Below, piece after piece: positions 1 through 64,000 of a DNA stretch of 64,000 nucleotides. The stretch lies in the sequence record NC_052661.1; one strand, given 5' to 3'. This stretch comes from Escherichia phage ukendt. The position numbers were made by a program, and so were the translations under genes. The notes beneath the pieces were generated by a model that worked only from the letters and a program-made list of their open reading frames with translations, searched no databases and had not been told where the DNA came from. The stretch's first letter is position 1, and every line of letters starts with the position of its first letter.

Positions 1-276
1 AATCTCTTCCTCCAAACGGGAGATCTCTTCTCTTAGATATACCATTTCGGATTCTTTCTCTTCTAATTCATTTTCAAATTTTACTTTATTAGCCTCATTT
101 TCATAATGCAGTTCAGCGTAATCATCACGCATTTGTTCAATAAGATGAATCAGAGACAAGATATAATTGTCTCCCGTTTCATCACGCCACTCTTCACCGT
201 GACGGAGAACGGTAATTCGTCCAGTATCTTCATCTAAAATTGTCTCATATTTACGATCATCTGTATAAATCTGCAT
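1..276 (-). CDS. hypothetical protein, partial (start at 276; C-terminal end lies beyond the window edge)
   Basis: ATG at 276..274 preceded by AAGGAG RBS; frame open to nt 1 (92 codons, no stop); Glu/Leu-rich coiled-coil-like; absent from ORF track only because no stop lies in the window. Confidence 0.45.
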   Translation of the reverse strand, partial: MQIYTDDRKYETILDEDTGRITVLRHGEEWRDETGDNYILSLIHLIEQMRDDYAELHYENEANKVKFENELEEKESEMVYLREEISRLEEEI

Positions 277-285
277 TATTTCTCC

Positions 286-690
286 TTATTGAAGTTTAAG
301 TGAACCACGAAGACGTTTCTCTTGCTGATCACGGATATATTGTGGAACCTCGTGAATTGAATCATTACCGTGCCTATTTTCAACAACTAAAGAGATAACT
401 TGATAACCAAACTCTTCAGCAAGAGCTAGATAAGGTTTAAGTTCTTTCTCTGTGGTTGAAGTATTAGAAACAATAATCTTGTTAAGATTAGATGCCATAG
501 CATCACGAACAATACCCTGACACCATGCGTGTGCTTTACCTACATTTTCTGGCTTCCAATCGTAAACACCACTCTCTGTGTAATGATATTGATCTGCCTC
601 ACAGATAGGCCAATAACCTTCAGAAATAATTTCTGCTACTGTAGATTTACCAGCACCTGAAACGCCACGTAAAATGATAAGTTGTTTCAT
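286..690 (-). CDS. P-loop kinase (polynucleotide/nucleoside kinase-like)
   Basis: Walker A GVSGAGKST near N-terminus; 134 aa; last gene of a kinase-ligase-phosphoesterase operon. Confidence 0.6.
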   Translation of the reverse strand: MKQLIILRGVSGAGKSTVAEIISEGYWPICEADQYHYTESGVYDWKPENVGKAHAWCQGIVRDAMASNLNKIIVSNTSTTEKELKPYLALAEEFGYQVISLVVENRHGNDSIHEVPQYIRDQQEKRLRGSLKLQ

Positions 691-1623
691 TTATCCTCCA
701 AAAAAGTTTTCGATTTTTTCACGTCGCTCTTGCTGATTTAAAGCAGCCCATTGAATCTTCGTAAAATTATTTCGAATCCATTCTAACAAAGCGTAATATT
801 CTTCGTCAACCATTTGTTTGGCATTTTTTGGATTATCCCAAATCAGATCCCACTTTTTATCTCCACCGCGCATAAGAAACTTCTTAGTAAGATAGTGTGG
901 TGATTTAATTTTTAAAAGTAAGTTGAACGGATAGTTTGTTTCACGAACTACAAACCCTTCGTGTTTACAATGTTTAGACATTTCAACAACATCTGAAAAC
1001 TTAACCATTGGATGAACTTCAGGACGCTTAAATTTGGTGACAGAAGCAATTCCATCAAGAGCACCTTCAGGTAACATAAAACTTGTCCCATCAGGATTTT
1101 GAATTCTGGCACCAATTAAGTATGCACCTGGTTCTTCTTCGACAATATGCGGATCAGAAGGATCACAGATTTCAAAAAGGAAAGTTGCTTTTGCGCTCTC
1201 TGTCCATTTGATGAAATGTTCTATGTCATCACACTCTGAAACAATATGATTCTTTGCAATACTTGCAAAATCTGATTCAAGGCTTCCTGTTGTCGATACA
1301 ATAAGTTGACCTTTATATACACCTACAGAGGCCATAAAACCATTTACTTTACGAACCACATCTACAAGTTCATCCGCTGGTAGATCTGTGCCATTCTCAA
1401 AACGATTAAAAATCTTAGTGAAAGGCCAAATAACAACATTGTCATCAGCATCAACAACGATTCCGCGACATTCTAGAAGACGAGAATCAATGCTCCATAA
1501 GTTATCCCAGAAAACTTTGTTCTTATACTTAAGAACAGATAGACCAGAATACTCTCCTTCTTTATATGTTTTCTTATGAACTAAACCTTTTTCAACCAAA
1601 TCGTCGCAATTAAATTTAGTCAC
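691..1623 (-). CDS. ATP-dependent RNA ligase-like nucleotidyltransferase
   Basis: Covalent nucleotidyltransferase motifs in canonical order and spacing: RKVNGF (motif I lysine), HEGFVVRE (motif IV), LLKIKS (motif V); stop/start abut flanking genes. Confidence 0.55.
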   Translation of the reverse strand: MTKFNCDDLVEKGLVHKKTYKEGEYSGLSVLKYKNKVFWDNLWSIDSRLLECRGIVVDADDNVVIWPFTKIFNRFENGTDLPADELVDVVRKVNGFMASVGVYKGQLIVSTTGSLESDFASIAKNHIVSECDDIEHFIKWTESAKATFLFEICDPSDPHIVEEEPGAYLIGARIQNPDGTSFMLPEGALDGIASVTKFKRPEVHPMVKFSDVVEMSKHCKHEGFVVRETNYPFNLLLKIKSPHYLTKKFLMRGGDKKWDLIWDNPKNAKQMVDEEYYALLEWIRNNFTKIQWAALNQQERREKIENFFGG

Positions 1624-1624
1624 A

Positions 1625-2176
1625 TTACTCTCCTTTGATTATTTTGTGATGGTCTACAGTCACGATATCTCGTTTACTCATCATAGAAATTATCTCATCA
1701 AAATGCAAGATTTTTCCGTGTGCATCCCAACCCACATCTAACATTTTACCATAAGCTTCATCAGGGAAAGATCCGTGGGAATGCCCATGTAGCATGATTG
1801 ATCCACGACCTTGTTTATTCCAGGAGGCAATAGGGTAATGACTTAAGACGAAGAACAGCTTCTGGTATTTCACTTCGTCATAATACACCACTTCGCCATA
1901 CTCTGCAAGCACTTCTCGGTGTTTGCTGTAGTCATGGTTCCCAACACAGTAGGTGATATCTCCTTGGAGACGGGAAGCAATTTTACGGGTATCTTCTTCA
2001 GTTCCGAAACAGAAGTCGCCCAAATGCCACATCTTAACACCAGGAGTAGTAGCACATTTGTTCCATGCTTCGATCAAGGCTTCTGTCATGTGGTCCATAT
2101 CTTCCCACGGACGATATTCAGGAGCAAACTCTCGAATACGTTTATGCATAAAATGCAAATCGCTTGTAATAAACAT
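1625..2176 (-). CDS. calcineurin-like metallophosphoesterase
   Basis: DLHF, HLGDFCFG, VGNHDY and LHGHSHG motifs in the order typical of the metallophosphoesterase fold; 183 aa. Confidence 0.7.
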   Translation of the reverse strand: MFITSDLHFMHKRIREFAPEYRPWEDMDHMTEALIEAWNKCATTPGVKMWHLGDFCFGTEEDTRKIASRLQGDITYCVGNHDYSKHREVLAEYGEVVYYDEVKYQKLFFVLSHYPIASWNKQGRGSIMLHGHSHGSFPDEAYGKMLDVGWDAHGKILHFDEIISMMSKRDIVTVDHHKIIKGE

Positions 2177-2532
2177 TAGTATAATCCCTCGCTAAATAAT
2201 TCATGATCGTGACCATTACGCTCATGGTCGATCTGGTCAGCATTTTCCGCGATGATGTAAGCATCCGCACGACTCCACCAATTGTAATACTGATCGATAA
2301 AGCCTTGATTATCTGGTGTGCACAAAGTTTTGTTGATTACACCTGCTTCTTTCAACACGTTTAACTGTGCATATAGTACAGGATTTGCATGTCGAACACA
2401 AGGAATAATTAACTCTTCACCATTATTCAAAATATACTTATTTGCAGCACAGACGATAACACGTTGCGCATAATGACCCTCACCCATCCAGGTAAGAGGT
2501 TGGTAACAAATATTGTTTTCAATACCACTCAT
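2176..2532 (-). CDS. hypothetical early protein
   Basis: 118-aa ORF, start overlaps stop of downstream gene; no recognisable motif. Confidence 0.4.
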   Translation of the reverse strand: MSGIENNICYQPLTWMGEGHYAQRVIVCAANKYILNNGEELIIPCVRHANPVLYAQLNVLKEAGVINKTLCTPDNQGFIDQYYNWWSRADAYIIAENADQIDHERNGHDHELFSEGLY

Positions 2533-2691
2533 TGTTTCCTAATCCTCCTCTCTTAAGTTATCCTCGAAAAAACTAGTGTCTGGAAGTAAAAGATCATTAC
2601 TTGTGTCGGGCCAATCCTCTTCTTCTCGGTAGATAAAGTAACCTTCGTCCTCTTCTTGTTCCGACCAAACCGAATGATGCATGTTCTCTCC

Positions 2692-3048
2692 TTAATAGTG
2701 CACACGAATCATTTTAATACCATAACGCAGCATGGATTCTTTTGCAAGCATGAATTTATCCCCAGCGGCGGGATTAGAAGTATGCACGAAAATGGTAGGT
2801 GAACCAAAGCAAGGTTTACCAAACGCCAAAAGTTCTTCCAGGCGCAGGAAAACATCATACCCATCTTGGTCAGAATCTTCACCCAAATCGTTGTCAAAAT
2901 GCCACTCGTCTACAAAACGATAACCCTTCTGCACCTCGTTCATGTAGCGAGAGGCAAGAAGTTCCTGTGATGTTTTAAACCAGATTGCATCTGGACAACC
3001 ATAATCTTTTGGATCACGTAAATCATCAAGCCAAATAATAGTACCCAT
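2692..3048 (-). CDS. hypothetical early protein
   Basis: 118-aa ORF in the co-directional early block; function not recognisable. Confidence 0.4.
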   Translation of the reverse strand: MGTIIWLDDLRDPKDYGCPDAIWFKTSQELLASRYMNEVQKGYRFVDEWHFDNDLGEDSDQDGYDVFLRLEELLAFGKPCFGSPTIFVHTSNPAAGDKFMLAKESMLRYGIKMIRVHY

Positions 3049-3058
3049 ATAACCTCCT

Positions 3059-3529
3059 CTAAGCTGGCATGATTAAAAAAGAACTCTCCACTTCAAAATG
3101 CCAATCATCTACAAGCCCTGATTCCCAATCCTTCTCTTCATGGAAAGAGCAAATCCAACGGTACATACCTGGCGGTGTATTCTCAACATCTTCTGGCAAC
3201 CCATAATCCAAAGCTGTCTTACCGTTCTCGGTAAAACCAGGATGGAGATTAGGAGCTTTCAGTACAGAAACCATACCTCCAACATCTACAGCCACGATCC
3301 ACTCTGTCATGTATGGGCTGTCATATTGAGGCTCATCAGAACCTACCTCAACAGCCTCTGTGCGTAAGATGATAATAGCCTGCTCTGTGATTGGGGCTTT
3401 GACAATATACCCGTGATCCTCAAAAAGATCGATAACCTCGAACTCATCGCCGTTTTCGATACCATAGCTCTTATTCAAAGAGATAAACTTCGGGTTATCA
3501 TCGTAAGCTTTAGTTACTTTAATTTTCAT
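3059..3529 (-). CDS. hypothetical early protein
   Basis: 156-aa ORF, acidic; tightly packed with neighbours. Confidence 0.4.
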   Translation of the reverse strand: MKIKVTKAYDDNPKFISLNKSYGIENGDEFEVIDLFEDHGYIVKAPITEQAIIILRTEAVEVGSDEPQYDSPYMTEWIVAVDVGGMVSVLKAPNLHPGFTENGKTALDYGLPEDVENTPPGMYRWICSFHEEKDWESGLVDDWHFEVESSFLIMPA

Positions 3530-3750
3530 TTTTCCTCCTTCACTTTAACCTCAAATTCTACAGGCTTACCCTCAATGTAAAAACACTGATACTCTGCCTT
3601 ATCATCCTCATCACGAGGCCAAGTTACCAAGGAGTTATAGCAATCTTCTGGTGCTTTGAAGATGGTTTTAGTCTCCACAGTAACATTCCCATTAAGTGTT
3701 GCCAATACCACCCACCCAGCTACAGGGATCATAGTGCCTCCACTTTCCAC
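3526..3750 (-). CDS. hypothetical early protein
   Basis: 74-aa ORF; 4-nt start/stop overlap with neighbour. Confidence 0.35.
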   Translation of the reverse strand: MESGGTMIPVAGWVVLATLNGNVTVETKTIFKAPEDCYNSLVTWPRDEDDKAEYQCFYIEGKPVEFEVKVKEEK

Positions 3751-3911
3751 GTTTTACCCTTATCAACCAAGGTCTTTGCTACAGCATACTCCTTCCCATT
3801 AACAATGAAATAATAAACTATAAAAGATTTTCCGATTGTTACTGTCTTAGTAACCTCTACGCGTTTAACACCTTGCATGTATTTCGCCTTACCGGAATAA
3901 AGTAAAATCAT
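3729..3911 (-). CDS. hypothetical early protein
   Basis: 60-aa ORF overlapping neighbours in the operon-like packing. Confidence 0.3.
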   Translation of the reverse strand: MILLYSGKAKYMQGVKRVEVTKTVTIGKSFIVYYFIVNGKEYAVAKTLVDKGKTWKVEAL

Positions 3912-4189
3912 TTTGCATTCCTCTTATTATTGATAACATCCATAGCAGTATATGGTTTATTAGTGCCATGATACTCCAGAATCATTGGAGAGCCTTCTTG
4001 CACTACTTCAAAAATACCATAAACAGAACTTTCAGCAAATACCATTTGCTTCGTGCCTTCATCGTTTACAACGAGAGAAAACTTCTTGCCTGTCCCGTTG
4101 AGGATCTCGTATTTCTTGCCAGCAGTGAATAATCCAGAGTACCACTCGTTATCTGTTGCTTTTACACACTTCAGGAAAGTCTTGATCAT
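3908..4189 (-). CDS. hypothetical early protein
   Basis: 93-aa ORF; start/stop overlaps with flanking ORFs. Confidence 0.35.
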   Translation of the reverse strand: MIKTFLKCVKATDNEWYSGLFTAGKKYEILNGTGKKFSLVVNDEGTKQMVFAESSVYGIFEVVQEGSPMILEYHGTNKPYTAMDVINNKRNAK

Positions 4190-4539
4190 TTCTTTTTGCT
4201 CCTCTTTTTAGATTTCTCATACAAACCTAACACAGCCGCCTCTTTTGCACAAGTAGGAACTGAAGTCATTCCTCTTCGTTTTGCTTCTGGTAGTTGCAAA
4301 GTCCATATTCCCCACCAATAAATTTGGTCTGCCGTGAGTGGTTCAGCCATTGGATCTGCCTCCTGCTCCTCAAGACGTTGCAACGCTTCTTCAATCTTCT
4401 CGATTGGTGTGTCAAAGACGAATGCCTCCGTATCAAATTTATCTTTCTTAGGAACTGATTTGGCTACTTTGAGAACCTCGTTTTTCGGTTTCTTAGTAAC
4501 GTTCTTTGGCTTTGATAACTTCTTCGGTGTTTTCGCCAC
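4186..4539 (-). CDS. hypothetical Lys-rich protein (possible nucleic-acid binding)
   Basis: GTG start at 4539..4537 with GGAGG RBS 6 nt upstream; very basic N-terminus and KKRSKKK C-terminus. Confidence 0.4.
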   Translation of the reverse strand: MAKTPKKLSKPKNVTKKPKNEVLKVAKSVPKKDKFDTEAFVFDTPIEKIEEALQRLEEQEADPMAEPLTADQIYWWGIWTLQLPEAKRRGMTSVPTCAKEAAVLGLYEKSKKRSKKK

Positions 4540-4732
4540 TTACTACCTCCATACGATCTAAAAAGTCATTCACAAATCTCCAGTAACGTTGACCTGTTCT
4601 AAGATCTTCATAGATAACCACAGGATCAAACACTTTAGATATTCCGGCAGGTTTTGGAAATTCCACTACCGTATATAAACCACCTTTTGCTACACAAGAA
4701 TAGGTTACGCCTGTAATTGGATAGTTGCTCAT
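4493..4732 (-). CDS. hypothetical early protein
   Basis: 79-aa ORF. Confidence 0.35.
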   Translation of the reverse strand: MSNYPITGVTYSCVAKGGLYTVVEFPKPAGISKVFDPVVIYEDLRTGQRYWRFVNDFLDRMEVVSGENTEEVIKAKERY

Positions 4733-4923
4733 TTCTTTACGTACTCCATGATTGGGGTATGGTCGCCAGTAAGTGTAACACGGCTGTAGGACACATCTTG
4801 TGTCTTCAGTGTATCAATCCACTCTAAGAAGTGTTCTTTCGCTTCTGTGTAGTTCTGTGTGCCTTTAACAACGTGTATACCATCTAGAGTTACACGGAAT
4901 ACCATTTGAATAACGTCTTTCAT
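4729..4923 (-). CDS. hypothetical early protein
   Basis: 64-aa ORF; 4-nt overlaps with both neighbours. Confidence 0.35.
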   Translation of the reverse strand: MKDVIQMVFRVTLDGIHVVKGTQNYTEAKEHFLEWIDTLKTQDVSYSRVTLTGDHTPIMEYVKK

Positions 4924-5117
4924 TTCTTACCTCCTTTGTTGTCAAAATAACTTACCAGAACATCGTGAACCACACACATGGCAAAAATCAGAACAATTGT
5001 TGTCAGGACTGGATTCTCACTAATTAGTGCTATCATCTTTAACCACCTCCAATTGCCTTTCGAGTTTGACTTTGTTTGAGAACTGATAATGACACAACTT
5101 ACATTGCATGTCAACAA
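4920..5117 (-). CDS. hypothetical small membrane protein (true start probably the internal ATG at 5036)
   Basis: Hydrophobic stretch VLTTIVLIFAMCVVHDVLV; track ORF overlaps upstream gene by ~98 nt, the internal Met reduces this to 17 nt. Confidence 0.25.
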   Translation of the reverse strand: MLTCNVSCVIISSQTKSNSKGNWRWLKMIALISENPVLTTIVLIFAMCVVHDVLVSYFDNKGGKK

Positions 5118-5343
5118 TCTGATCGTGATTTAACCCTACAATTTTAACTTCCTTTGCACCATCCCATTCCAAATACTCAAAGCCATCCAAATGATTACTC
5201 TTGTCCAACAGGAATGCTATCTGCTGCCATTCAATCTGAATATCATTTAAATGATATGCTGCACAGAAGATATCCTCATAGTAAAAGACGACCATTGTCA
5301 TTGCTTCGTCCAGTACAACTACCTCTTGTCTTGTAAATCTCAT
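5020..5343 (-). CDS. hypothetical early protein (first gene of the minus-strand block)
   Basis: 107-aa ORF directly downstream of the divergent control region. Confidence 0.4.
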   Translation of the reverse strand: MRFTRQEVVVLDEAMTMVVFYYEDIFCAAYHLNDIQIEWQQIAFLLDKSNHLDGFEYLEWDGAKEVKIVGLNHDQIVDMQCKLCHYQFSNKVKLERQLEVVKDDSTN

Positions 5344-5598
5344 TCTAGCCTCCTAAACGCGTCTCTGACGCACTTTTTATATATAAGATGATAAATCACC
5401 TTACCTAGTAAGTAAACTTGCTCTACGAGCCTCTTATGAAGCTTATGTTATAGGCTATACTATTGCTACCTGTTTAAGCAAGGTTTTTGCACACAGAAAA
5501 TAATTTTTAATAAAACTCTTGACTTTTGTGTTCGAAGTATGCTACCCTAGAAATCTATTAACGAGCGAAGCGAGTTAAGGTTTTAGGTTGTTGATGTA

Positions 5599-5630
5599 GT
5601 ACTCTGTACTCAAGTACTGTACTCCGTACT
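5599..5630. repeat. five closely spaced GTACT repeats
   Basis: GTACT at 5599, 5606, 5614, 5619 and 5626; further GTAC-containing motifs at 5681..5716. Confidence 0.6.
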
Positions 5631-5766
5631 AGATTAATAATTATTAAATATTAATAATAAATAATTATTAGATCTAACAAACAGGTACAGTGTATCAGAA
5701 CTGGTACGTACAGATCAACTTCTATCAATTAAAAAATAAAATAATAAATTATTATAAATAATACTT

Positions 5767-5778
5767 GATCTATAGATC
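5767..5778. repeat. perfect 12-bp palindrome GATCTATAGATC
   Basis: Read directly from sequence; 48 bp upstream of the first plus-strand ORF. Confidence 0.6.
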
Positions 5779-5825
5779 AGTATGAAGTATAGTACGGAAC
5801 ATCTTAACAAGAATGGAGGTGTGCA

Positions 5826-6011
5826 ATGATTAGTGAGAATCCGTGCAAATGGCATCATGTGCCTATTAAAGATTGTATGTCTTGTAATCCACGTTCTATT
5901 TATAACATTGCATCTTATGATGATGACAATGTGTTAGACGATGATGAAGGCTGGGAGGATTTAGATTGGACTGGTTATGAAACCAAAAAGGATAAAATTA
6001 TTCCTAGTTGA
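5826..6011 (+). CDS. hypothetical small acidic Cys-containing protein
   Basis: ATG preceded by GGAGG RBS; 61 aa. Confidence 0.4.
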   Translation: MISENPCKWHHVPIKDCMSCNPRSIYNIASYDDDNVLDDDEGWEDLDWTGYETKKDKIIPS

Positions 6012-6048
6012 CTTAAGATATCCTTCGTGCTAAACTAGAAATGAGGAG

Positions 6049-6300
6049 ATGCCGATCACTCCCCATTTGGGGTTCGAAGGATATATGCAAAATAGCTTTT
6101 ATTTTAGGTGCCGTGCTTGTAATAGGCATTTGACAAACCACTCCAGACGTGATAAAAATGGAGTCATCAAGGAATCAGACCTCTGTTCTATTTGCACAGG
6201 TTTGGCTTTTGATGATAGTCCCGAAAGGGTTTATCAGCATCAATGTATAACAGACGTTCTCGTGTCAAACTTGGTAGAGGACGAACAACTAACAGATTAG
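6049..6300 (+). CDS. hypothetical zinc-ribbon-like protein
   Basis: CRAC...CSIC cysteine pairs; possible alternative start at ATG 6085 with better RBS spacing. Confidence 0.35.
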   Translation: MPITPHLGFEGYMQNSFYFRCRACNRHLTNHSRRDKNGVIKESDLCSICTGLAFDDSPERVYQHQCITDVLVSNLVEDEQLTD

Positions 6301-6308
6301 GAGGAACA

Positions 6309-6557
6309 ATGTCTCTATTAGAAAAACACGTGTTTGAAGATGGTAACGGCAATGCAGTTTTTCTTTTCCATCCAGAAAAATACACATCTGAAAACAATGG
6401 TACAACTTCTATTGTAATCACTAAAGATGTTAAAGTTATTGATTTCTTGGCTCTGATGCGAGAGATGGATCTTGAAATTAATACTTTTAACGCAGAAGCT
6501 TTGGTTGTTGCTCTTCTGGAAAAGAAAGATAGTGAAGAAGTAGCAGAATATGCTTAA
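6309..6557 (+). CDS. hypothetical protein (start refined from track start 6243)
   Basis: ATG 6309 preceded by AGGAGG RBS; followed by a 10-bp-stem hairpin at 6571..6598. Confidence 0.45.
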   Translation: MSLLEKHVFEDGNGNAVFLFHPEKYTSENNGTTSIVITKDVKVIDFLALMREMDLEINTFNAEALVVALLEKKDSEEVAEYA

Positions 6558-6564
6558 ATAACTA

Positions 6565-6594
6565 TTGACAAACGTATCCTTCATATGTTAGGAT
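6565..6594 (+). promoter_or_regulatory. sigma70-like promoter (TTGACA, 18-nt spacer, TG-extended TAGGAT)
   Basis: Exact TTGACA at 6565..6570; TG then TAGGAT at 6589..6594; upstream of the first tRNA pair; overlaps the hairpin. Confidence 0.4.
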
Positions 6595-6804
6595 ACGTTC
6601 ATCAAGTGTGGTAACAGGGTCGTTGACTTTTGTTAAGAGAGGCTTGCACTGCGGATAGTGTTAGAGACTACTTCTTCAGAGGTTAGCTACCAAAGAGGAA
6701 AAGGAATAGTCTCGGCTCAAGAACTTTTACGCTGAAAGTTGGGCTTGGTCTTAGAGAATGTAGCGGTTCTCTACAATCGTCAGCGTCTCTGTTACCACAT
6801 TTAT

Positions 6805-6879
6805 GGCCCTGTAGCTCAATGGGAGAGCTGTCGGCTCATAACCGATAGGTAGCTGGATCGAAACCAGCCAGGGCCACCA
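6805..6879 (+). tRNA. tRNA-Met (anticodon CAT; elongator vs initiator vs Ile-lysidine not resolved)
   Basis: Hand-folded cloverleaf: acceptor GGCCCTG/CAGGGCC, D-stem GCTC/GAGC, anticodon loop CTCATAA, T-arm GCTGG-ATCGAAA-CCAGC, encoded CCA. Confidence 0.75.
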
Positions 6880-6881
6880 AC

Positions 6882-6956
6882 GTCTTTATGGTGTAATGGA
6901 TAGCACAGGAGTCTTCTAAACTCTTAGTCAAGGTTCGATTCCTTGTAAAGACACCA
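6882..6956 (+). tRNA. tRNA-Arg (anticodon TCT)
   Basis: Acceptor GTCTTTA/TAAAGAC, anticodon loop CTTCTAA, T-arm CAAGG-TTCGATT-CCTTG, encoded CCA. Confidence 0.75.
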
Positions 6957-7028
6957 GAACATTTTAACATGAATTAGCTCAAGTGATTTGAACCCACTAC
7001 TGATCATGGTGGCAGAGAATGAGGTAAG

Positions 7029-7100
7029 TATGTCAGACATTATAAACAAAGGCCACGGTTATATTAGAAGACATAAATGCTCGAAGAGCACCGTTCGCTG
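7029..7100 (+). CDS. possible 23-codon micro-ORF between tRNA blocks
   Basis: ATG 7029 with GAGG 5 nt upstream; MSDIINKGHGYIRRHKCSKSTVR; may equally be untranslated spacer or RNA. Confidence 0.15.
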
Positions 7101-7152
7101 AGAACGGGGGTTGGTGGAGTCACCATTCATGGTAAAATGTTTTAAAAAACTA

Positions 7153-7182
7153 TTGACAACTAACACTATTTTATGTTAGATT
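7153..7182 (+). promoter_or_regulatory. sigma70-like promoter (TTGACA, 18 nt, TG-extended TAGATT)
   Basis: Exact -35 at 7153..7158; predicted start site a few nt before tRNA-Ser at 7191. Confidence 0.5.
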
Positions 7183-7190
7183 ATAAGCAT

Positions 7191-7281
7191 GGAAGGGCAA
7201 ATCGACGTGGCGACGAAAACGGTCTTGAAAACCGCCGAGCTTGAAAGAGCCTTGGGAGTTCGACTCTCCCTCCTTCCGCCA
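7191..7281 (+). tRNA. tRNA-Ser (anticodon TGA), type II
   Basis: Acceptor GGAAGGG/TCCTTCC, anticodon arm ACGGT-CTTGAAA-ACCGC, long variable arm, T-arm GGGAG-TTCGACT-CTCCC, G73, CCA. Confidence 0.7.
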
Positions 7282-7285
7282 GATT

Positions 7286-7371
7286 GGTAGATTGGTGAAA
7301 TGGTAGCCACGACAGTTTGCTAAACTGTAGTCGGAAACGGCGTGTAGGTTCGAGTCCTACATCTACCGCCA
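7286..7371 (+). tRNA. tRNA-Ser (anticodon GCT), type II
   Basis: Acceptor GGTAGAT/ATCTACC, anticodon arm ACAGT-TTGCTAA-ACTGT, long variable arm, T-arm GTAGG-TTCGAGT-CCTAC, G73, CCA. Confidence 0.75.
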
Positions 7372-7501
7372 AGTTCTTTTTAATGTAGCTTACTTTAGCA
7401 GAGTAAATCTTCGGCAAGTGGCGGTAACCACTTTACCGATACCTCATAGTTAGTGGTGTGAACACTGGCTATTTTAAAAAGAATTTAAATATTAGTATTT
7501 A

Positions 7502-7589
7502 GGTGAGTTAATTCCGTAGGGGTAGCGGGGCAGACTGTAAATCTGTTATCATTGCGATTCGGGTGGTTCGACTCCATCACTCACCACCA
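7502..7589 (+). tRNA. tRNA-Tyr (anticodon GTA), type II, with atypical 5' region
   Basis: Acceptor GGTGAGT/ACTCACC perfect, anticodon arm GCAGA-CTGTAAA-TCTGT, A73, CCA; junction between acceptor and D-arm is longer than canonical. Confidence 0.5.
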
Positions 7590-7595
7590 AATTAA

Positions 7596-7681
7596 GATGA
7601 GTTGGCTGAATGGTTTAAGCGGCGGACTGTTAATCCGTGTTCGAAAGAACAATATAGGTTCGAATCCTATACTCATCGCCA
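7596..7681 (+). tRNA. type II (long variable arm) tRNA with anticodon GTT; isotype ambiguous (Ser-like body, Asn anticodon)
   Basis: Acceptor GATGAGT/ACTCATC, D-stem GCT/AGC, anticodon arm GCGGA-CTGTTAA-TCCGT, variable-arm hairpin GTTC-GAAA-GAAC, T-arm ATAGG-TTCGAAT-CCTAT, G73, CCA. Confidence 0.55.
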
Positions 7682-7688
7682 GAATTAT

Positions 7689-7765
7689 GGACTTGTAGAG
7701 TTAAGGTAAACCCCCAGTCGCCAATAGGCTTCTGGAATTGCAGGTATCGAATCCTGCCGAGTCCC
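7689..7765 (+). pseudogene. tRNA-like remnant (acceptor and T-arm-like pairing, no canonical anticodon arm)
   Basis: GGACTTG...CGAGTCC acceptor-like pairing, T-like GCAGG-TATCGAAT-CCTGC with 8-nt loop, no encoded CCA, no 5-bp/7-nt anticodon arm found. Confidence 0.25.
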
Positions 7766-7771
7766 AGCATT

Positions 7772-7846
7772 GCTCCTATAGTATAATGGCTATTACAACG
7801 GTTTTGTAATCCGTGGATCTCTGTTCGATTCAGTGTGGGAGCACCA
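7772..7846 (+). tRNA. tRNA-Thr (anticodon TGT)
   Basis: Acceptor GCTCCTA/TGGGAGC with one G-U pair, anticodon loop TTTGTAA, T-loop TTCGATT, encoded CCA. Confidence 0.65.
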
Positions 7847-8118
7847 ACACAACATTAAGAGCACTGTGATTGATCGTCGTATCCTGTGCACAAGGTCTGC
7901 TCGAAAGACAGTGTTCTTAGTATTGTGTTGATCACAAAAAGAGTCACCCGAAACTTGACCGGAGTAGGGTTGGATGGGGCAAAATGAGAAGCGGCTCTCC
8001 CATCGACAGCAACGAAGAATAATATTTGACTTTGGTTTTGTATTATTTAAGTTAGCTTACCGAACGTAGGGCTAGTCACCCAACGGGATACTCGTCACTG
8101 TCCCAATCAATAAAAGTC

Positions 8119-8148
8119 TTGACAACAAATAGTAAAATGTAGTATAGT
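8119..8148 (+). promoter_or_regulatory. sigma70-like promoter (TTGACA, 18 nt, TG-extended TATAGT)
   Basis: Exact -35 at 8119..8124 and TATAGT at 8143..8148; predicted start just upstream of tRNA-Gly. Confidence 0.55.
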
Positions 8149-8159
8149 AAAGATATAGG

Positions 8160-8233
8160 GCGTTCTTGGTGTAGCGGTAGCATTCCGTCCTTCCAAGTCG
8201 GCGGCACGAGTTCGATCCTCGTAGAACGCTCCA
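8160..8233 (+). tRNA. tRNA-Gly (anticodon TCC)
   Basis: Acceptor GCGTTCT/AGAACGC, anticodon loop CTTCCAA, T-arm ACGAG-TTCGATC-CTCGT, encoded CCA. Confidence 0.7.
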
Positions 8234-8330
8234 AATTATTTAATAAAGGGTTGCCAGAAAACTTTCTCTTTTACTCATGGTTTTCTCCTTCTCTCACACT
8301 TCTTCTGGTTGCCCTTCATTAAATGATTTT

Positions 8331-8406
8331 TGGTTTGTAGTGTAGTCCGGTAGCACACGACACTTTGACTGTCGTAGGTTTGGTTCAAATCCAGACAGAC
8401 CAGCCA
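8331..8406 (+). tRNA. tRNA-Gln (anticodon TTG)
   Basis: U1-A72 pair and G73 as in enterobacterial tRNA-Gln; anticodon arm CGACA-CTTTGAC-TGTCG; T-loop TTCAAAT; CCA. Confidence 0.7.
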
Positions 8407-8411
8407 TATAA

Positions 8412-8488
8412 CGGAATTTAGCTCAGTTTGGTAGAGTGTACGCTTTGGGAGCGTATTGTCGCAGGTTCGAATCCTGCAATTCCGACCA
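8412..8488 (+). tRNA. tRNA-Pro (anticodon TGG)
   Basis: Acceptor CGGAATT/AATTCCG, anticodon arm TACGC-TTTGGGA-GCGTA, T-arm GCAGG-TTCGAAT-CCTGC, CCA. Confidence 0.8.
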
Positions 8489-8494
8489 ATTAAA

Positions 8495-8568
8495 TGTTTC
8501 GTAGTTCAATGGTAGAACCCACGACTGATAATCGTGAGACACAAGTTCGATTCTTGTCGAAACAACCA
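8495..8568 (+). tRNA. tRNA-Ile (anticodon GAT)
   Basis: Acceptor TGTTTCG/CGAAACA, D-arm GTTC-AATGGTA-GAAC, anticodon arm CACGA-CTGATAA-TCGTG, T-arm ACAAG-TTCGATT-CTTGT, CCA. Confidence 0.8.
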
Positions 8569-8570
8569 GT

Positions 8571-8643
8571 TTCCCGTTAGACTTACAGGATAAGAGTTCC
8601 ACAGCTTATTGTGATGCTGGTTCGAATCCAGCACGGGATACAT
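8571..8643 (+). pseudogene. tRNA-like remnant (good T-arm, degenerate anticodon arm, no CCA)
   Basis: T-arm GCTGG-TTCGAAT-CCAGC and 6/7 acceptor pairing (TTCCCGT/ACGGGAT); no acceptable anticodon stem-loop. Confidence 0.25.
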
Positions 8644-8646
8644 AAT

Positions 8647-8725
8647 AGCGGGATAGAGGAGTCTGGTCGTCCTCGCCAGTTTCATATGCTGGAGATCATT
8701 GGTTCAAATCCGATTCCCGCCTCCA
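8647..8725 (+). tRNA. second CAT-anticodon tRNA (Met/initiator/Ile-lysidine), with a 1-72 mismatch
   Basis: Anticodon arm CCAGT-TTCATAT-GCTGG, T-loop TTCAAAT, acceptor AGCGGGA/TCCCGCC with an A1-C72 mismatch, CCA. Confidence 0.6.
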
Positions 8726-8840
8726 AATATCGCTTGCCAGCGGTATCTTTGAAGACCTTGCCTGGTTCCTTCTAAGATGGAGGGGTGCGACTCCTTAACG
8801 CACAATTATAATAAAGCATTTCAAATTAACAGTATTTATT

Positions 8841-8864
8841 AGCCTCCTTATTGGAGGCTTTTTG
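8841..8864 (+). terminator. rho-independent terminator closing the tRNA array
   Basis: AGCCTCC-TTATT-GGAGGCT hairpin followed by TTTTT. Confidence 0.7.
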
Positions 8865-8883
8865 CTATCTATTGAATAAAACT

Positions 8884-8911
8884 TGACTTATTATTTTTTA
8901 TATGTTAAGAT
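8884..8911 (+). promoter_or_regulatory. sigma70-like promoter (TTGACT, 16 nt, TG-extended TAAGAT)
   Basis: -35 at 8884..8889; TG at 8903..8904 then TAAGAT; AGGAGG RBS and ATG 8933 follow. Confidence 0.5.
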
Positions 8912-8932
8912 AAAGTTTAGGAGGATTTTATT

Positions 8933-9229
8933 ATGCCTAAACTAAAACGTGGTCGTGGAAGACCAACAGCCGAAATGCAACAGATCTACGCAATGGATGC
9001 GGCGCAAGCAAGTGTAAAAGAATTATTTGCAGAGCATTATTTAGAAGCTATGCGATATATTGTTGAACTTGTTAATGATAAGGATGCAGCAAAACCTCTC
9101 CGCTTCCAAGCAGCTAAAGCTATTAAAGAGCAAGTAGAAGAATGGTTAGAAGAACATTATGAAGCTATGGAAGAAGAAACCCCTGCCGTGCAGAATACAG
9201 ATGACGTTCCTAAAAAGATCGTAATCTAA
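8933..9229 (+). CDS. hypothetical protein; possible small terminase subunit / DNA-binding protein
   Basis: N-terminal KRGRGRP basic motif; first ORF of the module that contains the large terminase; AGGAGG RBS. Confidence 0.3.
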   Translation: MPKLKRGRGRPTAEMQQIYAMDAAQASVKELFAEHYLEAMRYIVELVNDKDAAKPLRFQAAKAIKEQVEEWLEEHYEAMEEETPAVQNTDDVPKKIVI

Positions 9230-9369
9230 TCCCTCTCCTCTCTTGGGGCTTTGCCCCTCCTCCTTGTTATTTTTAACACCCCTCTCCGAAAGGTTAGGGG
9301 CTTTTTTATTTTTAATGCTTGCAATTGTATATCATTTTGTGATAAGATCAGATATGAGGAGGATAAAAT

Positions 9370-9540
9370 ATGCGCAATTTTGTAGTTAAAAATGATTTTA
9401 ACCGTTCTTCTTATCATAAAGATAAAAAGAATGATTACACACGGGTTTGGAACTTGGAGGAAGAACTTTATGATGACAGAGAAGACTTGGGAAGAGATCC
9501 TAGCGGAGGCTCAACCAATGGAAGTGAAGAAGATAGTTAA
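9370..9540 (+). CDS. possible 56-aa ORF missing from the track
   Basis: ATG 9370 preceded by GAGGAGG; acidic product; overlaps the 9392..9607 track ORF in another frame, so at most one is real. Confidence 0.25.
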   Translation: MRNFVVKNDFNRSSYHKDKKNDYTRVWNLEEELYDDREDLGRDPSGGSTNGSEEDS

Positions 9541-9590
9541 CAACGCCCCTTCTCTTCCTAAAATAAAATTTTATGAGGAAGTAGAAGATA

Positions 9591-9983
9591 ATGAATCTAA
9601 AGACTAAAACTGTATTAAGTTTTGTTTTAATTGTTGTTCTTATTCTTGCCGGAATGTTTGCTTATAACAAGATACGTGAGTCTGGCTACAAAGATGGTGT
9701 TGCCTATCAAACGCAAGTATATCAAGCAGCCCAAGCAAAAGCAAAACAAGATTTCGATGTTCTTCAAAAAAGAGCGGATGAAGAAAGAGCATTATTAAAT
9801 ACTCAAATAAACAACTTGTCTAAAAACAATGCACAATTAAAAGCAGATTTAGAGAAGAAGAAACAAACGATCAATGAGGATACAACGAATTATGCAAAAA
9901 CTAATTCTGGCAGTATGTCTTGCTTTGCCCCTAATGATGACGGGTTGTTCATCATCAACAAAAGTTTCCCCAGTTCTTATTGA
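9591..9983 (+). CDS. i-spanin (Rz-like inner-membrane spanin)
   Basis: N-terminal transmembrane segment VLSFVLIVVLILAGMFAY followed by a long coiled-coil; overlapped by a lipoprotein ORF in another frame. Confidence 0.55.
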   Translation: MNLKTKTVLSFVLIVVLILAGMFAYNKIRESGYKDGVAYQTQVYQAAQAKAKQDFDVLQKRADEERALLNTQINNLSKNNAQLKADLEKKKQTINEDTTNYAKTNSGSMSCFAPNDDGLFIINKSFPSSY

Positions 9984-10218
9984 TGAGTGTAAGGCCGTAG
10001 CAATAGAAAAGGTTAAAGGTCCAGATTCGGACTTGATGGATAAAGTATCGACACCTGTGCCATACACTAAAAATCAAATTGCAAAAGGGGTTAGTAGATC
10101 TGAAGTTGTCAACAACCAAACTCAAAACAATGCTCTTTGGGAGCAAGATAGACGAAAGGTTTTAGGTTTACAAGCATATATTAAAACACTGCAAGAAAAA
10201 GGTATTATTGCTGAATAA
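9874..10218 (+). CDS. o-spanin (Rz1-like outer-membrane lipoprotein); start may be ATG 9892
   Basis: Signal sequence ending in lipobox-like LMMTG-C; begins inside the i-spanin gene in a different frame. Confidence 0.5.
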   Translation: MRIQRIMQKLILAVCLALPLMMTGCSSSTKVSPVLIDECKAVAIEKVKGPDSDLMDKVSTPVPYTKNQIAKGVSRSEVVNNQTQNNALWEQDRRKVLGLQAYIKTLQEKGIIAE

Positions 10219-10227
10219 GGAGGGAAT

Positions 10228-12303
10228 GTGGCAAAGAAAAAGGCAGCAGGTAGTTTAGCTGGAGTAGATATTGAAGTAAAGGCTCAACCAGGTAAACAGA
10301 CTCTTGCAATGGATTTAATGCCAGAAGTTATGATTTATGGTGGTGCCGCTGGATGTGTTTCTGCTGAAACGGAATATCTTACAAAAGATGGTTGGAGACA
10401 GATTAGTGAATATTCGGGAGAAGATATTTACCAATACAACCCTAAGAATAAGCGTTTAGAATTGGTAACACCTTACTTTGTAGAATACGATTTAAATGGA
10501 GATAATCTATACAGAATAACAAATGGTGTAGGATTGTTCCAAGAACTTAGTATGGAACACCGTTTTGTATTCTATAAGAAAAAGAAATCAAAGAAACATT
10601 TCGAGATTCTTGTAGGAGATCTTATTGCATTACAGCAAATAGGAAAACCCCTGCAAGGTTATGTAGAAAATCCATTCGGTAAACGTGTTCCTTTTAACAT
10701 ACCTGGTAAAAAGAGCACTTACTTAAAAATACACGAGGTTATTTCAACAGATGATAAGAAATATTGTTTTGAGACTCCAAGCAGCTATATTGTCTTTAGA
10801 CGTGGCGATCACTGCTTCGTTACTGGGAATAGCGGCAAGTCTCGTCTGCTATTGCTGAAAGCTTTAAAATACGCCTACAAAGACCCTTTGTTTGGTGGAA
10901 TACTTTTCCGTAAGAACACCACTGCTCACCGTAAACCAGGTGGTCTGTTTACAGAAGCAAAACGTTTGTATCTTCCTTTACAACCGCACGTAAAAGAAAG
11001 TACAATGGATATCATTTTTGAAGCCACTGGCGGTGGAACCCTCAAATTTGACCATTTGGAAAACGATAACGTAACCGCAGAAACAAACCATCAGGGTACA
11101 CAGTATTCAATGGTAGGTTTTGACGAGTTAACCCACTTCACACAGTATGAAATGCTCTATCTTCTGGGACGTATGCGTTCAGAATCAGAAACAAGCTTCA
11201 TGTTGTGCACATGTAACCCCGATGCAGATAGTTGGGTTTTGAATTGGGTACTACCTTATCTCGATGAGGGCGGTTATCCTAGAGAAGATATGTGTGGTAA
11301 ACAAAAATATTTCATCATTGTTAACGATGAACCTGTTTTTGCTGACACACCTGAAGAACTGAAAGAAAAATATCCAGAAAACTGTTTCATGGAAAACCCT
11401 AATACAGGGGAGACAGTTATTATTGAACCACAAACTTTCGTATTTATCGGTGGGACAATATTTGATAACCCAGAATTGATTAGGCTTAACCCTAATTATT
11501 TAGCACAGCTTAAATCACAAACAGCAATCAAAAGAGCACAACTCTTGGACGGCTGTTGGTTTGCACGTATACAGAAAGAGTCTTTCTTCCAACGTGAATG
11601 GTTGCATAAGATATCTTATAAAGATGTTCCTAATAATCTTAAACTAATGCGAGCATGGGATAAAGCTGTTTCAGTTCCTACAGAAACTTATCGTTATCCA
11701 GACTATACAACATCTGTCAAAATGGGTAAAGACCAAGATGGTAATATCTACATCTTTGGTGACTATGATTATGATGCTGTGGATGAGAAAAGTAAAATTT
11801 TCGGAAGGTTTCGAAGATTACCTGGGGAAAGGGATAACCTGATTCTAAATCAATGTAAGATTGATGGACCAGAAGTTACAGTAGTTCTTCCTAAAGACCC
11901 ATCTGGTGCTGGGACAATAGAATATACAGAGTCTGCAAAGAAACTTATTCTAGAGGGTTTTGTTGTTAAACCGGATGCTATGCCAGGTAACAAGAAAAAG
12001 CTTCAGCGTTTTATGCCTTTTAGTAGTGCGTGTCAAAACGGTTTTGTTTATATTGTTGAAGATTCTTTCCCTAATGTGGAAACTTTAACCCACTTTTATA
12101 AAGAATTGGAATCTTTCAATGGTGAAAGATCTACAGCCACTATTAAAGATGACATTCCCGATGCTGCTGCTTCTTGTTTCAATACTCTGTCAAAAGAGAA
12201 TACTTTCAAAGCAGTAGCTATCCCTGCAACAACAAATGCTCCTACAGGATACAGTAGAATGAACAGCGGATTTCACCAACCGTATAGTGTCCGTAAAAGA
12301 TAA
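10228..12303 (+). CDS. terL: terminase large subunit, interrupted by an in-frame intein
   Basis: GTG start after AAGGAGGG RBS; Walker A reconstituted as GAAGSGKS once residues 43-201 are removed; Walker B MVGFDEL; nuclease-like C-terminal half. Confidence 0.85.
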   Translation: MAKKKAAGSLAGVDIEVKAQPGKQTLAMDLMPEVMIYGGAAGCVSAETEYLTKDGWRQISEYSGEDIYQYNPKNKRLELVTPYFVEYDLNGDNLYRITNGVGLFQELSMEHRFVFYKKKKSKKHFEILVGDLIALQQIGKPLQGYVENPFGKRVPFNIPGKKSTYLKIHEVISTDDKKYCFETPSSYIVFRRGDHCFVTGNSGKSRLLLLKALKYAYKDPLFGGILFRKNTTAHRKPGGLFTEAKRLYLPLQPHVKESTMDIIFEATGGGTLKFDHLENDNVTAETNHQGTQYSMVGFDELTHFTQYEMLYLLGRMRSESETSFMLCTCNPDADSWVLNWVLPYLDEGGYPREDMCGKQKYFIIVNDEPVFADTPEELKEKYPENCFMENPNTGETVIIEPQTFVFIGGTIFDNPELIRLNPNYLAQLKSQTAIKRAQLLDGCWFARIQKESFFQREWLHKISYKDVPNNLKLMRAWDKAVSVPTETYRYPDYTTSVKMGKDQDGNIYIFGDYDYDAVDEKSKIFGRFRRLPGERDNLILNQCKIDGPEVTVVLPKDPSGAGTIEYTESAKKLILEGFVVKPDAMPGNKKKLQRFMPFSSACQNGFVYIVEDSFPNVETLTHFYKELESFNGERSTATIKDDIPDAAASCFNTLSKENTFKAVAIPATTNAPTGYSRMNSGFHQPYSVRKR
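10354..10830 (+). mobile_element. mini-intein (159 aa) inserted in the terminase P-loop
   Basis: Begins with Cys43 (CVSAETEYLTKDGW), S-x-x-H block (SMEH), ends ...HCFVTGN followed by Ser; no endonuclease-sized domain. Confidence 0.75.
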
Positions 12304-12306
12304 TTG

Positions 12307-12336
12307 TTGACAAAAGTCACTTTAAAGTGTATTATA
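12307..12336 (+). promoter_or_regulatory. sigma70-like promoter (TTGACA, 17 nt, TATTAT with upstream TG)
   Basis: Exact -35 at 12307..12312 and TATTAT at 12330..12335, between terminase and portal genes. Confidence 0.5.
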
Positions 12337-12404
12337 ACTAGATAGGTGAGGTTGTATATAATACAGCCTTGCCTTAACGATTTTATACCTGACTGGAGGA
12401 ACAA

Positions 12405-13970
12405 GTGTCAACAGGAAAAAGAACGTACACTAAAAAGTCAGAATACTGGGACAAAGGTGCTGCAAATAAAGCTGCTCTCTCTCCAACAAAAGAGGCAGAG
12501 AAAGAGAAAACGTTACTCCTGTCACCTGAAATAGGAACGATCGGATTAAACTCAATCAAAGCATTTACGAATTTCATGCAACCTTATGAGACTCGTTTCC
12601 CAGAATGTATTCGCACTTTTAAAGAGATGGGTGAAGACCCTGATGTAGCTACTGCTCTTGACGCTACATATATCTTTGTAGATAGAGCATTCTTTGATTT
12701 CAAGATAAAATACAATGTAAACTCGGCAAAGTCAAGAAAAGCTGCTAAGTTTATTGATTACATGTTACGCAATATGCAAGCCCCTCTACGTCAATATGTT
12801 AGATCACTTTTGACATATAAGCAATATGGTTTTGCATTCGCAGAGAAAGTTTATGAGTTGGATGAAGATCCTAAAAGTCCTTACTTTGGGTATTGGCGAT
12901 TGACCAAACTGGCTTTTAGACCACAAGACACTCTTCACATGGCTCAACCTTTTACATATTCGGCAGACGGACGTTCTATTCTATCTGTTAACCAGAATAT
13001 CACCAATACGATGTTAGCTCCAGGTAATACAACTTTAGAAACTGGTATTAAAGAAATTCCTTTCAGTAAAGTTTTATTTGTTGGTAGTAACATTACAGAG
13101 AATAACCCACTAGGAGTTAGTCCGCTTTTAGCTGTATATCGTAGCTGGCGTGAAAAATCTCTTATTCAGGAATTTGAGGTTATTGGGGTATCTAAAGATT
13201 TAGGTGGTATGCCAGTTCTTAAGGTTCCAAGTGACATTCTAAACAGAGCATCTTTAGATCCTGCTGGGGATGAAGCACAATCTCTTCGAGTTCTCCAAGC
13301 CAACATCGCTAACCTGCACTCTGGTGAGCAAGCCTACATGGTATTGCCTTCAGACGTTTATGAAGGCACAGTGATGCGTCAATACGATCTTGTATTCCAA
13401 GGTGTTGATGGCACGGGTAAACAGTTTGACACTCAAGCACTAATCAAACAACGCAAGCTAGATATTTATAACCGCTTTGGTGCGGGTGTGTTGATTATGG
13501 GTGATGGTGATGCAGGAAGTTTTGCGCTTTCTGACAACAAACAAACACTATTGTCTCATTTTATTGAGCGAGATGTAGATATTGTTGTAGAAGCTATAAA
13601 CTCTCAACTGATCCCTCAAACACTACGACTAAACAATATCTTCCTTTCTGATGAAGATATGCCTAAGTTTGTCAGTGGTGAAATGGGTGATCCTGATATT
13701 GAAGTAAATGCTAAAGCTATTCAGCAGTTGGTAGCCTCTGGTGCAATACCTTTAACACCAGAAGTTATTAACGAGTTCCTTGAAAAAATTGGTTTTGAAT
13801 ATCGTATCCCTGACGATATTGTTGCCAATAAAGAGAAATTCTTTGAATTCATGGATAACTACATGCCTGACAAAACTTCACGATCAGGAGATGGTTTAGC
13901 TACAGCGGGAACTGGAACGTCTGATACTGTTTCTGCTTTAGATCCTTCAGCACAAAACCTGTCGAATTAA
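12405..13970 (+). CDS. portal protein
   Basis: 521-aa ORF immediately after large terminase; GTG start with GGAGGA RBS; call is by position and size only. Confidence 0.55.
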   Translation: MSTGKRTYTKKSEYWDKGAANKAALSPTKEAEKEKTLLLSPEIGTIGLNSIKAFTNFMQPYETRFPECIRTFKEMGEDPDVATALDATYIFVDRAFFDFKIKYNVNSAKSRKAAKFIDYMLRNMQAPLRQYVRSLLTYKQYGFAFAEKVYELDEDPKSPYFGYWRLTKLAFRPQDTLHMAQPFTYSADGRSILSVNQNITNTMLAPGNTTLETGIKEIPFSKVLFVGSNITENNPLGVSPLLAVYRSWREKSLIQEFEVIGVSKDLGGMPVLKVPSDILNRASLDPAGDEAQSLRVLQANIANLHSGEQAYMVLPSDVYEGTVMRQYDLVFQGVDGTGKQFDTQALIKQRKLDIYNRFGAGVLIMGDGDAGSFALSDNKQTLLSHFIERDVDIVVEAINSQLIPQTLRLNNIFLSDEDMPKFVSGEMGDPDIEVNAKAIQQLVASGAIPLTPEVINEFLEKIGFEYRIPDDIVANKEKFFEFMDNYMPDKTSRSGDGLATAGTGTSDTVSALDPSAQNLSN

Positions 13971-13998
13971 AAATATTTAATATTTTTTAATTTTTCTA

Positions 13999-14027
13999 TT
14001 GACAAAACAACAAATATCCTGTAGACT
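13999..14027 (+). promoter_or_regulatory. sigma70-like promoter (TTGACA, 17 nt, TG-extended TAGACT)
   Basis: Exact -35 at 13999..14004 in the AT-rich spacer after the portal gene. Confidence 0.45.
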
Positions 14028-14063
14028 AAGATTTATGGGATATCTGTTTTTAAGAGGTTTCAA

Positions 14064-14543
14064 ATGGAACTCAATAAAGATACACTGTGGGAACTCTTCA
14101 AAACCTTCGCTGGTTTTAAAGAGAATTCTGAATCCCAACAAGATTCTATACCATCTCAAAAACCTGAAACTCTAGTCAAACAAAATAAATTTGATGAAGA
14201 AAAGATGCAGGTTATTGAGGTCTTGTATTGTCCACCTGAAGAAGACGATCTCCACGGAGAGCGCATGTCTGATTTGGAAATCAGGAAGATGGTTGACAAC
14301 TTCAATGAGAATATTACCAATATTAGTGGTAATCTTGGTCACATGAAGAACACCGATAAGTTTTCTCCAATTAAAGCTTGGGTAAATGAAGTCGATTGTT
14401 ACATTGGTGACGAACTCGTTGTGGAAGGAACTCCCCTCGTTAAAATCCAATTCAACGACCCTGAATTATATCAAGCTCGTAAAGACGGCGTTCTTAAAGG
14501 TTTGAGTATAGGCGCAATGGGCGTTAAAGTCAAGAAGGACTAA
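14064..14543 (+). CDS. hypothetical head-morphogenesis protein
   Basis: 159-aa acidic ORF between portal and scaffold genes. Confidence 0.3.
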   Translation: MELNKDTLWELFKTFAGFKENSESQQDSIPSQKPETLVKQNKFDEEKMQVIEVLYCPPEEDDLHGERMSDLEIRKMVDNFNENITNISGNLGHMKNTDKFSPIKAWVNEVDCYIGDELVVEGTPLVKIQFNDPELYQARKDGVLKGLSIGAMGVKVKKD

Positions 14544-14545
14544 TC

Positions 14546-15661
14546 GTGGCAAATACATATTTAACTAACGTAGACTTTTCTGGAAAAGCTACGGAAGAGT
14601 CACTAGGTGCTCATATTGCTTACACTTTTGATTTTCAAGGTGGAGCGGCATCTGGTTATAATACCCCCCTTTTATTTAAGTCAGACGGATCTCCAGACAT
14701 AACTTTTGAAAAGTTAGAAGCTCTCACTAAAATGGGAGAAGATGTTACAGAGTTACGTAAAAGCTATATTCAACAAGTGATGGATCGCATTTCTGAAAAA
14801 GTGCGTGAAAAATTTGAAGCTGGTTGGGATTGGGTTTACGTTATTGATGCTGACTTCGATGCGAACGTTGCAATTTTCTGTTCAGATAACGGTATGTTCT
14901 CTGTTGGCTTTAAAGTTGACGGACTGAATATTGAAGTTGAAGAGGTTGCTAAACCTGTTGTTCGTGTTACTGATTATCAAGTTGTTGATGGTGATGTAAT
15001 GATCTCCATTGATTTCTTTGAGGACGTTTTAGACGATGCTTTGAGTAATCTCGTTAAGAGTTCCTTGAAACAAAGTCAAGTTAAAGATTATTTAGTGAAA
15101 GCTCACGCTAAAGCTAATACAAACTCTGTGGATGCAGAGGCTAACCCCGCAGGTGATAAATCTGCAAACACAACTGGAATCAATAAAGGAGAAACCCCTT
15201 TGGAAAATATCAACAAAGAAGAATTCCTGAAATCTGCTGAATTCCAAGAACTGATGAAAGCACAAATCGCTGAAGCTGTAGAAAAAGCAGCCGCAGATGC
15301 ACGTGCAGCCGCAGAACTTGAAGCACAGGAAAAAATCGCTAAGGCAGAACAGGAAGCAGAAGAACTTCGTAAAGCTGAACAAGCTCGTATCGAAGAAGAA
15401 TATACAACTGTTGTTAAATCCTATTCTTTCGTAGAAGAAGACAAAGTTGAAGCTCTCGTTAAATATCTGGTAGACAATAAAGATATCGCTGAAACTATCG
15501 TCAAAGCATTCGAAAAAGCACGTGCAGAAGTGGACGCAGTTAAGAAAGAATTTGGAACAGAACGTGGTGTTGACGTGATCAATACTCAACCTGTAGCTAA
15601 ATCTTCTTCTGAACTGATTAGTCAGAAAGCTGCTGAACTTAAAAAAGCCCAGAAACAATAA
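14546..15661 (+). CDS. prohead scaffolding protein (possibly with an N-terminal processing domain)
   Basis: GTG start overlapping upstream stop; C-terminal half is an Ala/Glu/Lys-rich coiled-coil; sits directly upstream of decoration and capsid genes. Confidence 0.5.
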   Translation: MANTYLTNVDFSGKATEESLGAHIAYTFDFQGGAASGYNTPLLFKSDGSPDITFEKLEALTKMGEDVTELRKSYIQQVMDRISEKVREKFEAGWDWVYVIDADFDANVAIFCSDNGMFSVGFKVDGLNIEVEEVAKPVVRVTDYQVVDGDVMISIDFFEDVLDDALSNLVKSSLKQSQVKDYLVKAHAKANTNSVDAEANPAGDKSANTTGINKGETPLENINKEEFLKSAEFQELMKAQIAEAVEKAAADARAAAELEAQEKIAKAEQEAEELRKAEQARIEEEYTTVVKSYSFVEEDKVEALVKYLVDNKDIAETIVKAFEKARAEVDAVKKEFGTERGVDVINTQPVAKSSSELISQKAAELKKAQKQ

Positions 15662-15680
15662 TCTTAGGAGATTAAATTAA

Positions 15681-16079
15681 ATGGCTAAAGGAATTACTTT
15701 ATCTAACTCTCGCCAGGAATTCGGACACCTGGTTCTGGGTGGAGTGTTTAGCTCTGACCTTGGACACTGTGTACGTGAAGTTAACCTGGTTAAAACAGCA
15801 ACCATGAAAATTGGTTCTATCCTGAAAGCTGACAACACTGAAGCTGCTAAAGCTGAAGCTGCCGATGCTGCTAAAGTTCTGATTTGGACTGATGCTCTGT
15901 TCGGTATTGACGATGTAGCAGTAGGTGACACTTTCACCGCAGTTGTTGGCGTACGTGATCTTACTCTGAACCGCTTTGCAGTATACTACAAAGATGGCTC
16001 CCTGGTAGATGACGCTGGCGTAGCAGCACTGGAAACACATGATCTGAAACTGACCGAAAAAGTCGTTTTCACTTCTTAA
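15681..16079 (+). CDS. head decoration protein (tentative)
   Basis: 132-aa ORF immediately upstream of the major capsid gene; shares its host-optimal codon usage. Confidence 0.4.
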   Translation: MAKGITLSNSRQEFGHLVLGGVFSSDLGHCVREVNLVKTATMKIGSILKADNTEAAKAEAADAAKVLIWTDALFGIDDVAVGDTFTAVVGVRDLTLNRFAVYYKDGSLVDDAGVAALETHDLKLTEKVVFTS

Positions 16080-16100
16080 TTTTAATAGGAGATTAATATA

Positions 16101-17102
16101 ATGCCAGCAGTAATTTTAGATCAGGTTGTAGATTTCAGCCCTATGATCGAACTTCAGGATTCCCCTGATACACTGATTGCCAGCCTGAATCTGTTCAGTG
16201 TTGACTATCATTCAACTACCGCTATTGAAATCGGTAAAGAAAAAGCTGAAGATGCTCTGATCTCCGCTCGTGAGCGTGGTGGTGAGCGTAACTTCCTGAC
16301 CATGAAAAATCCAGAACTGAAAGCGTTCCGCATTCCGTTCTTCCCTCTGGATAAAAACATCAAAGCTCAAGATATTCAATCTTTCCGTAGCTTTGCAATG
16401 GCAGGAATCAATGACTCTCTGCGCACAGACGCTGAAGTTGTTAACCGCTATATGTCCCAGATTCTGCGTGATGTAGCAAAAACCAAAGAAAAAATCTTTG
16501 CAGAAGCAGTTATGGGTCGTGCCTATAACGGCGTAGGTGGTGCAGCTAACTCTGCATACAACTGGTATACCGAATGGGGTGCTACCCAGAAATCTGTTGC
16601 TGTAGACTTTGCTTCTACCACTGTTTCTCCAGCAGCCACTATCGAACAAGAAGCTCGTGCTTACATCATCGATACTAAACAAGATGGCTCTACCGCTACC
16701 CGTATCGTAGCTCTGTGCTCTCGTGAATTTTTCGCATCTCTGGTTAACTCTCCATTTGTTCGCCAGGCGTATCAGTATTTCCAGGGAACTCCTAACCTTC
16801 TGCGTGACCGCCTTAGCGGTAACATGGATGTTCAGGTGTTCGAATGGAACGGTGTAACTTACATTGAAGATATCCACGGTAACATCCCTGCTGGTGAAGC
16901 ATATGTTCTGCCTATGGGTATCGAAGGTATGTTCCAGGCGCACTACGCTCCTGCGGATACTCCAGAACTGGCTAACACCCAGGCTCGTGAACTGTATACC
17001 TTCATGATCAGCCAGCACCGCACTATTCAGCTTCAGTCTGAATTCTCGCTGCTCGCAGTTAACACCCGTCCAGAACTGGTAGTTAAACTGACTACGGCTT
17101 AA
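16101..17102 (+). CDS. major capsid protein
   Basis: 333-aa ORF after scaffold/decoration; strong RBS TAGGAG; high-expression codon choice (ctg, cgt, ggt, aac); followed by a strong terminator. Confidence 0.7.
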   Translation: MPAVILDQVVDFSPMIELQDSPDTLIASLNLFSVDYHSTTAIEIGKEKAEDALISARERGGERNFLTMKNPELKAFRIPFFPLDKNIKAQDIQSFRSFAMAGINDSLRTDAEVVNRYMSQILRDVAKTKEKIFAEAVMGRAYNGVGGAANSAYNWYTEWGATQKSVAVDFASTTVSPAATIEQEARAYIIDTKQDGSTATRIVALCSREFFASLVNSPFVRQAYQYFQGTPNLLRDRLSGNMDVQVFEWNGVTYIEDIHGNIPAGEAYVLPMGIEGMFQAHYAPADTPELANTQARELYTFMISQHRTIQLQSEFSLLAVNTRPELVVKLTTA

Positions 17103-17123
17103 TAGAACTCTGTTAAGATTAGA

Positions 17124-17154
17124 GGCTCGTCCGTGATGGGCGAGCCTTTTCTGT
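17124..17154 (+). terminator. rho-independent terminator after the major capsid gene
   Basis: GGCTCG...CGAGCC stem followed by TTTTCTGTTT. Confidence 0.7.
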
Positions 17155-17186
17155 TTACAATAAGAGTTTACAACGAGGAGATTGAT

Positions 17187-17531
17187 ATGTCAAACCCAGA
17201 ATTGAAACGTTACTTTAGTTATCACGAAATGATTCGTGATTTCGAATCGCTTTCACCACTGATCGATGCTGATAAAACATTAGTATCTGCGCCACCAATG
17301 TCTTTCTATCTGAAAGATGGTCGTATTGCATTAGGTGGAAACTTCATTCACTTCCTCACGCGTTTGAGAGAAGAAACAGGTATTCTTGTGCATCCTTTTG
17401 CAAGTGAAGAACACATGGGTTACTATCTTGTAAGTTACGAAGACTATGCACCTGTAAAAATCAAAGAAGAAGTTTTAAAAGTAGAAGCGGTAGACACTCC
17501 AGCTAAAAAACGTTCCCTTCGTAAAAAATAA
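17187..17531 (+). CDS. hypothetical head/neck protein (start refined from track start 17133)
   Basis: ATG 17187 preceded by GAGGAG; the track start lies inside the terminator hairpin. Confidence 0.4.
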   Translation: MSNPELKRYFSYHEMIRDFESLSPLIDADKTLVSAPPMSFYLKDGRIALGGNFIHFLTRLREETGILVHPFASEEHMGYYLVSYEDYAPVKIKEEVLKVEAVDTPAKKRSLRKK

Positions 17532-17540
17532 GGTGGGCTT

Positions 17541-18089
17541 ATGCTGAATGCGGTAGAGTTGGCACCACTGATCCGAATTCTTGTTTATAACCCTTCTCAA
17601 GAAGTATTGCCAGATGTGATGCTGATTCAGATCATCCAAACTTGGATTGATATTATAGGGAATGAAGATAAGGATAAGTGTGCAGTATTGTGGAACAGCT
17701 TGATTTCTGTTTTAGAGTATTTATGGAACAACGATGTTCTTAACAACAGTACTCAAACAGGAGGAGCTATGTCCCGCAGAGAAAAGATGGGTGAAGTCGA
17801 AGTTGAAGTTAAATTTAACAACGGTCAAGTCACTTATAAATCTCCGTGGGAAGATATCTATCATAACTATTTAAATGGTCTTATGGTGATCCCTGGGTGC
17901 ACGGCAGGACGAGGAGCAACCAGCAAAGTTCTTATTGGCGGTGTGGATGCTCGTGAGATTGATCGAGTAAACAGCGATCCTAACTCTGTAAATGGTCTTG
18001 GTAATGTTGCAAGTGTTGATCGTAATACACGCAACGTTAATTATTTGCGAAATTATGGACCTGTTTCTTTTTATCGTAGGGACAAATAA
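17541..18089 (+). CDS. hypothetical head-tail joining protein
   Basis: 182-aa ORF in the neck region between capsid and tail genes. Confidence 0.35.
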   Translation: MLNAVELAPLIRILVYNPSQEVLPDVMLIQIIQTWIDIIGNEDKDKCAVLWNSLISVLEYLWNNDVLNNSTQTGGAMSRREKMGEVEVEVKFNNGQVTYKSPWEDIYHNYLNGLMVIPGCTAGRGATSKVLIGGVDAREIDRVNSDPNSVNGLGNVASVDRNTRNVNYLRNYGPVSFYRRDK

Positions 18090-18577
18090 TGGAAAGTGAG
18101 ATCTTACCAGGTGACGATACAGATTGGGAAACCATTATCAAAAAGATGATGGACCTTGAACAAGTTCAAATCGAAGCTGGTTTTTTAACAAACAAAAGGC
18201 ATCCTGAATCAGATCTCACTATTCCTGCAATAGCAGCTATTCAACAATATGGTAATGAAACAAATAACATACCTGCTCGCCCTTTTATAACAGATGGTGC
18301 TGTTATCTCACAGAACGATATCGCTAAAAAGATGAAGCAGGTTTTTTCAAATTACCTAATGAACAATGTTGGGTTGGCTGTTTTTGAGCCTATAGCGAGA
18401 GCCTCTAGAGAAGGAATAGCTCAAGCGATTGCAATGCAACGTTATCGTCCTTTATCTCCTGTGACAATTAAGATACGACAAGATAAAGGCAACTATTCTA
18501 ATCATATCTTAATAGATACGGCATATATGATAAATGCAATCGAAACAAAAATCACAAAAAGCAAGTCTAAAAAATAA
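18089..18577 (+). CDS. hypothetical head-tail joining protein
   Basis: 162-aa ORF; start overlaps upstream stop. Confidence 0.35.
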   Translation: MESEILPGDDTDWETIIKKMMDLEQVQIEAGFLTNKRHPESDLTIPAIAAIQQYGNETNNIPARPFITDGAVISQNDIAKKMKQVFSNYLMNNVGLAVFEPIARASREGIAQAIAMQRYRPLSPVTIKIRQDKGNYSNHILIDTAYMINAIETKITKSKSKK

Positions 18578-18622
18578 CTTGCATAAACTTTGTTTTTGAT
18601 GTATACTAAAAAGGAGATACAA

Positions 18623-19039
18623 GTGTTACTAGATCAATTTACTCTCCTTGATCTAACTGAATACCAAGGTCGTAGACGAGTCTACAAAGAGGCAGTTGAT
18701 TCAGTTATTGCTAACTTAGACAGTAGTGTAGAGTATGAACCATTTACTATTGAAGCAGCAAGCTTACAACCGATATCTGGTAAAACACTGAATGCACTAC
18801 CTGAAGGTTACAGATCTAAGGCTCAATATAGTTTCTGGACTAAAACAGAAATGAAGGGGTTACAACAAGGAACAGAACAGTTATCAGATCAGATATTGAT
18901 AGATGGTAAATGGTATTCTGTTTATTCCCTTAAGGATTGGACCAGAACATCTTTCTTAGTCCATCATCACTGTGTTGCAATATTAGACGATCAAAACAAC
19001 TCCTGGTCTTATGGAACAGAAGGAGGAAACTTTGGCTAA
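18623..19039 (+). CDS. hypothetical neck/tail-completion protein (start refined to GTG 18623)
   Basis: AAGGAG RBS at 18611..18616 followed by GTG 18623, in frame with the track ORF starting 18590. Confidence 0.35.
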   Translation: MLLDQFTLLDLTEYQGRRRVYKEAVDSVIANLDSSVEYEPFTIEAASLQPISGKTLNALPEGYRSKAQYSFWTKTEMKGLQQGTEQLSDQILIDGKWYSVYSLKDWTRTSFLVHHHCVAILDDQNNSWSYGTEGGNFG

Positions 19040-19670
19040 TATTTACCAACAAATAGAAGCATACGAAAATGCCATCTACTTAAATATAGGTGGCTTCCTT
19101 CAAGAATTAGTGGGGTTGCCAGTCTATGTTATGGATAAGCCATTCATTAAACCGGATACTCCTTACCTAGCACTACGTATTATCACTTCCAGCGATTCTG
19201 GAGGTTGGTCTTACCGAAGCTCTATTCAAAATGATATGTATTCCTACGAGATGGATAATACCTACGAGATTGAACTTGTAGCCTATCGTGGAAGACCTAC
19301 TACTTTGATGAGCTATGTTCTGGCTGCTCTCCGTGGTGCAGAGGAATTAAAATACAAACATCTCTATTCTAAAGGTCTTGGTTTTTTAGGAGCCTCCAAT
19401 ATAGCTCAAGCCAATACAATTGTAGACGGAGATAAGACTGAATTAAGAGCGCGTATGGTTATGACGTTCAACACTCGTATGAGTATTGAAGATATTGCTA
19501 CTACACCAATAGAAGCAATCAACATGCACATCCGTTCATTCAGAGATAGTTACAATGATCCTATCCCTTTAGATTTAATTCTAAACAGGGTTTATGCAAT
19601 TACTTTGGTTCCAGGCGAATACTCGTCAGTTAATCAAAATGGATCATTATTTAACAACCCTACCGAATAA
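19032..19670 (+). CDS. hypothetical neck/tail-completion protein (start refined to TTG 19032)
   Basis: AGGAGG at 19021..19026 then TTG 19032, in frame with the track ORF starting 19011. Confidence 0.35.
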   Translation: MANIYQQIEAYENAIYLNIGGFLQELVGLPVYVMDKPFIKPDTPYLALRIITSSDSGGWSYRSSIQNDMYSYEMDNTYEIELVAYRGRPTTLMSYVLAALRGAEELKYKHLYSKGLGFLGASNIAQANTIVDGDKTELRARMVMTFNTRMSIEDIATTPIEAINMHIRSFRDSYNDPIPLDLILNRVYAITLVPGEYSSVNQNGSLFNNPTE

Positions 19671-19704
19671 ACTCATTGGAATTAAGTTTCTAACAGGAGC
19701 ATAA

Positions 19705-21078
19705 ATGGCAACTTTTCGTGAAAAGGTAGCAACCGTAACTTTACTGTATGGTGCTACATCAATTCGTGAAACCCAGTTCGATATTCCCCTGATCCTTACA
19801 GGTCAGAACGTAACTGGCGAAGCGATTCAATATTACTCTTCTTCCGATGCACTTTTGGAAGCAGGTTATGGATTAAATGATCCAGCGTATATTATGGCAG
19901 TCAAACTGTTTAACGGTTTGTTCCCACCAGATCAAGTTATGGTTGGTAAGCGTGAAGTTACAAACTTTACTCTAACTCCAATCGTAGAAGATAGTACAAC
20001 TTACACAATTACCATCAAAAATGGTACCAAGAAAAAAGAATTTAAATTCATTGCTGATGACACTGCAACTGCACAAGAGATTGTAGTTGGTCTGACTGAA
20101 ATGATCAATGCAGATCTTGTTTATGGCCCACTGTTTACAGTAGCTAACAACGGCGCTGCAATGACTTTCACTCCAGTAGAAGGTAAGTTTGGTTCTATTG
20201 ACAGCACAGGTTTCACTCAAGAAACTGTCTATGCTAATGCTATTACGGAAGATATCGCTGCTCTGCATGATATTGATAGTAGCTGGTTCTGGACCCTTTC
20301 AGATTCCCATGAAACAGAAGATGTTCTAGCTTTGGCTGCATGGGTAGAAGAGAATGATAAAGTTTACTTCTTCTCTAGCTCTGAACCTGGAATTAAAACG
20401 AAAGCAGAAGATAACGTTCTGGAACGACTGAATGACCTCGGTTATAATAACACTTGCTTTGCTTTGTGGATGACTGATGCAGATTCTGTATTCCCAGAAG
20501 CAGCAGTTGTTGGTGCAATCTGTTCTCGTCAACCTGGTTTAACTACTCTTCACGGTAAAACACTGGTAGGTGTAGAGATCGAGAAACTGGATCAGACTTC
20601 GGAAAACAATATTGTTCAACAGAACGGTAACATCTATCGTAAAGAGCATGGAACTCTGTTCTATCGTGATGGATTGATGGTTAGCGGTTTCTTTGTTGAC
20701 TATGTTGTTCATGCTTTGTGGTTTAAAGCTCGCACAGAAGAATCACTGTTTACACTGTTTAAACAACAGTCTATGCTGGGTGGTGGTGTTCGTGCTACTT
20801 CAAACGGTCTAGCTTTGATTCGACAAGCTGTTCTGGCTAACCCGATCCAAGTAGGTATCCTCAACGGTTCCATCGCTAATGAAGTTGTTACTTCTGAAGA
20901 GACTGGTTTGCGTGTCGATCTGAAACCTATTGTTTATATTCCTTCTCGTGCCGATATGACCGATGCGCAAATCAATGCTCGTCTGGTTGATGGGATGAAG
21001 ATTGAATATGTTTACGCTGGCTTCTTCCATTACGTTAAAGTTCAGGTCAACGTCCTGACTAACCGTACTGCAAACTAA
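19705..21078 (+). CDS. tail sheath protein (tentative)
   Basis: 457-aa ORF followed by a ~160-aa tube-sized ORF, a frameshifted chaperone and the tape measure; baseplate wedge-like gene further on supports a contractile tail. Confidence 0.5.
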   Translation: MATFREKVATVTLLYGATSIRETQFDIPLILTGQNVTGEAIQYYSSSDALLEAGYGLNDPAYIMAVKLFNGLFPPDQVMVGKREVTNFTLTPIVEDSTTYTITIKNGTKKKEFKFIADDTATAQEIVVGLTEMINADLVYGPLFTVANNGAAMTFTPVEGKFGSIDSTGFTQETVYANAITEDIAALHDIDSSWFWTLSDSHETEDVLALAAWVEENDKVYFFSSSEPGIKTKAEDNVLERLNDLGYNNTCFALWMTDADSVFPEAAVVGAICSRQPGLTTLHGKTLVGVEIEKLDQTSENNIVQQNGNIYRKEHGTLFYRDGLMVSGFFVDYVVHALWFKARTEESLFTLFKQQSMLGGGVRATSNGLALIRQAVLANPIQVGILNGSIANEVVTSEETGLRVDLKPIVYIPSRADMTDAQINARLVDGMKIEYVYAGFFHYVKVQVNVLTNRTAN

Positions 21079-21083
21079 TACGG

Positions 21084-21100
21084 CGGGGGTTAAGCCCCCG
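21084..21100 (+). terminator. GC-rich hairpin after the sheath gene (weak terminator or stability element)
   Basis: CGGGGG-TTAAG-CCCCCG; downstream T-tract is poor. Confidence 0.35.
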
Positions 21101-21124
21101 TTATCAAAATAAAGAGGATCTATA

Positions 21125-21604
21125 ATGGATAAAATGCTTACTGGCGTAATGGCCTACGACCCATCTCAAGTTATCCTTTCATTAGGTGGTTGGGAACCGT
21201 GGGGTTTTGCGGCTGATACTAAAATCGTTATTGCTAAATCTAACGATATTATCAACCCTTATTCAGGGACTGATGGGGACGTTTCATTAGCTTTGAGTCG
21301 TAACCGTTTGGGAACACTCACAATGTCTTTGCAACGCACATCTCCAGCTAACGAAGTACTTGCAACATATGCACAAACAATGTATTCTACTCGTCAAGTA
21401 GCATTCAGTGTTTACTTGGAAGACCCACGTGGCTATTACATTAGCACGATTGGATGGATTCAAAGTCAGCCTGAAGATACTATTGGCGAAATGATTACAG
21501 AGAACCAATGGGTTATTGGTCTTAAAGATGCAAGCCTTCTGCGTAATGAAGTTGGTGTAGGTTTGAGCACCCTTAACTCAATCTCTGCTCTGACAATTCA
21601 ATAA
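21125..21604 (+). CDS. tail tube protein (tentative)
   Basis: 159-aa ORF between sheath-like gene and chaperone; flanked by terminator hairpins. Confidence 0.5.
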   Translation: MDKMLTGVMAYDPSQVILSLGGWEPWGFAADTKIVIAKSNDIINPYSGTDGDVSLALSRNRLGTLTMSLQRTSPANEVLATYAQTMYSTRQVAFSVYLEDPRGYYISTIGWIQSQPEDTIGEMITENQWVIGLKDASLLRNEVGVGLSTLNSISALTIQ

Positions 21605-21611
21605 TAAATAA

Positions 21612-21632
21612 AGGGCAGAAATGCCCTTTTTA
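21612..21632 (+). terminator. rho-independent terminator after the tube gene
   Basis: AGGGCA-GAAA-TGCCCT hairpin followed by TTTTTA. Confidence 0.65.
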
Positions 21633-21649
21633 TCATTAGAGAGGAAAAT

Positions 21650-22132
21650 ATGTCACAAGAACAAGATAACACAATTCAAAAATATGCTCGACCAGAAGAA
21701 GTAGTTGAGATTCCATTAGATGGAAACAGATCTGTTACTTTCCGTATTATGAAATGGAGTCCATCTAAAGTGTTCGACAGGATTCCAGAATTAGGTAGTG
21801 TTCTGGTTGTTCCTATGACTATGTATAGCACAGCAACAATGTCCGCAGACGAAGACCTTGAGTCACGTATTGCTATGGCACTGATCCAACTTTTTGCAGG
21901 TTTGGAAGAAAAGAATTTAACTGTCTTTTTGCGTAAAATTTTAGATGAGGTTTATACCCAAGACGGTTATAACGTTGCAGAAAATTTTGATGAATTATTT
22001 ATGGCTCACCCAGAACTAGTGTTAGATCTTACTGCTAAAGTTCTGGAGGTAAACTACGGCCCTTTTTTCAAACGAGGTTTCGGAAAACTGTTCACACAGC
22101 TTCAGGCGATGACGAGTTTAGCAGCAAATTAA
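21650..22132 (+). CDS. tail assembly chaperone (short, in-frame product)
   Basis: 160-aa acidic ORF directly upstream of the tape measure; contains slippery heptamer T-TTT-TTC. Confidence 0.55.
   Translation: MSQEQDNTIQKYARPEEVVEIPLDGNRSVTFRIMKWSPSKVFDRIPELGSVLVVPMTMYSTATMSADEDLESRIAMALIQLFAGLEEKNLTVFLRKILDEVYTQDGYNVAENFDELFMAHPELVLDLTAKVLEVNYGPFFKRGFGKLFTQLQAMTSLAAN
22063..22069 (+). promoter_or_regulatory. -1 programmed ribosomal frameshift slippery site (TTTTTTC)
   Basis: X-XXY-YYZ heptamer in the zero frame of the chaperone ORF; the -1 frame is open from 22039 through 22398. Confidence 0.5.
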
Positions 22133-22398
22133 CACCTGCGATTGAACATGCTATCGACACAGCAACGAAAACCCTTACTTTGAAGTGGTATGAGGTTATT
22201 CTTTGCAAAGTCGTTAAAGATACCTCGGAAACACTGAAAACATTAGATAACTACGGTGTAGATTATCTTTTAAAACTATATGAGTATTTAACATACGAAG
22301 AGTATGTTGAAGCCATGTATGTTAAAGACACTTCAATAAAGAGAAAACATCAAAACCAGACAAATAAAATGTCAGATTTGTTTAAGAAACTTGTTTAA
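22069..22398 (+). CDS. C-terminal extension of the chaperone made by -1 frameshift (fusion of about 248 aa)
   Basis: -1 frame open across the overlap; the downstream track ORF has only a TTG start and no RBS, consistent with expression by frameshift. Confidence 0.45.
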   Translation, partial: QTRFRKTVHTASGDDEFSSKLTPAIEHAIDTATKTLTLKWYEVILCKVVKDTSETLKTLDNYGVDYLLKLYEYLTYEEYVEAMYVKDTSIKRKHQNQTNKMSDLFKKLV

Positions 22399-22418
22399 TC
22401 CAACACGAGGAACATACT

Positions 22419-24407
22419 TTGTTAGAAATTAACGCCTCCAGAATTAGTAACGTGGTTACGTTTAAGGTGGACAAGAACAGTCTCAAGGAAGCAAAAGATG
22501 CCGTGTTGAGTGTTCAGAAGTTTGCAAATAAAATGCAACCCACTATGAACATGACCAAGTTTAGACAACAAATGAAAGAGATTGAACGTGAACTTAAGAA
22601 AGCTCAAACTCAAAGCCAAAAACCTATGCGAGCACCTACTCCCGCTGGAGCGGGTGCTCCTGTAGGTGGTTCTGGTAGACCTAGAACTCCTAAAACCCCA
22701 CAAGGTAGAGAAGAAGAAAAAGCTCGTAAAGCGGCTGAACGCGAAGCTAAAGCAGCAGCACGTAGGGAAGACTTAGGTAATCTTCGTTTACAGAACTTTA
22801 ACTATCGAGCAAGAGCATTTAGTAAAGCCAGTCCTGGAGCTATGCAAGAAGCTAGAGACGTTATGGGTAAAGCTGTAGAGCAATACAAAAAAGGTGAAAT
22901 AACTCTTCAACGTATGAACCAAGCTCTTGCTCACCAGTTAGATGCTTTACGCAGATCTCATCGTGAAAAGAATGCTGAAATAGAAGATGAGGTTCGCGGT
23001 CGTCGCCGTATTCGTAGAGAGCTAGAAGCAGAAGCTAAAATGCGTATACGTATGCGAAATCGTGAACTTAGGGATATAGAACGAAATCGTAAGCGTGAAT
23101 TGGCACAACAAAAACGTGATCGTGATCGTAGATATGGACAACTAAAAGAAGGTGCAGCAGGTCTTAATCCACGCATGATTGCATCCTCTTTGATTGGTGC
23201 TGGGCTGTTTGCAGGTGGTTCTGTAGTTGGTAACACGTTGATGAATACTAACGAAAGAATTAAACTTGTAAGCCGTGGTGCTGAAAACGTTCAGACAAAC
23301 GCCAACGCTATTTTGGCAATGACAGCTTGGGGTGAACAGAACGGTGTAGACTCTGCAAATATTATTAAATCAATAGATAATATTAAAGACGTTCGTGAAC
23401 GTCTTGGTAATACAGTTTTAGCTGCAAAGTGGAATGAGAAAGAAGGGAAGTGGAAAGGCGGTGATAATGGCATAACTGACATTATGAACTTGTTTGGATG
23501 GAATCCAGAACAGCTTAAACCTTTACAGAACGATCCTTTAGCTTTTATTCAGGCTACTGTTAATGAAGGTGAGCGTCGAGGTATGAACTCTGCTCAAATA
23601 GGGCGACTTCTTGAAAACCTTGGTGATGACCTTATGCACTACCAACGTATGTTTAGTAAAAACGGCGAAGGGTATAATGAAGTATTGAAAATGCTTCAAA
23701 GAACAGGTGCAACATTAACTCAAGAACAAATAGATGCTTCTAAAGAGTTTACTCGTTTTGCTGCAACAGTTCAGCTTGTAGGTCAAGGTATGCAGAACCA
23801 CTTCTTAGAGGGTTTTGTGAAAGCCTTACCTAAAGATGATTCTTGGTTGGATAACGTTAAAGTGCTAGATCAGTTTGCCAAAGATTTAGGTGAAGAACTC
23901 GGTAAGACAACAGTTCAATTAGGAGGTTTTGCTAAAGAATTGGGAGATGGTTTCGGATCTTTTACCAATTGGCTTAAAGAAACATTCCCAGATACATTCG
24001 GAGACAACACAGATCCTAATAAATCTATGGCACAAAAAGCATACGAGGCAACGCAAAGTGGAGACAGCAATCCTGTAGCAGATTGGTTGTACAATTTAAC
24101 AGGTATTGATACACAAGACATTGGTCGTATGTGGAGAGGAGAACAAACAAGGACACGTGCTTTTGGATTTGGTAATCCTCTTGAAGATTTACGTGAATCA
24201 GCCTACACACCTAACGTAAGTTTGGCTCGTAATCAACCTGTTGTTGAGAATACGGTAGCAATACCAAGTGATCTTATCAAAGTTACGATCAGCCCTTCTT
24301 CAGAGTTTGGAAATATTCTTGATGCAAGAATTCAAAATAGCGGAAATAGCATTTTCCAACGTTTGTCTCTTTCAACTCTAAGTGGACAATCTAACACTGG
24401 TGGTTAA
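22419..24407 (+). CDS. tail tape measure protein
   Basis: 662 aa; long Arg/Glu/Ala-rich predicted coiled-coil; sits after the frameshifted chaperone; TTG start with GAGGA RBS. Confidence 0.7.
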   Translation: MLEINASRISNVVTFKVDKNSLKEAKDAVLSVQKFANKMQPTMNMTKFRQQMKEIERELKKAQTQSQKPMRAPTPAGAGAPVGGSGRPRTPKTPQGREEEKARKAAEREAKAAARREDLGNLRLQNFNYRARAFSKASPGAMQEARDVMGKAVEQYKKGEITLQRMNQALAHQLDALRRSHREKNAEIEDEVRGRRRIRRELEAEAKMRIRMRNRELRDIERNRKRELAQQKRDRDRRYGQLKEGAAGLNPRMIASSLIGAGLFAGGSVVGNTLMNTNERIKLVSRGAENVQTNANAILAMTAWGEQNGVDSANIIKSIDNIKDVRERLGNTVLAAKWNEKEGKWKGGDNGITDIMNLFGWNPEQLKPLQNDPLAFIQATVNEGERRGMNSAQIGRLLENLGDDLMHYQRMFSKNGEGYNEVLKMLQRTGATLTQEQIDASKEFTRFAATVQLVGQGMQNHFLEGFVKALPKDDSWLDNVKVLDQFAKDLGEELGKTTVQLGGFAKELGDGFGSFTNWLKETFPDTFGDNTDPNKSMAQKAYEATQSGDSNPVADWLYNLTGIDTQDIGRMWRGEQTRTRAFGFGNPLEDLRESAYTPNVSLARNQPVVENTVAIPSDLIKVTISPSSEFGNILDARIQNSGNSIFQRLSLSTLSGQSNTGG

Positions 24408-24414
24408 TAAAATA

Positions 24415-24436
24415 CCTCGCTTCGGCGGGGTTTTTT
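24415..24436 (+). terminator. rho-independent terminator after the tape measure gene
   Basis: CCTCGC-TTCG-GCGGGG (UUCG tetraloop) followed by TTTTTT. Confidence 0.75.
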
Positions 24437-24444
24437 CGTTTCCC

Positions 24445-24474
24445 TTGACACGAAGTTTCTATATGTGTTACAAT
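24445..24474 (+). promoter_or_regulatory. sigma70-like promoter (TTGACA, 18 nt, TG-extended TACAAT)
   Basis: Exact -35 at 24445..24450, TACAAT at 24469..24474, just after the terminator and before the baseplate genes. Confidence 0.55.
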
Positions 24475-24533
24475 AATCAATATGGGAAGATCTTGCATCT
24501 TCCTTTTGGCATTATCATTACTACGAGGTTATC

Positions 24534-25235
24534 ATGGCAGCAATGACTCCACAACAGTCGGTGAGAGCCGTCTATAAGGCAGAACAGGAAATCAACTCTA
24601 CCGAGAATAAAAATACCTCGGCATCTACTGTAAAGGGTGATAATGGTTTCTGCATTTTAGCAAGTGTTTATAATAGTTCAAGTGATCAATACATTCAAAA
24701 CTTTAAAGCAATTACTTTCGATTCAGTCCCTGAAATAGGTGTAACTCGTGAGGCAGATGTTACAAGTTTTCCAGTAGAATCAGGATCGGATGTAAGTGAC
24801 CACGTTCAAATAAAAAACAACAGATTTAAACTTTCAGGTATAATTACCGAAACACCAATTCGGCTTATGCGAGATCAATTATACAGTGCAGGTGTAAATG
24901 GTGCAAGGATTTCTCAAGCAATAGAATATCTAGATCAAATATTTGAGTCAAGACAACCAATAGTTCTTTTGACAGAACACAGAACTTTTGAAAATGTTAT
25001 TCTCAAAGGTTATTCGTATGATTATAAATCTGAATTTGCTATGCAATTTGATTTAGAGTTTGAACAAATCCGTCTCGTTTCTAAGGCCACTACTAATGCT
25101 ATTGCTGTAAAAACAGCACCAAATAAATCGACGGGTGGTGATGTGAAAGGTCAAGTTGCTTCGAATGGTCCTAAGTCAGATATTACAGTAAGAACGGCTG
25201 AAGCTACTAATACCCCAACAAACAACGGAGGTTAA
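24534..25235 (+). CDS. hypothetical tail/baseplate protein
   Basis: 233-aa ORF, first gene after the tape measure. Confidence 0.35.
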   Translation: MAAMTPQQSVRAVYKAEQEINSTENKNTSASTVKGDNGFCILASVYNSSSDQYIQNFKAITFDSVPEIGVTREADVTSFPVESGSDVSDHVQIKNNRFKLSGIITETPIRLMRDQLYSAGVNGARISQAIEYLDQIFESRQPIVLLTEHRTFENVILKGYSYDYKSEFAMQFDLEFEQIRLVSKATTNAIAVKTAPNKSTGGDVKGQVASNGPKSDITVRTAEATNTPTNNGG

Positions 25236-25237
25236 TA

Positions 25238-25651
25238 GTGACAACTTATTCTAAAACAACAAGGTCTACAAGTAATACAGGCTACAGTGCAGTTTATCTA
25301 GAGGACCATTCTACTTATTTTGCATGGTACCTGAAAACTGAAGAGTATCCTGATCAAACATATACAGTTACATTGGATGGAGTTGATTATGACATTCGTT
25401 TAAGGTGGAACACTAGGGACGAGTCTTGGCAATGTCAGATTGGATTATCTGGAGATGATCCAAGTATAAGTTTCAAAGTTACAAATGGTTTAGATCTTCT
25501 TAAACCTTATAAATATCTTGAAAGTGTGCCAGATGGTCAATTGTATATAGTAGATACAGTTAAGATTAATGGTCGTCCTGGGTATACAACTACAGGTCGA
25601 GATAAACGTTTTGTATTGGTTTATATTGATAACAAACCTAATCAGGCGTAA
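25238..25651 (+). CDS. hypothetical tail/baseplate protein
   Basis: 137-aa ORF tightly packed in the baseplate block. Confidence 0.35.
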   Translation: MTTYSKTTRSTSNTGYSAVYLEDHSTYFAWYLKTEEYPDQTYTVTLDGVDYDIRLRWNTRDESWQCQIGLSGDDPSISFKVTNGLDLLKPYKYLESVPDGQLYIVDTVKINGRPGYTTTGRDKRFVLVYIDNKPNQA

Positions 25652-25660
25652 GGAGATAAT

Positions 25661-26671
25661 ATGGCAGAAAGAGAGTATACAAAAGCTCCTGCCCCTAATT
25701 TAAACAGGGCATACAAATTATTAATTGGTTCTGCCACAAACACAATACAGAAGAGAACTAAGAACTCGGCATTTAAATCTACAGTAGATTTGGATACCAA
25801 GTTAGGAACAACAGAAAAATCCTCTTCTAATTTGTATTTGTTGCAAGACCATCAAATAACCTTCAGTATTAAGAAAGATAATAACAAAGATCCTAACCAA
25901 GCAGAGATTGTAGTTTATAACCTTTCGGATGATACTGTTAACTATATAAACCGTGGTATCCGAAATAACTTGGCTGTTGCTTTAGCGGTAGGATACGAAG
26001 GTGAAGAGTTGGTTATGGTCTTCAAAGGAACTATCCAGTGGGTTAGTGATACTTTTGACTCGGTAGACAGGAAAACCACTTTACACTGTTTGGATGGCGG
26101 TATTAACATTGCAGAAGCAAGAACAAGCCGCAGTTATCCAAAAGGAACTAAAATCAAACGTGTTGTGACAGATTTGGTAAAGGATTTAGGAACTACAGAA
26201 GGTAATATACACGTAGATAATGATCAAACCTTATCCTCAGCAACAGCTATGTGTGGAAACACTTCACATTACCTAGAACATATTTGTAAAAGTATTGATC
26301 ACAATGTGTCAATACAAGATGGATCTGTTTATGTCACTCCTCGTTCACAAATGTCTAGTGCACGTAGCGCCTACATTAGCCCTGAAACTGGTCTGATAGG
26401 AAGTCCAGAACCATTCCACAACGATATAAAACCTACTAAAAAAGTTACCAAGTCATCTAAGAAGGCAAAGAAACCTACAGATGGTGTTAAATTCAAATGC
26501 CAAATGAATGGTGCAATATTACCAGAAAAAACAATCTGGTTAAAAAGCCGAGATTATGATGGTCCATTTAAAGTTGTTTCTGTTTCTCACAATGGTGATA
26601 AAGAGGGTAAAGAGTGGGTTACTGAGGTGGAGTGTGTATCCGTGTCTGAAATAATGACTAAGGAGAAATAA
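25661..26671 (+). CDS. baseplate hub-like protein (tentative)
   Basis: 336-aa ORF between tape measure and spike-like gene; position-based call. Confidence 0.35.
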   Translation: MAEREYTKAPAPNLNRAYKLLIGSATNTIQKRTKNSAFKSTVDLDTKLGTTEKSSSNLYLLQDHQITFSIKKDNNKDPNQAEIVVYNLSDDTVNYINRGIRNNLAVALAVGYEGEELVMVFKGTIQWVSDTFDSVDRKTTLHCLDGGINIAEARTSRSYPKGTKIKRVVTDLVKDLGTTEGNIHVDNDQTLSSATAMCGNTSHYLEHICKSIDHNVSIQDGSVYVTPRSQMSSARSAYISPETGLIGSPEPFHNDIKPTKKVTKSSKKAKKPTDGVKFKCQMNGAILPEKTIWLKSRDYDGPFKVVSVSHNGDKEGKEWVTEVECVSVSEIMTKEK

Positions 26672-27405
26672 TGGATGCATTGAATTTTGTCACAGCAATG
26701 CGTGGCTTAATGACAGAACAATTAGCAGAAGTCCATACAGCCTTGCCAGTCCGTGTGACTGGCGTTAATTATGGTGCTAAAACTGTCACTTTAGAATCTA
26801 TTGTTAAAAACACACGATCTAGTGAAGATGAAATAGATTATCCTACTTTTGAAGATGTTCCTTTTATGGTTAATGGTGGGGGGACAGGAAGAATCTCATT
26901 CCCTATTAAAGCTGGTGATTTAGGAACTGTTATATTTTCTGAAAGAGATCCTTCTAATGCACTGCAAACTAGTGGAGAAACCTCTTCATCATCCACTTTT
27001 ATGCAGCCTTGTGGATTATACCCTATTTGTTTTATTCCCAAAATAGCTACAGGAACAGATTCAACAGAAGCTGTAGATTCTGAAAAGGTAGTTATTTCTA
27101 ATAACAAAAACACGTACGCTTCTTTCGACCCTACAGGTAATATTTCAATATGGAATAGTCAAGGGATGAAAATAGATATTACTACCTCTGGTATTACTAT
27201 TACAGATGGCACAGGGACTTTGGATCTAAAAGGTGGTAATTTAACTTTCAAAGGCGGCGTAGCAGATATTAATGGTCTTAAAATAGATCAGAACGGTTTG
27301 ATGACAGATGGTAATGGCATCGGATTCCATACTCACACACACACGGTTCGTAACATTCAGAGCGGTAGCTCAAGTGCCGAGTCCTTAAAACCAACAGGAG
27401 CCTAA
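26671..27405 (+). CDS. baseplate central spike protein (tentative)
   Basis: 244 aa; Gly/Thr-rich repetitive C-terminal half ending in a HTHTH histidine cluster. Confidence 0.45.
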   Translation: MDALNFVTAMRGLMTEQLAEVHTALPVRVTGVNYGAKTVTLESIVKNTRSSEDEIDYPTFEDVPFMVNGGGTGRISFPIKAGDLGTVIFSERDPSNALQTSGETSSSSTFMQPCGLYPICFIPKIATGTDSTEAVDSEKVVISNNKNTYASFDPTGNISIWNSQGMKIDITTSGITITDGTGTLDLKGGNLTFKGGVADINGLKIDQNGLMTDGNGIGFHTHTHTVRNIQSGSSSAESLKPTGA

Positions 27406-27406
27406 C

Positions 27407-28033
27407 ATGGGAATCCCTTTTGACTTAAAGCTTGGACCAAACAACGACCTCATCATGGACGATGGGGATTTGGTCCTCACCACAACCAGAACAGAAATTG
27501 CAGCACAAACTCTTGGGATAACTCTGAACACGTATCGTGGAGAGTGGTTTTTAAATACTAACTTCGGTGTTCCTTACTTACAAGAGATTATTGGTGTTGC
27601 TAGAAAGAAAGATATTGTAGACAGAATATTTTTAGCGGAGATTGCCAAAAACGTTTACATAGATACAATAAACAGTTATAAATCTGCTTATGACATGGAT
27701 CAACGTTATTACTCAATGACAGTTATGGTGACAGTTGGAGCAGATACAGTAACATCCGTATTCAATACTCAACCTTCTGAAGAGTTTATTTACCCTGAAG
27801 CTGGTGAAGACAATGCAGCGATCATTTGTGAAGCTTACAGTATTGTTGAGAATTCGAATAGACTTTATCGCTTTATCAACTTTGTTGGTTTGCCACGTGA
27901 TACCTACTCTACTTGGTGGAATGAATGGTCTACAGAGTCAGCAGGGGAAAGAATCATGGTTAACGAAAAAGGTGATGCATTAGCTACAAACAATAATTTC
28001 GGTATAACAGCTATGACAGGAGTAGAAGAATAA
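27407..28033 (+). CDS. hypothetical baseplate protein
   Basis: 208-aa ORF, 1-nt spacing from the spike-like gene. Confidence 0.3.
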   Translation: MGIPFDLKLGPNNDLIMDDGDLVLTTTRTEIAAQTLGITLNTYRGEWFLNTNFGVPYLQEIIGVARKKDIVDRIFLAEIAKNVYIDTINSYKSAYDMDQRYYSMTVMVTVGADTVTSVFNTQPSEEFIYPEAGEDNAAIICEAYSIVENSNRLYRFINFVGLPRDTYSTWWNEWSTESAGERIMVNEKGDALATNNNFGITAMTGVEE

Positions 28034-28506
28034 TGGCAGATTTAACTACGATCAAAGTTTCTGATCTTACACAAACAACCTCTGTATCTGATACAGATTT
28101 CTTTGTAACAGATCAGGCTGGAATAACAAAGAAGACTTCTTTGAAAGTGCTGTTGAGTGGTGCAGGGGTAACTAGAAACCGTTTAAATGCACGGGGAACA
28201 GTAACTAGCACCTTGGCATTAGATATTAGTTCAGCAGAATATTTTTCGGCAACCTTATCTTCTGCAACGTGCACAATTAGTTTTACTAATATTCCAGTAG
28301 CAACGAATGCAGTTTTAAACTTTACTTTATCTTTGCGTCAAGGAAGTGGCGCAAATAAAGTCGTATGGCCTTCTTCTGTAAAATGGAGTTTTGGTCGTTC
28401 CCCAGTTTTGAGTTATCGTCAAGGTGCAACAGACACTTTTGAATTTATCAGTTATGATAATGGTGCAACTTGGACAGGTAGCTTAGTTTTAGCAGGAGTT
28501 ATTTAA
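28033..28506 (+). CDS. hypothetical baseplate/tail protein
   Basis: 157-aa Ser/Thr-rich ORF; start overlaps upstream stop. Confidence 0.3.
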   Translation: MADLTTIKVSDLTQTTSVSDTDFFVTDQAGITKKTSLKVLLSGAGVTRNRLNARGTVTSTLALDISSAEYFSATLSSATCTISFTNIPVATNAVLNFTLSLRQGSGANKVVWPSSVKWSFGRSPVLSYRQGATDTFEFISYDNGATWTGSLVLAGVI

Positions 28507-31382
28507 TGTCAAGAGTTAAGCACAATATTGACAACACGTTTCAGTTGATTGAAGGGTTGGTTCAGTTTTTGGAAAGAAATACTGGGCTTACCATAGATCC
28601 TACGGTTCAGCATTACATTATCAACCCACAAAACGTATTGGCGAACAACAGACACTTTATTAACTGGACAGCGCAGGAAGGGCAACCAAACGGTGACGCT
28701 ACTACCGAAGGTCAATCTGTGCTTATCACTGGTTTTGCTTATGCATATTTGGCTACAGGGGATAAAAAATATCTTGAATCTGCCGAGAAGTATTGGCAAG
28801 CCTATATAGATCACTTCTTCGGGGGCCAACCTATTCCTGATCCTCCGGCTAAGTATCGTCCCAACTGGATCATCAATGGTAAAGAACCACGTTTAGCACA
28901 TTACCCTCTCACAGATGATGGGTATCCTACGCACGGTGGGTTCAAAGGTAGCATGATGACTTGGATTAACGGAAGGACTGTTATTCCTAAAGGTGCACCG
29001 CATTGGGGGGAATACTTAGATAAAGCTTGGTTTGCTTTCAATGGCAATCTTGGTTGGAACTCCGTTAACGCAACAGTTTATGCAACTAATCCAGATGGTT
29101 CAACCAACTGGAAAGAATATGGAGATCAGTGGGACGTTGAATGGATTATAGATCGTCTAGGACGTAAAGTTGATTGGGATGGTAACATTTTATCTACAGG
29201 TCACAGCTTCGCAGAATATGGAACAGTGCAACTTAAAAATGCTTCTGTGAACGGTGATTATAAATTCAACTACGCTACATGCAACCCTGTAGAACACGGT
29301 GGATATCTGCTTAAGCGTAATGAGATGTGGCATAACCGTCCTGTAAACGTTCCGGTAGAGTTAGGTTATCAAGATAATGCTTCCGATGCTGAAACGTGGT
29401 GGTGTGATGCAAACTACTTGATGTATCAGATCACAGGAGAGAGAAAATACTGGCTTTGCTGGCAATCTTCTTTATTGTTGTGTCAAGACTACTCAAACAT
29501 CGATATGTTTGATAAATTCTTCCGTAGATCTACGACAGCAATAATTCCTTTTACAGATGGTATCTCTTATGATTACTCATACCCATCTACAGCAATACCT
29601 AAATATTCTCGTGACGAATTAGGATACACAGTAATTCGCCAAGATGTTGCAGCACAAACAACTCTAGAACAACAGGCAGTTTGGTTCAGAGTGGATCAGA
29701 ATTCAAAACTGCGTATTGAGTTTCAAGGTGTAGATGATGCAGGGGAAGGTGTTCTTTTCCGTCCAGAGTTAGAATTAAGCAAGACTAAGAGTGAAACAGA
29801 CACAGTGACATATCGTTGTGGCTTACCTCTTGGTGCAGCTAATATGACTAAGATGGATATACCTTTATCTAGTTTTATGCGCACTGAACCTCCTGGAGGT
29901 GGTGTATATATTATTGCTGAACCTAGAATAATTGTTGACTGGGGAAGCAATACTGTGGTACAATATAAATATGCAACTGGTATTGCTGGGACAAATAGTG
30001 ATCAGATAGTTTCTGCTAATATGGATTCAGATGGTGGTTTTACTATTGGATTTTGGTTAACACCAACTAAAACAGCTAATTTAAAATCTATTACGTATCG
30101 TTCATATGCAGATGATTTTAACATCACTATTACGGATTCCGCAGGTTGGAGATGGTGGGCCATGTTAGAAAAAACAAATTCTGCATGGGTTACTAAAGCT
30201 TTAAGTCCTGCTGATTTCAAATTAAGCACTTGGCAACCTAATCACAATGACACAGAGACAAAACCTTCGTCAATAAACCTGACTACTGTTGATCAGATCA
30301 ACATTGCATTGGATTCTGAACCTGCAAATGGCTTGACAGGGGCAATCGACTTTTATTGCGTTAACGATATCCCATCTTTGTATTCTTCAGCCGCTGGCGA
30401 TGATTACACAATGTATTTCAGGGTTACAGTTTCATCTGAAAATCCTTATACAGCAAAACTTGGAGATTGTACAATACTGGACTACAAACTTGACAGTTTG
30501 AATTATACTCCAGGAATCATTCCATTTTCCAATATTAGTGATCCTAACACAGCATTATATGACGGTTGGCGTGGTATTCCTTACCCAGGTTATCAATACC
30601 CATCCTTATATTGTTTTAAAGGGAGAGATATTGACTGGGTTCGTATGAACAACAGTATAGACTTTTTATATGATTCCCAAATGTGGTTTTATAATAAGTT
30701 TGCCCCTGTGATGCCTGGGCCAATGGCACAAGCTTATGTTTGGGATCGTTGGGATGCTCATAAATACGGAAACAAGAATGAGTTCACAATGTATCATTGG
30801 AACGATAAAGCTTGGGATGGTTATGAAGCACGAGCATTCTTCTGTGCGTGTCATACAGTATACGAACTGAAGCAACGAGGAGCAGAAGTTCCTGAAAAAC
30901 TTTTAACAGTTTGTAAAAACTGGATCAATTATCTGAAGTGGTTCCAAGATAACAACGAAGGAAGAACACCAACAATATTTTATCCCAACGGAGAAGTGGC
31001 TGCGCCTGTAGATGACTTTACAAGTCACATGTCTGCGCTCTTTATGGCGGGATGTGCTATAATGGGGATGGCTGGATATGATTCAGAAATTCCTAACATT
31101 AAAATAGTAGCAGATCGCTGTTTTGAACTTATTCAGGAAAATTATATTGTTCTTGGTCCTAATCACGTTATGAATGGTTGTTGGAGTGCTGCTCCTAGAC
31201 CAGACAGTGATAACGGAGTCTTCTTTGGCTTCCACGCCGGAGAGTTGTTACGTGGTTTTGGGTTGTATGCCTTATACAAAAAACTTAATCCCCAAAATGC
31301 ATTACCTGTTTTGGATTCGAGCAATATTCCTGCACTTACTGTTTTGACAATGGCAAACATTAGTGTGGACGTTACCGAGTAA
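28506..31382 (+). CDS. large tail-associated protein with helical, Trp/Tyr-rich enzyme-like domains (candidate polysaccharide depolymerase)
   Basis: 958 aa; Trp/Tyr-rich segments (e.g. FAYAYLATGDKKYLESAEKYW, WDGYEARAFFCACHTVYEL) resembling alpha/alpha-barrel glycosidases or lyases; in the fibre/spike block. Confidence 0.4.
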   Translation: MSRVKHNIDNTFQLIEGLVQFLERNTGLTIDPTVQHYIINPQNVLANNRHFINWTAQEGQPNGDATTEGQSVLITGFAYAYLATGDKKYLESAEKYWQAYIDHFFGGQPIPDPPAKYRPNWIINGKEPRLAHYPLTDDGYPTHGGFKGSMMTWINGRTVIPKGAPHWGEYLDKAWFAFNGNLGWNSVNATVYATNPDGSTNWKEYGDQWDVEWIIDRLGRKVDWDGNILSTGHSFAEYGTVQLKNASVNGDYKFNYATCNPVEHGGYLLKRNEMWHNRPVNVPVELGYQDNASDAETWWCDANYLMYQITGERKYWLCWQSSLLLCQDYSNIDMFDKFFRRSTTAIIPFTDGISYDYSYPSTAIPKYSRDELGYTVIRQDVAAQTTLEQQAVWFRVDQNSKLRIEFQGVDDAGEGVLFRPELELSKTKSETDTVTYRCGLPLGAANMTKMDIPLSSFMRTEPPGGGVYIIAEPRIIVDWGSNTVVQYKYATGIAGTNSDQIVSANMDSDGGFTIGFWLTPTKTANLKSITYRSYADDFNITITDSAGWRWWAMLEKTNSAWVTKALSPADFKLSTWQPNHNDTETKPSSINLTTVDQINIALDSEPANGLTGAIDFYCVNDIPSLYSSAAGDDYTMYFRVTVSSENPYTAKLGDCTILDYKLDSLNYTPGIIPFSNISDPNTALYDGWRGIPYPGYQYPSLYCFKGRDIDWVRMNNSIDFLYDSQMWFYNKFAPVMPGPMAQAYVWDRWDAHKYGNKNEFTMYHWNDKAWDGYEARAFFCACHTVYELKQRGAEVPEKLLTVCKNWINYLKWFQDNNEGRTPTIFYPNGEVAAPVDDFTSHMSALFMAGCAIMGMAGYDSEIPNIKIVADRCFELIQENYIVLGPNHVMNGCWSAAPRPDSDNGVFFGFHAGELLRGFGLYALYKKLNPQNALPVLDSSNIPALTVLTMANISVDVTE

Positions 31383-31390
31383 GGGGTAAA

Positions 31391-33544
31391 ATGAAACAAG
31401 CTATATTTACTGTCACGCGAGACAAGAGAGTAAATGCGAGTTCATTTAACTACACGACTGTTGACGGAACAGCAGTCGCTGGTAGAGATTATATTGCAAA
31501 ATCGGGAACACTTGTGTTCCCTGATGATGCTGATTCTGCTACCATTGTGGTTGAAGTATTTGAACGACCAAAGAACTCAATAGATCTTAACTTCTCCCTC
31601 CAAGTTTCAGGGATTAGTCAAAATAATATGATGGTTGAAACAATCATCAATTGTATTATAACTACTATCCAAGAAAATACCACTCCAATAACTTGGACTA
31701 CAAAAGACGTTAAAATGTTCTCTCCTATGTATTGGACAATAGATTCTCAAGCAACGGAAAGTTGTTCTATTGTATCTCATGGAGACTCTTTTACTGCAAG
31801 ATTTGTAAACAGAACAACAGCAGGTTTGGCAGGGGTTATCTGGAGCACAGTTGACAAATATGACCATAAAGGTGTTGGGTATTTACCCCACACAGATTTA
31901 AGTTCAGAGAAACTTTGGTTTAAAATGGAAATTAGTCAAAACATGCCAGGTTTTAAAGAAGAACCTTTGGTGCCGACTTTGACTGTAACTCTCCTGGATA
32001 AAAGTGTTCATTATGTCAGTTTAGGATTCTACGCTTCAGATATTTCAGAAGATGGTAAAACAGCTACAATCAAGTTAGATTTTGGTAATATCTTTTCTGG
32101 CCCTAATAATGATATTCCTTTGGATATGAGTGCTGTAGATAATATTTTCTTCTCTTTGATTACAGCAAGGTATGAAGAAATAGAAGAGATTGTACCTATT
32201 GCCAGTCTAGAGGCTTGGTTTACTTTCACTCTTCTTGAACCTACTTCTGGTTACAGTATGATGAAAGTCAGCAACCTTGTCCAGCCTGAACATGATATTC
32301 GCATGTGCACATCTTATGATGATATGTATAACCTGACTCCAGAGAGAGTTATTTATAATACATATGCACTAGGTTATCGTGGAATGATTAACCATTATAA
32401 CGGAATGTCTCACTATTATGAGTTCTCATGGAACGGAACATCTTGGGCTTTAAATAGATCTGTTTTCCTGAATCCGGCTACAGAAGCTTGGCTTAACAGT
32501 TTCCATTCTATAGCTAATGAAAATGGCTACACAATAATGAACTCTTTGAGTTTTGAGTTGATGAGCACAGTTTGTCCTGTTGAATGGGTCCAGCATGATT
32601 GGAACGATGCTCTTGCAGCAACAGGGTATAAGCCTCCTAGTTACGTGTTGTCTCCAACTATTGACGAAGGCATGGAATATTTGCAAAATGTTATTAACAA
32701 AATAGCATCTATTTCTCAAGCTAATAACATTCCAGTCGTCATTCAAATTGGTGAACCTTGGTGGTGGTATAATACAGCAAGTAAAATGCCTTGTATATAT
32801 GATTACACTACCAAACTGGCATTCAATACAGAAACAGGCTTATTTGCACAAGATGCAGGAACAATAGATAATTATAAAACAGGAACGCCATTTGACGAAT
32901 ACTATGCATTTCTGTCTCGTAAACTAGGGTTAAGAGTTACAAAGTTTGCAACAGACACCAGAGCAACTTATCCTGGAGCTAAAGTAACATTGCTTCCGTT
33001 CTTACCATCAATTATCGGCAACGGTTTGATGGAGAAAGTTAACTTTCCGTCTGATTACTACATTCCTGAAGCTTTTGATTTTTATTGTTCAGAATGTTAC
33101 GACTGGCTTCTGGAAGGTAAAATGATGAAAGCATTCGATGCAATTACCATACCACATGAAAAATTAGGTTTTGAATATTCTGATATTCACTATCTTTCGG
33201 GTTTTGTTCCAGATGCTACTCTTGCACCTTTGTATGGCTTCGATCCTGAATCAAACTACCGCACGTATCTTTGGAAAATGATTATAGGTAATATAGTGTT
33301 GAACGCCAATAAGTTTGACGGACTTACACAATATATATGGGCCTATCCTCAAATAATGCATGATTCTATCACGGTAGTTAATTCTCAATCCCAAGTTTTC
33401 TATATGGGTAACGTGCCTTTGAACGTCTATTTACAGGATATCACTCTTAAACAGGCAAATGTTGAGATTGCCACCATAAGTGGAATTACATTAGCCACTA
33501 AATCTGGAGAAGATTTAGTAACAACACAAAAATTTTATATATAG
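31391..33544 (+). CDS. tail fibre/spike protein
   Basis: 717-aa ORF co-linear with neighbouring spike genes; no catalytic motif recognised. Confidence 0.4.
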   Translation: MKQAIFTVTRDKRVNASSFNYTTVDGTAVAGRDYIAKSGTLVFPDDADSATIVVEVFERPKNSIDLNFSLQVSGISQNNMMVETIINCIITTIQENTTPITWTTKDVKMFSPMYWTIDSQATESCSIVSHGDSFTARFVNRTTAGLAGVIWSTVDKYDHKGVGYLPHTDLSSEKLWFKMEISQNMPGFKEEPLVPTLTVTLLDKSVHYVSLGFYASDISEDGKTATIKLDFGNIFSGPNNDIPLDMSAVDNIFFSLITARYEEIEEIVPIASLEAWFTFTLLEPTSGYSMMKVSNLVQPEHDIRMCTSYDDMYNLTPERVIYNTYALGYRGMINHYNGMSHYYEFSWNGTSWALNRSVFLNPATEAWLNSFHSIANENGYTIMNSLSFELMSTVCPVEWVQHDWNDALAATGYKPPSYVLSPTIDEGMEYLQNVINKIASISQANNIPVVIQIGEPWWWYNTASKMPCIYDYTTKLAFNTETGLFAQDAGTIDNYKTGTPFDEYYAFLSRKLGLRVTKFATDTRATYPGAKVTLLPFLPSIIGNGLMEKVNFPSDYYIPEAFDFYCSECYDWLLEGKMMKAFDAITIPHEKLGFEYSDIHYLSGFVPDATLAPLYGFDPESNYRTYLWKMIIGNIVLNANKFDGLTQYIWAYPQIMHDSITVVNSQSQVFYMGNVPLNVYLQDITLKQANVEIATISGITLATKSGEDLVTTQKFYI

Positions 33545-33552
33545 GAGTAAAA

Positions 33553-35967
33553 ATGTCAACTACAATTACTAATTTACCCGAAACATCAAAAGTTAATGGT
33601 TCAGATTACCTGGTTTTAGATCAACCTGATAAAACTGTTAAAAGCACAGTTTCCAACTTTCTTGCTGACACTGGGGTGGTTTTAGCCACCCAGTTGAAAG
33701 ATACAGATGGAGCAGATTTAATACAATCCTCAAATGGTAATACTGTTCAGGAAGAGTTGAATAACAATCTTCTTAATGATCGTGAACAGTGGCGTCGTAG
33801 TCTTGCTGAAGCAGGGCTAACACTGGTAAGCGGTAGCTTTGAGGAAGGCGCTACAGTAAATAGTAAAACGGATGCTGTTTGGCACATTTCTGTTGGACAG
33901 TGTTATACATGGCATGGCGCTTTCCCTAAAACTGTTCCTGCTGACTCAACCCCTACATCAACCGGTGGTGTTGGTCCTAGTGCGTGGGTTAGTGTTGGTG
34001 ATGCGAGTTTGCGGTCAATAGCTCAATATAGAGCCAATAACATCGAAGCGTTAAAATCATTGCCGCTTGCAGTTGGAGACATTGTTAATATTGCTGGATA
34101 TTATGATGTTTTTGATGGAGCGCAGCATTACCGAGTGATTAGTGATGCAGATGATGGAACAGGAGTTCAGCTCAATAATGGTTTATGGGCAAATATTATC
34201 ATTAATGGCGATGCTTGTGTTGATTGGTTCGGGGCTAAAGGTGACGGTGTAGCTGATGATTGGTGGGCTATCAATAAAGCCATTAATGCTTCAATTTCTA
34301 CCGCTTATCAGGGCGGTTGGTGGGAAACGTCAAGTAGAAACCCTAAATTTAAGGTGCATCTCAGTCGCCGCTCTTATCGTATTACTCGGCAAATACTACT
34401 ACCTCCTTACATAGAGTTTTATGGTATGGGTTCGCGCTGGTATTTTTCTGGTGATAATAATTCTCGCTTAATCCCTGATTTTGATAATCCGTTGCAATTC
34501 GCTGTGAAATCTGCTAGCTATATTGTTGAAACCGGTGAACTAGCACCTGAGGGGTGGTATTCTGGGGTGGTTTGGGTTGACCCAAAAAAACTAACGACTT
34601 GTCATGGTATTAAAACTTATGGATATAGCATCGAACCAACAAAACAAATTTTAGGCGGTATAAGACTGATAGCGAGCCCAATTTCTCATGTATATGATAT
34701 ATTCATAACAAATGTTGATTTTGGAGTTTTACTGAATTGTTCATGGGTGAGTAAGGTTGACGTTAAAACTCATCATAATAAATGTGGGGTTATGTCTAGT
34801 CATGATGGTAATAACACTCACGTGGATGGTTATTTTACAGGGACAGAAATCAAACCGCTTGATGGTAATCCTTACCTCAACCCAATAGAGTCTTTAGACC
34901 CTACAACAGGGCTCCAAGACAAATCTATATCTGACCCAGACAGTAAAATAGGTGTGATTTTTTATTGGTCACAGGGGTCAACAAGTACGAATATGACGTG
35001 TGAGGGTAACACTATTTCGTTGGCTGTGGCTAAGGGTGGTGCTGATGTAAGGTGTTTATACTCAGAACGTAATTCAGATTGTACATTTACTGGGTACAGT
35101 TCACTAGTTACAATTGGTGAAATAACTGGCATTGGTGACGGTGGAACTTTTGAGCTTGGTGTAAATAATACTATTTCGTTAGACAAAGACACTCAGTATG
35201 GTGTCGCTAAACGATTTAAGTACGTGAGCGAGTGGGGTAATAAGATGTTTATGCCCTCTAGCTGGAAAGAATACACCAAAGGTTGTTTAGTTAAAGGATT
35301 TGATTATAGCGAAATTTTTGTAGATGCGATAAATGGAGATGACACTAATGTTGGTTCCAGTCTTTACCCTGTGAAAACTTTGGAGAGAGCTCTAACGCTT
35401 GTGAATTCAGTGTATACTACATCTAACTTGCTAAGCTCAGTGCCGAGGGATAGAGTAATAAAGTTAGTAGGCTCAGCAACATACTATCCAGACGGACAGC
35501 ATAGGTTCATAGGTGGATCGTTGACAATTACAAAAGCTGATAACTCACGACCGATTGTTAATTTATCAAAACCAATCCGAATTAACGACACATCTCTAGT
35601 ATTTGAGGAAGTAAATTTAGTGCGACCAACAGATGACCACGGGAATGGTGAGAATGGCGCAATTTTCCTTGAGGATGGGAGTAATGAAGTCAGATTGAAA
35701 AACTGTGATCTAAGTCTACAAAAATTCAGCTTCTTATATCCTACTTGGGGTTTTGCTGGAATATGTACCTTGGTGTTACACGGGGTTAGTGTTACTGGTG
35801 ATTCAACAACAAGAATGATACAAACAGCTGATGGATATCATGATTTGCACTTGTTTAATGTAATTAGCTACGAGACAACTTACACTGGAGGAATAGAGTC
35901 AAGACTAGATAAAGGCTATGATATACCAGCAGATAGACGTGGTCATATATTGGGTGTATCAATATAA
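33553..35967 (+). CDS. tailspike with pectate-lyase-like beta-helix domain
   Basis: 804 aa; WFGAKGDGVADDWWAINKAINAS (GDG-x-DD signature of pectate-lyase-type beta-helices); shares the FPK..VPA..STP..TGG..AW motif with two other spike genes. Confidence 0.6.
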   Translation: MSTTITNLPETSKVNGSDYLVLDQPDKTVKSTVSNFLADTGVVLATQLKDTDGADLIQSSNGNTVQEELNNNLLNDREQWRRSLAEAGLTLVSGSFEEGATVNSKTDAVWHISVGQCYTWHGAFPKTVPADSTPTSTGGVGPSAWVSVGDASLRSIAQYRANNIEALKSLPLAVGDIVNIAGYYDVFDGAQHYRVISDADDGTGVQLNNGLWANIIINGDACVDWFGAKGDGVADDWWAINKAINASISTAYQGGWWETSSRNPKFKVHLSRRSYRITRQILLPPYIEFYGMGSRWYFSGDNNSRLIPDFDNPLQFAVKSASYIVETGELAPEGWYSGVVWVDPKKLTTCHGIKTYGYSIEPTKQILGGIRLIASPISHVYDIFITNVDFGVLLNCSWVSKVDVKTHHNKCGVMSSHDGNNTHVDGYFTGTEIKPLDGNPYLNPIESLDPTTGLQDKSISDPDSKIGVIFYWSQGSTSTNMTCEGNTISLAVAKGGADVRCLYSERNSDCTFTGYSSLVTIGEITGIGDGGTFELGVNNTISLDKDTQYGVAKRFKYVSEWGNKMFMPSSWKEYTKGCLVKGFDYSEIFVDAINGDDTNVGSSLYPVKTLERALTLVNSVYTTSNLLSSVPRDRVIKLVGSATYYPDGQHRFIGGSLTITKADNSRPIVNLSKPIRINDTSLVFEEVNLVRPTDDHGNGENGAIFLEDGSNEVRLKNCDLSLQKFSFLYPTWGFAGICTLVLHGVSVTGDSTTRMIQTADGYHDLHLFNVISYETTYTGGIESRLDKGYDIPADRRGHILGVSI

Positions 35968-35989
35968 ATAATTGATATTATGCTTCATG

Positions 35990-36022
35990 GTAATTGTGGG
36001 TGAATCACTCACAATTACTTTT
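35990..36022 (+). terminator. long near-perfect inverted repeat after the tailspike gene, followed by TTTT
   Basis: GTAATTGTGGGTGA / TCACTCACAATTAC arms (one mismatch), then TTTTAG. Confidence 0.5.
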
Positions 36023-36547
36023 AGGTACTACAGTTGATAATTCAGATTGATACATTGGATTAGCAGGTGCGTGTACTACTAGCACTTGAATTTTGATACA
36101 TAAATCCGGCACCCTCCCTCACCCTCAACGCGCCCAATTGCCTCCATAGGAGGCTCATTACCTCCTTGTGGGCTTTGTTGTAGGCATGATTGCTGTTCAA
36201 TATTTTAGGCACTAACCAGCCGACATTGTTGATGGAAATATAAACGTAAACAACAATGCATATAACTCAGTTGTTGTGGCACTAAATTCTTACGTAGGTT
36301 ATAGGTTGTTGTAAAACAAAACCCCGACTCGGCGGAGAATTATAAAGGTACTATCATGGACTTCATTACGATTCAAACAAACTATGTCCTGCAAGCGCAT
36401 GTCATCGCCATGTGATAAAATGATGAAAACATATCGTAGCAGGGTTAATCTTGTCTTTAGTTACTATCGTACTAACTCAAAGTGTTGTCACTACCACTGC
36501 AAGCCCCCTCCAAAGAGGGGCTTACTTAGAAAAACAAAGAGGTTTAT

Positions 36548-36856
36548 ATGAACGAATTATTCTCACAAGGTGGTAAGGGTTCAACAGGAATCCTAACCAA
36601 CAAGCAAGCAGTAGCCCGTCACTTTGGGGTTAAACAATCTGAGGTTGTTTACTTCTCAGTAGGTGCTCTGCTTACAGGTTACAAAGTCATCTATGACAAA
36701 GTGTCACAGAGGGCTTACTCATTACCTGCTGATATTGCCCCAGGTACTACTGCCATTAGTCTTAGTGCTGCTGTACTTGTGCATTCAGCGGGTTCTGTAG
36801 ACCTTGGGGAATTAGCTATATCTCGTGATTTAAAAAGTAATGAGAACGCACTATGA
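36548..36856 (+). CDS. orphan tail-spike module (homologous to an internal segment of the 41160..44213 spike)
   Basis: ARHFGVKQSEVVYFSVGALLTGYKVIYD...GSVDLGELAISR aligns with ARKYGLLDDEVAYATAGQSLTGIKALYD...GSVDLSALAVER in the 1017-aa spike; preceded by 580 bp without ORFs. Confidence 0.35.
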   Translation: MNELFSQGGKGSTGILTNKQAVARHFGVKQSEVVYFSVGALLTGYKVIYDKVSQRAYSLPADIAPGTTAISLSAAVLVHSAGSVDLGELAISRDLKSNENAL

Positions 36857-37095
36857 GAAAATTTTTAATAGGTATGTTCTGTACATATCCTGATAATAAA
36901 GTCAGTTCTACTAAAGTCTGGAACGCTGTAGGCATGTCGGTTATGACAGGCATGTTTATCTTTTTAGGAATAGAAAAAGAAATTCCTGAATGGATGGGTT
37001 GGGCTTTTGTTTTCATGATAACTCCTTCTCGCCTCATGAAAAATCTTATTGATTTACGCTGGGGCAGATCACAATCTACCAAAGAGGATGACTAA
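36853..37095 (+). CDS. small two-TM membrane protein (holin-like or exclusion-type)
   Basis: 80 aa; hydrophobic segments VWNAVGMSVMTGMFIFLGI and WMGWAFVFMITPSRL; charged C-terminus. Confidence 0.35.
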   Translation: MRKFLIGMFCTYPDNKVSSTKVWNAVGMSVMTGMFIFLGIEKEIPEWMGWAFVFMITPSRLMKNLIDLRWGRSQSTKEDD

Positions 37096-38582
37096 TGGAC
37101 GAATATGGTTTGACAGATGCGGGATTTGTAATCCCGACTTTTGACGATGTTTTAAACAACTACATGACAGCAGTAAAAAACACATTTGGTGCAGATGCAG
37201 CCACTTCGGAAGATACTGTGATCGGACAACTGTTTAGAATAATTGCATACACAGATTACACATTGTGGGAAGGTATGCAAGGGGTTTATAATACTCAAAC
37301 ACTGGATGGTGCAGAAGGTATTTATCTTGACGAAATCTTTTCTAAACGTGGTTTCTATCGAGCAGGGGCAGCAGCAAGTACAGGTTATGCCTATGTTAAG
37401 AGTAATAACAAAGCAGCTTGGACTTATGAGTTAGGCACAGATATTTACTTCAACTCTGATAGTGATATGAACTACTATGTTAGCACACCAACTATGTTGA
37501 ATGCTAAGATTGCAGCTTATCAAATTTCTCGTGCTAATGCAACTGCTACAGGTGTTCCAAATATTACTTTTTATGCACAAAGTGCGATAGATGGAGGACT
37601 AAACAGTAAAACACTTGCACCTGGTTCTTCTACATTTATAACCGATCTTGAAACTTTTATCAAGGCGAATTTAACAGAAGCTGATCGTAGTCTTGTATTT
37701 TCTGATTCAGGTAACTTATCAATTGGTTTTACTTCTTTAACCAGTGATACTCCAGTGGGGCTGGTAACTCCTATTAAATTTTATGCTAGTGTTCCGGTTG
37801 GAACCAAGTGGAGTGAGATTCCGGTAGTTGCAGCAGAGAAAGGATACAATCCTGTTGGTGTGGAGTCTATTACAGGGATATCTTCTACCTTTACAGGTTA
37901 TCTTGACAGTGGTAACTTTTATTCATTTTCTCCTGGTCGGGATGTTGAGACAGACGCAGAATTCCGCTCTCGTTTCAATGACAACGTTGATGAAGCTAAC
38001 GCAGGGACACGAGCAGCTATTGTGAAAGCTCTGTTACTTACAGATGGTGTTACTAAGGTGAAGATTTATGATAACCCTACATTACATGATCAAGAACACG
38101 CTCCAGCTATGACTTTCCAGACTATAGTTTATGGTGGCAGTGCAGAAGAAATTGCAAATGTTATCTATAAAACCAAACCAATCAACACTTTGACACACGG
38201 AACAACAAACATAACTGTTACAACGGAAGACGGAGGACAAGAAATTATTCGTTTTTCTCCTGGTGCTTCTGCTACATATTCCGTAAAACTTGTTTATCAA
38301 ACTGTCAACGGAACAACTTTAAGTGGAACAGAAAAACAAAACATTGTAGAAGCTTTACAAAACCTGCAAGCTTACTTTGAATTAGGTTCTTCAGTAACGA
38401 ACGATCAAATCAAAGGTGTTATTTATGCAGCACTTGCTTTTGGACGCTTGACTTCTCTTCGTGTTTATGTTAAACTTAATACTGAGGATGACAGTAAATA
38501 TACAGAGAATAATATAGTTCCTGCTTATAATGTTGTCCCTTCTTTTGACCTTGATAACATTTCTTACGAGTATGGAGTGTAA
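37095..38582 (+). CDS. baseplate wedge protein (J-like)
   Basis: 495 aa; position immediately upstream of a fibre gene and its assembly chaperone, matching the wedge-fibre-chaperone order of contractile-tail phages. Confidence 0.5.
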   Translation: MDEYGLTDAGFVIPTFDDVLNNYMTAVKNTFGADAATSEDTVIGQLFRIIAYTDYTLWEGMQGVYNTQTLDGAEGIYLDEIFSKRGFYRAGAAASTGYAYVKSNNKAAWTYELGTDIYFNSDSDMNYYVSTPTMLNAKIAAYQISRANATATGVPNITFYAQSAIDGGLNSKTLAPGSSTFITDLETFIKANLTEADRSLVFSDSGNLSIGFTSLTSDTPVGLVTPIKFYASVPVGTKWSEIPVVAAEKGYNPVGVESITGISSTFTGYLDSGNFYSFSPGRDVETDAEFRSRFNDNVDEANAGTRAAIVKALLLTDGVTKVKIYDNPTLHDQEHAPAMTFQTIVYGGSAEEIANVIYKTKPINTLTHGTTNITVTTEDGGQEIIRFSPGASATYSVKLVYQTVNGTTLSGTEKQNIVEALQNLQAYFELGSSVTNDQIKGVIYAALAFGRLTSLRVYVKLNTEDDSKYTENNIVPAYNVVPSFDLDNISYEYGV

Positions 38583-38584
38583 AA

Positions 38585-39214
38585 ATGGCAGTGAGTGTTG
38601 ACCATGTAACAACTTGGGCCAGTATCAATGAAGACGTTAAAAACCTTCTGATTGAAGATTTTAAATCTTCTCCTAACATTGTCAAGCTCCTCTACATCGT
38701 ATCCAGTGAAAAGCAAAAGATAGATCAGGCAATGATCTATCTTGCTAAACACCGCTTGATCTCCACAGCCACAGGCAAATACCTAGATATTTTAGGAGAA
38801 GAAATGGGGATTGAACGTAATGGCTCTGATGATGAAGAGTATAGAACAATATTAAAAATCAGGGCTTACCGCGTAGCCTCATCGGGGACTCGTGGTGACA
38901 TAATTGATATCTTCGCCCGTTTCACAGGGACAGAGCGTGAAACGCTTAATACTTATGTAGGTTTGAATAAAACCTTTGACGTGTTTTTCTACAACCTGTG
39001 TCTTCAATCTGATCAAGCTTTAGAGCAGTTACTAAGTGTTTTCCCTATTATTAGTAGCTACCGTCTTGGAGCAAAAGCAGGATCAGCTTTTGGTTTTAGT
39101 TCTTATTATGCTACCAAACCGCCTCATGGTATTGGTGGTTTAGGTTCCCTGTACATGGAATCTACTGGGGATGAAACAGGACGCATGTGTACGCTTCTCA
39201 AGCAAATAGATTAA
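38585..39214 (+). CDS. baseplate/tail-fibre-attachment protein (tentative)
   Basis: 209-aa ORF between the wedge gene and the fibre gene. Confidence 0.35.
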   Translation: MAVSVDHVTTWASINEDVKNLLIEDFKSSPNIVKLLYIVSSEKQKIDQAMIYLAKHRLISTATGKYLDILGEEMGIERNGSDDEEYRTILKIRAYRVASSGTRGDIIDIFARFTGTERETLNTYVGLNKTFDVFFYNLCLQSDQALEQLLSVFPIISSYRLGAKAGSAFGFSSYYATKPPHGIGGLGSLYMESTGDETGRMCTLLKQID

Positions 39215-39223
39215 GGAGTTTAA

Positions 39224-40255
39224 ATGGCGAAGCCAATATATTATCCTGACTGGGCTACACAAACTGTAACGCTCCCAGGAACTTTAAACACAAACAAAAT
39301 TAGACCTAAAGAAACTATCCGCACAGTCGGTATGGACTATGGTCAGATCATGACTTGCGAAGAAATGAACTGGATTCTTAATAATATCGGTTTGTGGATT
39401 CGTTATTTGGTTGATGATTTTATTCCTACTTTGCCTGATACTTACTTGCCTTTAGTGGGAACTAAGATTACAATGGCTGGTGATGCTACTGGTGAGGCTA
39501 CTTGGAATGGTAATAAAGAAGTTATTTTATCTATACAAGTTCAAGATAACAGCCATAATCACTTATCGGCAAACATTACAGACGCTACTAGTTCAATAGT
39601 AAAACCAAATGTATTGGTAAAACGTGATGCAGGTGGTGCTATTTACGGTGGTGATATTTATGTTAATGGCACTTCCACAACAGATCCTGCAACCCTGTTC
39701 TTCAAAAACTTTGCAGGACAAACAAATGGTGAGATTTCTGCCGAGTATCAAACCGGAGGCCAGCTTTACATCTATCGTAGAAATCCTAGCACAGGTGGCG
39801 TTGCGGCTGGCGTTCGTTTATATGATGCTGGTTATGTTCTAATTGACAATCCAAGATCGAATAGTGGACAAGATACTTCAAACGGAAACGCTTTGGTCCG
39901 CTTAGATTATTTGAACTCTCGTTTAAGCTCTCTTCAAAATACATTACAAACAAACATTAACAGTGTTCAAAATAATTTGAATAATGTTAATAGCAATTTA
40001 AATTCTCGTATTGATAATTTGCAAAACAGCTTACAAAGTCAGATAAACTCGCTTCAAAGTCAAGTGAATGCACGTGTAACGGCAGTTCGTATTAATGGAC
40101 GTATTCAGTTAGGTGTATCAGAATCCCCTTACTATGCTGGTCACGTTATGACTGGTTGGGCTTTCGGTGATAAGAAAGAACTTCGTGGTGCTTCTTATTG
40201 GTCTGGTCCATTGCAGTACTATGTAAATGGTAGATGGGTAACAGTAAGCTACTAA
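39224..40255 (+). CDS. tail fibre protein
   Basis: 343 aa; Asn/Gln/Ser/Leu heptad-like repeats (LQNSLQSQINSLQSQVNARV) typical of trimeric fibre shafts; followed by an assembly chaperone. Confidence 0.5.
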   Translation: MAKPIYYPDWATQTVTLPGTLNTNKIRPKETIRTVGMDYGQIMTCEEMNWILNNIGLWIRYLVDDFIPTLPDTYLPLVGTKITMAGDATGEATWNGNKEVILSIQVQDNSHNHLSANITDATSSIVKPNVLVKRDAGGAIYGGDIYVNGTSTTDPATLFFKNFAGQTNGEISAEYQTGGQLYIYRRNPSTGGVAAGVRLYDAGYVLIDNPRSNSGQDTSNGNALVRLDYLNSRLSSLQNTLQTNINSVQNNLNNVNSNLNSRIDNLQNSLQSQINSLQSQVNARVTAVRINGRIQLGVSESPYYAGHVMTGWAFGDKKELRGASYWSGPLQYYVNGRWVTVSY

Positions 40256-40270
40256 GTAGGAGAATAAATA

Positions 40271-40810
40271 ATGAATATTGTTTACGATGGTTTTGAACTA
40301 TATACTCCAGAACCTAATGAAGAGACGCTCTTTTTAATTGGTTTAGGGGTAGGATTTTTAAGAGATTCCTCTGGCAGGGATTGGTATGATTTATCGAAAG
40401 AGTTAGATGCTAAGTATCCTGATGCATATTTTGTTAGTTTAAATACTGATAACTTAGTCTTAGGTGTAGGGGAAGATGCAGTAGGATTATTCCCCCACAA
40501 TATGCGTGTTGTTGTTACAGATAACGTTCCAAAAGGTATGGCTGAATACCCAAGACAATGGAGATATAATGGAACAACTTTTGAAAAACATAACACTTGG
40601 ACGCAAGAAGATGTGGATACTACACTAGAGACAGAATTGACGTGGGCTGGAAACCAAATAGGTGCTTTGACAGATTTGCAAGAGTTACAAGGTTTGTCAG
40701 AGGAACAAGAAAAATGGTTAAAAGCTGTTAAGTTATATCGAGCATCTTTAGTTTTGTTAGATCTGAAAGACTTGAACAACATTCAATGGCCCGATAGACC
40801 TACTCAGTAA
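40271..40810 (+). CDS. tail fibre assembly chaperone
   Basis: 179 aa; C-terminal LYRASLVLLDLKDLNNIQWPDRP resembles the conserved end of fibre-assembly proteins; sits right after a fibre gene. Confidence 0.6.
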   Translation: MNIVYDGFELYTPEPNEETLFLIGLGVGFLRDSSGRDWYDLSKELDAKYPDAYFVSLNTDNLVLGVGEDAVGLFPHNMRVVVTDNVPKGMAEYPRQWRYNGTTFEKHNTWTQEDVDTTLETELTWAGNQIGALTDLQELQGLSEEQEKWLKAVKLYRASLVLLDLKDLNNIQWPDRPTQ

Positions 40811-40820
40811 GGGATACAGT

Positions 40821-41156
40821 ATGGAATTTCAAGAAGCATGGGGACTTGCCAAGGATGCAATCATCCCTTTAATCGGAGTCATCTGGTTCTTTTTCAAACA
40901 AAAAATGGATAAATTCGGCTCTGATCTTGAGGAAATGGAGGAGAAAAGTCGAGAGCTAGAGAAGAAGTTGGTCTTTGTTGAATCAACTTATGCAACTAAA
41001 GCCGAACTTACCCAGATGCTAAATCAAATTAACTCTACATTAATGGCAAATAATAACACTCTTGAGCAAAAAATTGAAAAGATTATGGACCTCAAGAATG
41101 CGACTATTCAAATGATGCTAGATGACATAGTTAAACGTACACAGAATAAGGGGTAA
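40821..41156 (+). CDS. small membrane-anchored coiled-coil protein
   Basis: 111 aa; N-terminal hydrophobic segment AIIPLIGVIWFFF then a charged coiled-coil. Confidence 0.3.
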   Translation: MEFQEAWGLAKDAIIPLIGVIWFFFKQKMDKFGSDLEEMEEKSRELEKKLVFVESTYATKAELTQMLNQINSTLMANNNTLEQKIEKIMDLKNATIQMMLDDIVKRTQNKG

Positions 41157-41159
41157 TTA

Positions 41160-44100
41160 ATGGCAACATTCCCAACATATCCAGCAACGTCTCTTGAACA
41201 GGGCGTAGATCTGGTTATTTTCTCGTCTAACCAACTCCATGATGTTATTAATGGAAGTGCTACAGAGAGTATTGAAACAGAATCAGGGTTGATACCAACC
41301 CTGAGAAAAGCCCTTGTTGACAACTTTTTCTTTAAAAGCCCATTAGATTGGGCGCAAGGCACAAACGAAACAGTTTTTAACCAACTTCGTTATTTCCAGA
41401 ATGGAGTATTGAGCGGTTATTACTACGCCCCTAACGCTACATTGGTTAACCCAATCCCTATGCAAGGGACTCCAGTAGGAGATAACAACTGGGTATTGTG
41501 GGGACTGAAAACAGAACAATTGGCAACAGAAGTCACCCCTTGGGTATATTCTGGTGCAACTGGTTATGAAACAGTAATCAGTCCTCCCTACATCTTTGAT
41601 AGTGCTATTGTTACGATCAATGGTGTTATTCAGGTTCTGGGAGAAGCTTTCCGCATAGAAGATAGTAAGATCATCTTATCTGAACCTTTGGGACACGATC
41701 CTGCGACAGGACTGCCAAACAAGCTTTTTGCTTATATTGGTAAAATCGTAGCTTCAGCAGATACAGATCCTAACCTAGAGAATCGTCTTGTTAGTTTAGA
41801 AACAAAAACGGAAGAACTAACAGAAAGCATGGATAAAGTCCCTCTGCAAACTATTGCTCGTAAATATGGTTTGTTAGATGATGAGGTAGCTTATGCTACA
41901 GCGGGTCAATCATTAACAGGGATTAAAGCTCTGTATGATCCAGTAGCACAATCTTCCTACACATTGCCTCCTAACATTACAGGGACGTTAACATCTTTGT
42001 CTGTTTCTGGAGTAATGACTTATTCTGGTGGTTCTGTAGATCTTTCTGCACTAGCTGTTGAACGTGGACAATTTGTTCATTTACCTACAAGCTTTGGTAA
42101 TAACGTAACCTTGACAGCTAAAAACCAGACGATTGGACGTGGTGCTGGTCGATATCGTTGGGCTGGAAGTTTACCAAAAAGTATTTTGGCCTCCGATACA
42201 TTGGAGACAAGCGGTGGATTAGGTCCAAATGCATGGGTTCTGACCAATACAGAAGGACTGTTAACCCCTCGTGGTGGAACATACAACGATTTATTCGATG
42301 TTGTCTACTTGTCAGAATTTGCTAACAACACAACAACATATACCACACCAGAAGCAGCTTTCCAAGCGGCACTGTTAGCAGCAAAAGCTTCGAAAAGCAA
42401 GATTCTCGATGCTTACGGTTGCGATATGACTTTCACGACAAGCTCTTTTGATATTCAAGGTATCACTTTGCGTGGGGGTGTGTTCCGTGGTCAACGCGAC
42501 TATCGTGTGCAAAATGCTACAGTAGAAGGCACAACTTTCCGTAACTCTCGTGTTATGTATTGGGGTGGTGCTGTGCGCATGTTCGATTGTTTGTGGGACG
42601 GTGCTCCTCGCGCAGGTCAAGTTGGTAGCTTGGTATTCCAAGGCAACCCAATATCAGGTACTTTTGAAATTGATAATTGTACTTTTAAAAACGGGTTGTA
42701 TGGCATCCTTCAACAAGGAACAGGGGAACCAGTAACACGCGGTGTCTTCCGTAACCTTACCTTCATGGACATGCAAGGTGATGCAATAGAACTGAACGTC
42801 ATCAATAAACATTATGATGATGGTTGTGTGATTGAGAATATTTACCTGTCTAATATCGATGGGACTAACGCTCCTATTCCTCTGTCCAACTGGGGTATCG
42901 GTATTGGTGTAGCTGGTAAAGGACCATATGGTTACGGAATTCCTGATGATCAATATTGCAAGAATATTACAATTCGTAACGTTTTTGCAAAACGTTGTCG
43001 TCAGATTGTCCACGTAGAAGTTGGTCGTAATATTTCTATCGAAAACATTCATGGCGATCCAGATCAAACTGTATCTGTTGGAACAGGTTTGGCAACTGGC
43101 GCAGTTGTAATGTATGGAAGTAAAGATTTTACGATTGATGGTGTTTATGGAGAGCCTAAAACAGACGGTAGCACACTTGCAAGTAATATCCGTATGATTT
43201 ATTTGGAGTGGGGAACTAACGCAGTTCTGGACGAAGAGGGTAATCCGGTAGTTCCGGCACAGGGTAGACCTTCAAACCCATGCTTTAACTATTCTGTTCG
43301 TAACATTCACACCAAAACTGGGCGGGTTTTTGCAGGAGTTTCCGCTGGGCCAGGTTATGAAAACAGAGTCAGCTTTGAGAATATCCGTTGTGCTGCGTTG
43401 CAGTTGTTCGGTGTAGCTTCTTGGCTTTCAATGTCTAACATCACCTGTAATATCTTTGATTGTGTTGGTCAACCTGAATCTGGTCCAGGGACATTTTATG
43501 ATGGATTCTTCCGTAGAGAAAAATCTGTTCTTGAGATGGTTAACGTAAACTGTTACCCAGATGGCAAGACGATGGTTACTGGTCGTCCACAGTGGAGCCG
43601 TTGCCGTTACTCGGATATTCATCGTGTCAACTGTAATGTTGAAGCTAATATGTATACCAATATCGCAGGTGGTATTGGAGCTATTGTAGGGACAACTGGC
43701 AAAGTTTATTACTTAGAGCCTAACCCTAGCCGAAACATTGATGGGATGCATTTCCCAACAGGGAAGGAGTTTGACAAAGGGGATATGATAGTCAAAGCGG
43801 ATAATACGTTCTTCCTTGTAACAACAAGCGGGGCATACATTCCAGATATCCCAGCTTTCGGTATTCGAGCTACACAAGCAGGAGATACCTTCCTGACACA
43901 GAACTTGACTCCTAATGGGACAGCAACAAACGCTTCTTGGTTGTATCACTATCCTCTGTCAGCAGGAACACGTATCCGTATTCCTGGTGCTGGTGTAGGT
44001 GGAGCAGATTTGGACACAGTTATTACTCGTGCACCTTATCAAGATAATGATACGTGGACTAACCCAGTTAAAATAGACATTGCAGATCCAATTGTAACGC

Positions 44101-44213
44101 CTACGAGTGCTGGAGTTAGAATCAAAACCATACCTAACGATTCTAGTAATGTTTCTGTAGGTAATACTGCGGTTATTCGCCCAACACCAGTGGTAGATGT
44201 GCCAACAACCTAA
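41160..44213 (+). CDS. tailspike with parallel beta-helix domain
   Basis: 1017 aa; repetitive beta-helix-like segments (NCTFKNGLYGIL, NITIRNVFAKRC, NISIENIHGD); shares N-proximal modules with two other spike genes. Confidence 0.6.
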   Translation: MATFPTYPATSLEQGVDLVIFSSNQLHDVINGSATESIETESGLIPTLRKALVDNFFFKSPLDWAQGTNETVFNQLRYFQNGVLSGYYYAPNATLVNPIPMQGTPVGDNNWVLWGLKTEQLATEVTPWVYSGATGYETVISPPYIFDSAIVTINGVIQVLGEAFRIEDSKIILSEPLGHDPATGLPNKLFAYIGKIVASADTDPNLENRLVSLETKTEELTESMDKVPLQTIARKYGLLDDEVAYATAGQSLTGIKALYDPVAQSSYTLPPNITGTLTSLSVSGVMTYSGGSVDLSALAVERGQFVHLPTSFGNNVTLTAKNQTIGRGAGRYRWAGSLPKSILASDTLETSGGLGPNAWVLTNTEGLLTPRGGTYNDLFDVVYLSEFANNTTTYTTPEAAFQAALLAAKASKSKILDAYGCDMTFTTSSFDIQGITLRGGVFRGQRDYRVQNATVEGTTFRNSRVMYWGGAVRMFDCLWDGAPRAGQVGSLVFQGNPISGTFEIDNCTFKNGLYGILQQGTGEPVTRGVFRNLTFMDMQGDAIELNVINKHYDDGCVIENIYLSNIDGTNAPIPLSNWGIGIGVAGKGPYGYGIPDDQYCKNITIRNVFAKRCRQIVHVEVGRNISIENIHGDPDQTVSVGTGLATGAVVMYGSKDFTIDGVYGEPKTDGSTLASNIRMIYLEWGTNAVLDEEGNPVVPAQGRPSNPCFNYSVRNIHTKTGRVFAGVSAGPGYENRVSFENIRCAALQLFGVASWLSMSNITCNIFDCVGQPESGPGTFYDGFFRREKSVLEMVNVNCYPDGKTMVTGRPQWSRCRYSDIHRVNCNVEANMYTNIAGGIGAIVGTTGKVYYLEPNPSRNIDGMHFPTGKEFDKGDMIVKADNTFFLVTTSGAYIPDIPAFGIRATQAGDTFLTQNLTPNGTATNASWLYHYPLSAGTRIRIPGAGVGGADLDTVITRAPYQDNDTWTNPVKIDIADPIVTPTSAGVRIKTIPNDSSNVSVGNTAVIRPTPVVDVPTT

Positions 44214-44222
44214 TGGAAATAG

Positions 44223-44242
44223 AGAGGGGGAAATCCCCCTCT
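44223..44242 (+). terminator. hairpin after the spike gene (putative terminator)
   Basis: AGAGGGGG-AAAT-CCCCCTCT; pyrimidine-rich but weak U-tract. Confidence 0.4.
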
Positions 44243-44278
44243 TCTTCCAATAGAATGGTCTAATAATAGGAGAGATAA

Positions 44279-46303
44279 ATGAATTTAACAAGACCTAATA
44301 GTGCGATAGCCGATCTGGTAGAAGCTACTTATCGAAAACGTCGCAGTTTTGAGGCAGGTTTTACATTACGTAATTCCCGTGAAGTTTTGCTGTTAGCAGC
44401 AGAAGGGAATTATTACCAATGGAAAGGAACTTTTCCTAAAGTAGTTCCAGCAAACTCTACGCCAGCCACCACAGGTGGTATTTCTTCCCTTGCATGGCAA
44501 AGTGTTGGGACCGCTGATGATATAGCAATTATCAATGCCAAGTTTACGGCAGTGCAACAACAGATCGATGATTTGTCAGAAGCAATACCTGAAGCTGGTA
44601 AATCGGCTTATCAGATCGCACTTGATAATGGTTTTGTTGGAACAGAAGCCCAGTGGCTTGCTTCTTTGAAAGGGGATACTGGTGCTCAACTTAATATTAA
44701 GGGATCATTAGCAAGCACTAGTGAACTACCATCTACAGGTAACATTGCAGGAGATGGTTATATCGTAGGTGATGTGATTTACGCTTGGGATGGTTCTGTT
44801 TGGAAACTTATTTCTTCTCTTGGGCCAGAAGGGAAATCAGCTTATGAGGTATGGTTGGCAGATGGTAATACAGGATCTGTTTATGATTTTCTTACCTCTA
44901 TAAAAGGTGATAAAGGTGATGTTGGTCCTACAGGGCCACAGGGAGCACCTGGTGTTAACGCCAACGGTTTTGATTATCGTGGGGATTTGCCTTCTACAAG
45001 TAACTTACCACAACCTAACTCTGAAAACGTAAGCCAAGCGTACTCTATCGATGGTAATCTTTATGTCTCTAATGGGACAGCTTGGGTCAACATGGGTAAT
45101 ATTGTTGGTCCTCAAGGCCCACAAGGTGAGGCAGGTAAAGACGGTCTAGATGGAACAGATGGAGACGAAGGGAAATCTGCATATCAAAGTTGGCTGGACG
45201 CTGGTAATGAAGGGACAGAAGTAGATTTTGTTGCTTCCTTAAAAGGAGAGAAGGGTGACAAAGGAGATAAGGGAGATCCTGGTCCACAAGGTGAACAGGG
45301 TGTTCAAGGTATCCAAGGTCCGGTTGGTGCAGGTCTTTCTGTAAATGGTGAATTGTCAGATGTTTCAGAATTACCTTCTGTAGCGGAGGTTGGTGATGCC
45401 TACATTGTAAAAAATGACCTTTACGTGTGGATCGACGACAATCAAACGTGGCTCAATGTAGGTAGTTTGGGTGGTAGATCTATTACAGCTAAAGGTCATG
45501 TTGCAAACGGCGAAGCTCTTCCTGTTTATAATAACTATGGTGATGCTTACTTAACTGAAGACACTAGTAATCTTTACATCTATACCTACGATCAAGACAC
45601 CAATTCCGCATCTTTTGTTGACATGGGAAGTATTAAAGGCGACAAAGGTGAAAAAGGGGATAAAGGAGATAAGGGTGATCCTGGAACAAACGGAACCAAC
45701 GGTACTGATGGGACCAACGGTAAGGACGGCGCACAGTGGTTTGTAGCAACAACTAATCCAGTCGCAGGAGACGGTGTTATCAATGATTACGCCTTCAATA
45801 CTACCACTGGAGCAGTGTTTAAGAAAACAGATTCTTCTACGTGGACGCTTATAGGAACTCTTCCTAGTATACCAGAAGCCCCTCAAGACGGCTTGACGTA
45901 TGGTAGGTCTGATGGAAACTGGATCGAAATATCAGGATCAGATCCTACGGAAGCTATAACACCAACTAGAGTTACAGCAGGTTTCATGGAACTTGAAACA
46001 ACTACTGCCAACTCTGGAGCATCTTGGACTCCTTCTGGAACTTCCAATATGTATGTTGTTACAGTAACTGATGCTCTGACAGTTGGAGCATGGCCTGGTG
46101 TCACTGGCTCTACAAAACCTAAAGCGTTTTCAGCAATGATTTATTTGATTCAAGATACAACGGGACACACGGTTACACTAGATGCGTCTTATGGAGCACT
46201 AAATGATACAGAAATAGCAACTACTGCTAACGCAGTAACAATTTTGCAATTAACGTATCCTGGTGTGGGTGATATCGTGGACATGGTTGTTGTAACACGA
46301 TAG
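44279..46303 (+). CDS. tail fibre with collagen-like Gly-X-Y tracts and repeated fibre modules
   Basis: 674 aa; Gly-X-Y runs at residues ~209-229, 277-299, 322-352, 452-483; three copies of a ~29-aa module GKSAYQ..L..G...E..W/F L.S.KGD. Confidence 0.6.
   Translation: MNLTRPNSAIADLVEATYRKRRSFEAGFTLRNSREVLLLAAEGNYYQWKGTFPKVVPANSTPATTGGISSLAWQSVGTADDIAIINAKFTAVQQQIDDLSEAIPEAGKSAYQIALDNGFVGTEAQWLASLKGDTGAQLNIKGSLASTSELPSTGNIAGDGYIVGDVIYAWDGSVWKLISSLGPEGKSAYEVWLADGNTGSVYDFLTSIKGDKGDVGPTGPQGAPGVNANGFDYRGDLPSTSNLPQPNSENVSQAYSIDGNLYVSNGTAWVNMGNIVGPQGPQGEAGKDGLDGTDGDEGKSAYQSWLDAGNEGTEVDFVASLKGEKGDKGDKGDPGPQGEQGVQGIQGPVGAGLSVNGELSDVSELPSVAEVGDAYIVKNDLYVWIDDNQTWLNVGSLGGRSITAKGHVANGEALPVYNNYGDAYLTEDTSNLYIYTYDQDTNSASFVDMGSIKGDKGEKGDKGDKGDPGTNGTNGTDGTNGKDGAQWFVATTNPVAGDGVINDYAFNTTTGAVFKKTDSSTWTLIGTLPSIPEAPQDGLTYGRSDGNWIEISGSDPTEAITPTRVTAGFMELETTTANSGASWTPSGTSNMYVVTVTDALTVGAWPGVTGSTKPKAFSAMIYLIQDTTGHTVTLDASYGALNDTEIATTANAVTILQLTYPGVGDIVDMVVVTR
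45242..45334 (+). repeat. collagen-like Gly-X-Y coding repeat
   Basis: Encodes LKGEKGDKGDKGDPGPQGEQGVQGIQGPVGAG. Confidence 0.6.
45632..45727 (+). repeat. collagen-like Gly-X-Y coding repeat
   Basis: Encodes IKGDKGEKGDKGDKGDPGTNGTNGTDGTNGKDG. Confidence 0.6.
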
Positions 46304-46306
46304 TAG

Positions 46307-46331
46307 AAGCCCCGAAAGGGGCTTTCTTTTT
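46307..46331 (+). terminator. rho-independent terminator
   Basis: AAGCCCC-GAAA-GGGGCTT then TCTTTTTA. Confidence 0.7.
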
Positions 46332-46344
46332 ATGGAGGGTTTAA

Positions 46345-49017
46345 ATGTTTCCAATTCCAATATTTACTATTATGACCAGCACTGGTGTCGTTCCTCTGCC
46401 AGCGGGTATTGTTAAAAAAGTAATCACTTTAGATTACCCAGACAATGCTGGTAATTCTAACAGCAGTTTAGCAATTTTGCTTAACGATGGTAGATTGTTT
46501 ACTCAAGGTGCAAACCTTTTTGGTGAGATTGCAGATGGAACTCGTAGTGCACGATTCAATAATTTCCACTTAGCTTCTACTGTAGTAGCGGATGTGTTTA
46601 CCGCAGATCGTTGTTTTGTTATTAAAACTAATAGTGGGGGATGGCAATATTCAGGATTGACAGCAGGGTTGGTAGGATCTATAGCAGCAGGTGGTGCGGA
46701 TGCATGTGTAACTACTTGGACCAGCTTTCCATCTGTAATAACGGGGACTATCTCTTTAGCCAATCTTAAAGAGGTTAAGGGAGGATATAACAACACTCTC
46801 TGGTTAATGAATAGTGGTGTTCTTTATGGATCGGGTCAAAACACAGTAGGCAGTTTAGGTGCAAGTACTACTAACGAAGTTTCTACTCCTCGTCAAATAA
46901 CGAGTGCAGCAGTTGCTTTTGATGCAGGTTACAACCAATGCTCTTATGTCAACAATGTGGGAACCTTGCGTGTTTGTGGAGCCAGCAAAGGTTTAGCAGG
47001 TAATAATAACACAACAAAAGCTTTTGTAAATGCTACGATATCCACTACTGAAACAGTGTATGTCAAAGATTACATCAATACCGTTTCCCAGACAATAGTT
47101 GTAGGAGATACCTCCGGTGGAACTGGTACAACAAACTACCTTTATGTTAGATCTAATACAGAAACAACCTACACTAAGCTGGATACCTTTGCAGCAGGTT
47201 TCTCAACATGGAAGTTTCCACCGAGCCGTCACTCTTTTTTCGTTGGGATTAATAATTCCTTGTGGGCTATCGGTAAGAACTATACGGCAAACTTAGGTCT
47301 GGGGTATGATTCTGCGAGCGGAGATCCACTCCAAGTGGGAAAACCAGTTAAACCTGAAGGAGTGGGTTCCTGGGATATAAACAAGCTCACAAGCGTTCAT
47401 ACGCTGAATATGGATGTTACTAACCAATTAGGTTATCAAGGAACATTTTTCGTTTATAATGGAAGTATGTATTATTCCGGTATTTGGAAAGATGGGAAAG
47501 CGTCATATCTGTTCAATAGCGGTCTAAACTATAATAAATTCACACCAATAGCAAGCTCCGTGATTACGGGTGATGTGCTGGCAACTAGCTTAACTACAGA
47601 TTCTTTAGGAATTTGTATTGTAGGTGGAACTAAACAGTTGACACATTCTGTTAGCCCAGAAGGAGGTAAACTTTTCAATATTAAATACACTTCTTCTGCC
47701 CCTGCAAACATGACAATATCATCTACTGGCTTAATGACTTTCCAAGCAGAAGGTGGTTTTGATGCAGGTATGACAGCCTTAAACGCTGAAGGAACAACTC
47801 TATCAGATATCTCTGGAGGATATGCTTCAACATTGAGCGTTTACACCCCTAGCTTATCTGCGATGGATGTAGGAACAACACAAACAATGGTAGCAGAAAT
47901 AACGCCAACAGGAGCAGCAAGCTTACCTGGTATGGTTGTTGAGTATACAACTACAGATCCTAGTGTTGCTACAGTAGATCCTACAACTGGCGTAATAACT
48001 GGAGTTGGTGATGGTGGTTGTAGAATTGGTTGCACAGCTACGTATCAAGGTGTTGTTACCGCTTCTGATAGTTCTTATTTAACGGTGAACGCTGTTGCGG
48101 GAAAGGAGTTAGCTCCATCTCCGAGTAGTAGTTTAACGGTTCTAAACGGATATTTCAACCACTCGGCAGATGGGGCGATTACGTTCCCAACTTTATCGGG
48201 TACTGTTACACCAGCTAACTTTGTAGTTAAGGTGGATGACGTTGTAGTTCCTTCAAGTAAAGTAATATTTAGAAATAAAGCTTTCTCTACAGTGGATAGT
48301 TATCCAGCAGGAGAATATAGACTGGCTATTGAATTTGCAAGTGCTTCTGTAGTTAATAATGTTGAGGTATCTATGGAAGCAAATCCAGATCTTTTAGAAT
48401 TGTGGGGCGGCAACAGGATTGGTTATTCTACAAGCCCAGCCTCACAGTTCTTAAAAGGTTGTGCTAACTTAAGACGAATAACCTCTGATTGTTTTAGTAA
48501 CACATCTTACACCGGAACGTCTATAAGTGGTATTTTCTCTGGCTGCACAAGTTTGACAGCTATCCCTGAAGGATTATTCAGCGATACTTTATTTCCTTCG
48601 ATGACAACAATGTCAAGCACGTTTGAAGGTTGTACGTCTTTAACATCTATTCCTTCTGATTTATTTAAAAATTTATCAAAAGTTACAAGATACTCTTACA
48701 CCTTTAAAAATTGCACCTCTCTTGCAGAAGTTCCAGCCGGAATGTTTGACAATATTCCAACGAAAGTAACCTCTTTAACAGCTACGTTCCAAGGTTGTTT
48801 AGCACTTACAGATTTTAATAAAATCTTTAATGACAACCCAGGGTTAACGGTTTGTGGTCAACGTGGAGCATTGTCTTCTTTCTTTAGTGGATGCACAAAT
48901 CTTACAGGAACAGGAGTAACATTAACAAGCACATTAGGTGGAGCAGCTAATAGTTACCTATTCAGGTATTGCACAAAACTTTCTGATTATAACAACATTC
49001 CTTCGGGTTATAAATAA
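46345..49017 (+). CDS. multidomain adhesin-like tail protein (RCC1-like repeats, Ig-like segment, BspA-type leucine-rich repeats)
   Basis: 890 aa; N-terminal repeated G-x-N-x-x-G-x-L-G units; central TTTDPSVATVDPTTGVITGVGDGG segment; C-terminal repeats of F.GCTSLT.IP..LF. Confidence 0.5.
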   Translation: MFPIPIFTIMTSTGVVPLPAGIVKKVITLDYPDNAGNSNSSLAILLNDGRLFTQGANLFGEIADGTRSARFNNFHLASTVVADVFTADRCFVIKTNSGGWQYSGLTAGLVGSIAAGGADACVTTWTSFPSVITGTISLANLKEVKGGYNNTLWLMNSGVLYGSGQNTVGSLGASTTNEVSTPRQITSAAVAFDAGYNQCSYVNNVGTLRVCGASKGLAGNNNTTKAFVNATISTTETVYVKDYINTVSQTIVVGDTSGGTGTTNYLYVRSNTETTYTKLDTFAAGFSTWKFPPSRHSFFVGINNSLWAIGKNYTANLGLGYDSASGDPLQVGKPVKPEGVGSWDINKLTSVHTLNMDVTNQLGYQGTFFVYNGSMYYSGIWKDGKASYLFNSGLNYNKFTPIASSVITGDVLATSLTTDSLGICIVGGTKQLTHSVSPEGGKLFNIKYTSSAPANMTISSTGLMTFQAEGGFDAGMTALNAEGTTLSDISGGYASTLSVYTPSLSAMDVGTTQTMVAEITPTGAASLPGMVVEYTTTDPSVATVDPTTGVITGVGDGGCRIGCTATYQGVVTASDSSYLTVNAVAGKELAPSPSSSLTVLNGYFNHSADGAITFPTLSGTVTPANFVVKVDDVVVPSSKVIFRNKAFSTVDSYPAGEYRLAIEFASASVVNNVEVSMEANPDLLELWGGNRIGYSTSPASQFLKGCANLRRITSDCFSNTSYTGTSISGIFSGCTSLTAIPEGLFSDTLFPSMTTMSSTFEGCTSLTSIPSDLFKNLSKVTRYSYTFKNCTSLAEVPAGMFDNIPTKVTSLTATFQGCLALTDFNKIFNDNPGLTVCGQRGALSSFFSGCTNLTGTGVTLTSTLGGAANSYLFRYCTKLSDYNNIPSGYK

Positions 49018-49020
49018 GAA

Positions 49021-49048
49021 AAGGAGCCATTTGGCTCCTTTCTTTTAT
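49021..49048. terminator. bidirectional terminator between the convergent structural and replication modules
   Basis: AAGGAGCC-ATTT-GGCTCCTT hairpin flanked by an A-run upstream and T-run downstream. Confidence 0.7.
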
Positions 49049-49073
49049 AAAAACTCTTTATAAATCAATAAGA

Positions 49074-49955
49074 TCAGAACGGAATATCATCGTCGAAGTC
49101 CATTGGAGGTTCTTCTTGATTACTTGGTTCTGGTTGTGGTTCAGGTTTCTTCTCTTCTTTCTTCTCTTCTTTCTTAGGTTGTTCTGCGGAACCACGGATG
49201 GCAGCAGCAACTTTATCAGACAGAGCCAGAACTTTACGAGCAGAGTCAATCAGATCTTCTACAGATACAGTCTTAATGGTATGGTCTTTACAAGCATTGA
49301 GAATAGCGTGACCAACAGATGCCCCAAGATCATAATCATTAATATCAACACCACGAGATTCAGCAACTTCCGATTTCAGCGTGACAGTTGCAGATTGAAC
49401 AACCCCAGCGATATCGAAAGCATCGCCTTTAACACCATTACGAATCAGTTCCAGTGCACCATTTACTGCGTGACCAGTTTCCAGACCTACAGTATCACGT
49501 TTTTTATAGGATTGCTTAGGAGCAGCATCGTTGGAACCCTTATTGCCAGAAGATTTGTTAGACTTCTGAACACCATCGGTAGACAATACTGTAATACGAG
49601 ATTTTTTAGTATTGTAGTAAGTTTTACCGCCTTTATTATCAACGCGATCAATATCAATACTTACTTCTACACCTTTTTCAATAGTGATCCAATTATCACC
49701 TTCTTTGACTTGCAGGTTTTCATAACCTTCTTTCAGTTCAATGTCACCAAGAGAAATCCAAACACCTTTCTCATCTGGTTTAGCACCTTTCTCTTTCAGA
49801 ACAAGAGAGGCTCGGTGAGTTGAAACAATCGTTTTTCCTTCCCAATGAAAAGTTTTAGGTTCAGCGAATTTATCCAGTTTAACGTAGTCTACGATACCAG
49901 TTGCATAAGTTACGGTTTTGCCTTTACGATCAGTTTCAGTATTAATTACGGACAT
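49074..49955 (-). CDS. ssb: single-stranded DNA-binding protein
   Basis: Gly/Pro/Glu-rich linker and C-terminus DFDDDIPF, identical in form to the acidic tail of bacterial SSB. Confidence 0.8.
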   Translation of the reverse strand: MSVINTETDRKGKTVTYATGIVDYVKLDKFAEPKTFHWEGKTIVSTHRASLVLKEKGAKPDEKGVWISLGDIELKEGYENLQVKEGDNWITIEKGVEVSIDIDRVDNKGGKTYYNTKKSRITVLSTDGVQKSNKSSGNKGSNDAAPKQSYKKRDTVGLETGHAVNGALELIRNGVKGDAFDIAGVVQSATVTLKSEVAESRGVDINDYDLGASVGHAILNACKDHTIKTVSVEDLIDSARKVLALSDKVAAAIRGSAEQPKKEEKKEEKKPEPQPEPSNQEEPPMDFDDDIPF

Positions 49956-49971
49956 TATTATCTCCTCTACA

Positions 49972-50364
49972 TTACATTAATTTTGCACAGAAAGAGCGGA
50001 GTCTTTCCATATCATCTTGCTCTAACAGGTATTTACCTTTACCTATTCCAACTCCAATTTCACCATTAGGAAAATGAACTATTTGCACTGGGAAACCTCC
50101 GAGTTTAATTGTGGCAGCTTTGCCTTCTTCGTCTATAACGTTTCGGATTGTATCTTGCAGTGAAATGAATTCTTTGTTTGTAACAGTGGTTTCAATTATT
50201 TCAGATGTTTCAACACGAGCGGTTAGCTTCTTGTCGCCACCTTGAATAACCAAAATTTGAAAATAAAAAGAGTTGTCAAGACCTACAACATTTTTCTCAA
50301 CTAGTGTTAAACTGGTATAATTTCCATAAACAGTTTCAACAGCTATCTTAGAACGTTCAGTCAT
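49972..50364 (-). CDS. hypothetical replication-module protein
   Basis: 130-aa ORF between SSB and the nucleotidyltransferase gene. Confidence 0.35.
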   Translation of the reverse strand: MTERSKIAVETVYGNYTSLTLVEKNVVGLDNSFYFQILVIQGGDKKLTARVETSEIIETTVTNKEFISLQDTIRNVIDEEGKAATIKLGGFPVQIVHFPNGEIGVGIGKGKYLLEQDDMERLRSFCAKLM

Positions 50365-50409
50365 TGAATGCTATCCTATCATAAAATGTTTAATATTGTC
50401 AAGCTTTAA

Positions 50410-51003
50410 TTACCAAGGAATATCATCTTCTTCCAATCTGGTATCTATTTGAGGTGGACGTGGAACCTTAACCTCTTTCACAAAACGAAGATATGGGAAA
50501 CGTGTAGCAATTTTAATAACATGTTTGGCATCTTCTCTAACATCTTTGTGCAAGAAGCAGATCCCTGTTTCCAAAGTTGTTTCAAAATCTTTAGAGTAAT
50601 AACAATCCTTTCCATCAAATGCAGCCTGGCAGATAGACAGATCAAACTCATTTAGAAAGGTTGTCATTACGCTTGGTTCCATAATCATAAGGTTGCAAAG
50701 CTGACCATCACGTTCAAACTCAAAAACGTGTTTAAGACCAGTAACACCCTCATAATTGTCAGAAGCCTCTTTGTTTCCTAGTTTACGAACATTAGTTCCC
50801 ATCAAAGCAGATGCAATCAATTCTTGTATTTGCTCTTCTGATCGATGTGCAGGAAGGGATGTGTAGAAATCCAGATCACGTCCAGCAATATCAAGAATAC
50901 GCCAATCACGAACAGCACCGCCAGCCAAGACAGAATTAGGATCAGCGATCTTTAATACGGTAAGAATCTCTTTGGCAATATTGATTTGTTTTGATTTAGT
51001 CAT
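50410..51003 (-). CDS. minimal nucleotidyltransferase (CCA-adding-enzyme head-like) with SSB-like acidic C-terminal tail
   Basis: LAGGAVRDWRILDIAGRDLDFY matches the GGxVRD...DxD signature of CCA-adding/poly(A) polymerase head domains; 197 aa; ends EEDDIPW. Confidence 0.55.
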   Translation of the reverse strand: MTKSKQINIAKEILTVLKIADPNSVLAGGAVRDWRILDIAGRDLDFYTSLPAHRSEEQIQELIASALMGTNVRKLGNKEASDNYEGVTGLKHVFEFERDGQLCNLMIMEPSVMTTFLNEFDLSICQAAFDGKDCYYSKDFETTLETGICFLHKDVREDAKHVIKIATRFPYLRFVKEVKVPRPPQIDTRLEEDDIPW

Positions 51004-51214
51004 TGATACGCTCCACAGTTACTTTTACAACATCGTCCATATTAATCTCATCCCCCAAGACCTCAATAACACCTTCCTCATAAAGTCGAGCACATTCTTC
51101 CCACACTTCAGCTTCCGTCATTCCACCTGCAATCTTATTTGCAAGACCTTTAATAACATCTTCATTTTGTTCATCAACAAGAATTGAAACATTAAAGCTC
51201 ACTAATTTACGCAT
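50996..51214 (-). CDS. hypothetical small acidic protein
   Basis: 72-aa ORF; start overlaps upstream gene. Confidence 0.3.
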   Translation of the reverse strand: MRKLVSFNVSILVDEQNEDVIKGLANKIAGGMTEAEVWEECARLYEEGVIEVLGDEINMDDVVKVTVERIND

Positions 51215-51385
51215 TGTTTTCTCCTTATACTTCTAAACGGAAAGTTTCTTTAGATACAAAATCGTATCCACCTTTTTCAAGCCAGTCATTGTAAACATCA
51301 TCGGCTTGAGACTCTATCATAAAATACCGAGTGGTAACTTCGTCTCCCACAATACGCACAATTTTATAGCAAATCATGATACCAT
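51212..51385 (-). CDS. possible 57-aa ORF missing from the track
   Basis: ATG at 51385..51383 preceded by GGAGGA; MGNGIMICYK...; below the 60-aa track cutoff. Confidence 0.25.
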
Positions 51386-51391
51386 TTCCCA

Positions 51392-51583
51392 TTAATCTTC
51401 CTCCAGATCAATTTCATTGTAACAATGTATGCAGAAACCATCATTGTGCATATGTTGTTCATAAGACATATCTTTACCACAAGACCAACAACGGATATCA
51501 CCATCGTCCCATTCACGTTCTTCTTCGCCTTCAAATTCATCTGGTAGGTAAGGCATACCAAGACAATCTAAATCGTAATGCAT
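51392..51583 (-). CDS. small acidic Cys/His-rich (zinc-binding-like) protein
   Basis: 63 aa with CWSCG...CIHC pattern; AGGAG RBS; directly downstream of the polymerase gene. Confidence 0.35.
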   Translation of the reverse strand: MHYDLDCLGMPYLPDEFEGEEEREWDDGDIRCWSCGKDMSYEQHMHNDGFCIHCYNEIDLEED

Positions 51584-51631
51584 ATCTCCTCCTATAAAGG
51601 GGCAGAAGCCCCTTATAAAACAATGAGTTAA

Positions 51632-54600
51632 CTAGTGACAGGACGCCCAGGAGTTACCCACATCATATCCGGCAGTAAGCTGAACATTAAGATTGTAAAA
51701 TTCTCCAGCCTTAGTAACAGCTAAAGCAGCAAGTTCACCTGCCCGACTATAGGCTGTAAACCATCCACCTTTGGGAGATTCATGAATGTTAGCCCAAATT
51801 TGCCCTGTCTCTTTTTCCTTATTATGCTTCCATTCTTCAACTTTAGCAAGGCATTCTTTATCAATTTTCTTTTGTTCTTCAGGATCGTCTACTTTCTTCC
51901 AACCTAATGATTCAGGTGAAAACCATTTAAATTCTACAAGGTTACGAGAAACTTCAAGCTGGGCTTCATCGTGATATGCAATCATTTGTTGCACGAAGTC
52001 TTTATTCTTCCAGTCATCTTTAAAGAAGTCAACACTTAGCCCTTCTTCTTCGATCATGTCGTCATAAATAACCATTGCACGTTTAGCACAGATAACCCCA
52101 CCACTTTGGAACAGAGAGTTAAGAATCGCGTGAGCAGAACGAGTAGGAACCTTACGACCGTCAATACCCAAAACATACTGTTTACCAGTCTTAACCCAGA
52201 AATCGTTTAAACGTTCTTTAAGACGCGCCAGTGGGAATGCAGCTTCCCAGAAAGCATCGAACACCAGTTGCCCTGTGTATTTATCGCTACCAATTGTTTT
52301 AGCAACCTTGTCTGCTTGAGCGCCGTACGTGCAGTTACCTGTCAACGTGATAAAACCATTCTGACGCATAACAAAAGATTCATTCTTGGTTGAGATACAG
52401 AATACATCTGTTACTCGTGAAAAAGCTTTTGTCAACCTCTGTCCTGAAATAGTTTGTCCGTTATTGATTGCCAACGTTAACATGCCATCTTTTTGAACAG
52501 AACCATACGCAATATTACCTGTCATATTGATAGCCAAAGAAACAGCGTCGCTAATCTTACCTTTCTTTTGACGGATAACAAGACTGCCGTTTGGACGCTT
52601 ATGACCATCTGCCATCCAGAATGCCTCTAAGAATGCTTCCAACACAGCTTGACCTTGATTAGCAATTAATGTAGACCAGTCCACTTCGTGCTTATTTTGA
52701 CCCACTTCAACGCCACATTTAGTCAAAAATTCCCTAAACTGACTCTTATTAGGACGTAATGAATGCATCGTTCCAGATACATACTCGTCAAATGTGAAGA
52801 TATCTCCCACAGCCTCACGTGCTTCTTCTAAGAATTTTTTCTCATCTTGATCTACCGTGACTGTAATACCCATTACTTTATTTCTGGCTTTGCCAGACCA
52901 CTTATAGTAGCCATCCGAAAGAAGCCAGCCTAAGAAACGACCTTCTTCCACTGTTAGAGTAGACACCACACCAGATCGCCCTGCTGCAATTATGTTTGAC
53001 TCCGAGTTTAAATCCTCTGTAGATCTACGCTCCACTTGCATATACTTAACATTGTTACCATCTGATCGCATAGTTTTTCTCTGTGCGTTAATCCACATAT
53101 GATCGTTAGTAACTTCTACTTTGAACCACTTGTTACCGAGAGAGACAACTTCTGCATCGTTATAGTCCCACAGCTTAAGAATAGGGGTATATTCGTAAAG
53201 AGCGGTGTGAGTATTATAAGATAAAACTTCATCCCCTACAAAAAGATCTTTACGTTTCTTCCAACCCGTTCTTGTTAACACTTCCGTATTATCTACAGGT
53301 ACACAACCGTATTTAACGCTCTTAGCAGGACCACGTTCAAACTTACGTCCAATAATATCAGTAATATGTTTTGCCATCATAGTATGCACATCGTTTGGTT
53401 TTTCTAACAGAAGTGCATTACAGTAAGCATGATCAGGATTATCATATCTCCACGTATAATGCGACTCAATCTTCGCCTCTAATGAATCAAAGTCATAACC
53501 AATCTGGAAGTATTTAGGAACCTCTACACCAAACAGGTTACGCATTTGCCATCCAAACAAAGAGGTAACACGAGGAATATTGGCTACAGACCTATGCTTC
53601 ATACGAGAGGTTGCTGCATCGCATGTAGCCGCTGGCGTAGGTATACGTCCATCTGCACGAACTGCTGCCAAGAAACCTTTGTTGTATTCTTGATCTTCTT
53701 CGTCTTCTTCCCAATCAGCACCACCGCCTAAAATAGAGTTCCTACGATGCTTATACGTTAAGTATTCTACAATCTGCGTAGCATAAGGAAACTTCTCACC
53801 CAAAGCTTGCAGGTTAGGACAAATTTCTTTTTCCTGACCTTTGGTAAAACATGGGTTAGTCAATACTTTAAGACCGCGACCTTTACCTTTTGCTATACGC
53901 TCTTGAATCTTCCTTTCCAAGGTTTCGGGTGTGCACTCCAGATGATCACAACGATCCTGACAAAAATTAGAAGATAGAGTTTGCTCAACGTAAGCTCGAA
54001 TACCTTTCTGAAGTTCTTCCTCACTCTTTTTAATTTTGGTGCCAGATTTAAGCGTCAAGTCTTTATCTTTGTATTCAGACGGTACCCAACCTAATCCTAC
54101 AAGCCAGTTTTTAATATGGGTTGTATCGTTCAATGTTGCAGGGATGTTAGGATCACATAGAGGCTCATCTGCTGCAACTGGCAGTTTCCACTCTTTCCCC
54201 AACATAACTAACCACCAATCTCCATCCCTCTCTTCCAAATGACCATCATGTTTCTTAGCAAAATTGATCATATGGTTAGTTGGCTCTAAGTTCTTTTTAA
54301 TTTGCAACTTAGGTGGAATAAAAGCCTTAAGATAACCTTTTGTTGCTGGTTTAGGTGGCAAAATAGGCTCAACGAGTAAACGAAGACGCTCCATTTCTGC
54401 ATCCAAAAAAGCAAGGTTCTCTTCTGCTTGCTTCATGTTAAAAGCAAACCCACGGTGTTCCTGGCGTGTAATAATGTCTGCTACACGTTGTTCAAGTTCA
54501 AATGGACCTTCCCATTTATCATAATCACCCCACTCTTCCATAAGGTAATTATATACGCTCGTATTGGCTTTGTTGTCATAGATACAGTAATAAAGCATAT

Positions 54601-55201
54601 CAGCAGCAAAAGTCTTAAATCGATCTTCTTCTGGAATCTCTTTACGGAAATCTATTTTTACATCACCTCCTGCCTTTCGAGAAAGTGCTGCCAAGCTATG
54701 TCCTGATTTGCCCTCAATCTTTCGATCTGGGTTTAACACTTTACTCAAAATCAAGGAGTCAATAAGTTTTACCTTATTTTTGCCCCACGTATTATATTTA
54801 ACACTGTAATCTAAGCCATAAAACAGTTTTGTAGCCAACCAGTCATAGTTGATACCGTTGTGAGCCACAGCCATTTCAACCAGATATTCAGGCTTATCTT
54901 TAAAATAACCTTCATGATTAATAAAGTCTGGGAAATCTTTTAGTTGAAAATGTGTGTAATCTTGCGCCACATACTCTTTAAGAACATATGTGTATTTGCC
55001 ATCTGACTCTTCATAAGGACGCCCATCAAAGATGTATTTAGGGCCATCGTGGAAAGCTACTATTTCTCCTGTTTCATGGTTCTCTAAGACAATACAGTGC
55101 ATTTGAAATGTGTCTTTGAGACGATAAGGACTAGCTAAATAATCGATAGTGTCATTATTCAACAAGCCGTTTGCTTCAATATCCCATGTAAACTTACTCA
55201 C
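51632..55201 (-). CDS. family A DNA polymerase with 3'-5' exonuclease domain, interrupted by an intein
   Basis: N-terminal DIEANGL exonuclease motif; motif B reconstituted as RGPAKSVKYG-CTYGAQADKV after removing residues 633-956; motif C YHDE; GTG start overlaps the stop of the upstream methyltransferase. Confidence 0.85.
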   Translation of the reverse strand: MSKFTWDIEANGLLNNDTIDYLASPYRLKDTFQMHCIVLENHETGEIVAFHDGPKYIFDGRPYEESDGKYTYVLKEYVAQDYTHFQLKDFPDFINHEGYFKDKPEYLVEMAVAHNGINYDWLATKLFYGLDYSVKYNTWGKNKVKLIDSLILSKVLNPDRKIEGKSGHSLAALSRKAGGDVKIDFRKEIPEEDRFKTFAADMLYYCIYDNKANTSVYNYLMEEWGDYDKWEGPFELEQRVADIITRQEHRGFAFNMKQAEENLAFLDAEMERLRLLVEPILPPKPATKGYLKAFIPPKLQIKKNLEPTNHMINFAKKHDGHLEERDGDWWLVMLGKEWKLPVAADEPLCDPNIPATLNDTTHIKNWLVGLGWVPSEYKDKDLTLKSGTKIKKSEEELQKGIRAYVEQTLSSNFCQDRCDHLECTPETLERKIQERIAKGKGRGLKVLTNPCFTKGQEKEICPNLQALGEKFPYATQIVEYLTYKHRRNSILGGGADWEEDEEDQEYNKGFLAAVRADGRIPTPAATCDAATSRMKHRSVANIPRVTSLFGWQMRNLFGVEVPKYFQIGYDFDSLEAKIESHYTWRYDNPDHAYCNALLLEKPNDVHTMMAKHITDIIGRKFERGPAKSVKYGCVPVDNTEVLTRTGWKKRKDLFVGDEVLSYNTHTALYEYTPILKLWDYNDAEVVSLGNKWFKVEVTNDHMWINAQRKTMRSDGNNVKYMQVERRSTEDLNSESNIIAAGRSGVVSTLTVEEGRFLGWLLSDGYYKWSGKARNKVMGITVTVDQDEKKFLEEAREAVGDIFTFDEYVSGTMHSLRPNKSQFREFLTKCGVEVGQNKHEVDWSTLIANQGQAVLEAFLEAFWMADGHKRPNGSLVIRQKKGKISDAVSLAINMTGNIAYGSVQKDGMLTLAINNGQTISGQRLTKAFSRVTDVFCISTKNESFVMRQNGFITLTGNCTYGAQADKVAKTIGSDKYTGQLVFDAFWEAAFPLARLKERLNDFWVKTGKQYVLGIDGRKVPTRSAHAILNSLFQSGGVICAKRAMVIYDDMIEEEGLSVDFFKDDWKNKDFVQQMIAYHDEAQLEVSRNLVEFKWFSPESLGWKKVDDPEEQKKIDKECLAKVEEWKHNKEKETGQIWANIHESPKGGWFTAYSRAGELAALAVTKAGEFYNLNVQLTAGYDVGNSWASCH
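52334..53305 (-). mobile_element. intein (324 aa) with LAGLIDADG homing-endonuclease domain, inserted in polymerase motif B
   Basis: Starts CVPVDNTEVLTRTGW, T-x-x-H block (VTNDH), two LAGLIDADG-like motifs (LGWLLSDGY, LEAFWMADGH), ends FITLTGN followed by Cys. Confidence 0.8.
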
Positions 55202-55995
55202 TATTCCTCCTTTCTAATGTTCTCCAGAACCCACTGAAGTTCTTTTAAACTTAAACTTCTTACTCCCGCAGTTTTACTAGCTTCCGCTTTAAGTAACGGG
55301 TAAGCTTCAATGATACGCGTTTTAAGATCAGAAGTCAAGGCTTTTAAAAAATAGGTAGATGCTTCAGATAAAGAATCTTCTTCTGTTAGCACTTTACCTG
55401 CGCTTGCTCCGGCTCTCCTAACAGCTATGTCGTAGTCTTTGCTGTTACCTAATACGAACAGTCGATTCTCTCCTAAAACAACGGGAGAACGCTTCTGGCT
55501 GCGTTTAATCCATATTTGGAATACACAAGGAACATCCCAAGGTTCTCCATGAAGAATAAAAGATCCTTTGGGACACTCTTCTTCGTGAAGAAGATGCATA
55601 TAAGGATTTAGTTTGTGTGCAAAAAAGATTTTTTGAAATGTGCGAGGTAAGATAAAACAAATACCACCTTCGTTATCCAGCATTTCAGCACAATGGTTAA
55701 AGAACTTAATGGCAAGACTAGCGTTTTTTCCGAATGGAGGATTACCAACAAAAGCCGTTACACTACCAACAGACTCAACAGATTGAGCTAAAAAATCTGC
55801 CTCAATACAATCTTCAAACTTAGGGTCAATATCAAAAGAAGTTATGTTTTTAAAACAAGAAGAGAAAGCTCCTTCTCCCGCAGATGGTTCTACGTAGTTA
55901 GCTTCCTCTCCAAAAATTTCTTTGATCTTATCACATAAGAACCCCGCATAAGCGGGGTTAGTGTAATATTGATCAAGTGTGTTCAACTTGCTCAA
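55201..55995 (-). CDS. amino-methyltransferase (probable DNA N6-adenine or N4-cytosine methyltransferase)
   Basis: AdoMet-binding EPSAGEGAF precedes catalytic VGNPPFG (NPPF), the gamma-class motif order; 264 aa. Confidence 0.7.
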   Translation of the reverse strand: MSKLNTLDQYYTNPAYAGFLCDKIKEIFGEEANYVEPSAGEGAFSSCFKNITSFDIDPKFEDCIEADFLAQSVESVGSVTAFVGNPPFGKNASLAIKFFNHCAEMLDNEGGICFILPRTFQKIFFAHKLNPYMHLLHEEECPKGSFILHGEPWDVPCVFQIWIKRSQKRSPVVLGENRLFVLGNSKDYDIAVRRAGASAGKVLTEEDSLSEASTYFLKALTSDLKTRIIEAYPLLKAEASKTAGVRSLSLKELQWVLENIRKEE

Positions 55996-56004
55996 TAGTC
56001 CTCC

Positions 56005-56436
56005 TTAGTTGTTAGCGAACTCAATAGTGAGGTCAACTTTACCATCATCAGAAATAACCATGTTTTTGGTATTTTTAAAGATGATATCTACTTTACCTTC
56101 ACTTACACGACAGAATGCAACACCATCTGCAACTTTATCGATATAATATTTGTAAGAAAGAATACCCACTTTACTACGACCAGCACCTTTTGTGAAAGAA
56201 GGGCTTACATCGAAACGAAAACCTTTAGAAGAAACAACACGGTAAGAACGTCCAGTTGGAAGATGTTCAATAACAGAGACATTGTTCTCAACAACTTTTA
56301 CAGCAAACTCTTCAGGATGATCCTCAACAATCATGTGTGGGATGGCAAATGCCAACGCTTGTTTGTGTTTAATAACACCAGCACCCAGAGCACCAGCAGC
56401 TTTAACTTTTGCATTCAGATCGATTGTCATACGCAT
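56005..56436 (-). CDS. hypothetical protein with its own promoter
   Basis: 143-aa ORF; GGAG RBS; promoter TTGACA/TATACT immediately upstream. Confidence 0.4.
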   Translation of the reverse strand: MRMTIDLNAKVKAAGALGAGVIKHKQALAFAIPHMIVEDHPEEFAVKVVENNVSVIEHLPTGRSYRVVSSKGFRFDVSPSFTKGAGRSKVGILSYKYYIDKVADGVAFCRVSEGKVDIIFKNTKNMVISDDGKVDLTIEFANN

Positions 56437-56469
56437 TTTTACTTCTCCTCTTGTTTGGTTGATGAGACA

Positions 56470-56499
56470 AGTATAAGTCCCTTCCGCAAAGTTGTCAAC
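56470..56499 (-). promoter_or_regulatory. sigma70-like promoter on minus strand (TTGACA, 18 nt, TATACT)
   Basis: Reverse complement of 56494..56499 is TTGACA and of 56470..56475 is TATACT; lies between a terminator hairpin and the 56436 start. Confidence 0.55.
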
Positions 56500-56514
56500 A
56501 GGTATTTTTAATAA

Positions 56515-56530
56515 AAGGGCCGAAGCCCTT
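56515..56530 (-). terminator. terminator-like hairpin at the end of the primase-helicase gene
   Basis: AAGGGC-TTCG-GCCCTT on the minus strand overlapping the stop codon, followed by TTATTAAAAA. Confidence 0.45.
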
Positions 56531-58307
56531 AGTAGTTGCTATCCGTAGGTAAGTTAGCAGGGTTGTTAAAATACTGCTCTTTGTCGTGAAGAGTTGCAGT
56601 TCTAATGTCATAGTAAAACTGCCCTGCTGGACCAGTCTCCGAGAACTCACGGTTTTTTAGGATAAAGCAATGAGTTGTATTACGTTCTACAGGATCTTCA
56701 GCAGCCTTATCTCGTTCCAAAGCCAAGGTAATACCAGCACCTTTAGCCAAGAAACTACTACCCATTGCATCGTCCTCTGTTAAGTGCTCATTGCCACCAT
56801 TAGCTGACTTCTTAACGTGTGAGATGACGATAATAGTTATAGCATACTCTTTCATGATTCGCTTCAACCATGTTGCTAACTCTTCCTGGGCTTGAACATC
56901 CATACCAGAAAGCAAATCAGAATAAGGGTCGATAACAAGAATTGTTACTCCAAAATAGATGATCATCTCCAAAACTTTTTCTTTGATAGACTCCACATCT
57001 GCTCCACGATCATCACACACGTAAAAACGTGGTGATCCATCTTCTCTTTCGTAAAAATCTAGGATTTTTTCTTTATTCTCTTCCAAGATTTGAAATTTCT
57101 CTTCCGGTGTTTTCCTGTGTAGAGGAATGTGTAGGAAAGAGGATAACAGGTTACGAGAATACTTTTTATAAGTCGCTTCCAAGGACAGAATACCTAGGGT
57201 ATGTTCTGGGTGTGCAACAATAATATGTTTGGTGATCTCGTTCACCATCAAAGTTTTACCGATACTGGTCTTTGCCAGGATGACTGTAATCTCTTCCTCT
57301 ACTAAACCACCACCCAACATGTTTGCAGCAACACGCATAAAAGGAGGCAAGGTAATCATCTTGGATTCCAAGCATTCCAATGCAGCTTCATACAAGACAT
57401 TAGAAGCATAAACACCTGCTGGGGTGTATAGACGAGCACTCCAAAAAGCTTTTACGAAATCTTTTGCACGGCCTTCTTCCAGATACTGATTGGCATCCTT
57501 AAGATCCATCTGCATACGGTAGACTTTGTTACGAGGCAGCACCTTAACAATATTTTCAAATGCCTCGTTACCTGCTTTGTCGTTATCCATGCAAACAATA
57601 ATCTTCTTAAATTTTTCAAAGAAAGGATATTGTGCCTGAACTTGTTTATACATACTGGTTTCACCAGTTGTGCCACTTACTACGGCTGGAAGCTCATATT
57701 TACTGTCCAAGTTTTCAGATAGCATTTGATAAGCTGCCAGAGCATCGTGTTCACCACCTGTAATTACAACAGTATGAGAACGATCTGCAAAACGAATTTG
57801 TCCAAAAAGATCTACATCTTTACCTACTTGACCAATAGGTTTACTGAAATCTTTAGGATGAATACGACGCTTAAAACCAACCAATTCTTTACCGATGGTA
57901 GTTGGATATAAACAACTTTCTACTACCATCTGATCCCCTTCCTGACGGTATTCATAACGAACACCATAGAAAGATGAAACTTTTTCTTTAATGCCTCGAT
58001 AACCACGTGGGTTGGTTGATGTTTCTTGAACAATTTTACGATGAATCTGTTTATTAAATTCCGAACCCACAATCTCCTCCTCTTCTTCTAAAACTTCACC
58101 ATTTTCTCGTAACCATTCTACGCTAGGAATAGTGTATTCACACGCAAAGCACTTAGCACCTTTATGCTCTCCATTAGAATCTAATCCATAAACCATCAGG
58201 TTATTACGAGAGCGATCCTTGCCATTTTTCATGCAGCGCGGACAACCTGTATGTCCTTCCTTGCTAAGATCAACATCAAATCCATATTTAGTTATAATGT
58301 GCGACAC
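56529..58307 (-). CDS. bifunctional primase-helicase
   Basis: N-terminal Cys4 zinc ribbon (CPRC...CFAC), TOPRIM-like VVITGGEHDALAAYQ, helicase Walker A AKTSIGKT and Walker B ILVIDPYSD. Confidence 0.8.
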   Translation of the reverse strand: MSHIITKYGFDVDLSKEGHTGCPRCMKNGKDRSRNNLMVYGLDSNGEHKGAKCFACEYTIPSVEWLRENGEVLEEEEEIVGSEFNKQIHRKIVQETSTNPRGYRGIKEKVSSFYGVRYEYRQEGDQMVVESCLYPTTIGKELVGFKRRIHPKDFSKPIGQVGKDVDLFGQIRFADRSHTVVITGGEHDALAAYQMLSENLDSKYELPAVVSGTTGETSMYKQVQAQYPFFEKFKKIIVCMDNDKAGNEAFENIVKVLPRNKVYRMQMDLKDANQYLEEGRAKDFVKAFWSARLYTPAGVYASNVLYEAALECLESKMITLPPFMRVAANMLGGGLVEEEITVILAKTSIGKTLMVNEITKHIIVAHPEHTLGILSLEATYKKYSRNLLSSFLHIPLHRKTPEEKFQILEENKEKILDFYEREDGSPRFYVCDDRGADVESIKEKVLEMIIYFGVTILVIDPYSDLLSGMDVQAQEELATWLKRIMKEYAITIIVISHVKKSANGGNEHLTEDDAMGSSFLAKGAGITLALERDKAAEDPVERNTTHCFILKNREFSETGPAGQFYYDIRTATLHDKEQYFNNPANLPTDSNY

Positions 58308-58319
58308 TTTGTTCTCCTG

Positions 58320-58598
58320 TTAAAATGGTTCGTTAGTCTCCATCATATATTCTGCTTCTAGTTCTTCCATGTGCTTTCTAAATTGGAAAGCAATTTCTGC
58401 TACAGTTACATTTAAATCTTTTTCAAAAACTTCTGTAGATCCTTCATAAAAACGAATACCGTCAATTAAAAGCCCTCCGTGGTAATCCCAATCGCTTTCA
58501 CGAGAAAGTGGATTAGGTTCTTCATAATAGTAATCCACCTCCACGACCAAGGCTTTCCCGTTACGAGTGGTGTATTCAAAATCAAAAGTGTTAATCAT
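58320..58598 (-). CDS. hypothetical small protein with acidic-aromatic C-terminus
   Basis: 92 aa ending EAEYMMETNEPF. Confidence 0.35.
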   Translation of the reverse strand: MINTFDFEYTTRNGKALVVEVDYYYEEPNPLSRESDWDYHGGLLIDGIRFYEGSTEVFEKDLNVTVAEIAFQFRKHMEELEAEYMMETNEPF

Positions 58599-59542
58599 TA
58601 TAGCTCCTCAAATAAAAGTCTACGACGCTCATTCAACACATCAATGTGATAATGAGTCCTGACATACTTAGCTAATGCTAATCCTTTCTCCATGCAAACA
58701 TCGGGAGCACTTAATAAGTATTCCGTAATATCTTTCCACTCGGAAGGTGTTTCAGCAAAGAATAACAAATCTTTAAACTCTTGTGTATGATAATTCTCAC
58801 GAGGAGAGCAGATTAAAGGTAAACCCTTAGCACCTGCCTCAAGAATTTTAAGATTGCTTTTTGCATTATTAAACACGTTATCGATCAATGGTGCAAGACT
58901 GATTTGATGACCATCGTAAGATTCCATGTAGTTGGCATATGGTCTTACACCTTCATAAACACAAGTTGGTGCTACATTTTCCCTGATTAAAGACCATTCA
59001 CGACTACTTAAAACTTCAGAATCCCTACGAAAACCACATATTGTAAGATCTTTACCAAAATCGGGCAAGATAGCCAAATCTTGTTTATGTGTTTCACTTC
59101 CAGCCCAGACTAATGGAGTTTTGGAGTAGCGATCACGGGTCAACACAAATTGACCTTCATCGTAAGGAAGTCCATTAGGGATTATGTGCACATTATCATT
59201 GTATTGTGAAAGTTCAACTTGCAAGGCAGGTGTCGTAGTTGTAACAAGATCACTGTGCTCTAAAAACCATTTTAAATGTTCACGAATACCTGATTCAAAA
59301 ATACCTTCTAACATGTGTCCTTTTGGAATAACTAAAGAGTCATCCAAATCCATAACCATTTTAAAGCCCAGGTTTTTAAGGGCTAAAAAGCCCTCTTTAC
59401 CTTTTGTTGGCACTCCGTTAAAAACGAAAACGTTGTGTTTAGGTTGTGAAGAGAACTGCCTTGAGTAAGGCAGCACTACCCTATGGAAATCGCAGACACT
59501 ATAATTGATTCCGTTACGATTGTCAAGAATTATTTGTCCCAT
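58598..59542 (-). CDS. glycosyltransferase (GT-B-like), paralogue 1
   Basis: 314 aa; TPLVWAGSETH and KSNLKILEAGAKGLPLICS resemble the donor-binding C-terminal half of GT-B enzymes; paralogous to next gene. Confidence 0.55.
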   Translation of the reverse strand: MGQIILDNRNGINYSVCDFHRVVLPYSRQFSSQPKHNVFVFNGVPTKGKEGFLALKNLGFKMVMDLDDSLVIPKGHMLEGIFESGIREHLKWFLEHSDLVTTTTPALQVELSQYNDNVHIIPNGLPYDEGQFVLTRDRYSKTPLVWAGSETHKQDLAILPDFGKDLTICGFRRDSEVLSSREWSLIRENVAPTCVYEGVRPYANYMESYDGHQISLAPLIDNVFNNAKSNLKILEAGAKGLPLICSPRENYHTQEFKDLLFFAETPSEWKDITEYLLSAPDVCMEKGLALAKYVRTHYHIDVLNERRRLLFEEL

Positions 59543-59549
59543 ACTTCAC

Positions 59550-60497
59550 CTACAAACTTTCAATAACCTGGCGTCGCAATTCGTTTGCATCTGCCAGATT
59601 ATAATGTGTTCGAACATGTTCCGCTAAGAACAAGCCGCGATCTTCCCGATAGTTCGGATTGCGAAGAAGCTTAACAATTTCGTAATGCCATTCAGCTTTA
59701 TTCTCTGCGTAAGCAACAGCGCGAGCATCTACAGGGTTAAAATAAGGTAATACCTTAGAACAAACAATCGGAATACCTTTTGCCCCAGCTTCAAGGATTT
59801 TGAGATTACTTTTACAATTATTAAAATCATTGTCTACCAAAGGAGCTATAGCAATAGCATGACTTTCGTAAACACTCATGTAATTATCTAAATCTTTTAC
59901 AGCAGCTTTATATTTGGCGTTTGGTAAATTTCTACGGATCTTAATCCACTCTTGCCCTGTGATACTCTGCGATGCTTCATATCCTGCAATAGTAAGAAGT
60001 TCATCATCGAAAGTATTAGAGACTAGTCGTAAATCGGGTTCGTGACTAGCACCGCCAGCCCATACAACAGGGGTACCGGATGAACGATCATTTGACAAAG
60101 TGAATTGTCCGCTATCAAAAGGAAGTGCATTTCGGATCACAACAACATTCCTATTTAAGTGACGGATTTTATATGCCAAATATTCCGTAGTCACAATGAC
60201 CACATCGGCAAGCTTAACCATAGCTACAATAGCATGAGTGTTTGACTCATATAAACTTGCTAAATAATGTTCTGGATTAAGTTGGTAGAAATCATCTAAA
60301 TCTACAACAATCTTAACACCTTGACGTTTCAGGGACAGAACATATTCTGCCCCTTTAGAATGAATACGGTTAAACACGACAACATCTTTCTTAGGCTGAA
60401 AATTATTGTTGTTAAATGGTATAACAATACGATGATAATCACAACCACTGTGAGGTTTTGCATCAATTTTCAGTTTAGTCCATTTTTTATTTGACAT
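59550..60497 (-). CDS. glycosyltransferase (GT-B-like), paralogue 2 (start refined from track start 60536)
   Basis: TPVVWAGGASH and KSNLKILEAGAKGIPIVCS; internal ATG 60497 has an AGGAGG RBS and aligns with the paralogue N-terminus. Confidence 0.55.
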   Translation of the reverse strand: MSNKKWTKLKIDAKPHSGCDYHRIVIPFNNNNFQPKKDVVVFNRIHSKGAEYVLSLKRQGVKIVVDLDDFYQLNPEHYLASLYESNTHAIVAMVKLADVVIVTTEYLAYKIRHLNRNVVVIRNALPFDSGQFTLSNDRSSGTPVVWAGGASHEPDLRLVSNTFDDELLTIAGYEASQSITGQEWIKIRRNLPNAKYKAAVKDLDNYMSVYESHAIAIAPLVDNDFNNCKSNLKILEAGAKGIPIVCSKVLPYFNPVDARAVAYAENKAEWHYEIVKLLRNPNYREDRGLFLAEHVRTHYNLADANELRRQVIESL

Positions 60498-61170
60498 GTG
60501 CCAGTGCCTCCTCATAAGAAATTCGGATTTTCCCATTTTTAATATCTTCTAAAGACGCTTTATATTCTTCCCAGTTAATGCCAATAGCAGCTTCTTTCTC
60601 TTCTTTTGTCAGATTAGCAAAAGGCATAGGATTGTTTCCAAAAACATCGTCTGGGTGGATATAAGCCATGATACGAAGTGGACAAGGTATTGCCTGAATG
60701 CCCTGATTCAAACCAGCAGCTTTCAAACGGTGTACCCATTCAGCATCTTCAAAACCATAGCCGTGAGTGTAAGGGCGGAAATAACCCATCTTCTCAATAA
60801 CGGCACGAGAATACATTGCAAATTGACACATTGCAAGTTCCCAGAGAATAACTTCTCCTTTACTCCCAACAACTTTATCTTTGAAATACTCCGGCATACC
60901 AAAGAAATCCCATCCTCCAGAGACAGCTTGATCTACAAAATATGTTTCCCATCCCTCCATGATTGGGTAGCAATCGTCGTCAAAAATAAACCAATAATCA
61001 TAACCTTCTTCATAAAACTGGTGCATAAGTTCATTCCTGGCGTAAGCTACACCTTTACGATCTGGATCGTTGAATACTCGAAAATCTGCATGTGGATCTG
61101 TTACAAGGTAGTCTTTAAGTGGACGGACACCTACAGTGATAACACCCACTCCGATTTTAATATTTTCCAT
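60487..61170 (-). CDS. glycosyltransferase (GT-A-like, DxD motif)
   Basis: 227 aa; YDYWFIFDDDCYP acidic DxD-type motif. Confidence 0.5.
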   Translation of the reverse strand: MENIKIGVGVITVGVRPLKDYLVTDPHADFRVFNDPDRKGVAYARNELMHQFYEEGYDYWFIFDDDCYPIMEGWETYFVDQAVSGGWDFFGMPEYFKDKVVGSKGEVILWELAMCQFAMYSRAVIEKMGYFRPYTHGYGFEDAEWVHRLKAAGLNQGIQAIPCPLRIMAYIHPDDVFGNNPMPFANLTKEEKEAAIGINWEEYKASLEDIKNGKIRISYEEALAHVK

Positions 61171-61178
61171 TTTCTCTC

Positions 61179-61742
61179 CTAAATAGTTTTACTGTGATCG
61201 TGACAGTGTAATAAATGATGTATAGACCGTTGAGGATTTGTTTGACCTAATCTGTAAATGTGAAACAGATACATTCCCCGCATCAATCCTAACCTCTTTC
61301 CTTTTTCATGTAAAGTGCGAGAGAAAATTAAGTCGAATTGGATAGATTTTTCTTCGAAAGGAATTTCATTCCACAATGATTTTCTAAAAAGCAAAAAGAA
61401 ACCTGCCAGAGGTGTTCCGAAAGGAACTTCTTCAACACTCACTTTATGATATTCTCTTGCAATCTTAGCATATTTTATATGGTTTAGAATGTCTGGATCA
61501 TCGTTAATTTGGTTAGAGAAAAGCTGATAACCACTACCTAACCTGTTACAAGTTGCACCTATTACATCAAAAGGCGGGTTTGACATAACAAGCTCTTCAA
61601 GCATAGATGGTTGATCAGGCAGGAGGAACATTGTATCGGTATCTCTTAAACACACCCAACTATCATCTGGAAGAACGGCAATAGCTTCATTGATAGCCTT
61701 GCCGATATTTCCTGTCAGATAGGGAGTAATATAATAAATCAT
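61179..61742 (-). CDS. putative glycosyltransferase (small GT-A-like)
   Basis: 187 aa; VCLRDTDTMF acidic motif; first gene of the four-gene block. Confidence 0.4.
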   Translation of the reverse strand: MIYYITPYLTGNIGKAINEAIAVLPDDSWVCLRDTDTMFLLPDQPSMLEELVMSNPPFDVIGATCNRLGSGYQLFSNQINDDPDILNHIKYAKIAREYHKVSVEEVPFGTPLAGFFLLFRKSLWNEIPFEEKSIQFDLIFSRTLHEKGKRLGLMRGMYLFHIYRLGQTNPQRSIHHLLHCHDHSKTI

Positions 61743-61758
61743 TCTCCCCTCCGTTATA

Positions 61759-61950
61759 TTAACTGTCAGCTACAATCCCACGTTTAATCATTTCTTGTTG
61801 GATTTGGATGACACGATCTCGTGCTTCCATATATTCTTTAAAAGATTCTTGGAGATGGTCACGAGCTACATCCCGTAGTTTAATCAGTTTGTCGTTTGTC
61901 ACTTCTTGAAGAGAGATTTCGCCAGTTTCATTGGTCCCAAGCGTTTTCAT
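61759..61950 (-). CDS. hypothetical small protein
   Basis: 63-aa helical, charged ORF. Confidence 0.3.
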   Translation of the reverse strand: MKTLGTNETGEISLQEVTNDKLIKLRDVARDHLQESFKEYMEARDRVIQIQQEMIKRGIVADS

Positions 61951-62206
61951 TTACAACCTCCTTAATAGCTACTGCACAGTTCTTACAAATACATTGACCT
62001 TTGTTCTTAGAAATTTCAATGTAAGGTTCATTTTCGTTTTCTCCGCGTCGTGAATCGTATATTACAGTATTGAAGCAGACAACGCAAATGTTTTTAATAA
62101 CGACATATTTTTGCACTTTTTGCTTAGTGCGAAAATTGACTTCAATGACTTCTCCCATCAGTGAATCTCCCCTAAAATGTTGTTTTGAGACATTACTGCG
62201 GAGCAT
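61928..62206 (-). CDS. zinc-ribbon-like small protein
   Basis: 92 aa with CVVC...CICKNC pattern. Confidence 0.35.
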   Translation of the reverse strand: MLRSNVSKQHFRGDSLMGEVIEVNFRTKQKVQKYVVIKNICVVCFNTVIYDSRRGENENEPYIEISKNKGQCICKNCAVAIKEVVNENAWDQ

Positions 62207-62505
62207 TCTACAGCATCATGAGTCCTTGCAAAACGCTCCCACAGCACAGCATCTACTTTAAGAACCATACAAGGATAAATACTGTCGTTGATCATATCAA
62301 TGCTATATTTATCTACATCCTTTTCATCTTCCATAAACAAAGTAGCGTATGCTTCCAAATGTTTATGGGTGTAGTATACGTCCTCTTCGGTAAGACCGAC
62401 AACCAGGTAACTTGCTACAACAACAGTATTATCTTCTTGCATTTTAACTCCCCTTTGGTAGATAGAAACCATGCACTTTATCTCGATAAACAAGACGCAT
62501 ATCAC
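62158..62505 (-). CDS. hypothetical protein (may start at the internal Met after the endolysin stop)
   Basis: 115-aa track ORF overlaps the endolysin 3' end by ~60 nt. Confidence 0.3.
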   Translation of the reverse strand: MICVLFIEIKCMVSIYQRGVKMQEDNTVVVASYLVVGLTEEDVYYTHKHLEAYATLFMEDEKDVDKYSIDMINDSIYPCMVLKVDAVLWERFARTHDAVECSAVMSQNNILGEIH

Positions 62506-62965
62506 GCTCCCAGTGTGTCCTTATATTCCGTTTCTTGAAGTATAGAGCACCTTTAGTAACATCTAAAACAGACCGCAATTCAGGAAAATGTTTCTCTAAA
62601 TAAAGTAAACGTTCCGCTATTGCTTTTGCTTCCTGCCACTTATCTTTCTCTGTTACGTTAAAAGTTTTCGCATATGAGAATTGCCCTTTCTGGAACAAGA
62701 CTCCTCTGACTGTGTTAGGGAAGTATGTATCATTTCTTCTGTTGATTACTACATTCCCAACGGCATTCATTCCTTTTTTACCCAGACCTCGACCTTCTGC
62801 GTAAATTGCACAAGCTAATAGAATTTTATCATTATATTGCTTTGTACATTTGTGAACTACTTTAGCGGTTTTTACGTTTGCAGCTTCGGCTTTCGCCACA
62901 ACAGGTGTAAATGTAAAAGCAGTTAAGGATAGTAACGCAACTGTTACAAAGTTTTTTATCAGCAA
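62444..62965 (-). CDS. endolysin, SleB/CwlJ-type cell-wall hydrolase with N-terminal signal sequence
   Basis: N-terminal hydrophobic leader ending AKA-EA; mature region contains LLACAIYAEGRG...VGNVVINR...VLFQKGQFSY. Confidence 0.65.
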   Translation of the reverse strand: MLIKNFVTVALLSLTAFTFTPVVAKAEAANVKTAKVVHKCTKQYNDKILLACAIYAEGRGLGKKGMNAVGNVVINRRNDTYFPNTVRGVLFQKGQFSYAKTFNVTEKDKWQEAKAIAERLLYLEKHFPELRSVLDVTKGALYFKKRNIRTHWERDMRLVYRDKVHGFYLPKGS

Positions 62966-63066
62966 ATTTTGCCTCCTTTTTAAGTTAACGAATTTCTAGT
63001 ATAACACGATAGAGGCTTTATTGCAAGAGGGGGATTTCTCCCCCCCTCAAAATCATTTGTTAATTA

Positions 63067-63669
63067 TTATGGACATTCATACCATTCTTTTTTACCACCG
63101 AAGGCCATCACCACATCACAAATATCCAGACCAGCTTTACCTACACCATATGCTTTCAGCTTCCATTCCCCATCTTCACGAACCAAGGAAGCCACGTGGC
63201 AGATTGTGTTGCCAGCTACTTCAGGAGCCAGGAAGTCAAAATCCAGAATTTCCACATTGCGCTCGGAGTCGAAGATTTTAAGCATACCTTCAGAAGCATG
63301 ACCAAAACGTTTCAGACCTGTATCATCATCAATGGTCAGAACAAAGGCAATCTCTTGTGCATCAGGAGAGATTTTAGCCAGAGTAATATCAATCTGCTCC
63401 ATGCTGCCAGTTCCATCACGAACATCATCACCAGCAAAGGTAGAACGTTCAGGATCAAACTTGTTAGCATAGCAAACCAGATGACGTGCAGACAGCATTT
63501 CAGGATTGCCAGCGGCATTGTGACGACAAACCAGTGCACTTACATCCAGATCCAGTTTAGAATCAGATTTCCAAGAGAATTCCAGGCGCAGTTCTTTCAG
63601 AGCCGGAGCAACTTTCTTCAGGGAAATTTTTTCGCTAGAGCCTTTTTTCAGGGAAATTTTATCAGTCAT
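63067..63669 (-). CDS. TerD-family protein
   Basis: 200 aa; ISLKKGSSEKISLKK N-terminal repeat, LDLDVSA, FVLTIDDD and GEWKLKAYGVGKAGL align with hallmark segments of bacterial TerD. Confidence 0.7.
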   Translation of the reverse strand: MTDKISLKKGSSEKISLKKVAPALKELRLEFSWKSDSKLDLDVSALVCRHNAAGNPEMLSARHLVCYANKFDPERSTFAGDDVRDGTGSMEQIDITLAKISPDAQEIAFVLTIDDDTGLKRFGHASEGMLKIFDSERNVEILDFDFLAPEVAGNTICHVASLVREDGEWKLKAYGVGKAGLDICDVVMAFGGKKEWYECP

Positions 63670-63684
63670 CTTTTGTCTCCTCTA

Positions 63685-63954
63685 TTATTTAAGTGTAATA
63701 CCAGTTACAGTCAATTCTACTTCCAAAAGCTTAGATGTGTTTTGGATTGATACTAATTGTGCATGATGGTTTAGTTCTACAGCAGAATAATCATTTTCCC
63801 CATCGTCTACTTTTAAATAAACAATGATTTCACTAAGATCTAAACCATTTTCGTCAAATGCATTTTCATAGACGAAAGTATCTCCTACATCCAAATCTTT
63901 AATGGTAAGGCATCGTTTATTTACTTTTTGCTCATCAATTTCGAAGTTTAACAC
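63685..63954 (-). CDS. hypothetical protein
   Basis: 89-aa acidic ORF at the window edge. Confidence 0.35.
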   Translation of the reverse strand: MLNFEIDEQKVNKRCLTIKDLDVGDTFVYENAFDENGLDLSEIIVYLKVDDGENDYSAVELNHHAQLVSIQNTSKLLEVELTVTGITLK

Positions 63955-64000
63955 TTCTTCCTCCTAATGTTATCTCCGGTTTGTATATACGAAGAATTAT

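Follow-up and report, generated by a model that had tools for sequence, protein, structure and literature searches.

A candidate heal-and-seal RNA repair operon in a Phapecoctavirus

Gene organisation of the locus

The window analysed here, a stretch of 64,000 nt from Escherichia phage ukendt (NC_052661.1), stems from a Phapecoctavirus (phAPEC8 group) and is 98.9% identical to Escherichia phage Mt1B1_P17. The first-pass annotation had described three abutting minus-strand genes as an RNA-repair-like cassette, and all three ORFs are present in the ORF list at the positions it had given. The trio could be retained, but its restriction to three members could not, since a cREC gene in the same operon had been overlooked. 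The features of the locus are as follows:

286-690, minus strand: P-loop kinase gene, 134 aa
691-1623, minus strand: Rnl1-type RNA ligase gene, 310 aa, GTG start
1625-2176, minus strand: binuclear metallophosphoesterase gene, 183 aa
2176-2532, minus strand: T4_Y16D-family ORF (PF26092), 118 aa
2539-2682, minus strand: highly acidic ORF, 47 aa, from the ORF list and annotated relatives
2692-3048, minus strand: gene of a cREC (cyclic-phosphate-processing receiver-like) protein (Pfam cREC_REC, PF20274)
6805-8725, plus strand: tRNA array, 10 ARAGORN calls and one Rfam-only tRNA-Tyr-like gene at 7502-7586

The kinase, ligase and phosphoesterase genes abut or overlap, with the junction sequences TAATGTG and TAAATG, and upstream of the phosphoesterase gene the operon runs via the two small ORFs to the cREC gene. 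Throughout the operon the intergenic junctions measure 0-9 nt or overlap, and a GGAG-type ribosome-binding site (strong SD) precedes each gene. In a promoter and terminator scan no signal exceeded the shuffled controls, and within the operon the minus strand is free of terminator-like sites. Pfam scores, PHROG matches and conservation of the kinase-ligase-phosphoesterase region in 120 phage records place the reality of these three genes far above chance; they are real and correctly read. The gene set is already annotated alike in GenBank, and the neighbourhood has been described computationally (PMC9503650).

The ORF at 2176-2532 overlaps the start of the phosphoesterase gene by one base (TAATG) and is translationally coupled to it. 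We rejected it as a core part of the operon, as only 2 of 80 ligase loci contain it, its family (T4_Y16D) is one of early genes and its neighbours in other phages are not connected to RNA repair. A fold search with this ORF gave no informative match, and it is probably a lineage-specific passenger. The ORF at 2539-2682 was found in one of the 80 loci.

The tRNA array, which had been placed about 5 kb away, lies 4.6 kb from the start of the phosphoesterase gene, is transcribed divergently and includes unusual members. It provides context and may supply substrates for the encoded enzymes, and its proximity may be of significance.

Protein families and catalytic residues

All motifs quoted in the first-pass annotation were found in the translations: GVSGAGKST in the kinase (residues 9-17), KVNG (92-95), EGFVVR (222-227) and LLKIKS (236-241) in the ligase, and SDLHF, GD, GNHD and GHSHG in the phosphoesterase. 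HMM searches recovered the Pfam families RNA_lig_T4_1 and AAA_33, while the match of the phosphoesterase to Metallophos_2 remained marginally under the cutoff (24.3 versus 27 bits). The catalytic residues are intact in all four proteins, the cREC protein included.

The ligase, initially described only as ligase-like, matched the nucleotidyltransferase profile RNA_lig_T4_1 (PF09511) with an E-value of 3.8e-15 and 56.8 bits, the Pfam gathering cutoff being 28.3 bits. The match spans model positions 1-227 of 227 and residues 51-244 of the ligase. The protein also matched phrog_562 (2.3e-70) and was found in 726 phage records. With the family profile, T4 Rnl1 (2c5u/9do4) was the sole relative in the PDB (5e-14). 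Five divergent lineages share K92, E151, E222-G223, K238 and K240 (motifs I, III, IV and V) without exception, and these positions align with the catalytic residues K99, E159, E227-G228, K240 and K242 of T4 Rnl1. The equivalog model for T4 RnlA (NCBIfam TIGR02308) gave 24.1 bits against a cutoff of 242, and this match was restricted to residues 43-166. Past motif V the ligase has about 66 aa compared to about 120 aa in T4 Rnl1, and the alignment to the T4 Rnl1 structure stops at T4 residue 284. Because this C-terminal region is half the size of that of T4 Rnl1, tRNA specificity of the ligase should not be assumed. Judged from its sequence, the protein is a member of the T4 Rnl1-type family with all catalytic residues intact, and a role in sealing is predicted.

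The kinase matched Pfam AAA_33 (E = 2.7e-10), phrog_2071 (2e-56) and phrog_505, annotated as polynucleotide kinase (8e-8). PDB searches with a single kinase or ligase sequence gave nothing useful, and family profiles were required. The best full-length matches of the kinase profile were Pnkp1 (4xrp, 1e-5), T4 Pnk (7e-5) and CthPnk (3e-4), all at modest E-values, and the Mucorales Pnk-like kinases 9d8a and 9drz were also among the matches. In the profile alignment D33 of the kinase corresponds to T4 D35, and R106 in the lid motif ENRHG..VP aligns with the T4 motif KRG..VP. The P-loop G9-T17 (with Lys15), the catalytic Asp33 and the lid Arg106 are invariant across 32 kinase sequences. In T4 Pnk, Arg38 contacts the substrate at the phosphate 3' of the terminal nucleoside; the kinase has His36 at this position, and the His is kept in at least 90% of the family.

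An AF2 model of the kinase (pLDDT 92.7) was used for a Foldseek search, in which the top 20 matches (TM 0.72-0.79) were CthPnk or T4 Pnk except for rank 11, the fungal Pnk-type kinase 9drz, and rank 17, the tRNA kinase PSTK. The mammalian DNA-repair enzyme PNKP was also among the structural neighbours. Small-molecule kinases matched at the P-loop only or ranked lower in the profile and fold searches; nicotinamide riboside kinase, for example, gave a weak match confined to the P-loop region (E about 1e-3). The first-pass annotation had named a match to a nucleotide kinase without polynucleotide activity as a result that would speak against its reading, and the top profile matches and the fold neighbours are polynucleotide kinases instead. 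By profile and by modelled fold, the kinase is nearest to the RNA-repair polynucleotide kinases and not to small-molecule kinases. A HAD (DxDxT) 3'-phosphatase domain is absent from the C-terminus, and the 134 aa protein corresponds to the kinase domain alone.

The phosphoesterase matched phrog_547, annotated as phosphoesterase, at 8.8e-56, and its metal-ligand motifs are invariant (D6, H8, G53-D54, G79-N80-H81, H113, G131-H132 and H134). With the family profile the sole structural relative in the PDB was Aquifex aeolicus aq_1665 (1xm7, COG4186; 2.7e-19), which has the same motif set. No chains of CthPnkp or of lambda-Pase appeared among the PDB matches at E ≤ 1, so the protein can at most work like the phosphatase domain of CthPnkp and lies outside that clade. 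From its sequence it is assigned to the binuclear type and to the aq_1665/AQ1575 (COG4186) clade. Since aq_1665 has no assigned function, it is uninformative on the substrate, and RNA 3'-end healing can only be predicted for the phosphoesterase, as an enzyme that would act on 2',3'-cyclic phosphate or 3'-phosphate ends.

The cREC protein matched Pfam cREC_REC (PF20274) with an E-value of 3.4e-13 and 50.5 bits (cutoff 27). It is 54% identical to the cREC protein of Vequintavirus FV3, which is encoded directly after the FV3 ligase, and it has D8, D9, D52, D54, T90, S91 and K98 in common with this orthologue, the receiver-like acidic pocket being conserved. The function of cREC is a published prediction (PMC7824862, PMC9503650), in line with which the protein would open 2',3'-cyclic phosphates in the same predicted pathway as the trio.

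Gene linkage and readings of the operon

Linkage was followed in ligase loci from IMG/VR, 80 in all and 52 of them with full flanks. Among the latter, the kinase gene was present in 47, the phosphoesterase gene in 46 and both in 41. Partner genes share the strand of the ligase gene in 67 of 68 cases; the kinase gene lies within 100 bp of it in 43 of 68 loci and the phosphoesterase gene within 2 kb in 66 of 68. A kinase-ligase fusion is encoded in 10 of the 80 loci, and the phosphoesterase is absent from these fusion loci. In about 137 kb of phage DNA the profiles gave no extra matches away from the ligase. Vequintavirus, Pakpunavirus, Thalassavirus and Ralstonia RSP15 encode the kinase-ligase-phosphoesterase triad as well. 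The strong linkage, together with the fusions, supports a common pathway.

On these grounds we consider it probable that the genes form a co-transcribed phage heal-and-seal module for the repair of cut RNA, most plausibly of tRNA nicked by the host. Cleavage by a metal-independent ribonuclease would leave RNA with 2',3'-cyclic phosphate and 5'-OH ends, and the likeliest substrates would be tRNAs nicked in the anticodon loop by abortive-infection nucleases of the host. The kinase would phosphorylate the 5'-OH, while the metallophosphoesterase, probably with the cREC protein, would free a 3'-OH by opening and removing the cyclic or terminal phosphate. Sealing would fall to the ligase, which would first self-adenylylate on Lys92 and then hand the AMP over to the 5'-phosphate. 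The substrates of the phosphoesterase and cREC, the tRNA target and the counter-defence role against anticodon nucleases, which the first-pass annotation had also suggested, are inferred assignments. Against this reading stand His36 of the kinase, the clade and the sub-cutoff Pfam score of the phosphoesterase, the low T4 RnlA equivalog score and short C-terminal region of the ligase, the loss of the phosphoesterase from the fusion loci, and the DNA ligase and NAD/ADP-ribose genes near the ligase gene in a number of other loci. In the literature we found no biochemical or genetic data on any member of the cassette, only computational treatments and genome announcements.

The neighbourhood in other phages raises the question of whether small molecules are the main substrates of the kinase, the phosphoesterase and cREC (for example cyclic-nucleotide immune signals, ADP-ribose-1''-2''-cyclic phosphate or other NAD-derived metabolites), with the ligase as a mere neighbour. 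In Pakpunavirus and Thalassavirus, Prs-like, NadV-like and Macro genes directly adjoin the ligase-kinase pair, and in Vequintavirus Sir2 and MazG do so; Iyer et al. speak of a nucleotide kinase and count cREC among the members of an NAD-ADPr network (PMC9503650). The weak nicotinamide riboside kinase match and very weak matches of the phosphoesterase profile to Rv0805 and Icc, both cAMP phosphodiesterases (E 0.1-0.5), point the same way. Nevertheless we regard this reading as unlikely, as it is polynucleotide kinases that the kinase matches over its full length, in sequence and in fold, and the kinase-ligase fusions point to a polynucleotide substrate. Furthermore, no NAD-salvage genes flank the cassette in this phage lineage, and in the near-identical relative anhysbys a Sir2 orthologue (6e-81 to FV3 Sir2) is located about 28 kb from it.

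Rather unlikely, in our view, is a function in DNA-end repair, in which kinase and phosphoesterase would clean 5'-OH/3'-phosphate DNA ends, an ability of both T4 Pnkp and mammalian PNKP, for a downstream ATP-dependent DNA ligase in replication, recombination or repair of host-nuclease damage. Such a DNA ligase gene is found in relatives about 0.75 kb downstream of the kinase gene on the same strand (L001 4416-5531), followed by RdgC and exonuclease genes, and it lies within 8 kb of the Rnl1-type ligase gene in 25 of the 52 full-flank loci. About half of the loci lack it, however, and no partner is tied to the kinase more closely than the Rnl1-type RNA ligase, whose gene neighbours that of the kinase in 43 of 68 loci and is fused to it in 10 of 80. 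PNKP is a structural neighbour of the kinase, and the phosphoesterase weakly matches PdeM, the ligase-associated DNA-damage-response phosphoesterase (E = 0.004), but far under the cutoff (16.5 versus 150 bits). [quoted passage not shown]

The module could also mature or maintain the phage's own tRNAs or transcripts, for instance after cuts by phage endonucleases and independently of host immunity. The nearby tRNA array with its unusual members and the tRNA genes within 8 kb of the ligase gene in 29 of 52 full-flank loci fit this idea, as does the fact that no host nuclease target was identified. About 44% of the related loci have no tRNA gene within this distance, however, and we know of no precedent for ligase-dependent tRNA maturation in a phage, which makes such housekeeping improbable. 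The established phage precedent for the enzyme set is repair of host-inflicted tRNA damage, by T4 Pnkp/Rnl1 after cleavage by the anticodon nuclease PrrC (reviewed in PMC7824862). That the ligase is mainly a tail-fibre attachment catalyst, as in the second activity of T4 gp63, is highly improbable, since the label "RNA ligase and tail fiber protein attachment catalyst" in phrog_562 and many records is inherited from a remote relative (24 versus 242 bits for the T4 RnlA equivalog) and was rejected as annotation carry-over, every catalytic residue is conserved, and the gene lies in an early/metabolic operon beside end-healing enzymes, away from tail genes.

Cleavage of tRNA and other RNA is a major arm of bacterial immunity, with PrrC, RloC, Cas13a, HEPN toxins and other recent tRNases. 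To our knowledge, T4 Pnkp/Rnl1 is the only experimentally established phage repair answer. The RNA repair module proposed here would be a different build of this answer, with separate genes, another phosphoesterase clade and the added cREC. It is common, since the triad is present in most of the sampled ligase loci, including those of therapeutic-candidate phages of E. coli, Klebsiella, Pseudomonas and Acinetobacter, and, should it perform as predicted, it would contribute to an understanding of the host range of these phages on strains with RNA-targeting defences. More tentatively, the aq_1665/COG4186-type metallophosphoesterase and cREC may be two uncharacterised classes of RNA 3'-end-healing enzymes (cyclic phosphodiesterase and/or 2'/3'-phosphomonoesterase), which together with the minimal 134 aa kinase and the short Rnl1-type ligase would make up a fully modular phage pathway, present in at least five unrelated phage groups, that may defeat tRNA/RNA-cleaving abortive infection. 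If true, a widespread orphan family of phosphoesterases would gain a function and cREC its first biochemical activity. The idea itself is not new, since database annotations and a published prediction already contain it, and its remaining value is experimental and not conceptual.

Comparison with known repair systems

The predicted pathway shares its logic with T4 Pnkp and Rnl1, namely a 5'-kinase and a 3'-end phosphatase followed by an Rnl1-family ligase. The ligase belongs to the same Pfam family as T4 Rnl1 and has identical catalytic motif residues, and the kinase shares its fold, its catalytic Asp and its lid Arg with T4 Pnk. In contrast to T4 Pnkp with its fused HAD (DxDxT) phosphatase, the kinase stands alone, and we assign 3'-end healing to two separate proteins, the metallophosphoesterase and cREC. 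T4 Rnl1 is only a remote relative of the ligase, which scores under the NCBIfam equivalog cutoff and has a shorter C-terminal region, and unlike in T4 a single operon holds all of the genes side by side.

A Pnk-type kinase, a binuclear metallophosphoesterase and a ligase are also combined in the bacterial Pnkp/Hen1 systems (C. thermocellum Pnkp; Capnocytophaga Pnkp1/Rnl/Hen1, 4xrp). The first-pass annotation had stressed a metallophosphoesterase in place of a HAD phosphatase. This distinguishes the cassette from T4 but not from bacterial Pnkp, as the C. thermocellum enzyme already has a binuclear metallophosphoesterase domain, with 2',3'-cyclic phosphodiesterase activity (PMC2190708, PMC3592404). 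Pnkp1 is the best PDB match of the kinase profile and CthPnk the best fold match, and in Pnkp1/Rnl/Hen1 the ligase is a separate polypeptide, as it is here. On the other hand, there is no Hen1 methyltransferase in the cassette, the phosphoesterase is of the aq_1665/AQ1575 clade and not lambda-phosphatase-like, the ligase is Rnl1-type and not of the Pnkp-associated type, and the three activities reside on separate proteins, with kinase-ligase fusions in some relatives.

Fungal and plant Trl1 likewise combines an Rnl1-family ligase, a P-loop polynucleotide kinase and a cyclic phosphodiesterase (PMC10946426). In Trl1 these form one polypeptide, and its 2H-type CPDase leaves a 2'-phosphate that needs Tpt1, whereas the enzymes of the phage are separate and those for the 3'-end come from other superfamilies.

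Closest in protein families is the rV5-type, sirtuin-centred RNA-repair neighbourhood of Iyer, Burroughs, Anantharaman and Aravind (2022), which is a prediction and comprises a T4-like tRNA ligase, cREC, a kinase, in some cases a calcineurin-like phosphoesterase, and a MazG gene close by (PMC9503650, section 3.7.3). The families are the same as here, and the orthologues of Vequintavirus FV3 are 43-54% identical. That neighbourhood is coupled to a sirtuin, while a search of this window for sirtuin, MazG, 2H and Macro genes found none of them; in relatives a MazG-like pyrophosphohydrolase gene lies about 2-2.7 kb past the left edge of the window. In FV3 the phosphoesterase and kinase genes are divergent from the ligase gene; here phosphoesterase, ligase and kinase form one co-directional, contiguous block, and all four of the predicted repair genes of the rV5-type neighbourhood (ligase, cREC, kinase and phosphoesterase) are found within 286-3048.

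Layout of the operon

The kinase, ligase and phosphoesterase genes lie exactly where the first-pass annotation had placed them (286-690, 691-1623 and 1625-2176; ORF list), and every motif quoted there was found in the translations of the three minus-strand ORFs. The description as a three-gene cassette proved incomplete, since a cREC gene is located two small ORFs upstream in the same operon:

286-690, minus strand: P-loop polynucleotide-kinase-like protein, 134 aa
691-1623, minus strand: T4 Rnl1-type RNA ligase, 310 aa, GTG start
1625-2176, minus strand: binuclear metallophosphoesterase, 183 aa
2176-2532, minus strand: T4_Y16D family ORF (PF26092), between the cREC and phosphoesterase genes
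2539-2682, minus strand: operon ORF for a very acidic 47-aa peptide
2692-3048, minus strand: cREC_REC protein (Pfam E=3.4e-13, above cutoff)
3059-3529, minus strand: operon ORF for a 156-aa protein, phrog_4953

Inspection of the DNA of this block revealed a GGAG-type ribosome-binding site ahead of each gene, and the junctions read TAATG (upstream ORF/phosphoesterase), TAATGTG (phosphoesterase/ligase) and TAAATG (ligase/kinase). A terminator scan found no terminator-like site on the minus strand inside the block, which is a tightly packed, translationally coupled operon. Neither ORF 2539-2682 nor ORF 3059-3529 has a Pfam match. ORF 2176-2532 gave a confident structure model with no fold relative among solved structures; it was set aside as a probable passenger, because homologues turned up in just 2 of the 80 ligase loci compared and its neighbours in other phages are unrelated.

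The source genome is a Phapecoctavirus, a phAPEC8-like myovirus of the Stephanstirmvirinae. Over the first 4 kb it shares 98.9% identity with Escherichia phage Mt1B1_P17, and the cassette region is kept in 120 phage records. Downstream of the kinase, the ORF cut by the left edge of the window (to 276) encodes a coiled-coil protein whose Pfam matches are only weak coiled-coil ones; its public label, "hol-like chemotaxis", is an annotation error.

Assignment of the individual proteins

The ligase clears the nucleotidyltransferase profile search, with an end-to-end match to Pfam RNA_lig_T4_1 (E=3.8e-15, 56.8 bits versus a cutoff of 28.3), and it matches PHROG 562, the T4 gp63 family, at 2.3e-70. 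When a profile of five divergent orthologues was run against the whole PDB, T4 Rnl1 (2c5u/9do4) was the only match (5e-14). The active site is intact: K92, E151, E222-G223 and K238/K240 are invariant in this profile and align with the T4 adenylylation lysine and with residues of motifs III, IV and V. Against the NCBIfam T4 RnlA equivalog the protein scored 24 bits, far under the 242-bit cutoff, and the stretch after motif V has about half the length of the T4 C-terminal domain. By sequence, the ligase represents a distant subfamily relative to T4 Rnl1.

As the kinase was the weakest assignment from the first searches (Pfam AAA_33, E=2.7e-10), a family profile and a fold comparison were added. 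The best full-length PDB matches of the profile (21 sequences) were Pnkp1, a component of the bacterial Pnkp1/Rnl/Hen1 repair complex, T4 polynucleotide kinase and C. thermocellum Pnk. In the profile alignment D33 corresponds to T4 D35, "NTST" to "SDTN" and the "ENRHG..VP" lid to T4 "KRG..VP"; the kinase departs from the reference enzyme at the position of T4 Arg38, where a His is conserved. The AlphaFold model (pLDDT 92.7) had CthPnk and T4 Pnk as top structural neighbours (TM up to 0.79), followed by the tRNA kinase PSTK, Pnkp1 and mammalian PNKP, while small-molecule kinases, among them gluconokinase, adenylate kinase and PFK-2, mostly ranked lower.

The canonical binuclear-metal motifs of the phosphoesterase are all invariant in its family. 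It matches PHROG 547 at 8.8e-56, and Pfam Metallophos_2 falls slightly below cutoff. Aquifex aq_1665 (1xm7; 2.7e-19), a structural-genomics protein without assigned function, is its sole real relative of solved structure, and no link to the lambda-phosphatase-like domain that bacterial Pnkp carries was detected. For both reasons it is gene context that points to the predicted substrate, an RNA 3' end.

The cREC protein retains the acidic pocket that it has in common with its Vequintavirus orthologue. The Aravind group, who defined cREC as a receiver-like domain never accompanied by histidine kinases, found it associated with RNA ligases and with NAD/ADP-ribose enzymes; its predicted function is the opening of 2',3'-cyclic phosphates (PMC7824862; PMC9503650). 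In phage anhysbys the cREC is mislabelled "putative RNA ligase and tail attachment protein".

Linkage across related phage loci

The family profiles were run against six-frame ORFs from a diverse set of 80 viral contigs encoding the ligase (37-85% identity), and gene presence was counted in those 52 loci whose flanks reach 5 kb or more on each side of the ligase. The kinase was present in 47 of these, the phosphoesterase in 46 and both in 41. In 67 of 68 cases the kinase and phosphoesterase genes shared the strand of the ligase; the distance to the ligase was at most 100 bp for the kinase in 43/68 and at most 2 kb for the phosphoesterase in 66/68. As a control, ~137 kb of phage DNA remote from any ligase was searched with the same profiles and gave zero other matches. 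In 10 of the 80 loci kinase and ligase form one polypeptide of ~430 aa, which is classic evidence of a shared pathway. The triad also occurs in the annotated genomes of Vequintavirus FV3, Pakpunavirus PAK_P4, T5-like Thalassavirus AG74 and Ralstonia phage RSP15.

The fusion proteins (IMG/VR loci L044, L046-L050, L052, L054, L056 and L057) carry the Pnk-like kinase N-terminally and the Rnl1-type ligase C-terminally. No aq_1665-type phosphoesterase was found in the flanks of these ten loci; 3'-end healing there must therefore be absent or performed by another protein.

In 25/52 loci an ATP-dependent DNA ligase is encoded no more than 8 kb from the Rnl1-type ligase; these phages thus tend to keep their enzymes for sealing RNA and DNA close together. 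This proximity could also be read as DNA-end healing in service of the nearby DNA ligase. Likewise, cREC, Sir2 and MazG, which co-travel only in a Vequintavirus/Stephanstirmvirinae-related subset (7-10 of 52 loci), might speak for processing of small molecules or NAD-ADP-ribose, and the tRNA genes within 8 kb of the ligase in 29/52 loci for housekeeping tRNA processing. All three readings are less likely, because kinase and ligase are adjacent or even fused and the nearest relatives of the kinase are polynucleotide kinases. The same evidence disfavours a gp63-like tail-fibre role of the ligase, to which its PHROG family might point.

In phage anhysbys (L001) the ATP-dependent DNA ligase (4416-5531) follows shortly downstream of the cassette on the same strand, ~0.75 kb past the left edge of the window. 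In the lineages of Pseudomonas phage PAK_P4 (L005, 5346-8857) and Vibrio phage AG74 (L007, 7420-8903) the ligase-kinase pair stands directly next to genes for a ribose-phosphate-pyrophosphokinase-like protein, a nicotinamide phosphoribosyltransferase-like protein and a Macro-domain phosphatase. Together these three genes resemble a phage pathway for NAD+ reconstitution, a hint that RNA repair and NAD+ metabolism may recur side by side as a counter-defence island.

Two tRNAs of the array in the window deserve mention. The tRNA at 7596-7681 (plus strand; 86 nt, G73, encoded CCA) is called tRNA-Asn(GTT) by ARAGORN and has a long variable arm and class II architecture; since class II architecture in bacteria is usually confined to the tRNAs for Leu, Ser and Tyr, its aminoacylation identity is ambiguous, Asn or Ser. 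At 7502-7589 (plus strand) the Rfam tRNA model detects an eleventh tRNA (39 bits, cutoff 29), missed by ARAGORN and by the public annotations (10 tRNAs). It is class II as well, with the anticodon loop CUGUAAA (GUA, Tyr), A73, encoded CCA and an irregular D-arm. The almost identical acceptor stems of these adjacent tRNAs suggest that the two are a diverged duplicate pair.

Proposed pathway and known systems

Most likely, the module repairs RNA by a heal-and-seal pathway. In it, the 5'-OH would be phosphorylated by the Pnk-like kinase, while a 2',3'-cyclic or terminal phosphate would be turned into a 3'-OH by the metallophosphoesterase, probably assisted by cREC; the Rnl1-type ligase would seal the break via a Lys92-AMP intermediate. 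The presumed target is tRNA, and the presumed role counter-defence. Precedents are T4 Pnkp/Rnl1 (Pnkp: PMC3592404) and C. thermocellum Pnkp, for which 2',3'-cyclic phosphodiesterase activity of the metallophosphoesterase domain has been demonstrated (PMC2190708). A metallophosphoesterase in place of a HAD phosphatase, the contrast drawn in the first-pass annotation, does distinguish the module from T4; it does not do so from bacterial Pnkp, which also has one, albeit of another clade.

The protein identities first proposed were right, while the novelty was overstated. Public records of near-identical phages, such as Schickermooser, already carry the labels "putative polynucleotide kinase", "putative RNA ligase" and "putative phosphoesterase". 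According to Iyer et al. [quoted passage not shown] In Phapecoctavirus, by comparison, phosphoesterase, ligase and kinase form a single co-directional block, the Sir2 orthologue is ~28 kb distant in the relative anhysbys, and MazG lies ~2-2.7 kb past the window edge in relatives. A literature search found no biochemical or genetic work on any cassette member. The cassette thus belongs to a kind already described computationally; the reading of it is sound, but the conceptual surprise is modest. Its remaining value is in assigning activities to the aq_1665-type phosphoesterase and cREC, which we only tentatively propose as two new RNA 3'-end-healing enzyme classes in a modular, widespread phage pathway.

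Follow-up and report, generated by a model that had tools for sequence, protein, structure and literature searches.

Positions 2176-5343 of the 64,000-nucleotide stretch of DNA analyzed here (the window) are filled by an unbroken minus-strand array of 12 genes encoding proteins of 38-156 aa, an ordinary run of small conserved genes in a known and already public genus of E. coli phages. The explanation that we consider probable is that the array forms the promoter-proximal part of a functionally heterogeneous leftward unit, whose downstream end lies in an RNA-repair module. Judging by its sequence, the gene for a cREC-domain protein (g10) belongs with the neighboring RNA-repair genes and not with the uncharacterized ORFs, and it extends the repair module into the block.

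Sequence similarity places the window in Phapecoctavirus, the phAPEC8-like E. coli myophages. The closest relative is phage Mt1B1_P17 (98.6% identity over 3.6 kb), 64 records span at least 80% of the query, and the public annotations of near-identical phages list the same 12-gene set. An initial annotation had described about eleven co-directional, start/stop-overlapping ORFs of 60-156 aa; that architecture holds, but the genes number 12 and two of them (38 and 47 aa) are shorter than the range given. The features are as follows.

5344-5825, no strand: strand-switch region, AT-rich and intergenic, with the leftward array on one side and, on the other, small ORFs running rightward, tRNAs, and late genes
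5020-5343, minus strand: g1, 107 aa, acidic, first in the array (phrog_14390, E=2e-60; dN/dS 0.06)
4920-5036, minus strand: g2, 38 aa, one hydrophobic segment (ATG start, GGAGG site; phrog_26968, 38 aa, E=1e-31)
4729-4923, minus strand: g3, 64 aa (phrog_15683, E=9e-43; dN/dS 0.05-0.08; 48% identity in phi92)
4493-4732, minus strand: g4, 79 aa, widespread small domain family (dN/dS 0.10-0.13; no clear ribosome-binding site)
4186-4539, minus strand: g5, 117 aa, Lys-rich, a conserved core of ~75 aa between low-complexity basic tails at both termini
3908-4189, minus strand: g6, 93 aa (phrog_10169, E=3e-42, and weaker PHROG matches; dN/dS 0.04-0.13)
3729-3911, minus strand: g7, 60 aa, basic (phrog_15376, E=2e-40; 74% identity in phi92; dN/dS 0.05-0.09)
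3526-3732, minus strand: g8, 68 aa, acidic, Phapecoctavirus-specific (phrog_15821, E=6e-36; dN/dS 0.07)
3059-3529, minus strand: g9, 156 aa, DUF8046 in the C-terminal two thirds, Phapecoctavirus-specific (dN/dS 0.05-0.14)
2692-3048, minus strand: g10, 118 aa, cREC (cyclic-phosphate-processing receiver) domain (PF20274, E=3.4e-13, 50.5 bits, threshold 27)
2539-2682, minus strand: g11, 47 aa, highly acidic (17 D/E, pI 4.1; phrog_18323, E=9e-35)
2176-2532, minus strand: g12, 118 aa, by sequence homology a T4 Arn.3 homolog (Pfam T4_Y16D), not Arn itself
1625-2176, minus strand: calcineurin-like metallophosphoesterase, candidate for RNA 3'-end healing (phrog_547 'phosphoesterase', E=9e-56)
691-1623, minus strand: T4 Rnl1-type RNA ligase (PF09511 RNA_lig_T4_1, E=3.8e-15; phrog_562, E=2e-70)
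286-690, minus strand: P-loop kinase, candidate polynucleotide 5'-kinase, 134 aa (AAA_33, E=2.7e-10; phrog_505 'polynucleotide kinase', E=8e-8)

Seven junctions in the array are 4-nt overlaps, two are overlaps of 17 and 47 nt, and three are gaps of 6-10 nt. Eleven of the 12 genes, all but g4, are preceded by a purine-rich ribosome-binding site of the GGAG or a similar type. We compiled a conservation table of the block from eight loci. Phage phi92 keeps nine of the 12 ORFs at 42-83% amino-acid identity (g2, g8, and g9 are missing), and dN/dS against phiWec188, a phage of the same genus, is about 0.05-0.14 in nine ORFs, with the cREC gene at 0.25. Because of these low dN/dS values and of the nine ORFs kept in phi92, the ORFs of the block are not open by chance, and the comparisons indicate that every one of them codes for protein and is under purifying selection, with the 38-aa ORF as a possible exception. 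This conservation in related phages also runs counter to what the initial annotation had named as grounds for its refutation. Gene content varies between relatives: KP2025 carries other, inserted genes, and tuntematon an inserted HNH endonuclease.

The earlier statement that no ORF carries a recognizable motif was overturned by profile searches, which had been suggested along with it. Cyclic-phosphate-processing receiver, T4_Y16D/Arn.3, and DUF8046 assignments were obtained, together with a distant link to DUF1653, so that four ORFs now have a family assignment or at least a loose family link; the remaining ones are orphans confined to Stephanstirmvirinae and relatives. Searches of the block proteins with PADLOC and NCBIfam gave no match, and g1 had none in Pfam either. 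g1 occurs in 131 phage records, every one Stephanstirmvirinae-like, and g6 in 121 Stephanstirmvirinae records; g8 was not found in phi92, KP2025, or K54_rec3. The DUF8046 assignment of g9 (PF26219) is precomputed on an identical protein, and phrog_4953 spans residues 58-155; no g9 homolog found falls below 74% identity, and the protein has no sequence match in the PDB. The Lys-rich character noted earlier for g5 was confirmed (26 K+R in 117 aa, pI 9.6); the basic tails are disordered, and the core between them is small and helical. An exhaustive HMMER search with g4 yielded 55 representative clusters at E<=1e-3; in many of these the match is the C-terminal domain of a larger protein. The family consensus is YTC.GKGG.Y...GAG...VVY.D..TG..Y.RT..DF..RME. 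DUF1653 matched g4 itself only at E=0.1 and 16 of 28 g4 homologs at E<=1 (best 1.7e-4), which points to a distant relationship between the two families. No catalytic motifs were detectable in the eight upstream genes of the block, which most plausibly encode small accessory proteins acting as host-interaction factors, in a set that differs between genera. These eight are mostly confined to Stephanstirmvirinae and relatives, g4 representing a wider domain family.

The cREC protein is predicted to be a metal-independent cyclic phosphodiesterase. Six orthologs share the invariant residues D8 D9, D52/D54, T90 S91, and K98/K103. The domain occurs in 342 phage records, often abutting an RNA ligase, an adjacency seen in Stephanstirmvirinae, in Vequintavirinae-like phages, and in PVP-SE1; cREC lies directly between the kinase and the RNA ligase in Vequintavirinae-like phages, and between the kinase and Rnl1 in K54_rec3. 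The only contexts described for the family are RNA-repair and NAD/ADP-ribose ones, and published neighborhoods join cREC to a T4-like ligase, a kinase, and a calcineurin phosphoesterase (PMC7824862, PMC9503650); no cREC protein has been biochemically characterized, as explicitly stated in PMC9503650. The prototypes of the RNA-repair neighborhoods, described by Iyer, Burroughs, Aravind, and colleagues in Viruses in 2021 and 2022, are those of Escherichia phage V5 and Proteus phage Mydo (PMC7824862, PMC9503650). Like these, the present locus belongs to an enterobacterial myophage of medium size with its own tRNAs, and its stand-alone cREC is accompanied by a T4 Rnl1-like ligase, a calcineurin-like phosphoesterase, and a P-loop nucleotide/polynucleotide kinase. 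Unlike them, it has no sirtuin or MazG gene nearby, g11 and g12 are wedged between cREC and the phosphoesterase, and some Phapecoctavirus members have neither ligase nor kinase in the stretch. The phosphoesterase scores slightly below threshold against Metallophos_2 (E=3.4e-5, 24.3 bits, threshold 27).

The initial annotation had placed the block between a divergent control region and the RNA-repair genes. A strand-switch region and the repair genes do flank it, but the sharp boundary with the repair genes is lost with cREC inside the block. The strand-switch region (GC 0.31-0.33) separates the leftward unit from the tRNA and late structural arm, and the GC skew flips sign there; it contains AT-rich palindromes at 5633-5670 and no annotated ORF in the public records of relatives. 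A sigma-70-like site lies on the minus strand at 5416-5388, 45 nt upstream of g1, but promoter-like sites are no commoner than in shuffled sequence. On the other strand, 1.5 kb away, is a cluster of 10-11 tRNA genes. We infer that 2176-5343 is the promoter-proximal stretch of one long, tightly packed leftward operon, which would run on into the phosphoesterase, Rnl1, P-loop kinase, and DNA ligase genes, no terminator-like site having been found on the minus strand from 5343 to 286. A literature search found no transcript, proteome, or phenotype data for Phapecoctavirus. The analysis shows that the genes are real, which families they belong to, and how they are syntenic, whereas the operon, the timing of its expression, and all biochemical activities are deduced. 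We propose that cREC opens the 2',3'-cyclic phosphate ends produced by metal-independent anticodon nucleases. Once the metallophosphoesterase had taken off the phosphate left there and the kinase had phosphorylated the 5'-OH, Rnl1 could seal the break, which would protect host tRNAs and the phage's own.

g12 shares 45.5% identity with T4 Arn.3 (E=2e-20) and has the invariant residues of the Arn.3/T4_Y16D family, which numbers 1,524 phage records. Its structure is predicted with confidence (pLDDT 94), and the PDB contains no structural neighbor; this fold, together with 12 invariant residues, makes g12 look like an enzyme or a ligand binder. In T4-like phages, Ackermannviridae, jumbo phages, and an Aeromonas phage, members of the Arn.3 family show no association with RNA-repair genes, so the position of g12 here may be incidental.

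The whole block could instead be an early host-takeover or anti-defense cassette distinct from the RNA-repair genes, as initially suggested, which we consider somewhat unlikely. It is promoter-proximal, adjoins the strand switch, and encodes small, lineage-restricted proteins in variable sets; moreover, P0273 and P0303 are fusions of a g4-like domain with Lar restriction-alleviation domains, the g12 fold is weakly matched inside 'large polyvalent proteins' (E 0.02-0.04), and the T4 homolog of g12 sits in the arn operon, whose last gene encodes the McrBC inhibitor Arn and whose remaining genes are suspected of counter-defense roles (bioRxiv 10.64898/2026.06.19.733364). However, cREC represents a repair-associated family contiguous with repair genes, and no block protein fits a PADLOC model or matches a solved anti-defense protein. 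Several GenBank records label g5 transposase-like and g12 either an anti-restriction nuclease or a McrBC inhibitor of the Arn type. That these names are correct is hardly credible: the g12 label is a name transfer, and we found no support for the g5 label.

It is unlikely, too, that cREC, perhaps together with g11 and g12, serves not RNA repair but the degradation of small molecules with a cyclic phosphate or derived from ADP-ribose (for instance ADPr>p, cADPR-like signals, or 2',3'-cNMPs), as a counter-signaling or NAD-salvage accessory. The authors who defined cREC name this alternative substrate class (PMC7824862, PMC9503650), and cREC need not depend on the ligase, since phAPEC8 and phiWec188 retain cREC and Arn.3 without Rnl1 and kinase in the syntenic stretch. 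A ribose-phosphate pyrophosphokinase and nicotinamide phosphoribosyltransferase pair lies on the divergent arm of phi92, KP2025, and K54_rec3, K54_rec3 also has a Sir2 gene next to its kinase gene, and an ADP-ribose-binding (Macro) protein is encoded two genes from the Arn.3 homolog in Ackermannviridae. In the present window, however, tRNAs and structural genes occupy the right arm instead of NAD genes, neither a Sir2 nor a KptA gene is nearby, and in most lineages a ligase adjoins cREC. Finally, some of the smallest ORFs, above all g2 and perhaps g11, might be untranslated spacers left open by chance or by overlap constraint, which seems quite improbable. g2 is the weakest gene call of the array: it is missing in phi92, has no call on Logan contigs, and shows a dN/dS of 0.43-0.67 that rests on very few changes and sites; g11 is replaced or diverged in phiWec188 (26% identity, dN/dS 0.73). 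Yet each has an ATG, a good ribosome-binding site, and its own PHROG family, g11 retains 76% identity in phi92, a phage of another genus, and the informative sites are too few to reject selection. The hydrophobic character noted earlier for g2 is borne out (Kyte-Doolittle 19-residue maximum of 2.45, the sole TM-like value in the block), but the extent then given, 4920-5117, implies a 65-aa protein whose TTG start would fall 98 nt within the upstream gene; 4920-5036 is the better reading because of its ATG, GGAGG site, and 38-aa PHROG family.

The T4 Pnkp and Rnl1 tRNA repair pathway counters the PrrC anticodon nuclease; its 5'-kinase, 3'-end healing, and Rnl1-type ligase have predicted counterparts here, the ligase being a PF09511 member, with the candidate end-healing functions split over the 134-aa kinase, the metallophosphoesterase, and cREC, whereas T4 Pnkp is a kinase-HAD phosphatase fusion. 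Early accessory-gene arrays are familiar from large virulent phages, for example the small immediate-early ORFs of T4 and the pre-early region of T5, and the present array resembles them in its many small, translationally coupled, lineage-restricted ORFs near a promoter region, with content varying between relatives. The arn operon of T4 and T2 has the order arn.4-arn.3-arn.2-arn.1-arn and in T2 is an abundantly transcribed 'first middle' cluster; g12, the counterpart of Arn.3, is by contrast flanked by RNA-repair genes, with no other arn genes alongside. T4 Arn.3 also carries an N-terminal extension of ~40 aa (152 aa versus 118 aa for g12).

The gene block at 2176-5343 is real but ordinary, and both public records and the family databases already contain it. 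The ORF listing gives an unbroken minus-strand array from 5343 down to 2176, in agreement with the initial annotation, which had described a run of co-directional, overlapping small ORFs beside a divergent control region; an AT-rich strand switch does border the array. The array comprises twelve genes, g1 (rightmost) to g12 (leftmost), rather than about eleven, and the proposed sizes of 60-156 aa hold at the upper end (g9) but not at the lower, since g2 and g11 have only 38 and 47 aa.

Genes of the array and adjoining features (window coordinates, strand, description)
5826-6011, 6049-6300, 6309-6557, plus: three small ORFs, hypothetical in relatives, no Pfam match
5344-5825, no strand: AT-rich strand-switch region, GC 0.31-0.33, GC skew changes sign
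5020-5343, minus: g1, 107 aa
4920-5036, minus: g2, 38 aa
4729-4923, minus: g3, 64 aa
4493-4732, minus: g4, 79 aa
4186-4539, minus: g5, 117 aa
3908-4189, minus: g6, 93 aa
3729-3911, minus: g7, 60 aa
3526-3732, minus: g8, 68 aa
3059-3529, minus: g9, 156 aa
2692-3048, minus: g10, 118 aa
2539-2682, minus: g11, 47 aa
2176-2532, minus: g12, 118 aa
1625-2176, minus: metallophosphoesterase gene, into which the array runs on
691-1623, minus: T4 Rnl1-type RNA ligase gene, into which the array runs on
286-690, minus: P-loop kinase gene, into which the array runs on

Adjoining genes overlap by 4 nt at seven junctions and by 17 and 47 nt at two more, and at three junctions gaps of 6-10 nt remain; upstream of 11 of the 12 genes lies a purine-rich ribosome-binding site, of GGAG type or similar. 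A small hydrophobic protein had been placed at 4920..5117. Those coordinates imply that translation starts at a TTG lying 98 nt within g1; the better-supported reading is the 38-aa version of g2, the weakest gene call of the block, which begins with ATG behind a GGAGG site and matches a PHROG family of 38 aa. Its product is the only one in the block with a transmembrane-like segment.

By megablast against the phage collection, 125 records match window positions 2000-5600, 64 of them over no less than 80% of its length. Escherichia phage Mt1B1_P17 comes first (98.6% over the full query), and the remaining close matches belong to Phapecoctavirus (Stephanstirmvirinae), E. coli myophages of about 150 kb. 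The same gene set is called in the public annotations of Mt1B1_P17, ESCO37 and phAPEC8, the genes are deposited at 97-100% identity for dozens of Phapecoctavirus genomes, and every ORF has a PHROG family.

Nei-Gojobori dN/dS values were computed for the window against phAPEC8, phiWec188 and phi92. Relative to phiWec188, they are 0.05-0.14 for g1, g3-g9 and g12, and 0.25 for g10; those of g2 (0.43-0.67) rest on few sites. For g11 the value against phiWec188 is 0.73 with 26% identity, an identity so low that the gene is effectively replaced in that phage, whereas phi92 has g11 at 76% identity. A presence/absence comparison over eight loci showed that phi92, a Justusliebigvirus, retains nine of the twelve ORFs (g1, g3-g7 and g10-g12) at 42-83% identity, so that a lack of conservation in related phages, which would have spoken against genuine genes, does not apply. 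Over the same loci, g2, g8 and g9 are limited to Phapecoctavirus, and only g5 and g10 extend to a Vequintavirinae-like Klebsiella phage.

By eye, no motif had been recognised in any of the ORFs; a profile search, in contrast, places g10 above the Pfam threshold for cREC_REC (PF20274; 50.5 bits, gathering threshold 27, E=3.4e-13), residues 4-100 aligning to model positions 2-83 of 88. The same domain is precomputed on g10 orthologues. In six of them, down to 48% identity, D8 and D9, D52/D54, T90 and S91, and K98/K103 are invariant and reproduce the receiver-type DD...D...T/S...K pattern, as mapped to receiver positions by inspection rather than by structure. The cREC family was delineated by computation, with a predicted metal-independent enzyme activity on 2',3'-cyclic ends of RNA or on cyclic derivatives of ADP-ribose, and the only contexts reported for it are those of RNA repair and of NAD/ADP-ribose (PMC7824862, PMC9503650); cyclic phosphodiesterase activity is a prediction for the entire family (PMC9503650). 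The context of g10 is the one expected of cREC, with RNA-repair or ADP-ribose processing genes and never a histidine kinase. Indeed, in the window, phi92, KP2025, K54_rec3 and PVP-SE1 the cREC gene adjoins the Rnl1, kinase and phosphoesterase genes or lies at most three genes from them, and in the Klebsiella phage K54_rec3 the order is kinase, cREC, RNA ligase, with Sir2 adjoining the kinase. By tblastn, cREC occurs in 342 phage records, often abutting an RNA ligase.

Since g10 belongs to a family of RNA-repair contexts that often abuts the ligase, the RNA-repair cassette reaches into the block. The initial annotation had kept the two apart, with the block upstream of the cassette; the cREC gene (2692-3048) lies inside the block and belongs to the cassette, and the repair module begins at 3048 at least, not at 2176. 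The block is best read as functionally heterogeneous. Among its leftward neighbors, the Rnl1-type ligase is identified by PF09511 (E=3.8e-15), and the kinase, a candidate 5'-kinase, has a P-loop AAA_33 fold (E=2.7e-10) and matches the PHROG family 'polynucleotide kinase' (E=8e-8). The phosphoesterase matches Metallophos_2 with 24.3 bits against a threshold of 27 and PHROG 'phosphoesterase' at 9e-56; together with cREC, it is a candidate remover of 3'-phosphates or cyclic phosphates.

We propose that the 3' end of the block, cREC at least, would join the phosphoesterase, the kinase and Rnl1 in a split pathway of end healing and sealing, the substrates of which may be tRNAs cut by metal-independent anticodon nucleases, and that the eight upstream genes would encode small accessory factors, mostly lineage-restricted. 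The main caveat to this repair model is that phAPEC8 (locus L013, 2345-2677) and phiWec188 (locus L011, 1797-2677) both retain cREC and the Arn.3 homolog with no RNA ligase or kinase in the syntenic stretch, which keeps alive the alternative of small cyclic-phosphate or ADP-ribose molecules as the substrates of cREC. The recurrent proximity of cREC to ligase, kinase and phosphoesterase genes is what the repair model draws on, and this neighborhood has already been described (PMC7824862, PMC9503650). In phAPEC8, the phosphoesterase is reduced to a 62-aa remnant.

Within Phapecoctavirus, two alleles of the cREC gene occur, of 118 and 114 aa, with about 80% protein identity (window, 2692-3048; L002, a locus of a relative, 3693-4037; L013, 3193-3537). 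The flanking genes are 97-100% identical between genomes, a pattern suggesting that this one gene was exchanged by local recombination.

The product of g12 is a homolog of T4 Arn.3. PF26092 (T4_Y16D) is present on all 120 of the g12 homologs listed and on the 118-aa gene at the position of g12 in near-identical Logan contigs, and g12 is 45.5% identical (tblastn, E=2e-20) to a T4 ORF annotated Arn.3. It carries the family motifs IVCAAN, RH, QGFID, R..A..IA and a C-terminal ELFSExLY; over 41 sequences of the family, 12 columns are invariant, including R47-H48, Q76-G77-F78, R88, S114 and the C-terminal Y118. We rejected the identification of g12 as Arn, the McrBC inhibitor: the T4 match is the Arn.3 ORF, and the Arn ORF, two genes downstream, is unmatched. 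The comparison with the T4 locus therefore suggests that the label 'anti-restriction nuclease' on g12 was transferred from the locus name. A 2026 preprint on T2 describes the arn operon as a first-middle cluster with abundant transcription, and states that the functions of arn.1-arn.4 are unknown (bioRxiv 10.64898/2026.06.19.733364). Our literature search found no paper citing PF26092.

Foldseek on predicted models, a check advised at the outset, found no PDB neighbor for the confident model of g12 and, among viral models, only uncharacterized relatives; no PDB chain matched g12 by sequence, profile or fold, and longer proteins of the family contain no additional Pfam domain. The neighbors of Arn.3 elsewhere vary, with topoisomerase, Macro and DexA, MazG, ribonucleotide reductase and tRNAs, or polyphosphate kinase in one lineage each. 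No conserved link to RNA repair was seen in T4-like phages, a metagenomic contig, Ackermannviridae, a jumbo Erwinia phage or an Aeromonas phage, and no RNA ligase in the neighborhoods of the other lineages examined, so that the place of g12 beside the repair genes is no evidence of a shared function. We regard as improbable the idea that g12 is an enzyme or ligand binder of a fold unseen in solved structures and that its position between cREC and the phosphoesterase, beside a 47-aa acidic partner, reflects participation in the processing of RNA ends or of immune signals derived from nucleotides. Were it true, it would provide a function for a family that tblastn places in 1,524 of the 50,697 phage records, T4 among them, or some 3% of sequenced phage genomes. 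Being widespread, with enzyme-like invariant residues and a confident model without structural neighbor, the Arn.3 family is the single item of the block worth experiments.

Among the remaining proteins, g4 matches DUF1653 (PF07866) with 13.4 bits, below the gathering threshold of 23.5 (E=0.1), and 16 of 28 g4 homologs also give subthreshold matches (best E=1.7e-4), which indicates only a distant relationship. The g4 family forms 55 representative clusters and often occurs as a C-terminal domain; two of the search matches, a beta-propeller protein and a SpaA-repeat protein, are probably false positives of the beta-rich kind and were discounted. In two homologous proteins, P0273 and P0303 (441 and 534 aa), the g4-like domain is C-terminal to a Lar restriction-alleviation domain, a fusion that possibly hints at a conflict-related role. 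The Lys-rich protein noted at 4186..4539 is borne out by g5, which has a pI of 9.6 and 26 Lys and Arg among its 117 residues. The family is a narrow one of 61 proteins, each at least 60% identical, with a variable K/P/T-rich N-terminal tail, a conserved core of about 75 residues and a basic C-terminal tail, and nucleic-acid binding is a reasonable guess from this composition. The public label 'transposase-like' finds no transposase or integrase domain or fold in g5. As for g9, confined to Phapecoctavirus, DUF8046 (PF26219) is precomputed on an identical protein and on 67 of 67 homologs; the NCBI name of one homolog, 'Integron-associated effector binding protein', was not reproduced with Pfam even at E<=10. 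The products of g1, g3, g6, g7, g8 and g11 match only PHROG families without assigned function, g1 and g6 being limited to some 120-130 Stephanstirmvirinae-type records and g11 being extremely acidic (17 D/E in 47 residues). Scans of all 12 proteins with Pfam, NCBIfam and PADLOC left cREC as the only hit above threshold; single-sequence searches of the PDB (g12, g10, g9) and profile searches (g12, g4) gave no meaningful match, all-against-all phmmer no paralogs inside the block, and Rfam no RNA family within it.

The gain from this analysis is one of annotation, in that it moves the edge of the repair module and exposes three product names as misleading, and is small as discovery. 'Anti-restriction nuclease', 'transposase-like protein' and 'RNA ligase and tail attachment protein', the last sometimes given to the cREC gene, are unsupported labels spreading through public records. 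The first is also found there on Arn.4 homologs, and a 108-aa ORF to the left of the kinase, named 'DNA polymerase I', and T4 MotA, named 'flagellar motor protein', are further probable cases of propagated error. Five 'Campylobacter phage' records with host Campylobacter jejuni (MG065650, MG065639, MG065661, MG065672 and MG065689) match the block or its proteins. B15 (MG065650) is 97% identical over the block and the others show 42-53% protein identity, as Justusliebigvirus- or Vequintavirinae-like phages do, and the host label of these records is therefore doubtful.

On the plus strand to the right of the switch, the three small ORFs are followed by 10 tRNAs and one tRNA-like element, then by terminase, portal, protease and major capsid genes; from the gene content on either side, the switch divides a leftward metabolic/accessory arm from a tRNA and late arm. 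A scan for promoters and terminators performed no better than on shuffled sequence, no minus-strand terminator-like site was seen inside the array, and a literature search found no transcriptome or functional study of the block, the 'early' expression of which is something we infer. Cumulative GC skew reaches its minimum in the window at 5250-5750, with the sign change exactly at the strand switch, and could reflect transcription-driven skew or a replication-related site; AT-rich palindromes lie at 5633-5670. The eleventh tRNA-like element (7502-7586, plus strand) scores 39 bits with the Rfam tRNA model, is not called by ARAGORN and is annotated in the near-identical Mt1B1_P17 as a pseudo-tRNA with anticodon GTA. 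In phi92 (L006, 7072-9770), KP2025 (L012, 8090-10914) and a further relative (L007, 9848-10296), the right arm begins with a pair of genes for ribose-phosphate pyrophosphokinase and nicotinamide phosphoribosyltransferase; at the place that this pair occupies in phi92 and the Klebsiella relatives, the window has the small ORFs, the tRNAs and then terminase.

Follow-up and report, generated by a model that had tools for sequence, protein, structure and literature searches.

Predicted divergent promoters, a leader-hairpin cassette and apparently dispensable GTACT repeats in an intergenic gap of a Phapecoctavirus

The 64,000-nucleotide stretch of Escherichia phage ukendt analyzed here (NC_052661.1; hereafter the window) belongs to a Phapecoctavirus, i.e., a phAPEC8-like E. 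coli phage, with ~99% identity to phage DE16. Our analysis indicates that the 482-bp gap between a minus-strand gene ending at position 5343 and a plus-strand gene beginning at 5826 is probably a compound divergent promoter and leader region. Predicted promoter elements face both directions and are conserved across two genera, which agrees with the divergent control region proposed in an initial annotation; the gene ends likewise bear out its view that the gap divides a minus-strand block from plus-strand genes. The same annotation had taken a group of GTACT repeats beside an A/T tract for the iterons of a replication origin. On the comparisons below, these repeats are best read as dispensable in natural variants and not as required sequence-specific sites. 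The tempting origin call is thereby removed, and the striking repeats would instead be the evolutionary debris of a tandem duplication, now being erased. Phages of the phAPEC8/phi92 group are widely isolated for therapy and have no mapped promoters or origin; the group gains candidate control elements in the form of three promoters, a leader hairpin cassette, a GATC operator-like palindrome and the weakest duplex of the genome.

The anatomy of the gap was read directly from the sequence, and its elements are as follows, with the promoter and transcript assignments being predictions.

5359-5371, minus strand: hairpin GCGTC-TCT-GACGC, which would lie in the 5' UTR of the leftward mRNA, immediately ahead of its ribosome-binding site
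5388-5416, minus strand: P_L, predicted sigma-70-like promoter from a consensus scan (-35 TTTACT 5416-5411, 17-bp spacer, -10 TATCAT 5393-5388)
5420-5518, unstranded: unconstrained spacer separating the divergent promoters, with indels among relatives
5519-5548, plus strand: P_R1, predicted promoter (-35 TTGACT 5519-5524, 18-bp spacer, extended -10 TG 5540-5541, -10 TACCCT 5543-5548)
5558-5578, plus strand: leader mini-hairpin TTAAC-GAGCGAAGCGA-GTTAA, at ~+5 to +25 of P_R1
5575-5589, plus strand: variable-number micro-repeat TTAAGGTT(T), with copy variation among relatives
5599-5630, plus strand: array of five GTACT, including a ~20-bp tandem duplication, GTACTCTGTACT / GTACTCCGTACT
5630-5676, unstranded: A/T tract 1 (5633-5670, 38 bp) within a near-perfect inverted repeat, TAGATTAATAATTATT ... 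AATAATTATTAGATCT
5670-5682, unstranded: AGATCTAACAAAC, a copy of the cross-lineage motif GATCTAAMARAC with a Dam GATC site
5685-5719, unstranded: second GTAC group (5685, 5704, 5708), followed by conserved GATCAAC at 5713-5719
5727-5763, unstranded: A/T tract 2 (37 bp), abutting the P_R2 -35 in the position of an UP element
5765-5793, plus strand: P_R2, predicted promoter TTGATC-17-TATAGT, followed by a GGAGG ribosome-binding site at 5815-5819 and the ATG at 5826

The proteins flanking the gap (107, 61, 83 and 104 aa) matched solely PHROGs of unknown function, with no Pfam hit above threshold, and no recognisable initiator gene was found among them in either collection. Synteny with Seunavirus via the 61-aa protein was considered and dropped, the homologue being weak and in an unrelated context. 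Small ORFs inside the gap were also discarded: a 47-aa ORF on the minus strand (5715-5858) overlaps P_R2 and would be frameshifted by the indels of BI-EHEC. No tRNA or ncRNA was detected in the gap by ARAGORN or by Rfam at the gathering threshold and at E up to 5; with Rfam 15, only tRNAs scored above threshold, and positions 5300-6900 gave no credible match at E up to 5. A literature search returned nothing specific to the genus on origin, promoters, transcriptome, expression, transcription starts or GTAC avoidance.

Hexamers of the sigma-70 type (-35/-10 at 16-18 bp spacing) are predicted on both strands, and these elements are kept in two genera and in metagenomic relatives while the neighbouring non-coding DNA diverges. 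Generic promoter-like matches in the region are not enriched (14 vs 12.6 in shuffles), so it is conservation, together with the extended -10 class, that underlies the promoter calls. Conserved across genera are P_L, P_R1 with its hairpin (three per genome), AGATCTA(ACA) motifs and the A/T tract adjoining P_R2, the -35 and spacer of which carry GATC; promoter activity is predicted for these elements. On the leftward side, the P_L -10 TATCAT and its flanks show no change in 12 clade members and are retained in the phiWec clade. The ribosome-binding site for the leftward mRNA reads CCTCCT on the plus strand at 5349-5354. The adjacent hairpin is invariant in the clade comparison, and muut carries at this position a hairpin-capable segment of other sequence (GGCTC..GAGCT). 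P_L and its 5'-UTR hairpin would serve the minus-strand block starting at 5343, which comprises small genes of unknown function, RNA/DNA ligases, exonucleases and nucleotide-metabolism genes. The spacer behind P_L is variable: 7 and 22 bp have been deleted from it in phAPEC8 and EP57, and the phiWec clade has an additional 71-aa minus-strand gene at this site.

This arrangement resembles that of rV5-like phages, for which a four-unit transcription layout and bidirectional promoters at divergent junctions were predicted (Kropinski et al. 2013, PMC3606486). As in those myoviruses, the genome is laid out in four blocks and host-type -35/-10 promoters, some with an extended -10, are predicted at the divergent junction. 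Unlike the rV5-like account (PMC3606486), the window has two tandem rightward promoters, one of them in a three-copy hairpin cassette that is absent from that paper. The two would serve three small genes, a 10-tRNA array and the terminase/structural block.

P_R1 appears to be an extended -10 promoter whose transcript would start with an invariant GA-rich mini-hairpin. The pattern TTGACT-N14-16-TGNTANNNT occurs five times in the window vs 0.21 expected, a count that 0 of 100 shuffles reached. TGcTACCCTA is shared by the phiWec clade, muut, L039, L058, L064, L067 and L084 despite differing spacers, and in the same set the whole block from the -35 to the hairpin is conserved while flanks and spacers diverge. 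TACCCT is a weak -10 hexamer, and its strict conservation could reflect a constraint other than sigma-70 recognition. The promoter-plus-hairpin cassette is present in three copies per genome, with two further copies seen on the minus strand of ESCO13 near 129,826 and 16,345, and is common to Phapecoctavirus and Justusliebigvirus. A first pattern scan of IMG/VR was too narrow (1 match) and a second too loose (118 matches, mostly chance); filtering the latter for full promoter context left ~9 true cassettes.

The hairpin has an invariant core, C-GAGCG(A|C|AT)AGCGA-G, which occurs once in the window and consists of a GNA loop, the two G-C pairs that close it and tandem G.A pairs below them. An RNAalifold analysis covered 11 distinct copies of the hairpin, taken from 2 genera and from paralogues. 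The outer pair 8-27 was found as UA5/CG3/UG2/GU1, and pair 10-25 as AU5/CG3 with 3 broken. Such covariation of the outer stem, G.U pairs included, fits an RNA read from the plus strand and suggests that the hairpin acts at the RNA level. Mini-hairpins with a GNA loop (GCGNAGC type) are extraordinarily stable, and the P_R1 leader shares their features: its core is GCGMAGC, closed by C-G and varying only at the tolerated N position. Furthermore, 5'-leader hairpins or RNA elements of the nut/put type sit just downstream of phage early promoters, much as this hairpin does with respect to its predicted promoter. Unlike a simple stabiliser hairpin, the P_R1 leader combines tandem G.A pairs with an invariant 14-mer, and it matched no Rfam family. 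The micro-repeat that follows varies in length: UP17 and Ro121lw have one additional unit and anhysbys has approximately one (9 nt), the anhysbys record annotating a repeat_region at this site.

We tentatively propose that TTGACT-N18-TGcTACCCTAA, the C-GAGCG(N1-2)AGCGA-G hairpin and downstream AGATCTA/TAGATY sites may form a previously undescribed phage regulatory element, marking a co-regulated class read by a dedicated factor and perhaps serving at this gap as a T7/T4-style origin; the proposal is possible, but less likely than not. If it is correct, the leader RNA of the cassette or the AGATCTA sites would be recognized by a dedicated factor of phage or host origin, which could act in antitermination, in RNA processing or protection, or as a repressor or Dam-sensitive switch. 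The cassette at the gap would then feed transcription into the weakest duplex of the genome and might double as an origin of that style.

Downstream of the micro-repeat lie the repeats that had attracted attention initially. The five GTACT copies are indeed present within 32 bp, starting at 5599, 5606, 5614, 5619 and 5626, and the further GTAC motifs placed between 5681 and 5716 were found at 5685, 5704 and 5708, with another GTAC at 5792. Genome-wide comparisons were made on a composite genome of ~150 kb, in which this is the densest GTAC cluster: 9 of the 66 GTAC sites of the window fall within 5599-5795, and a 260-bp segment holds 9 vs 0.23 expected from the remaining window (Poisson P ~5e-12). 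Iterons of lambda ori, P1 oriR and theta plasmids are ~17-22 bp long, helically phased and conserved, and are accompanied by an initiator gene and often by DnaA boxes. The gap resembles these origins in that direct repeats adjoin an AT-rich tract that could act as an unwinding element, with GATC nearby; unlike them, it has 5-bp cores, irregular spacing (7, 8, 5 and 7 bp, without helical phasing) and dispensable repeats, and neither an initiator nor a DnaA box was found. No set of three or more helically phased direct repeats of ~17-22 bp exists, the sole longer unit being the single ~20-bp duplication. Exact DnaA-box and IHF consensus sequences are absent from the locus, which has only the one-mismatch matches TTTTGCACA (DnaA) and AATAAAACTCTTG (IHF).

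The initial annotation had made its reading depend on conservation of the repeats in related phages. The GTACT array is limited to the phAPEC8 clade: it is missing from the sister clade phiWec179/188/190, from muut (Justusliebigvirus) and from L039, and dw-ec has three copies instead of five. In BI-EHEC and KKP3954, which are viable and ~97.5% identical, the cores have become ATAC/GTAT through differing substitutions at the same sites. These two phages have lost 6-7 of the 9 cluster sites (67-78%, vs 50-59% elsewhere in their genomes), i.e., at about the same rate as across the rest of the genome and no lower. The second-group GTAC sites are TATAC/TTAGAT in the phiWec clade and partly mutated in BI-EHEC and KKP3954, in both of which GATCAAC is intact. 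GTACT was not enriched in a k-mer test of nine leaders. Degenerate RTAY repeats were considered as a conserved site tolerant of GTAC-to-ATAC/GTAT changes and rejected: by a back-of-envelope base-composition estimate, their apparent enrichment is close to that expected from the AT-richness of the segment, and it is absent in phiWec and muut.

The array could still be imagined as binding sites for an initiator or early regulator beside an unwinding element, given that the cluster is so extreme and is kept in the great majority of ~69 relatives despite a genome-wide purge of GTAC. In addition, a 130-bp imperfect dyad, with z -4.3 in the window, is built in part from GTAC-bearing arms. The dyad, however, falls to z -2.4 and -1.8 in BI-EHEC and KKP3954, where no compensating changes repair it, and is absent from phiWec188 (z -0.9); a conserved cruciform or dyad was accordingly rejected. 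Because natural variants lack or mutate the GTACT repeats, the iteron reading is largely refuted, and we consider an initiator or regulator array of this kind highly improbable. The GTACT array and much of A/T tract 1 probably arose by a recent tandem expansion in the P_R1 leader, which would be confined to the phAPEC8 clade.

Loss of GTAC extends over the whole genome. GTAC is the most depleted of the 256 tetramers in the window (66 vs 204 expected under a second-order Markov model), and no NGTACN context is missing, their counts being similar. Its turnover reaches 62% in KKP3954 and 53% in BI-EHEC, where the median over all tetramers is 9%, and new sites arose just 6 and 4 times, respectively. 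Its density is 1.0 GTAC/kb in a phage of the window type and 0.56 GTAC/kb in KKP3954. The loss is convergent, the two phages mutating the same GTAC sites differently, and C-to-T changes at the outer positions (ATAC/GTAT) strongly predominate, a bias that would also fit deamination of methylated cytosine. GTAC thus shows both the Markov depletion and the directional convergent loss of restriction-site avoidance, although a literature search for a GTAC-specific restriction system found nothing. The BASEL study (PMC8594841) described how unmodified coliphages avoid restriction sites, T7-like and T5-like phages, for example, having lost EcoRI/EcoRV sites; the present case is alike in that the most depleted word is a short palindrome that separate lineages are losing convergently. 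An exceptional sensitivity to restriction-modification systems has been reported for relatives of this phage group. The convergent loss of a 4-bp palindrome can here be followed with unusual clarity while it is still under way, between ~97.5%-identical phages, and it matters for host range and for the escape of therapeutic cocktails from restriction.

Where the initial annotation had described one 45-bp tract of A and T only, there are two, of 38 and 37 bp (5633-5670 and 5727-5763), and both are the longest such tracts of the composite genome. Its description of easily melted DNA holds in a stronger form: for windows of 40, 60 and 200 bp alike, the lowest duplex stability in the ~150-kb genome falls within the locus, which is its most easily melted part. 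Tract 1 forms the central stem of the DNA folds and contains the least stable 40-bp window; in the phiWec clade it is ~15 bp shorter and different in sequence. At the position of tract 2, an A/T-only tract is found in phiWec (~23 bp) and muut (~35 bp).

These properties raise the question of a transcription-activated origin, which could coexist with the promoters. The T7 primary origin consists of a promoter pair (1.1A/1.1B) followed by an AT-rich stretch, and T4 oriF and oriG of a (middle) promoter with a downstream DNA-unwinding element. At the gap, P_R1, a predicted strong promoter, points into the A/T-only tract 85-120 bp downstream, and its transcript, or the opening of the duplex, might prime or license synthesis. 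The likeness to T7 and to oriF/oriG lies in a predicted promoter from which transcription would enter the genome's least stable duplex, where melting is easier than a pure promoter model requires; enriched GATC/AGATCT motifs and a local minimum of the cumulative GC skew point the same way. Unlike in those origins, the downstream tract is clade-specific, and the predicted promoter is host-type and not dependent on a phage RNA polymerase or MotA. The conserved tract, tract 2, is placed as an UP element for P_R2. Moreover, at the 100-bp scale the AT content is about as high in another non-coding region, close to the terminal repeats.

The skew minimum, for its part, is explained by the strand switch. 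Cumulative GC skew, proposed initially as a check on the origin, falls into four segments following gene orientation and reaches its global minimum at the other divergent junction, not at the gap. Since skew tracks gene orientation, it is uninformative on the origin; in rV5, too, changes in GC and AT skew merely follow the orientation of transcription (PMC3606486). Taken as a whole, an origin of the T7 or T4 kind at P_R1 seems unlikely.

The gap was also weighed as a physical genome end or packaging site (terminal repeats or pac). The record of phage nieznany starts and ends inside it, and GATC-bearing hexamers flanking AT-rich DNA recall the P1 pac. However, KKP3954 has an exact 309-bp direct terminal repeat in another non-coding region ~53 kb away, and in the related BME3, PhageTerm identified a terminal repeat of 342 bp (PMC12210895), the start of the BME3 record being similar in sequence to that of KKP3954. 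The nieznany break coincides with an apparent loss of ~70 bp in low-complexity A/T repeats and fits an assembly edge. Because the 309-bp terminal repeat sits elsewhere, we reject a terminus or pac site at the gap as almost certainly wrong.

The reading of the gap as a divergent promoter and leader region is extended by P_R2, which lies directly behind the 37-bp tract 2; the role of the tract as an UP element is one that we infer from its position. Equivalents of P_R2 are TTGACT-18-TAGAGT in phiWec, TTGACT..AGATCT..TAGAGT in muut and TTGATC-17-TACACT in L064, all three with TAGATC/AGATCT in the spacer. P_R2, the upstream A/T tract and a spacer GATC are conserved in kind in four lineages. The cross-lineage motif also occurs upstream, where AGATCTAACAAAC aligns to GATCTTAAAGAC in phiWec and GATCTAACAGAC in muut. 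In the unbiased k-mer test of the nine leaders, some of them related, the top enriched words were AGATC (25 vs 6.0 expected, z 6.8), GATCTA (14 vs 2.6) and CTAACA. TAGATY occurs six times in 261 bp vs 0.35-0.6 expected, a test that is post hoc because the motif was noticed before being tested. Of the multi-site regulator-binding region suggested initially, the notion of a repeated candidate motif survives as AGATCTA/TAGATY, and GTACT is not that motif. The AGATCTA/TAGATY sites downstream of P_R1 would be the best candidates for regulator binding or for Dam/SeqA sensitivity.

The perfect 12-bp palindrome of the initial annotation, GATCTATAGATC, occupies 5767-5778, the inner part of the 14-bp palindrome TGATCTATAGATCA (5766-5779), which contains two GATC and covers the -35 and spacer of P_R2. 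The longer palindrome is a likely operator or methylation-sensitive switch; perfect 12-bp palindromes as such are not rare, with 19 in the window.

The window comes from a phAPEC8-like myovirus (Phapecoctavirus, Stephanstirmvirinae) with a genome of about 150 kb. The gap at 5344-5825 is flanked by a 107-aa gene on the left (5020-5343, minus strand) and a 61-aa gene on the right (5826-6011, plus strand), both encoding proteins that matched unknown-function families only. In the public annotation, the minus strand to the left carries small genes with no assigned function together with genes for RNA and DNA ligases, exonucleases and ribonucleotide reductase. Three small genes, an array of ten tRNAs (6805-8725) and the large terminase gene are found to the right. 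An atypical or degenerate eleventh tRNA may be present at 7502-7586 (plus strand), which scored 39 bits with the Rfam tRNA model (gathering score 29) and received no ARAGORN tRNA call. The region 4800-6600 matched 69 phage records, with at least 80% query coverage in 61, and was 99.3% identical to DE16. Several matching records bear the name of a Campylobacter, Acinetobacter, Klebsiella, Pseudomonas or 'Dompiswa' phage, and most of these are 98.8-99.1% identical to the coliphage over this region; unreliable labels could account for this, as could an unusually broad host range. The Pseudomonas record PsgM04F, a member of the phiWec-type clade, shares ~83% identity over part of the gap only.

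The gap was aligned with the phiWec clade, sister to the phAPEC8 clade of Phapecoctavirus (hereafter the clade), and the orthologous junction was read in muut, of the sister genus Justusliebigvirus, and in sequences L039 and L064. A promoter-like skeleton common to the lineages compared was recovered, which upholds the initial annotation of the gap as a control region. Its elements are as follows.

Features of the gap (window coordinates)
5416-5388, minus strand: P_L, predicted leftward promoter, TTTACT-17-TATCAT
5359-5371, minus strand: stem-loop, hairpin in the predicted 5'-UTR downstream of P_L
5420-5518, no strand: variable spacer, partly deleted in some clade members; in the phiWec clade it contains an entire inserted gene
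5519-5548, plus strand: P_R1, predicted rightward promoter, TTGACT-N18-TGcTACCCT
5558-5578, plus strand: leader mini-hairpin, invariant 14-nt core C-GAGCG(A/C/AT)AGCGA-G
5670-5682: example of the AGATCTA(ACA) motif; muut has GATCTAACAGAC, phiWec has GATCTWAAAGAC twice
5765-5793, plus strand: P_R2, predicted rightward promoter, TTGATC-17-TATAGT, with an A/T-only tract adjoining the -35

The extended -10 class of P_R1 was matched five times in the window, where 0.21 matches were expected, and TGcTACCCTA is retained in every lineage, while the spacers differ. The P_R2 spacer carries a GATC-bearing TAGATC/AGATCT in all four lineages. When the k-mers of nine leaders were screened without bias, AGATC ranked first (25 versus 6.0 expected, z 6.8), GATCTA and CTAACA were among the top hexamers and GTACT showed no enrichment; a post hoc test counted six TAGATY in 5540-5800, with 0.35-0.6 expected. 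The phiWec179/188/190 clade and PsgM04F (L007/L008/L009/L025) encode an extra 71-aa protein between P_L and P_R1 (~2573-2785 of those sequences, minus strand). The gap of EP57, a 130.7-kb phage, adjoins a large deletion and has DNA ligase close to its left side; it lacks ~22 bp of spacer as well as the DNA that separates P_R2 from the ribosome-binding site. At 5789, in the -10 of P_R2, a single C-to-T change turns the TACAGT of most clade members into the TATAGT of the window, yielding a better -10 hexamer and one GTAC fewer.

The outer stem of the leader mini-hairpin covaries: pair 8-27 is UA in five sequences, CG in three, UG in two and GU in one, and pair 10-25 is AU in five, CG in three and broken in three. 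The G.U pairs fit a plus-strand RNA; Rfam holds no such family. ESCO13 carries three copies of the P_R1-plus-hairpin module, one each at the gap locus, at ~129,826 (minus strand; ~17,827 of L020) and at ~16,345 (minus strand; in L019). The two further copies read TTGACT-N18-TG(C/G)TACCCTAA with the hairpin core variant GAGCGATAGCGAG. In IMG/VR, the cassette was found twice on two ~149-kb contigs. TAGAT/AGATC motifs lie downstream of each copy of the module. We regard this three-copy cassette as a modestly novel by-product of the analysis. The ~16,345 copy is situated within a 361-bp unannotated gap, antisense to the flanking early genes; since a strong hairpin (GTTTCAT...ATGAAAC) follows it, a small RNA or antisense transcript may arise there.

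Most of the repeat content initially described for the gap was confirmed, with five GTACT copies (starting at 5599, 5606, 5614, 5619 and 5626) and the palindrome GATCTATAGATC (5767-5778); further GTAC lie at 5685, 5704, 5708 and 5792. The reported 45-bp A/T-only stretch is instead two tracts, tract 1 at 5633-5670 (38 bp) and tract 2 at 5727-5763 (37 bp). GTAC is the most depleted of the 256 tetramers in the window (66 copies, where a second-order Markov model predicts 204; ratio 0.32), and the nine copies within 260 bp at the gap, against 0.23 expected, are far above chance level. In a ~150-kb composite genome, made up of the window plus positions 1-50,000 and 112,000-149,813 of ESCO13, this is the densest GTAC cluster and tracts 1 and 2 are the longest A/T-only runs. 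Duplex stability in that genome is lowest at the gap for segment lengths of 40, 60 and 200 bp, and second-lowest there for 100 bp. The third-longest tract (31 bp, 13965-13995) is likewise among the least stable 40-100-bp windows. A TTAAGGTT(T) micro-repeat at 5575-5589 differs in copy number from isolate to isolate, with variants in anhysbys, UP17 and Ro121lw; the anhysbys record annotates a repeat_region at the equivalent position.

The proposal that the GTACT copies are iterons of a replication origin did not survive comparison with relatives. Their spacing is irregular, with one ~20-bp duplication detected by direct-repeat search. Among twelve aligned clade members, dw-ec has three copies versus five in the window, and BI-EHEC and KKP3954 have nearly all GTAC of the gap changed to ATAC or GTAT between identical flanks. 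Outside the clade, the array is entirely absent from the phiWec179/188/190 group, PsgM04F and one IMG/VR contig, as well as from muut and L039. DnaA and IHF consensus sites are absent from the gap. A 130-bp imperfect dyad, partly formed by GTAC arms, scores z -4.3 in the window, weakens to -2.4 in BI-EHEC and -1.8 in KKP3954 with no compensating changes, and is absent from phiWec188. Cumulative GC skew of the composite genome forms four segments that exactly track gene orientation; its global minimum lies at the other divergent junction, near 131.6 kb of ESCO13, and the gap is a local minimum. The authors of the rV5 study came to the same conclusion on GC skew and were unable to define an origin (PMC3606486). 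The main surviving rival is an origin of T7 or T4 type, in which a promoter would read into the weakest duplex; the anatomy of the gap is compatible with it, but the clade-specific nature of tract 1 weakens the case.

A genome end at the gap was ruled out, because the exact direct terminal repeat of KKP3954 (309 bp) lies ~53 kb away, within another non-coding region, and the KKP3954 record start resembles that of BME3, for which PhageTerm gave a 342-bp repeat (PMC12210895). The KKP3954 repeat (L016 1-309, identical to the last 309 bases of L018) belongs to a large non-coding region ahead of small early genes. The break of the nieznany record inside the gap resembles an assembly edge within A/T repeats.

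From sequence and conservation, we infer that the gap is a compound region, with divergent promoters and a leader, and propose roles for P_R1, P_R2, the leader and the array. P_R1 would be a member of a class of co-regulated promoters, with transcripts that begin with a conserved structured leader. P_R2 may be boosted by the UP-like A/T tract, and the GATC-bearing palindrome covering its -35 and spacer probably controls it. The GTACT array with much of tract 1 would be a recent tandem expansion inside the P_R1 leader. The gap appears to be a divergent promoter region, an element of an ordinary kind, and the phage group is poorly studied; a literature search returned no transcript or replication data for the genus.

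Loss of GTAC in KKP3954 and BI-EHEC is genome-wide and not local to the gap. With overall identity at ~97.5%, KKP3954 has lost 33 of 53 alignable window GTAC sites and BI-EHEC 25 of 47; these fractions (62% and 53%) are the highest of any tetramer, against a median of 9%, and gains number just six and four. Loss within the cluster (67-78%) is no lower than elsewhere (50-59%). The two phages often mutate a shared site differently (e.g., 5626, 5708, 12425 and 27114), so the losses are convergent. The window has 1.0 GTAC per kb, compared with 0.56-0.58 in these two phages and ~2.0-3.3 in the outgroups (small samples). All flanking contexts are present at similar counts, so the 4-bp site itself is the target. 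Exceptional sensitivity to restriction-modification systems has been reported for relatives of this phage group (PMC8594841), which makes restriction avoidance a plausible cause. The losses, mostly to ATAC or GTAT, show a strong C-to-T bias at the outer positions that would be consistent with deamination of methylated cytosine as well. This very clear ongoing purge is a second modestly novel by-product. The second-densest GTAC cluster of the ESCO13 genome (~35,800-35,900 in L019, five in 150 bp) lies inside the dTDP-glucose 4,6-dehydratase gene of the rhamnose cluster, a density that would fit a more recently acquired segment which the purge has yet to reach.
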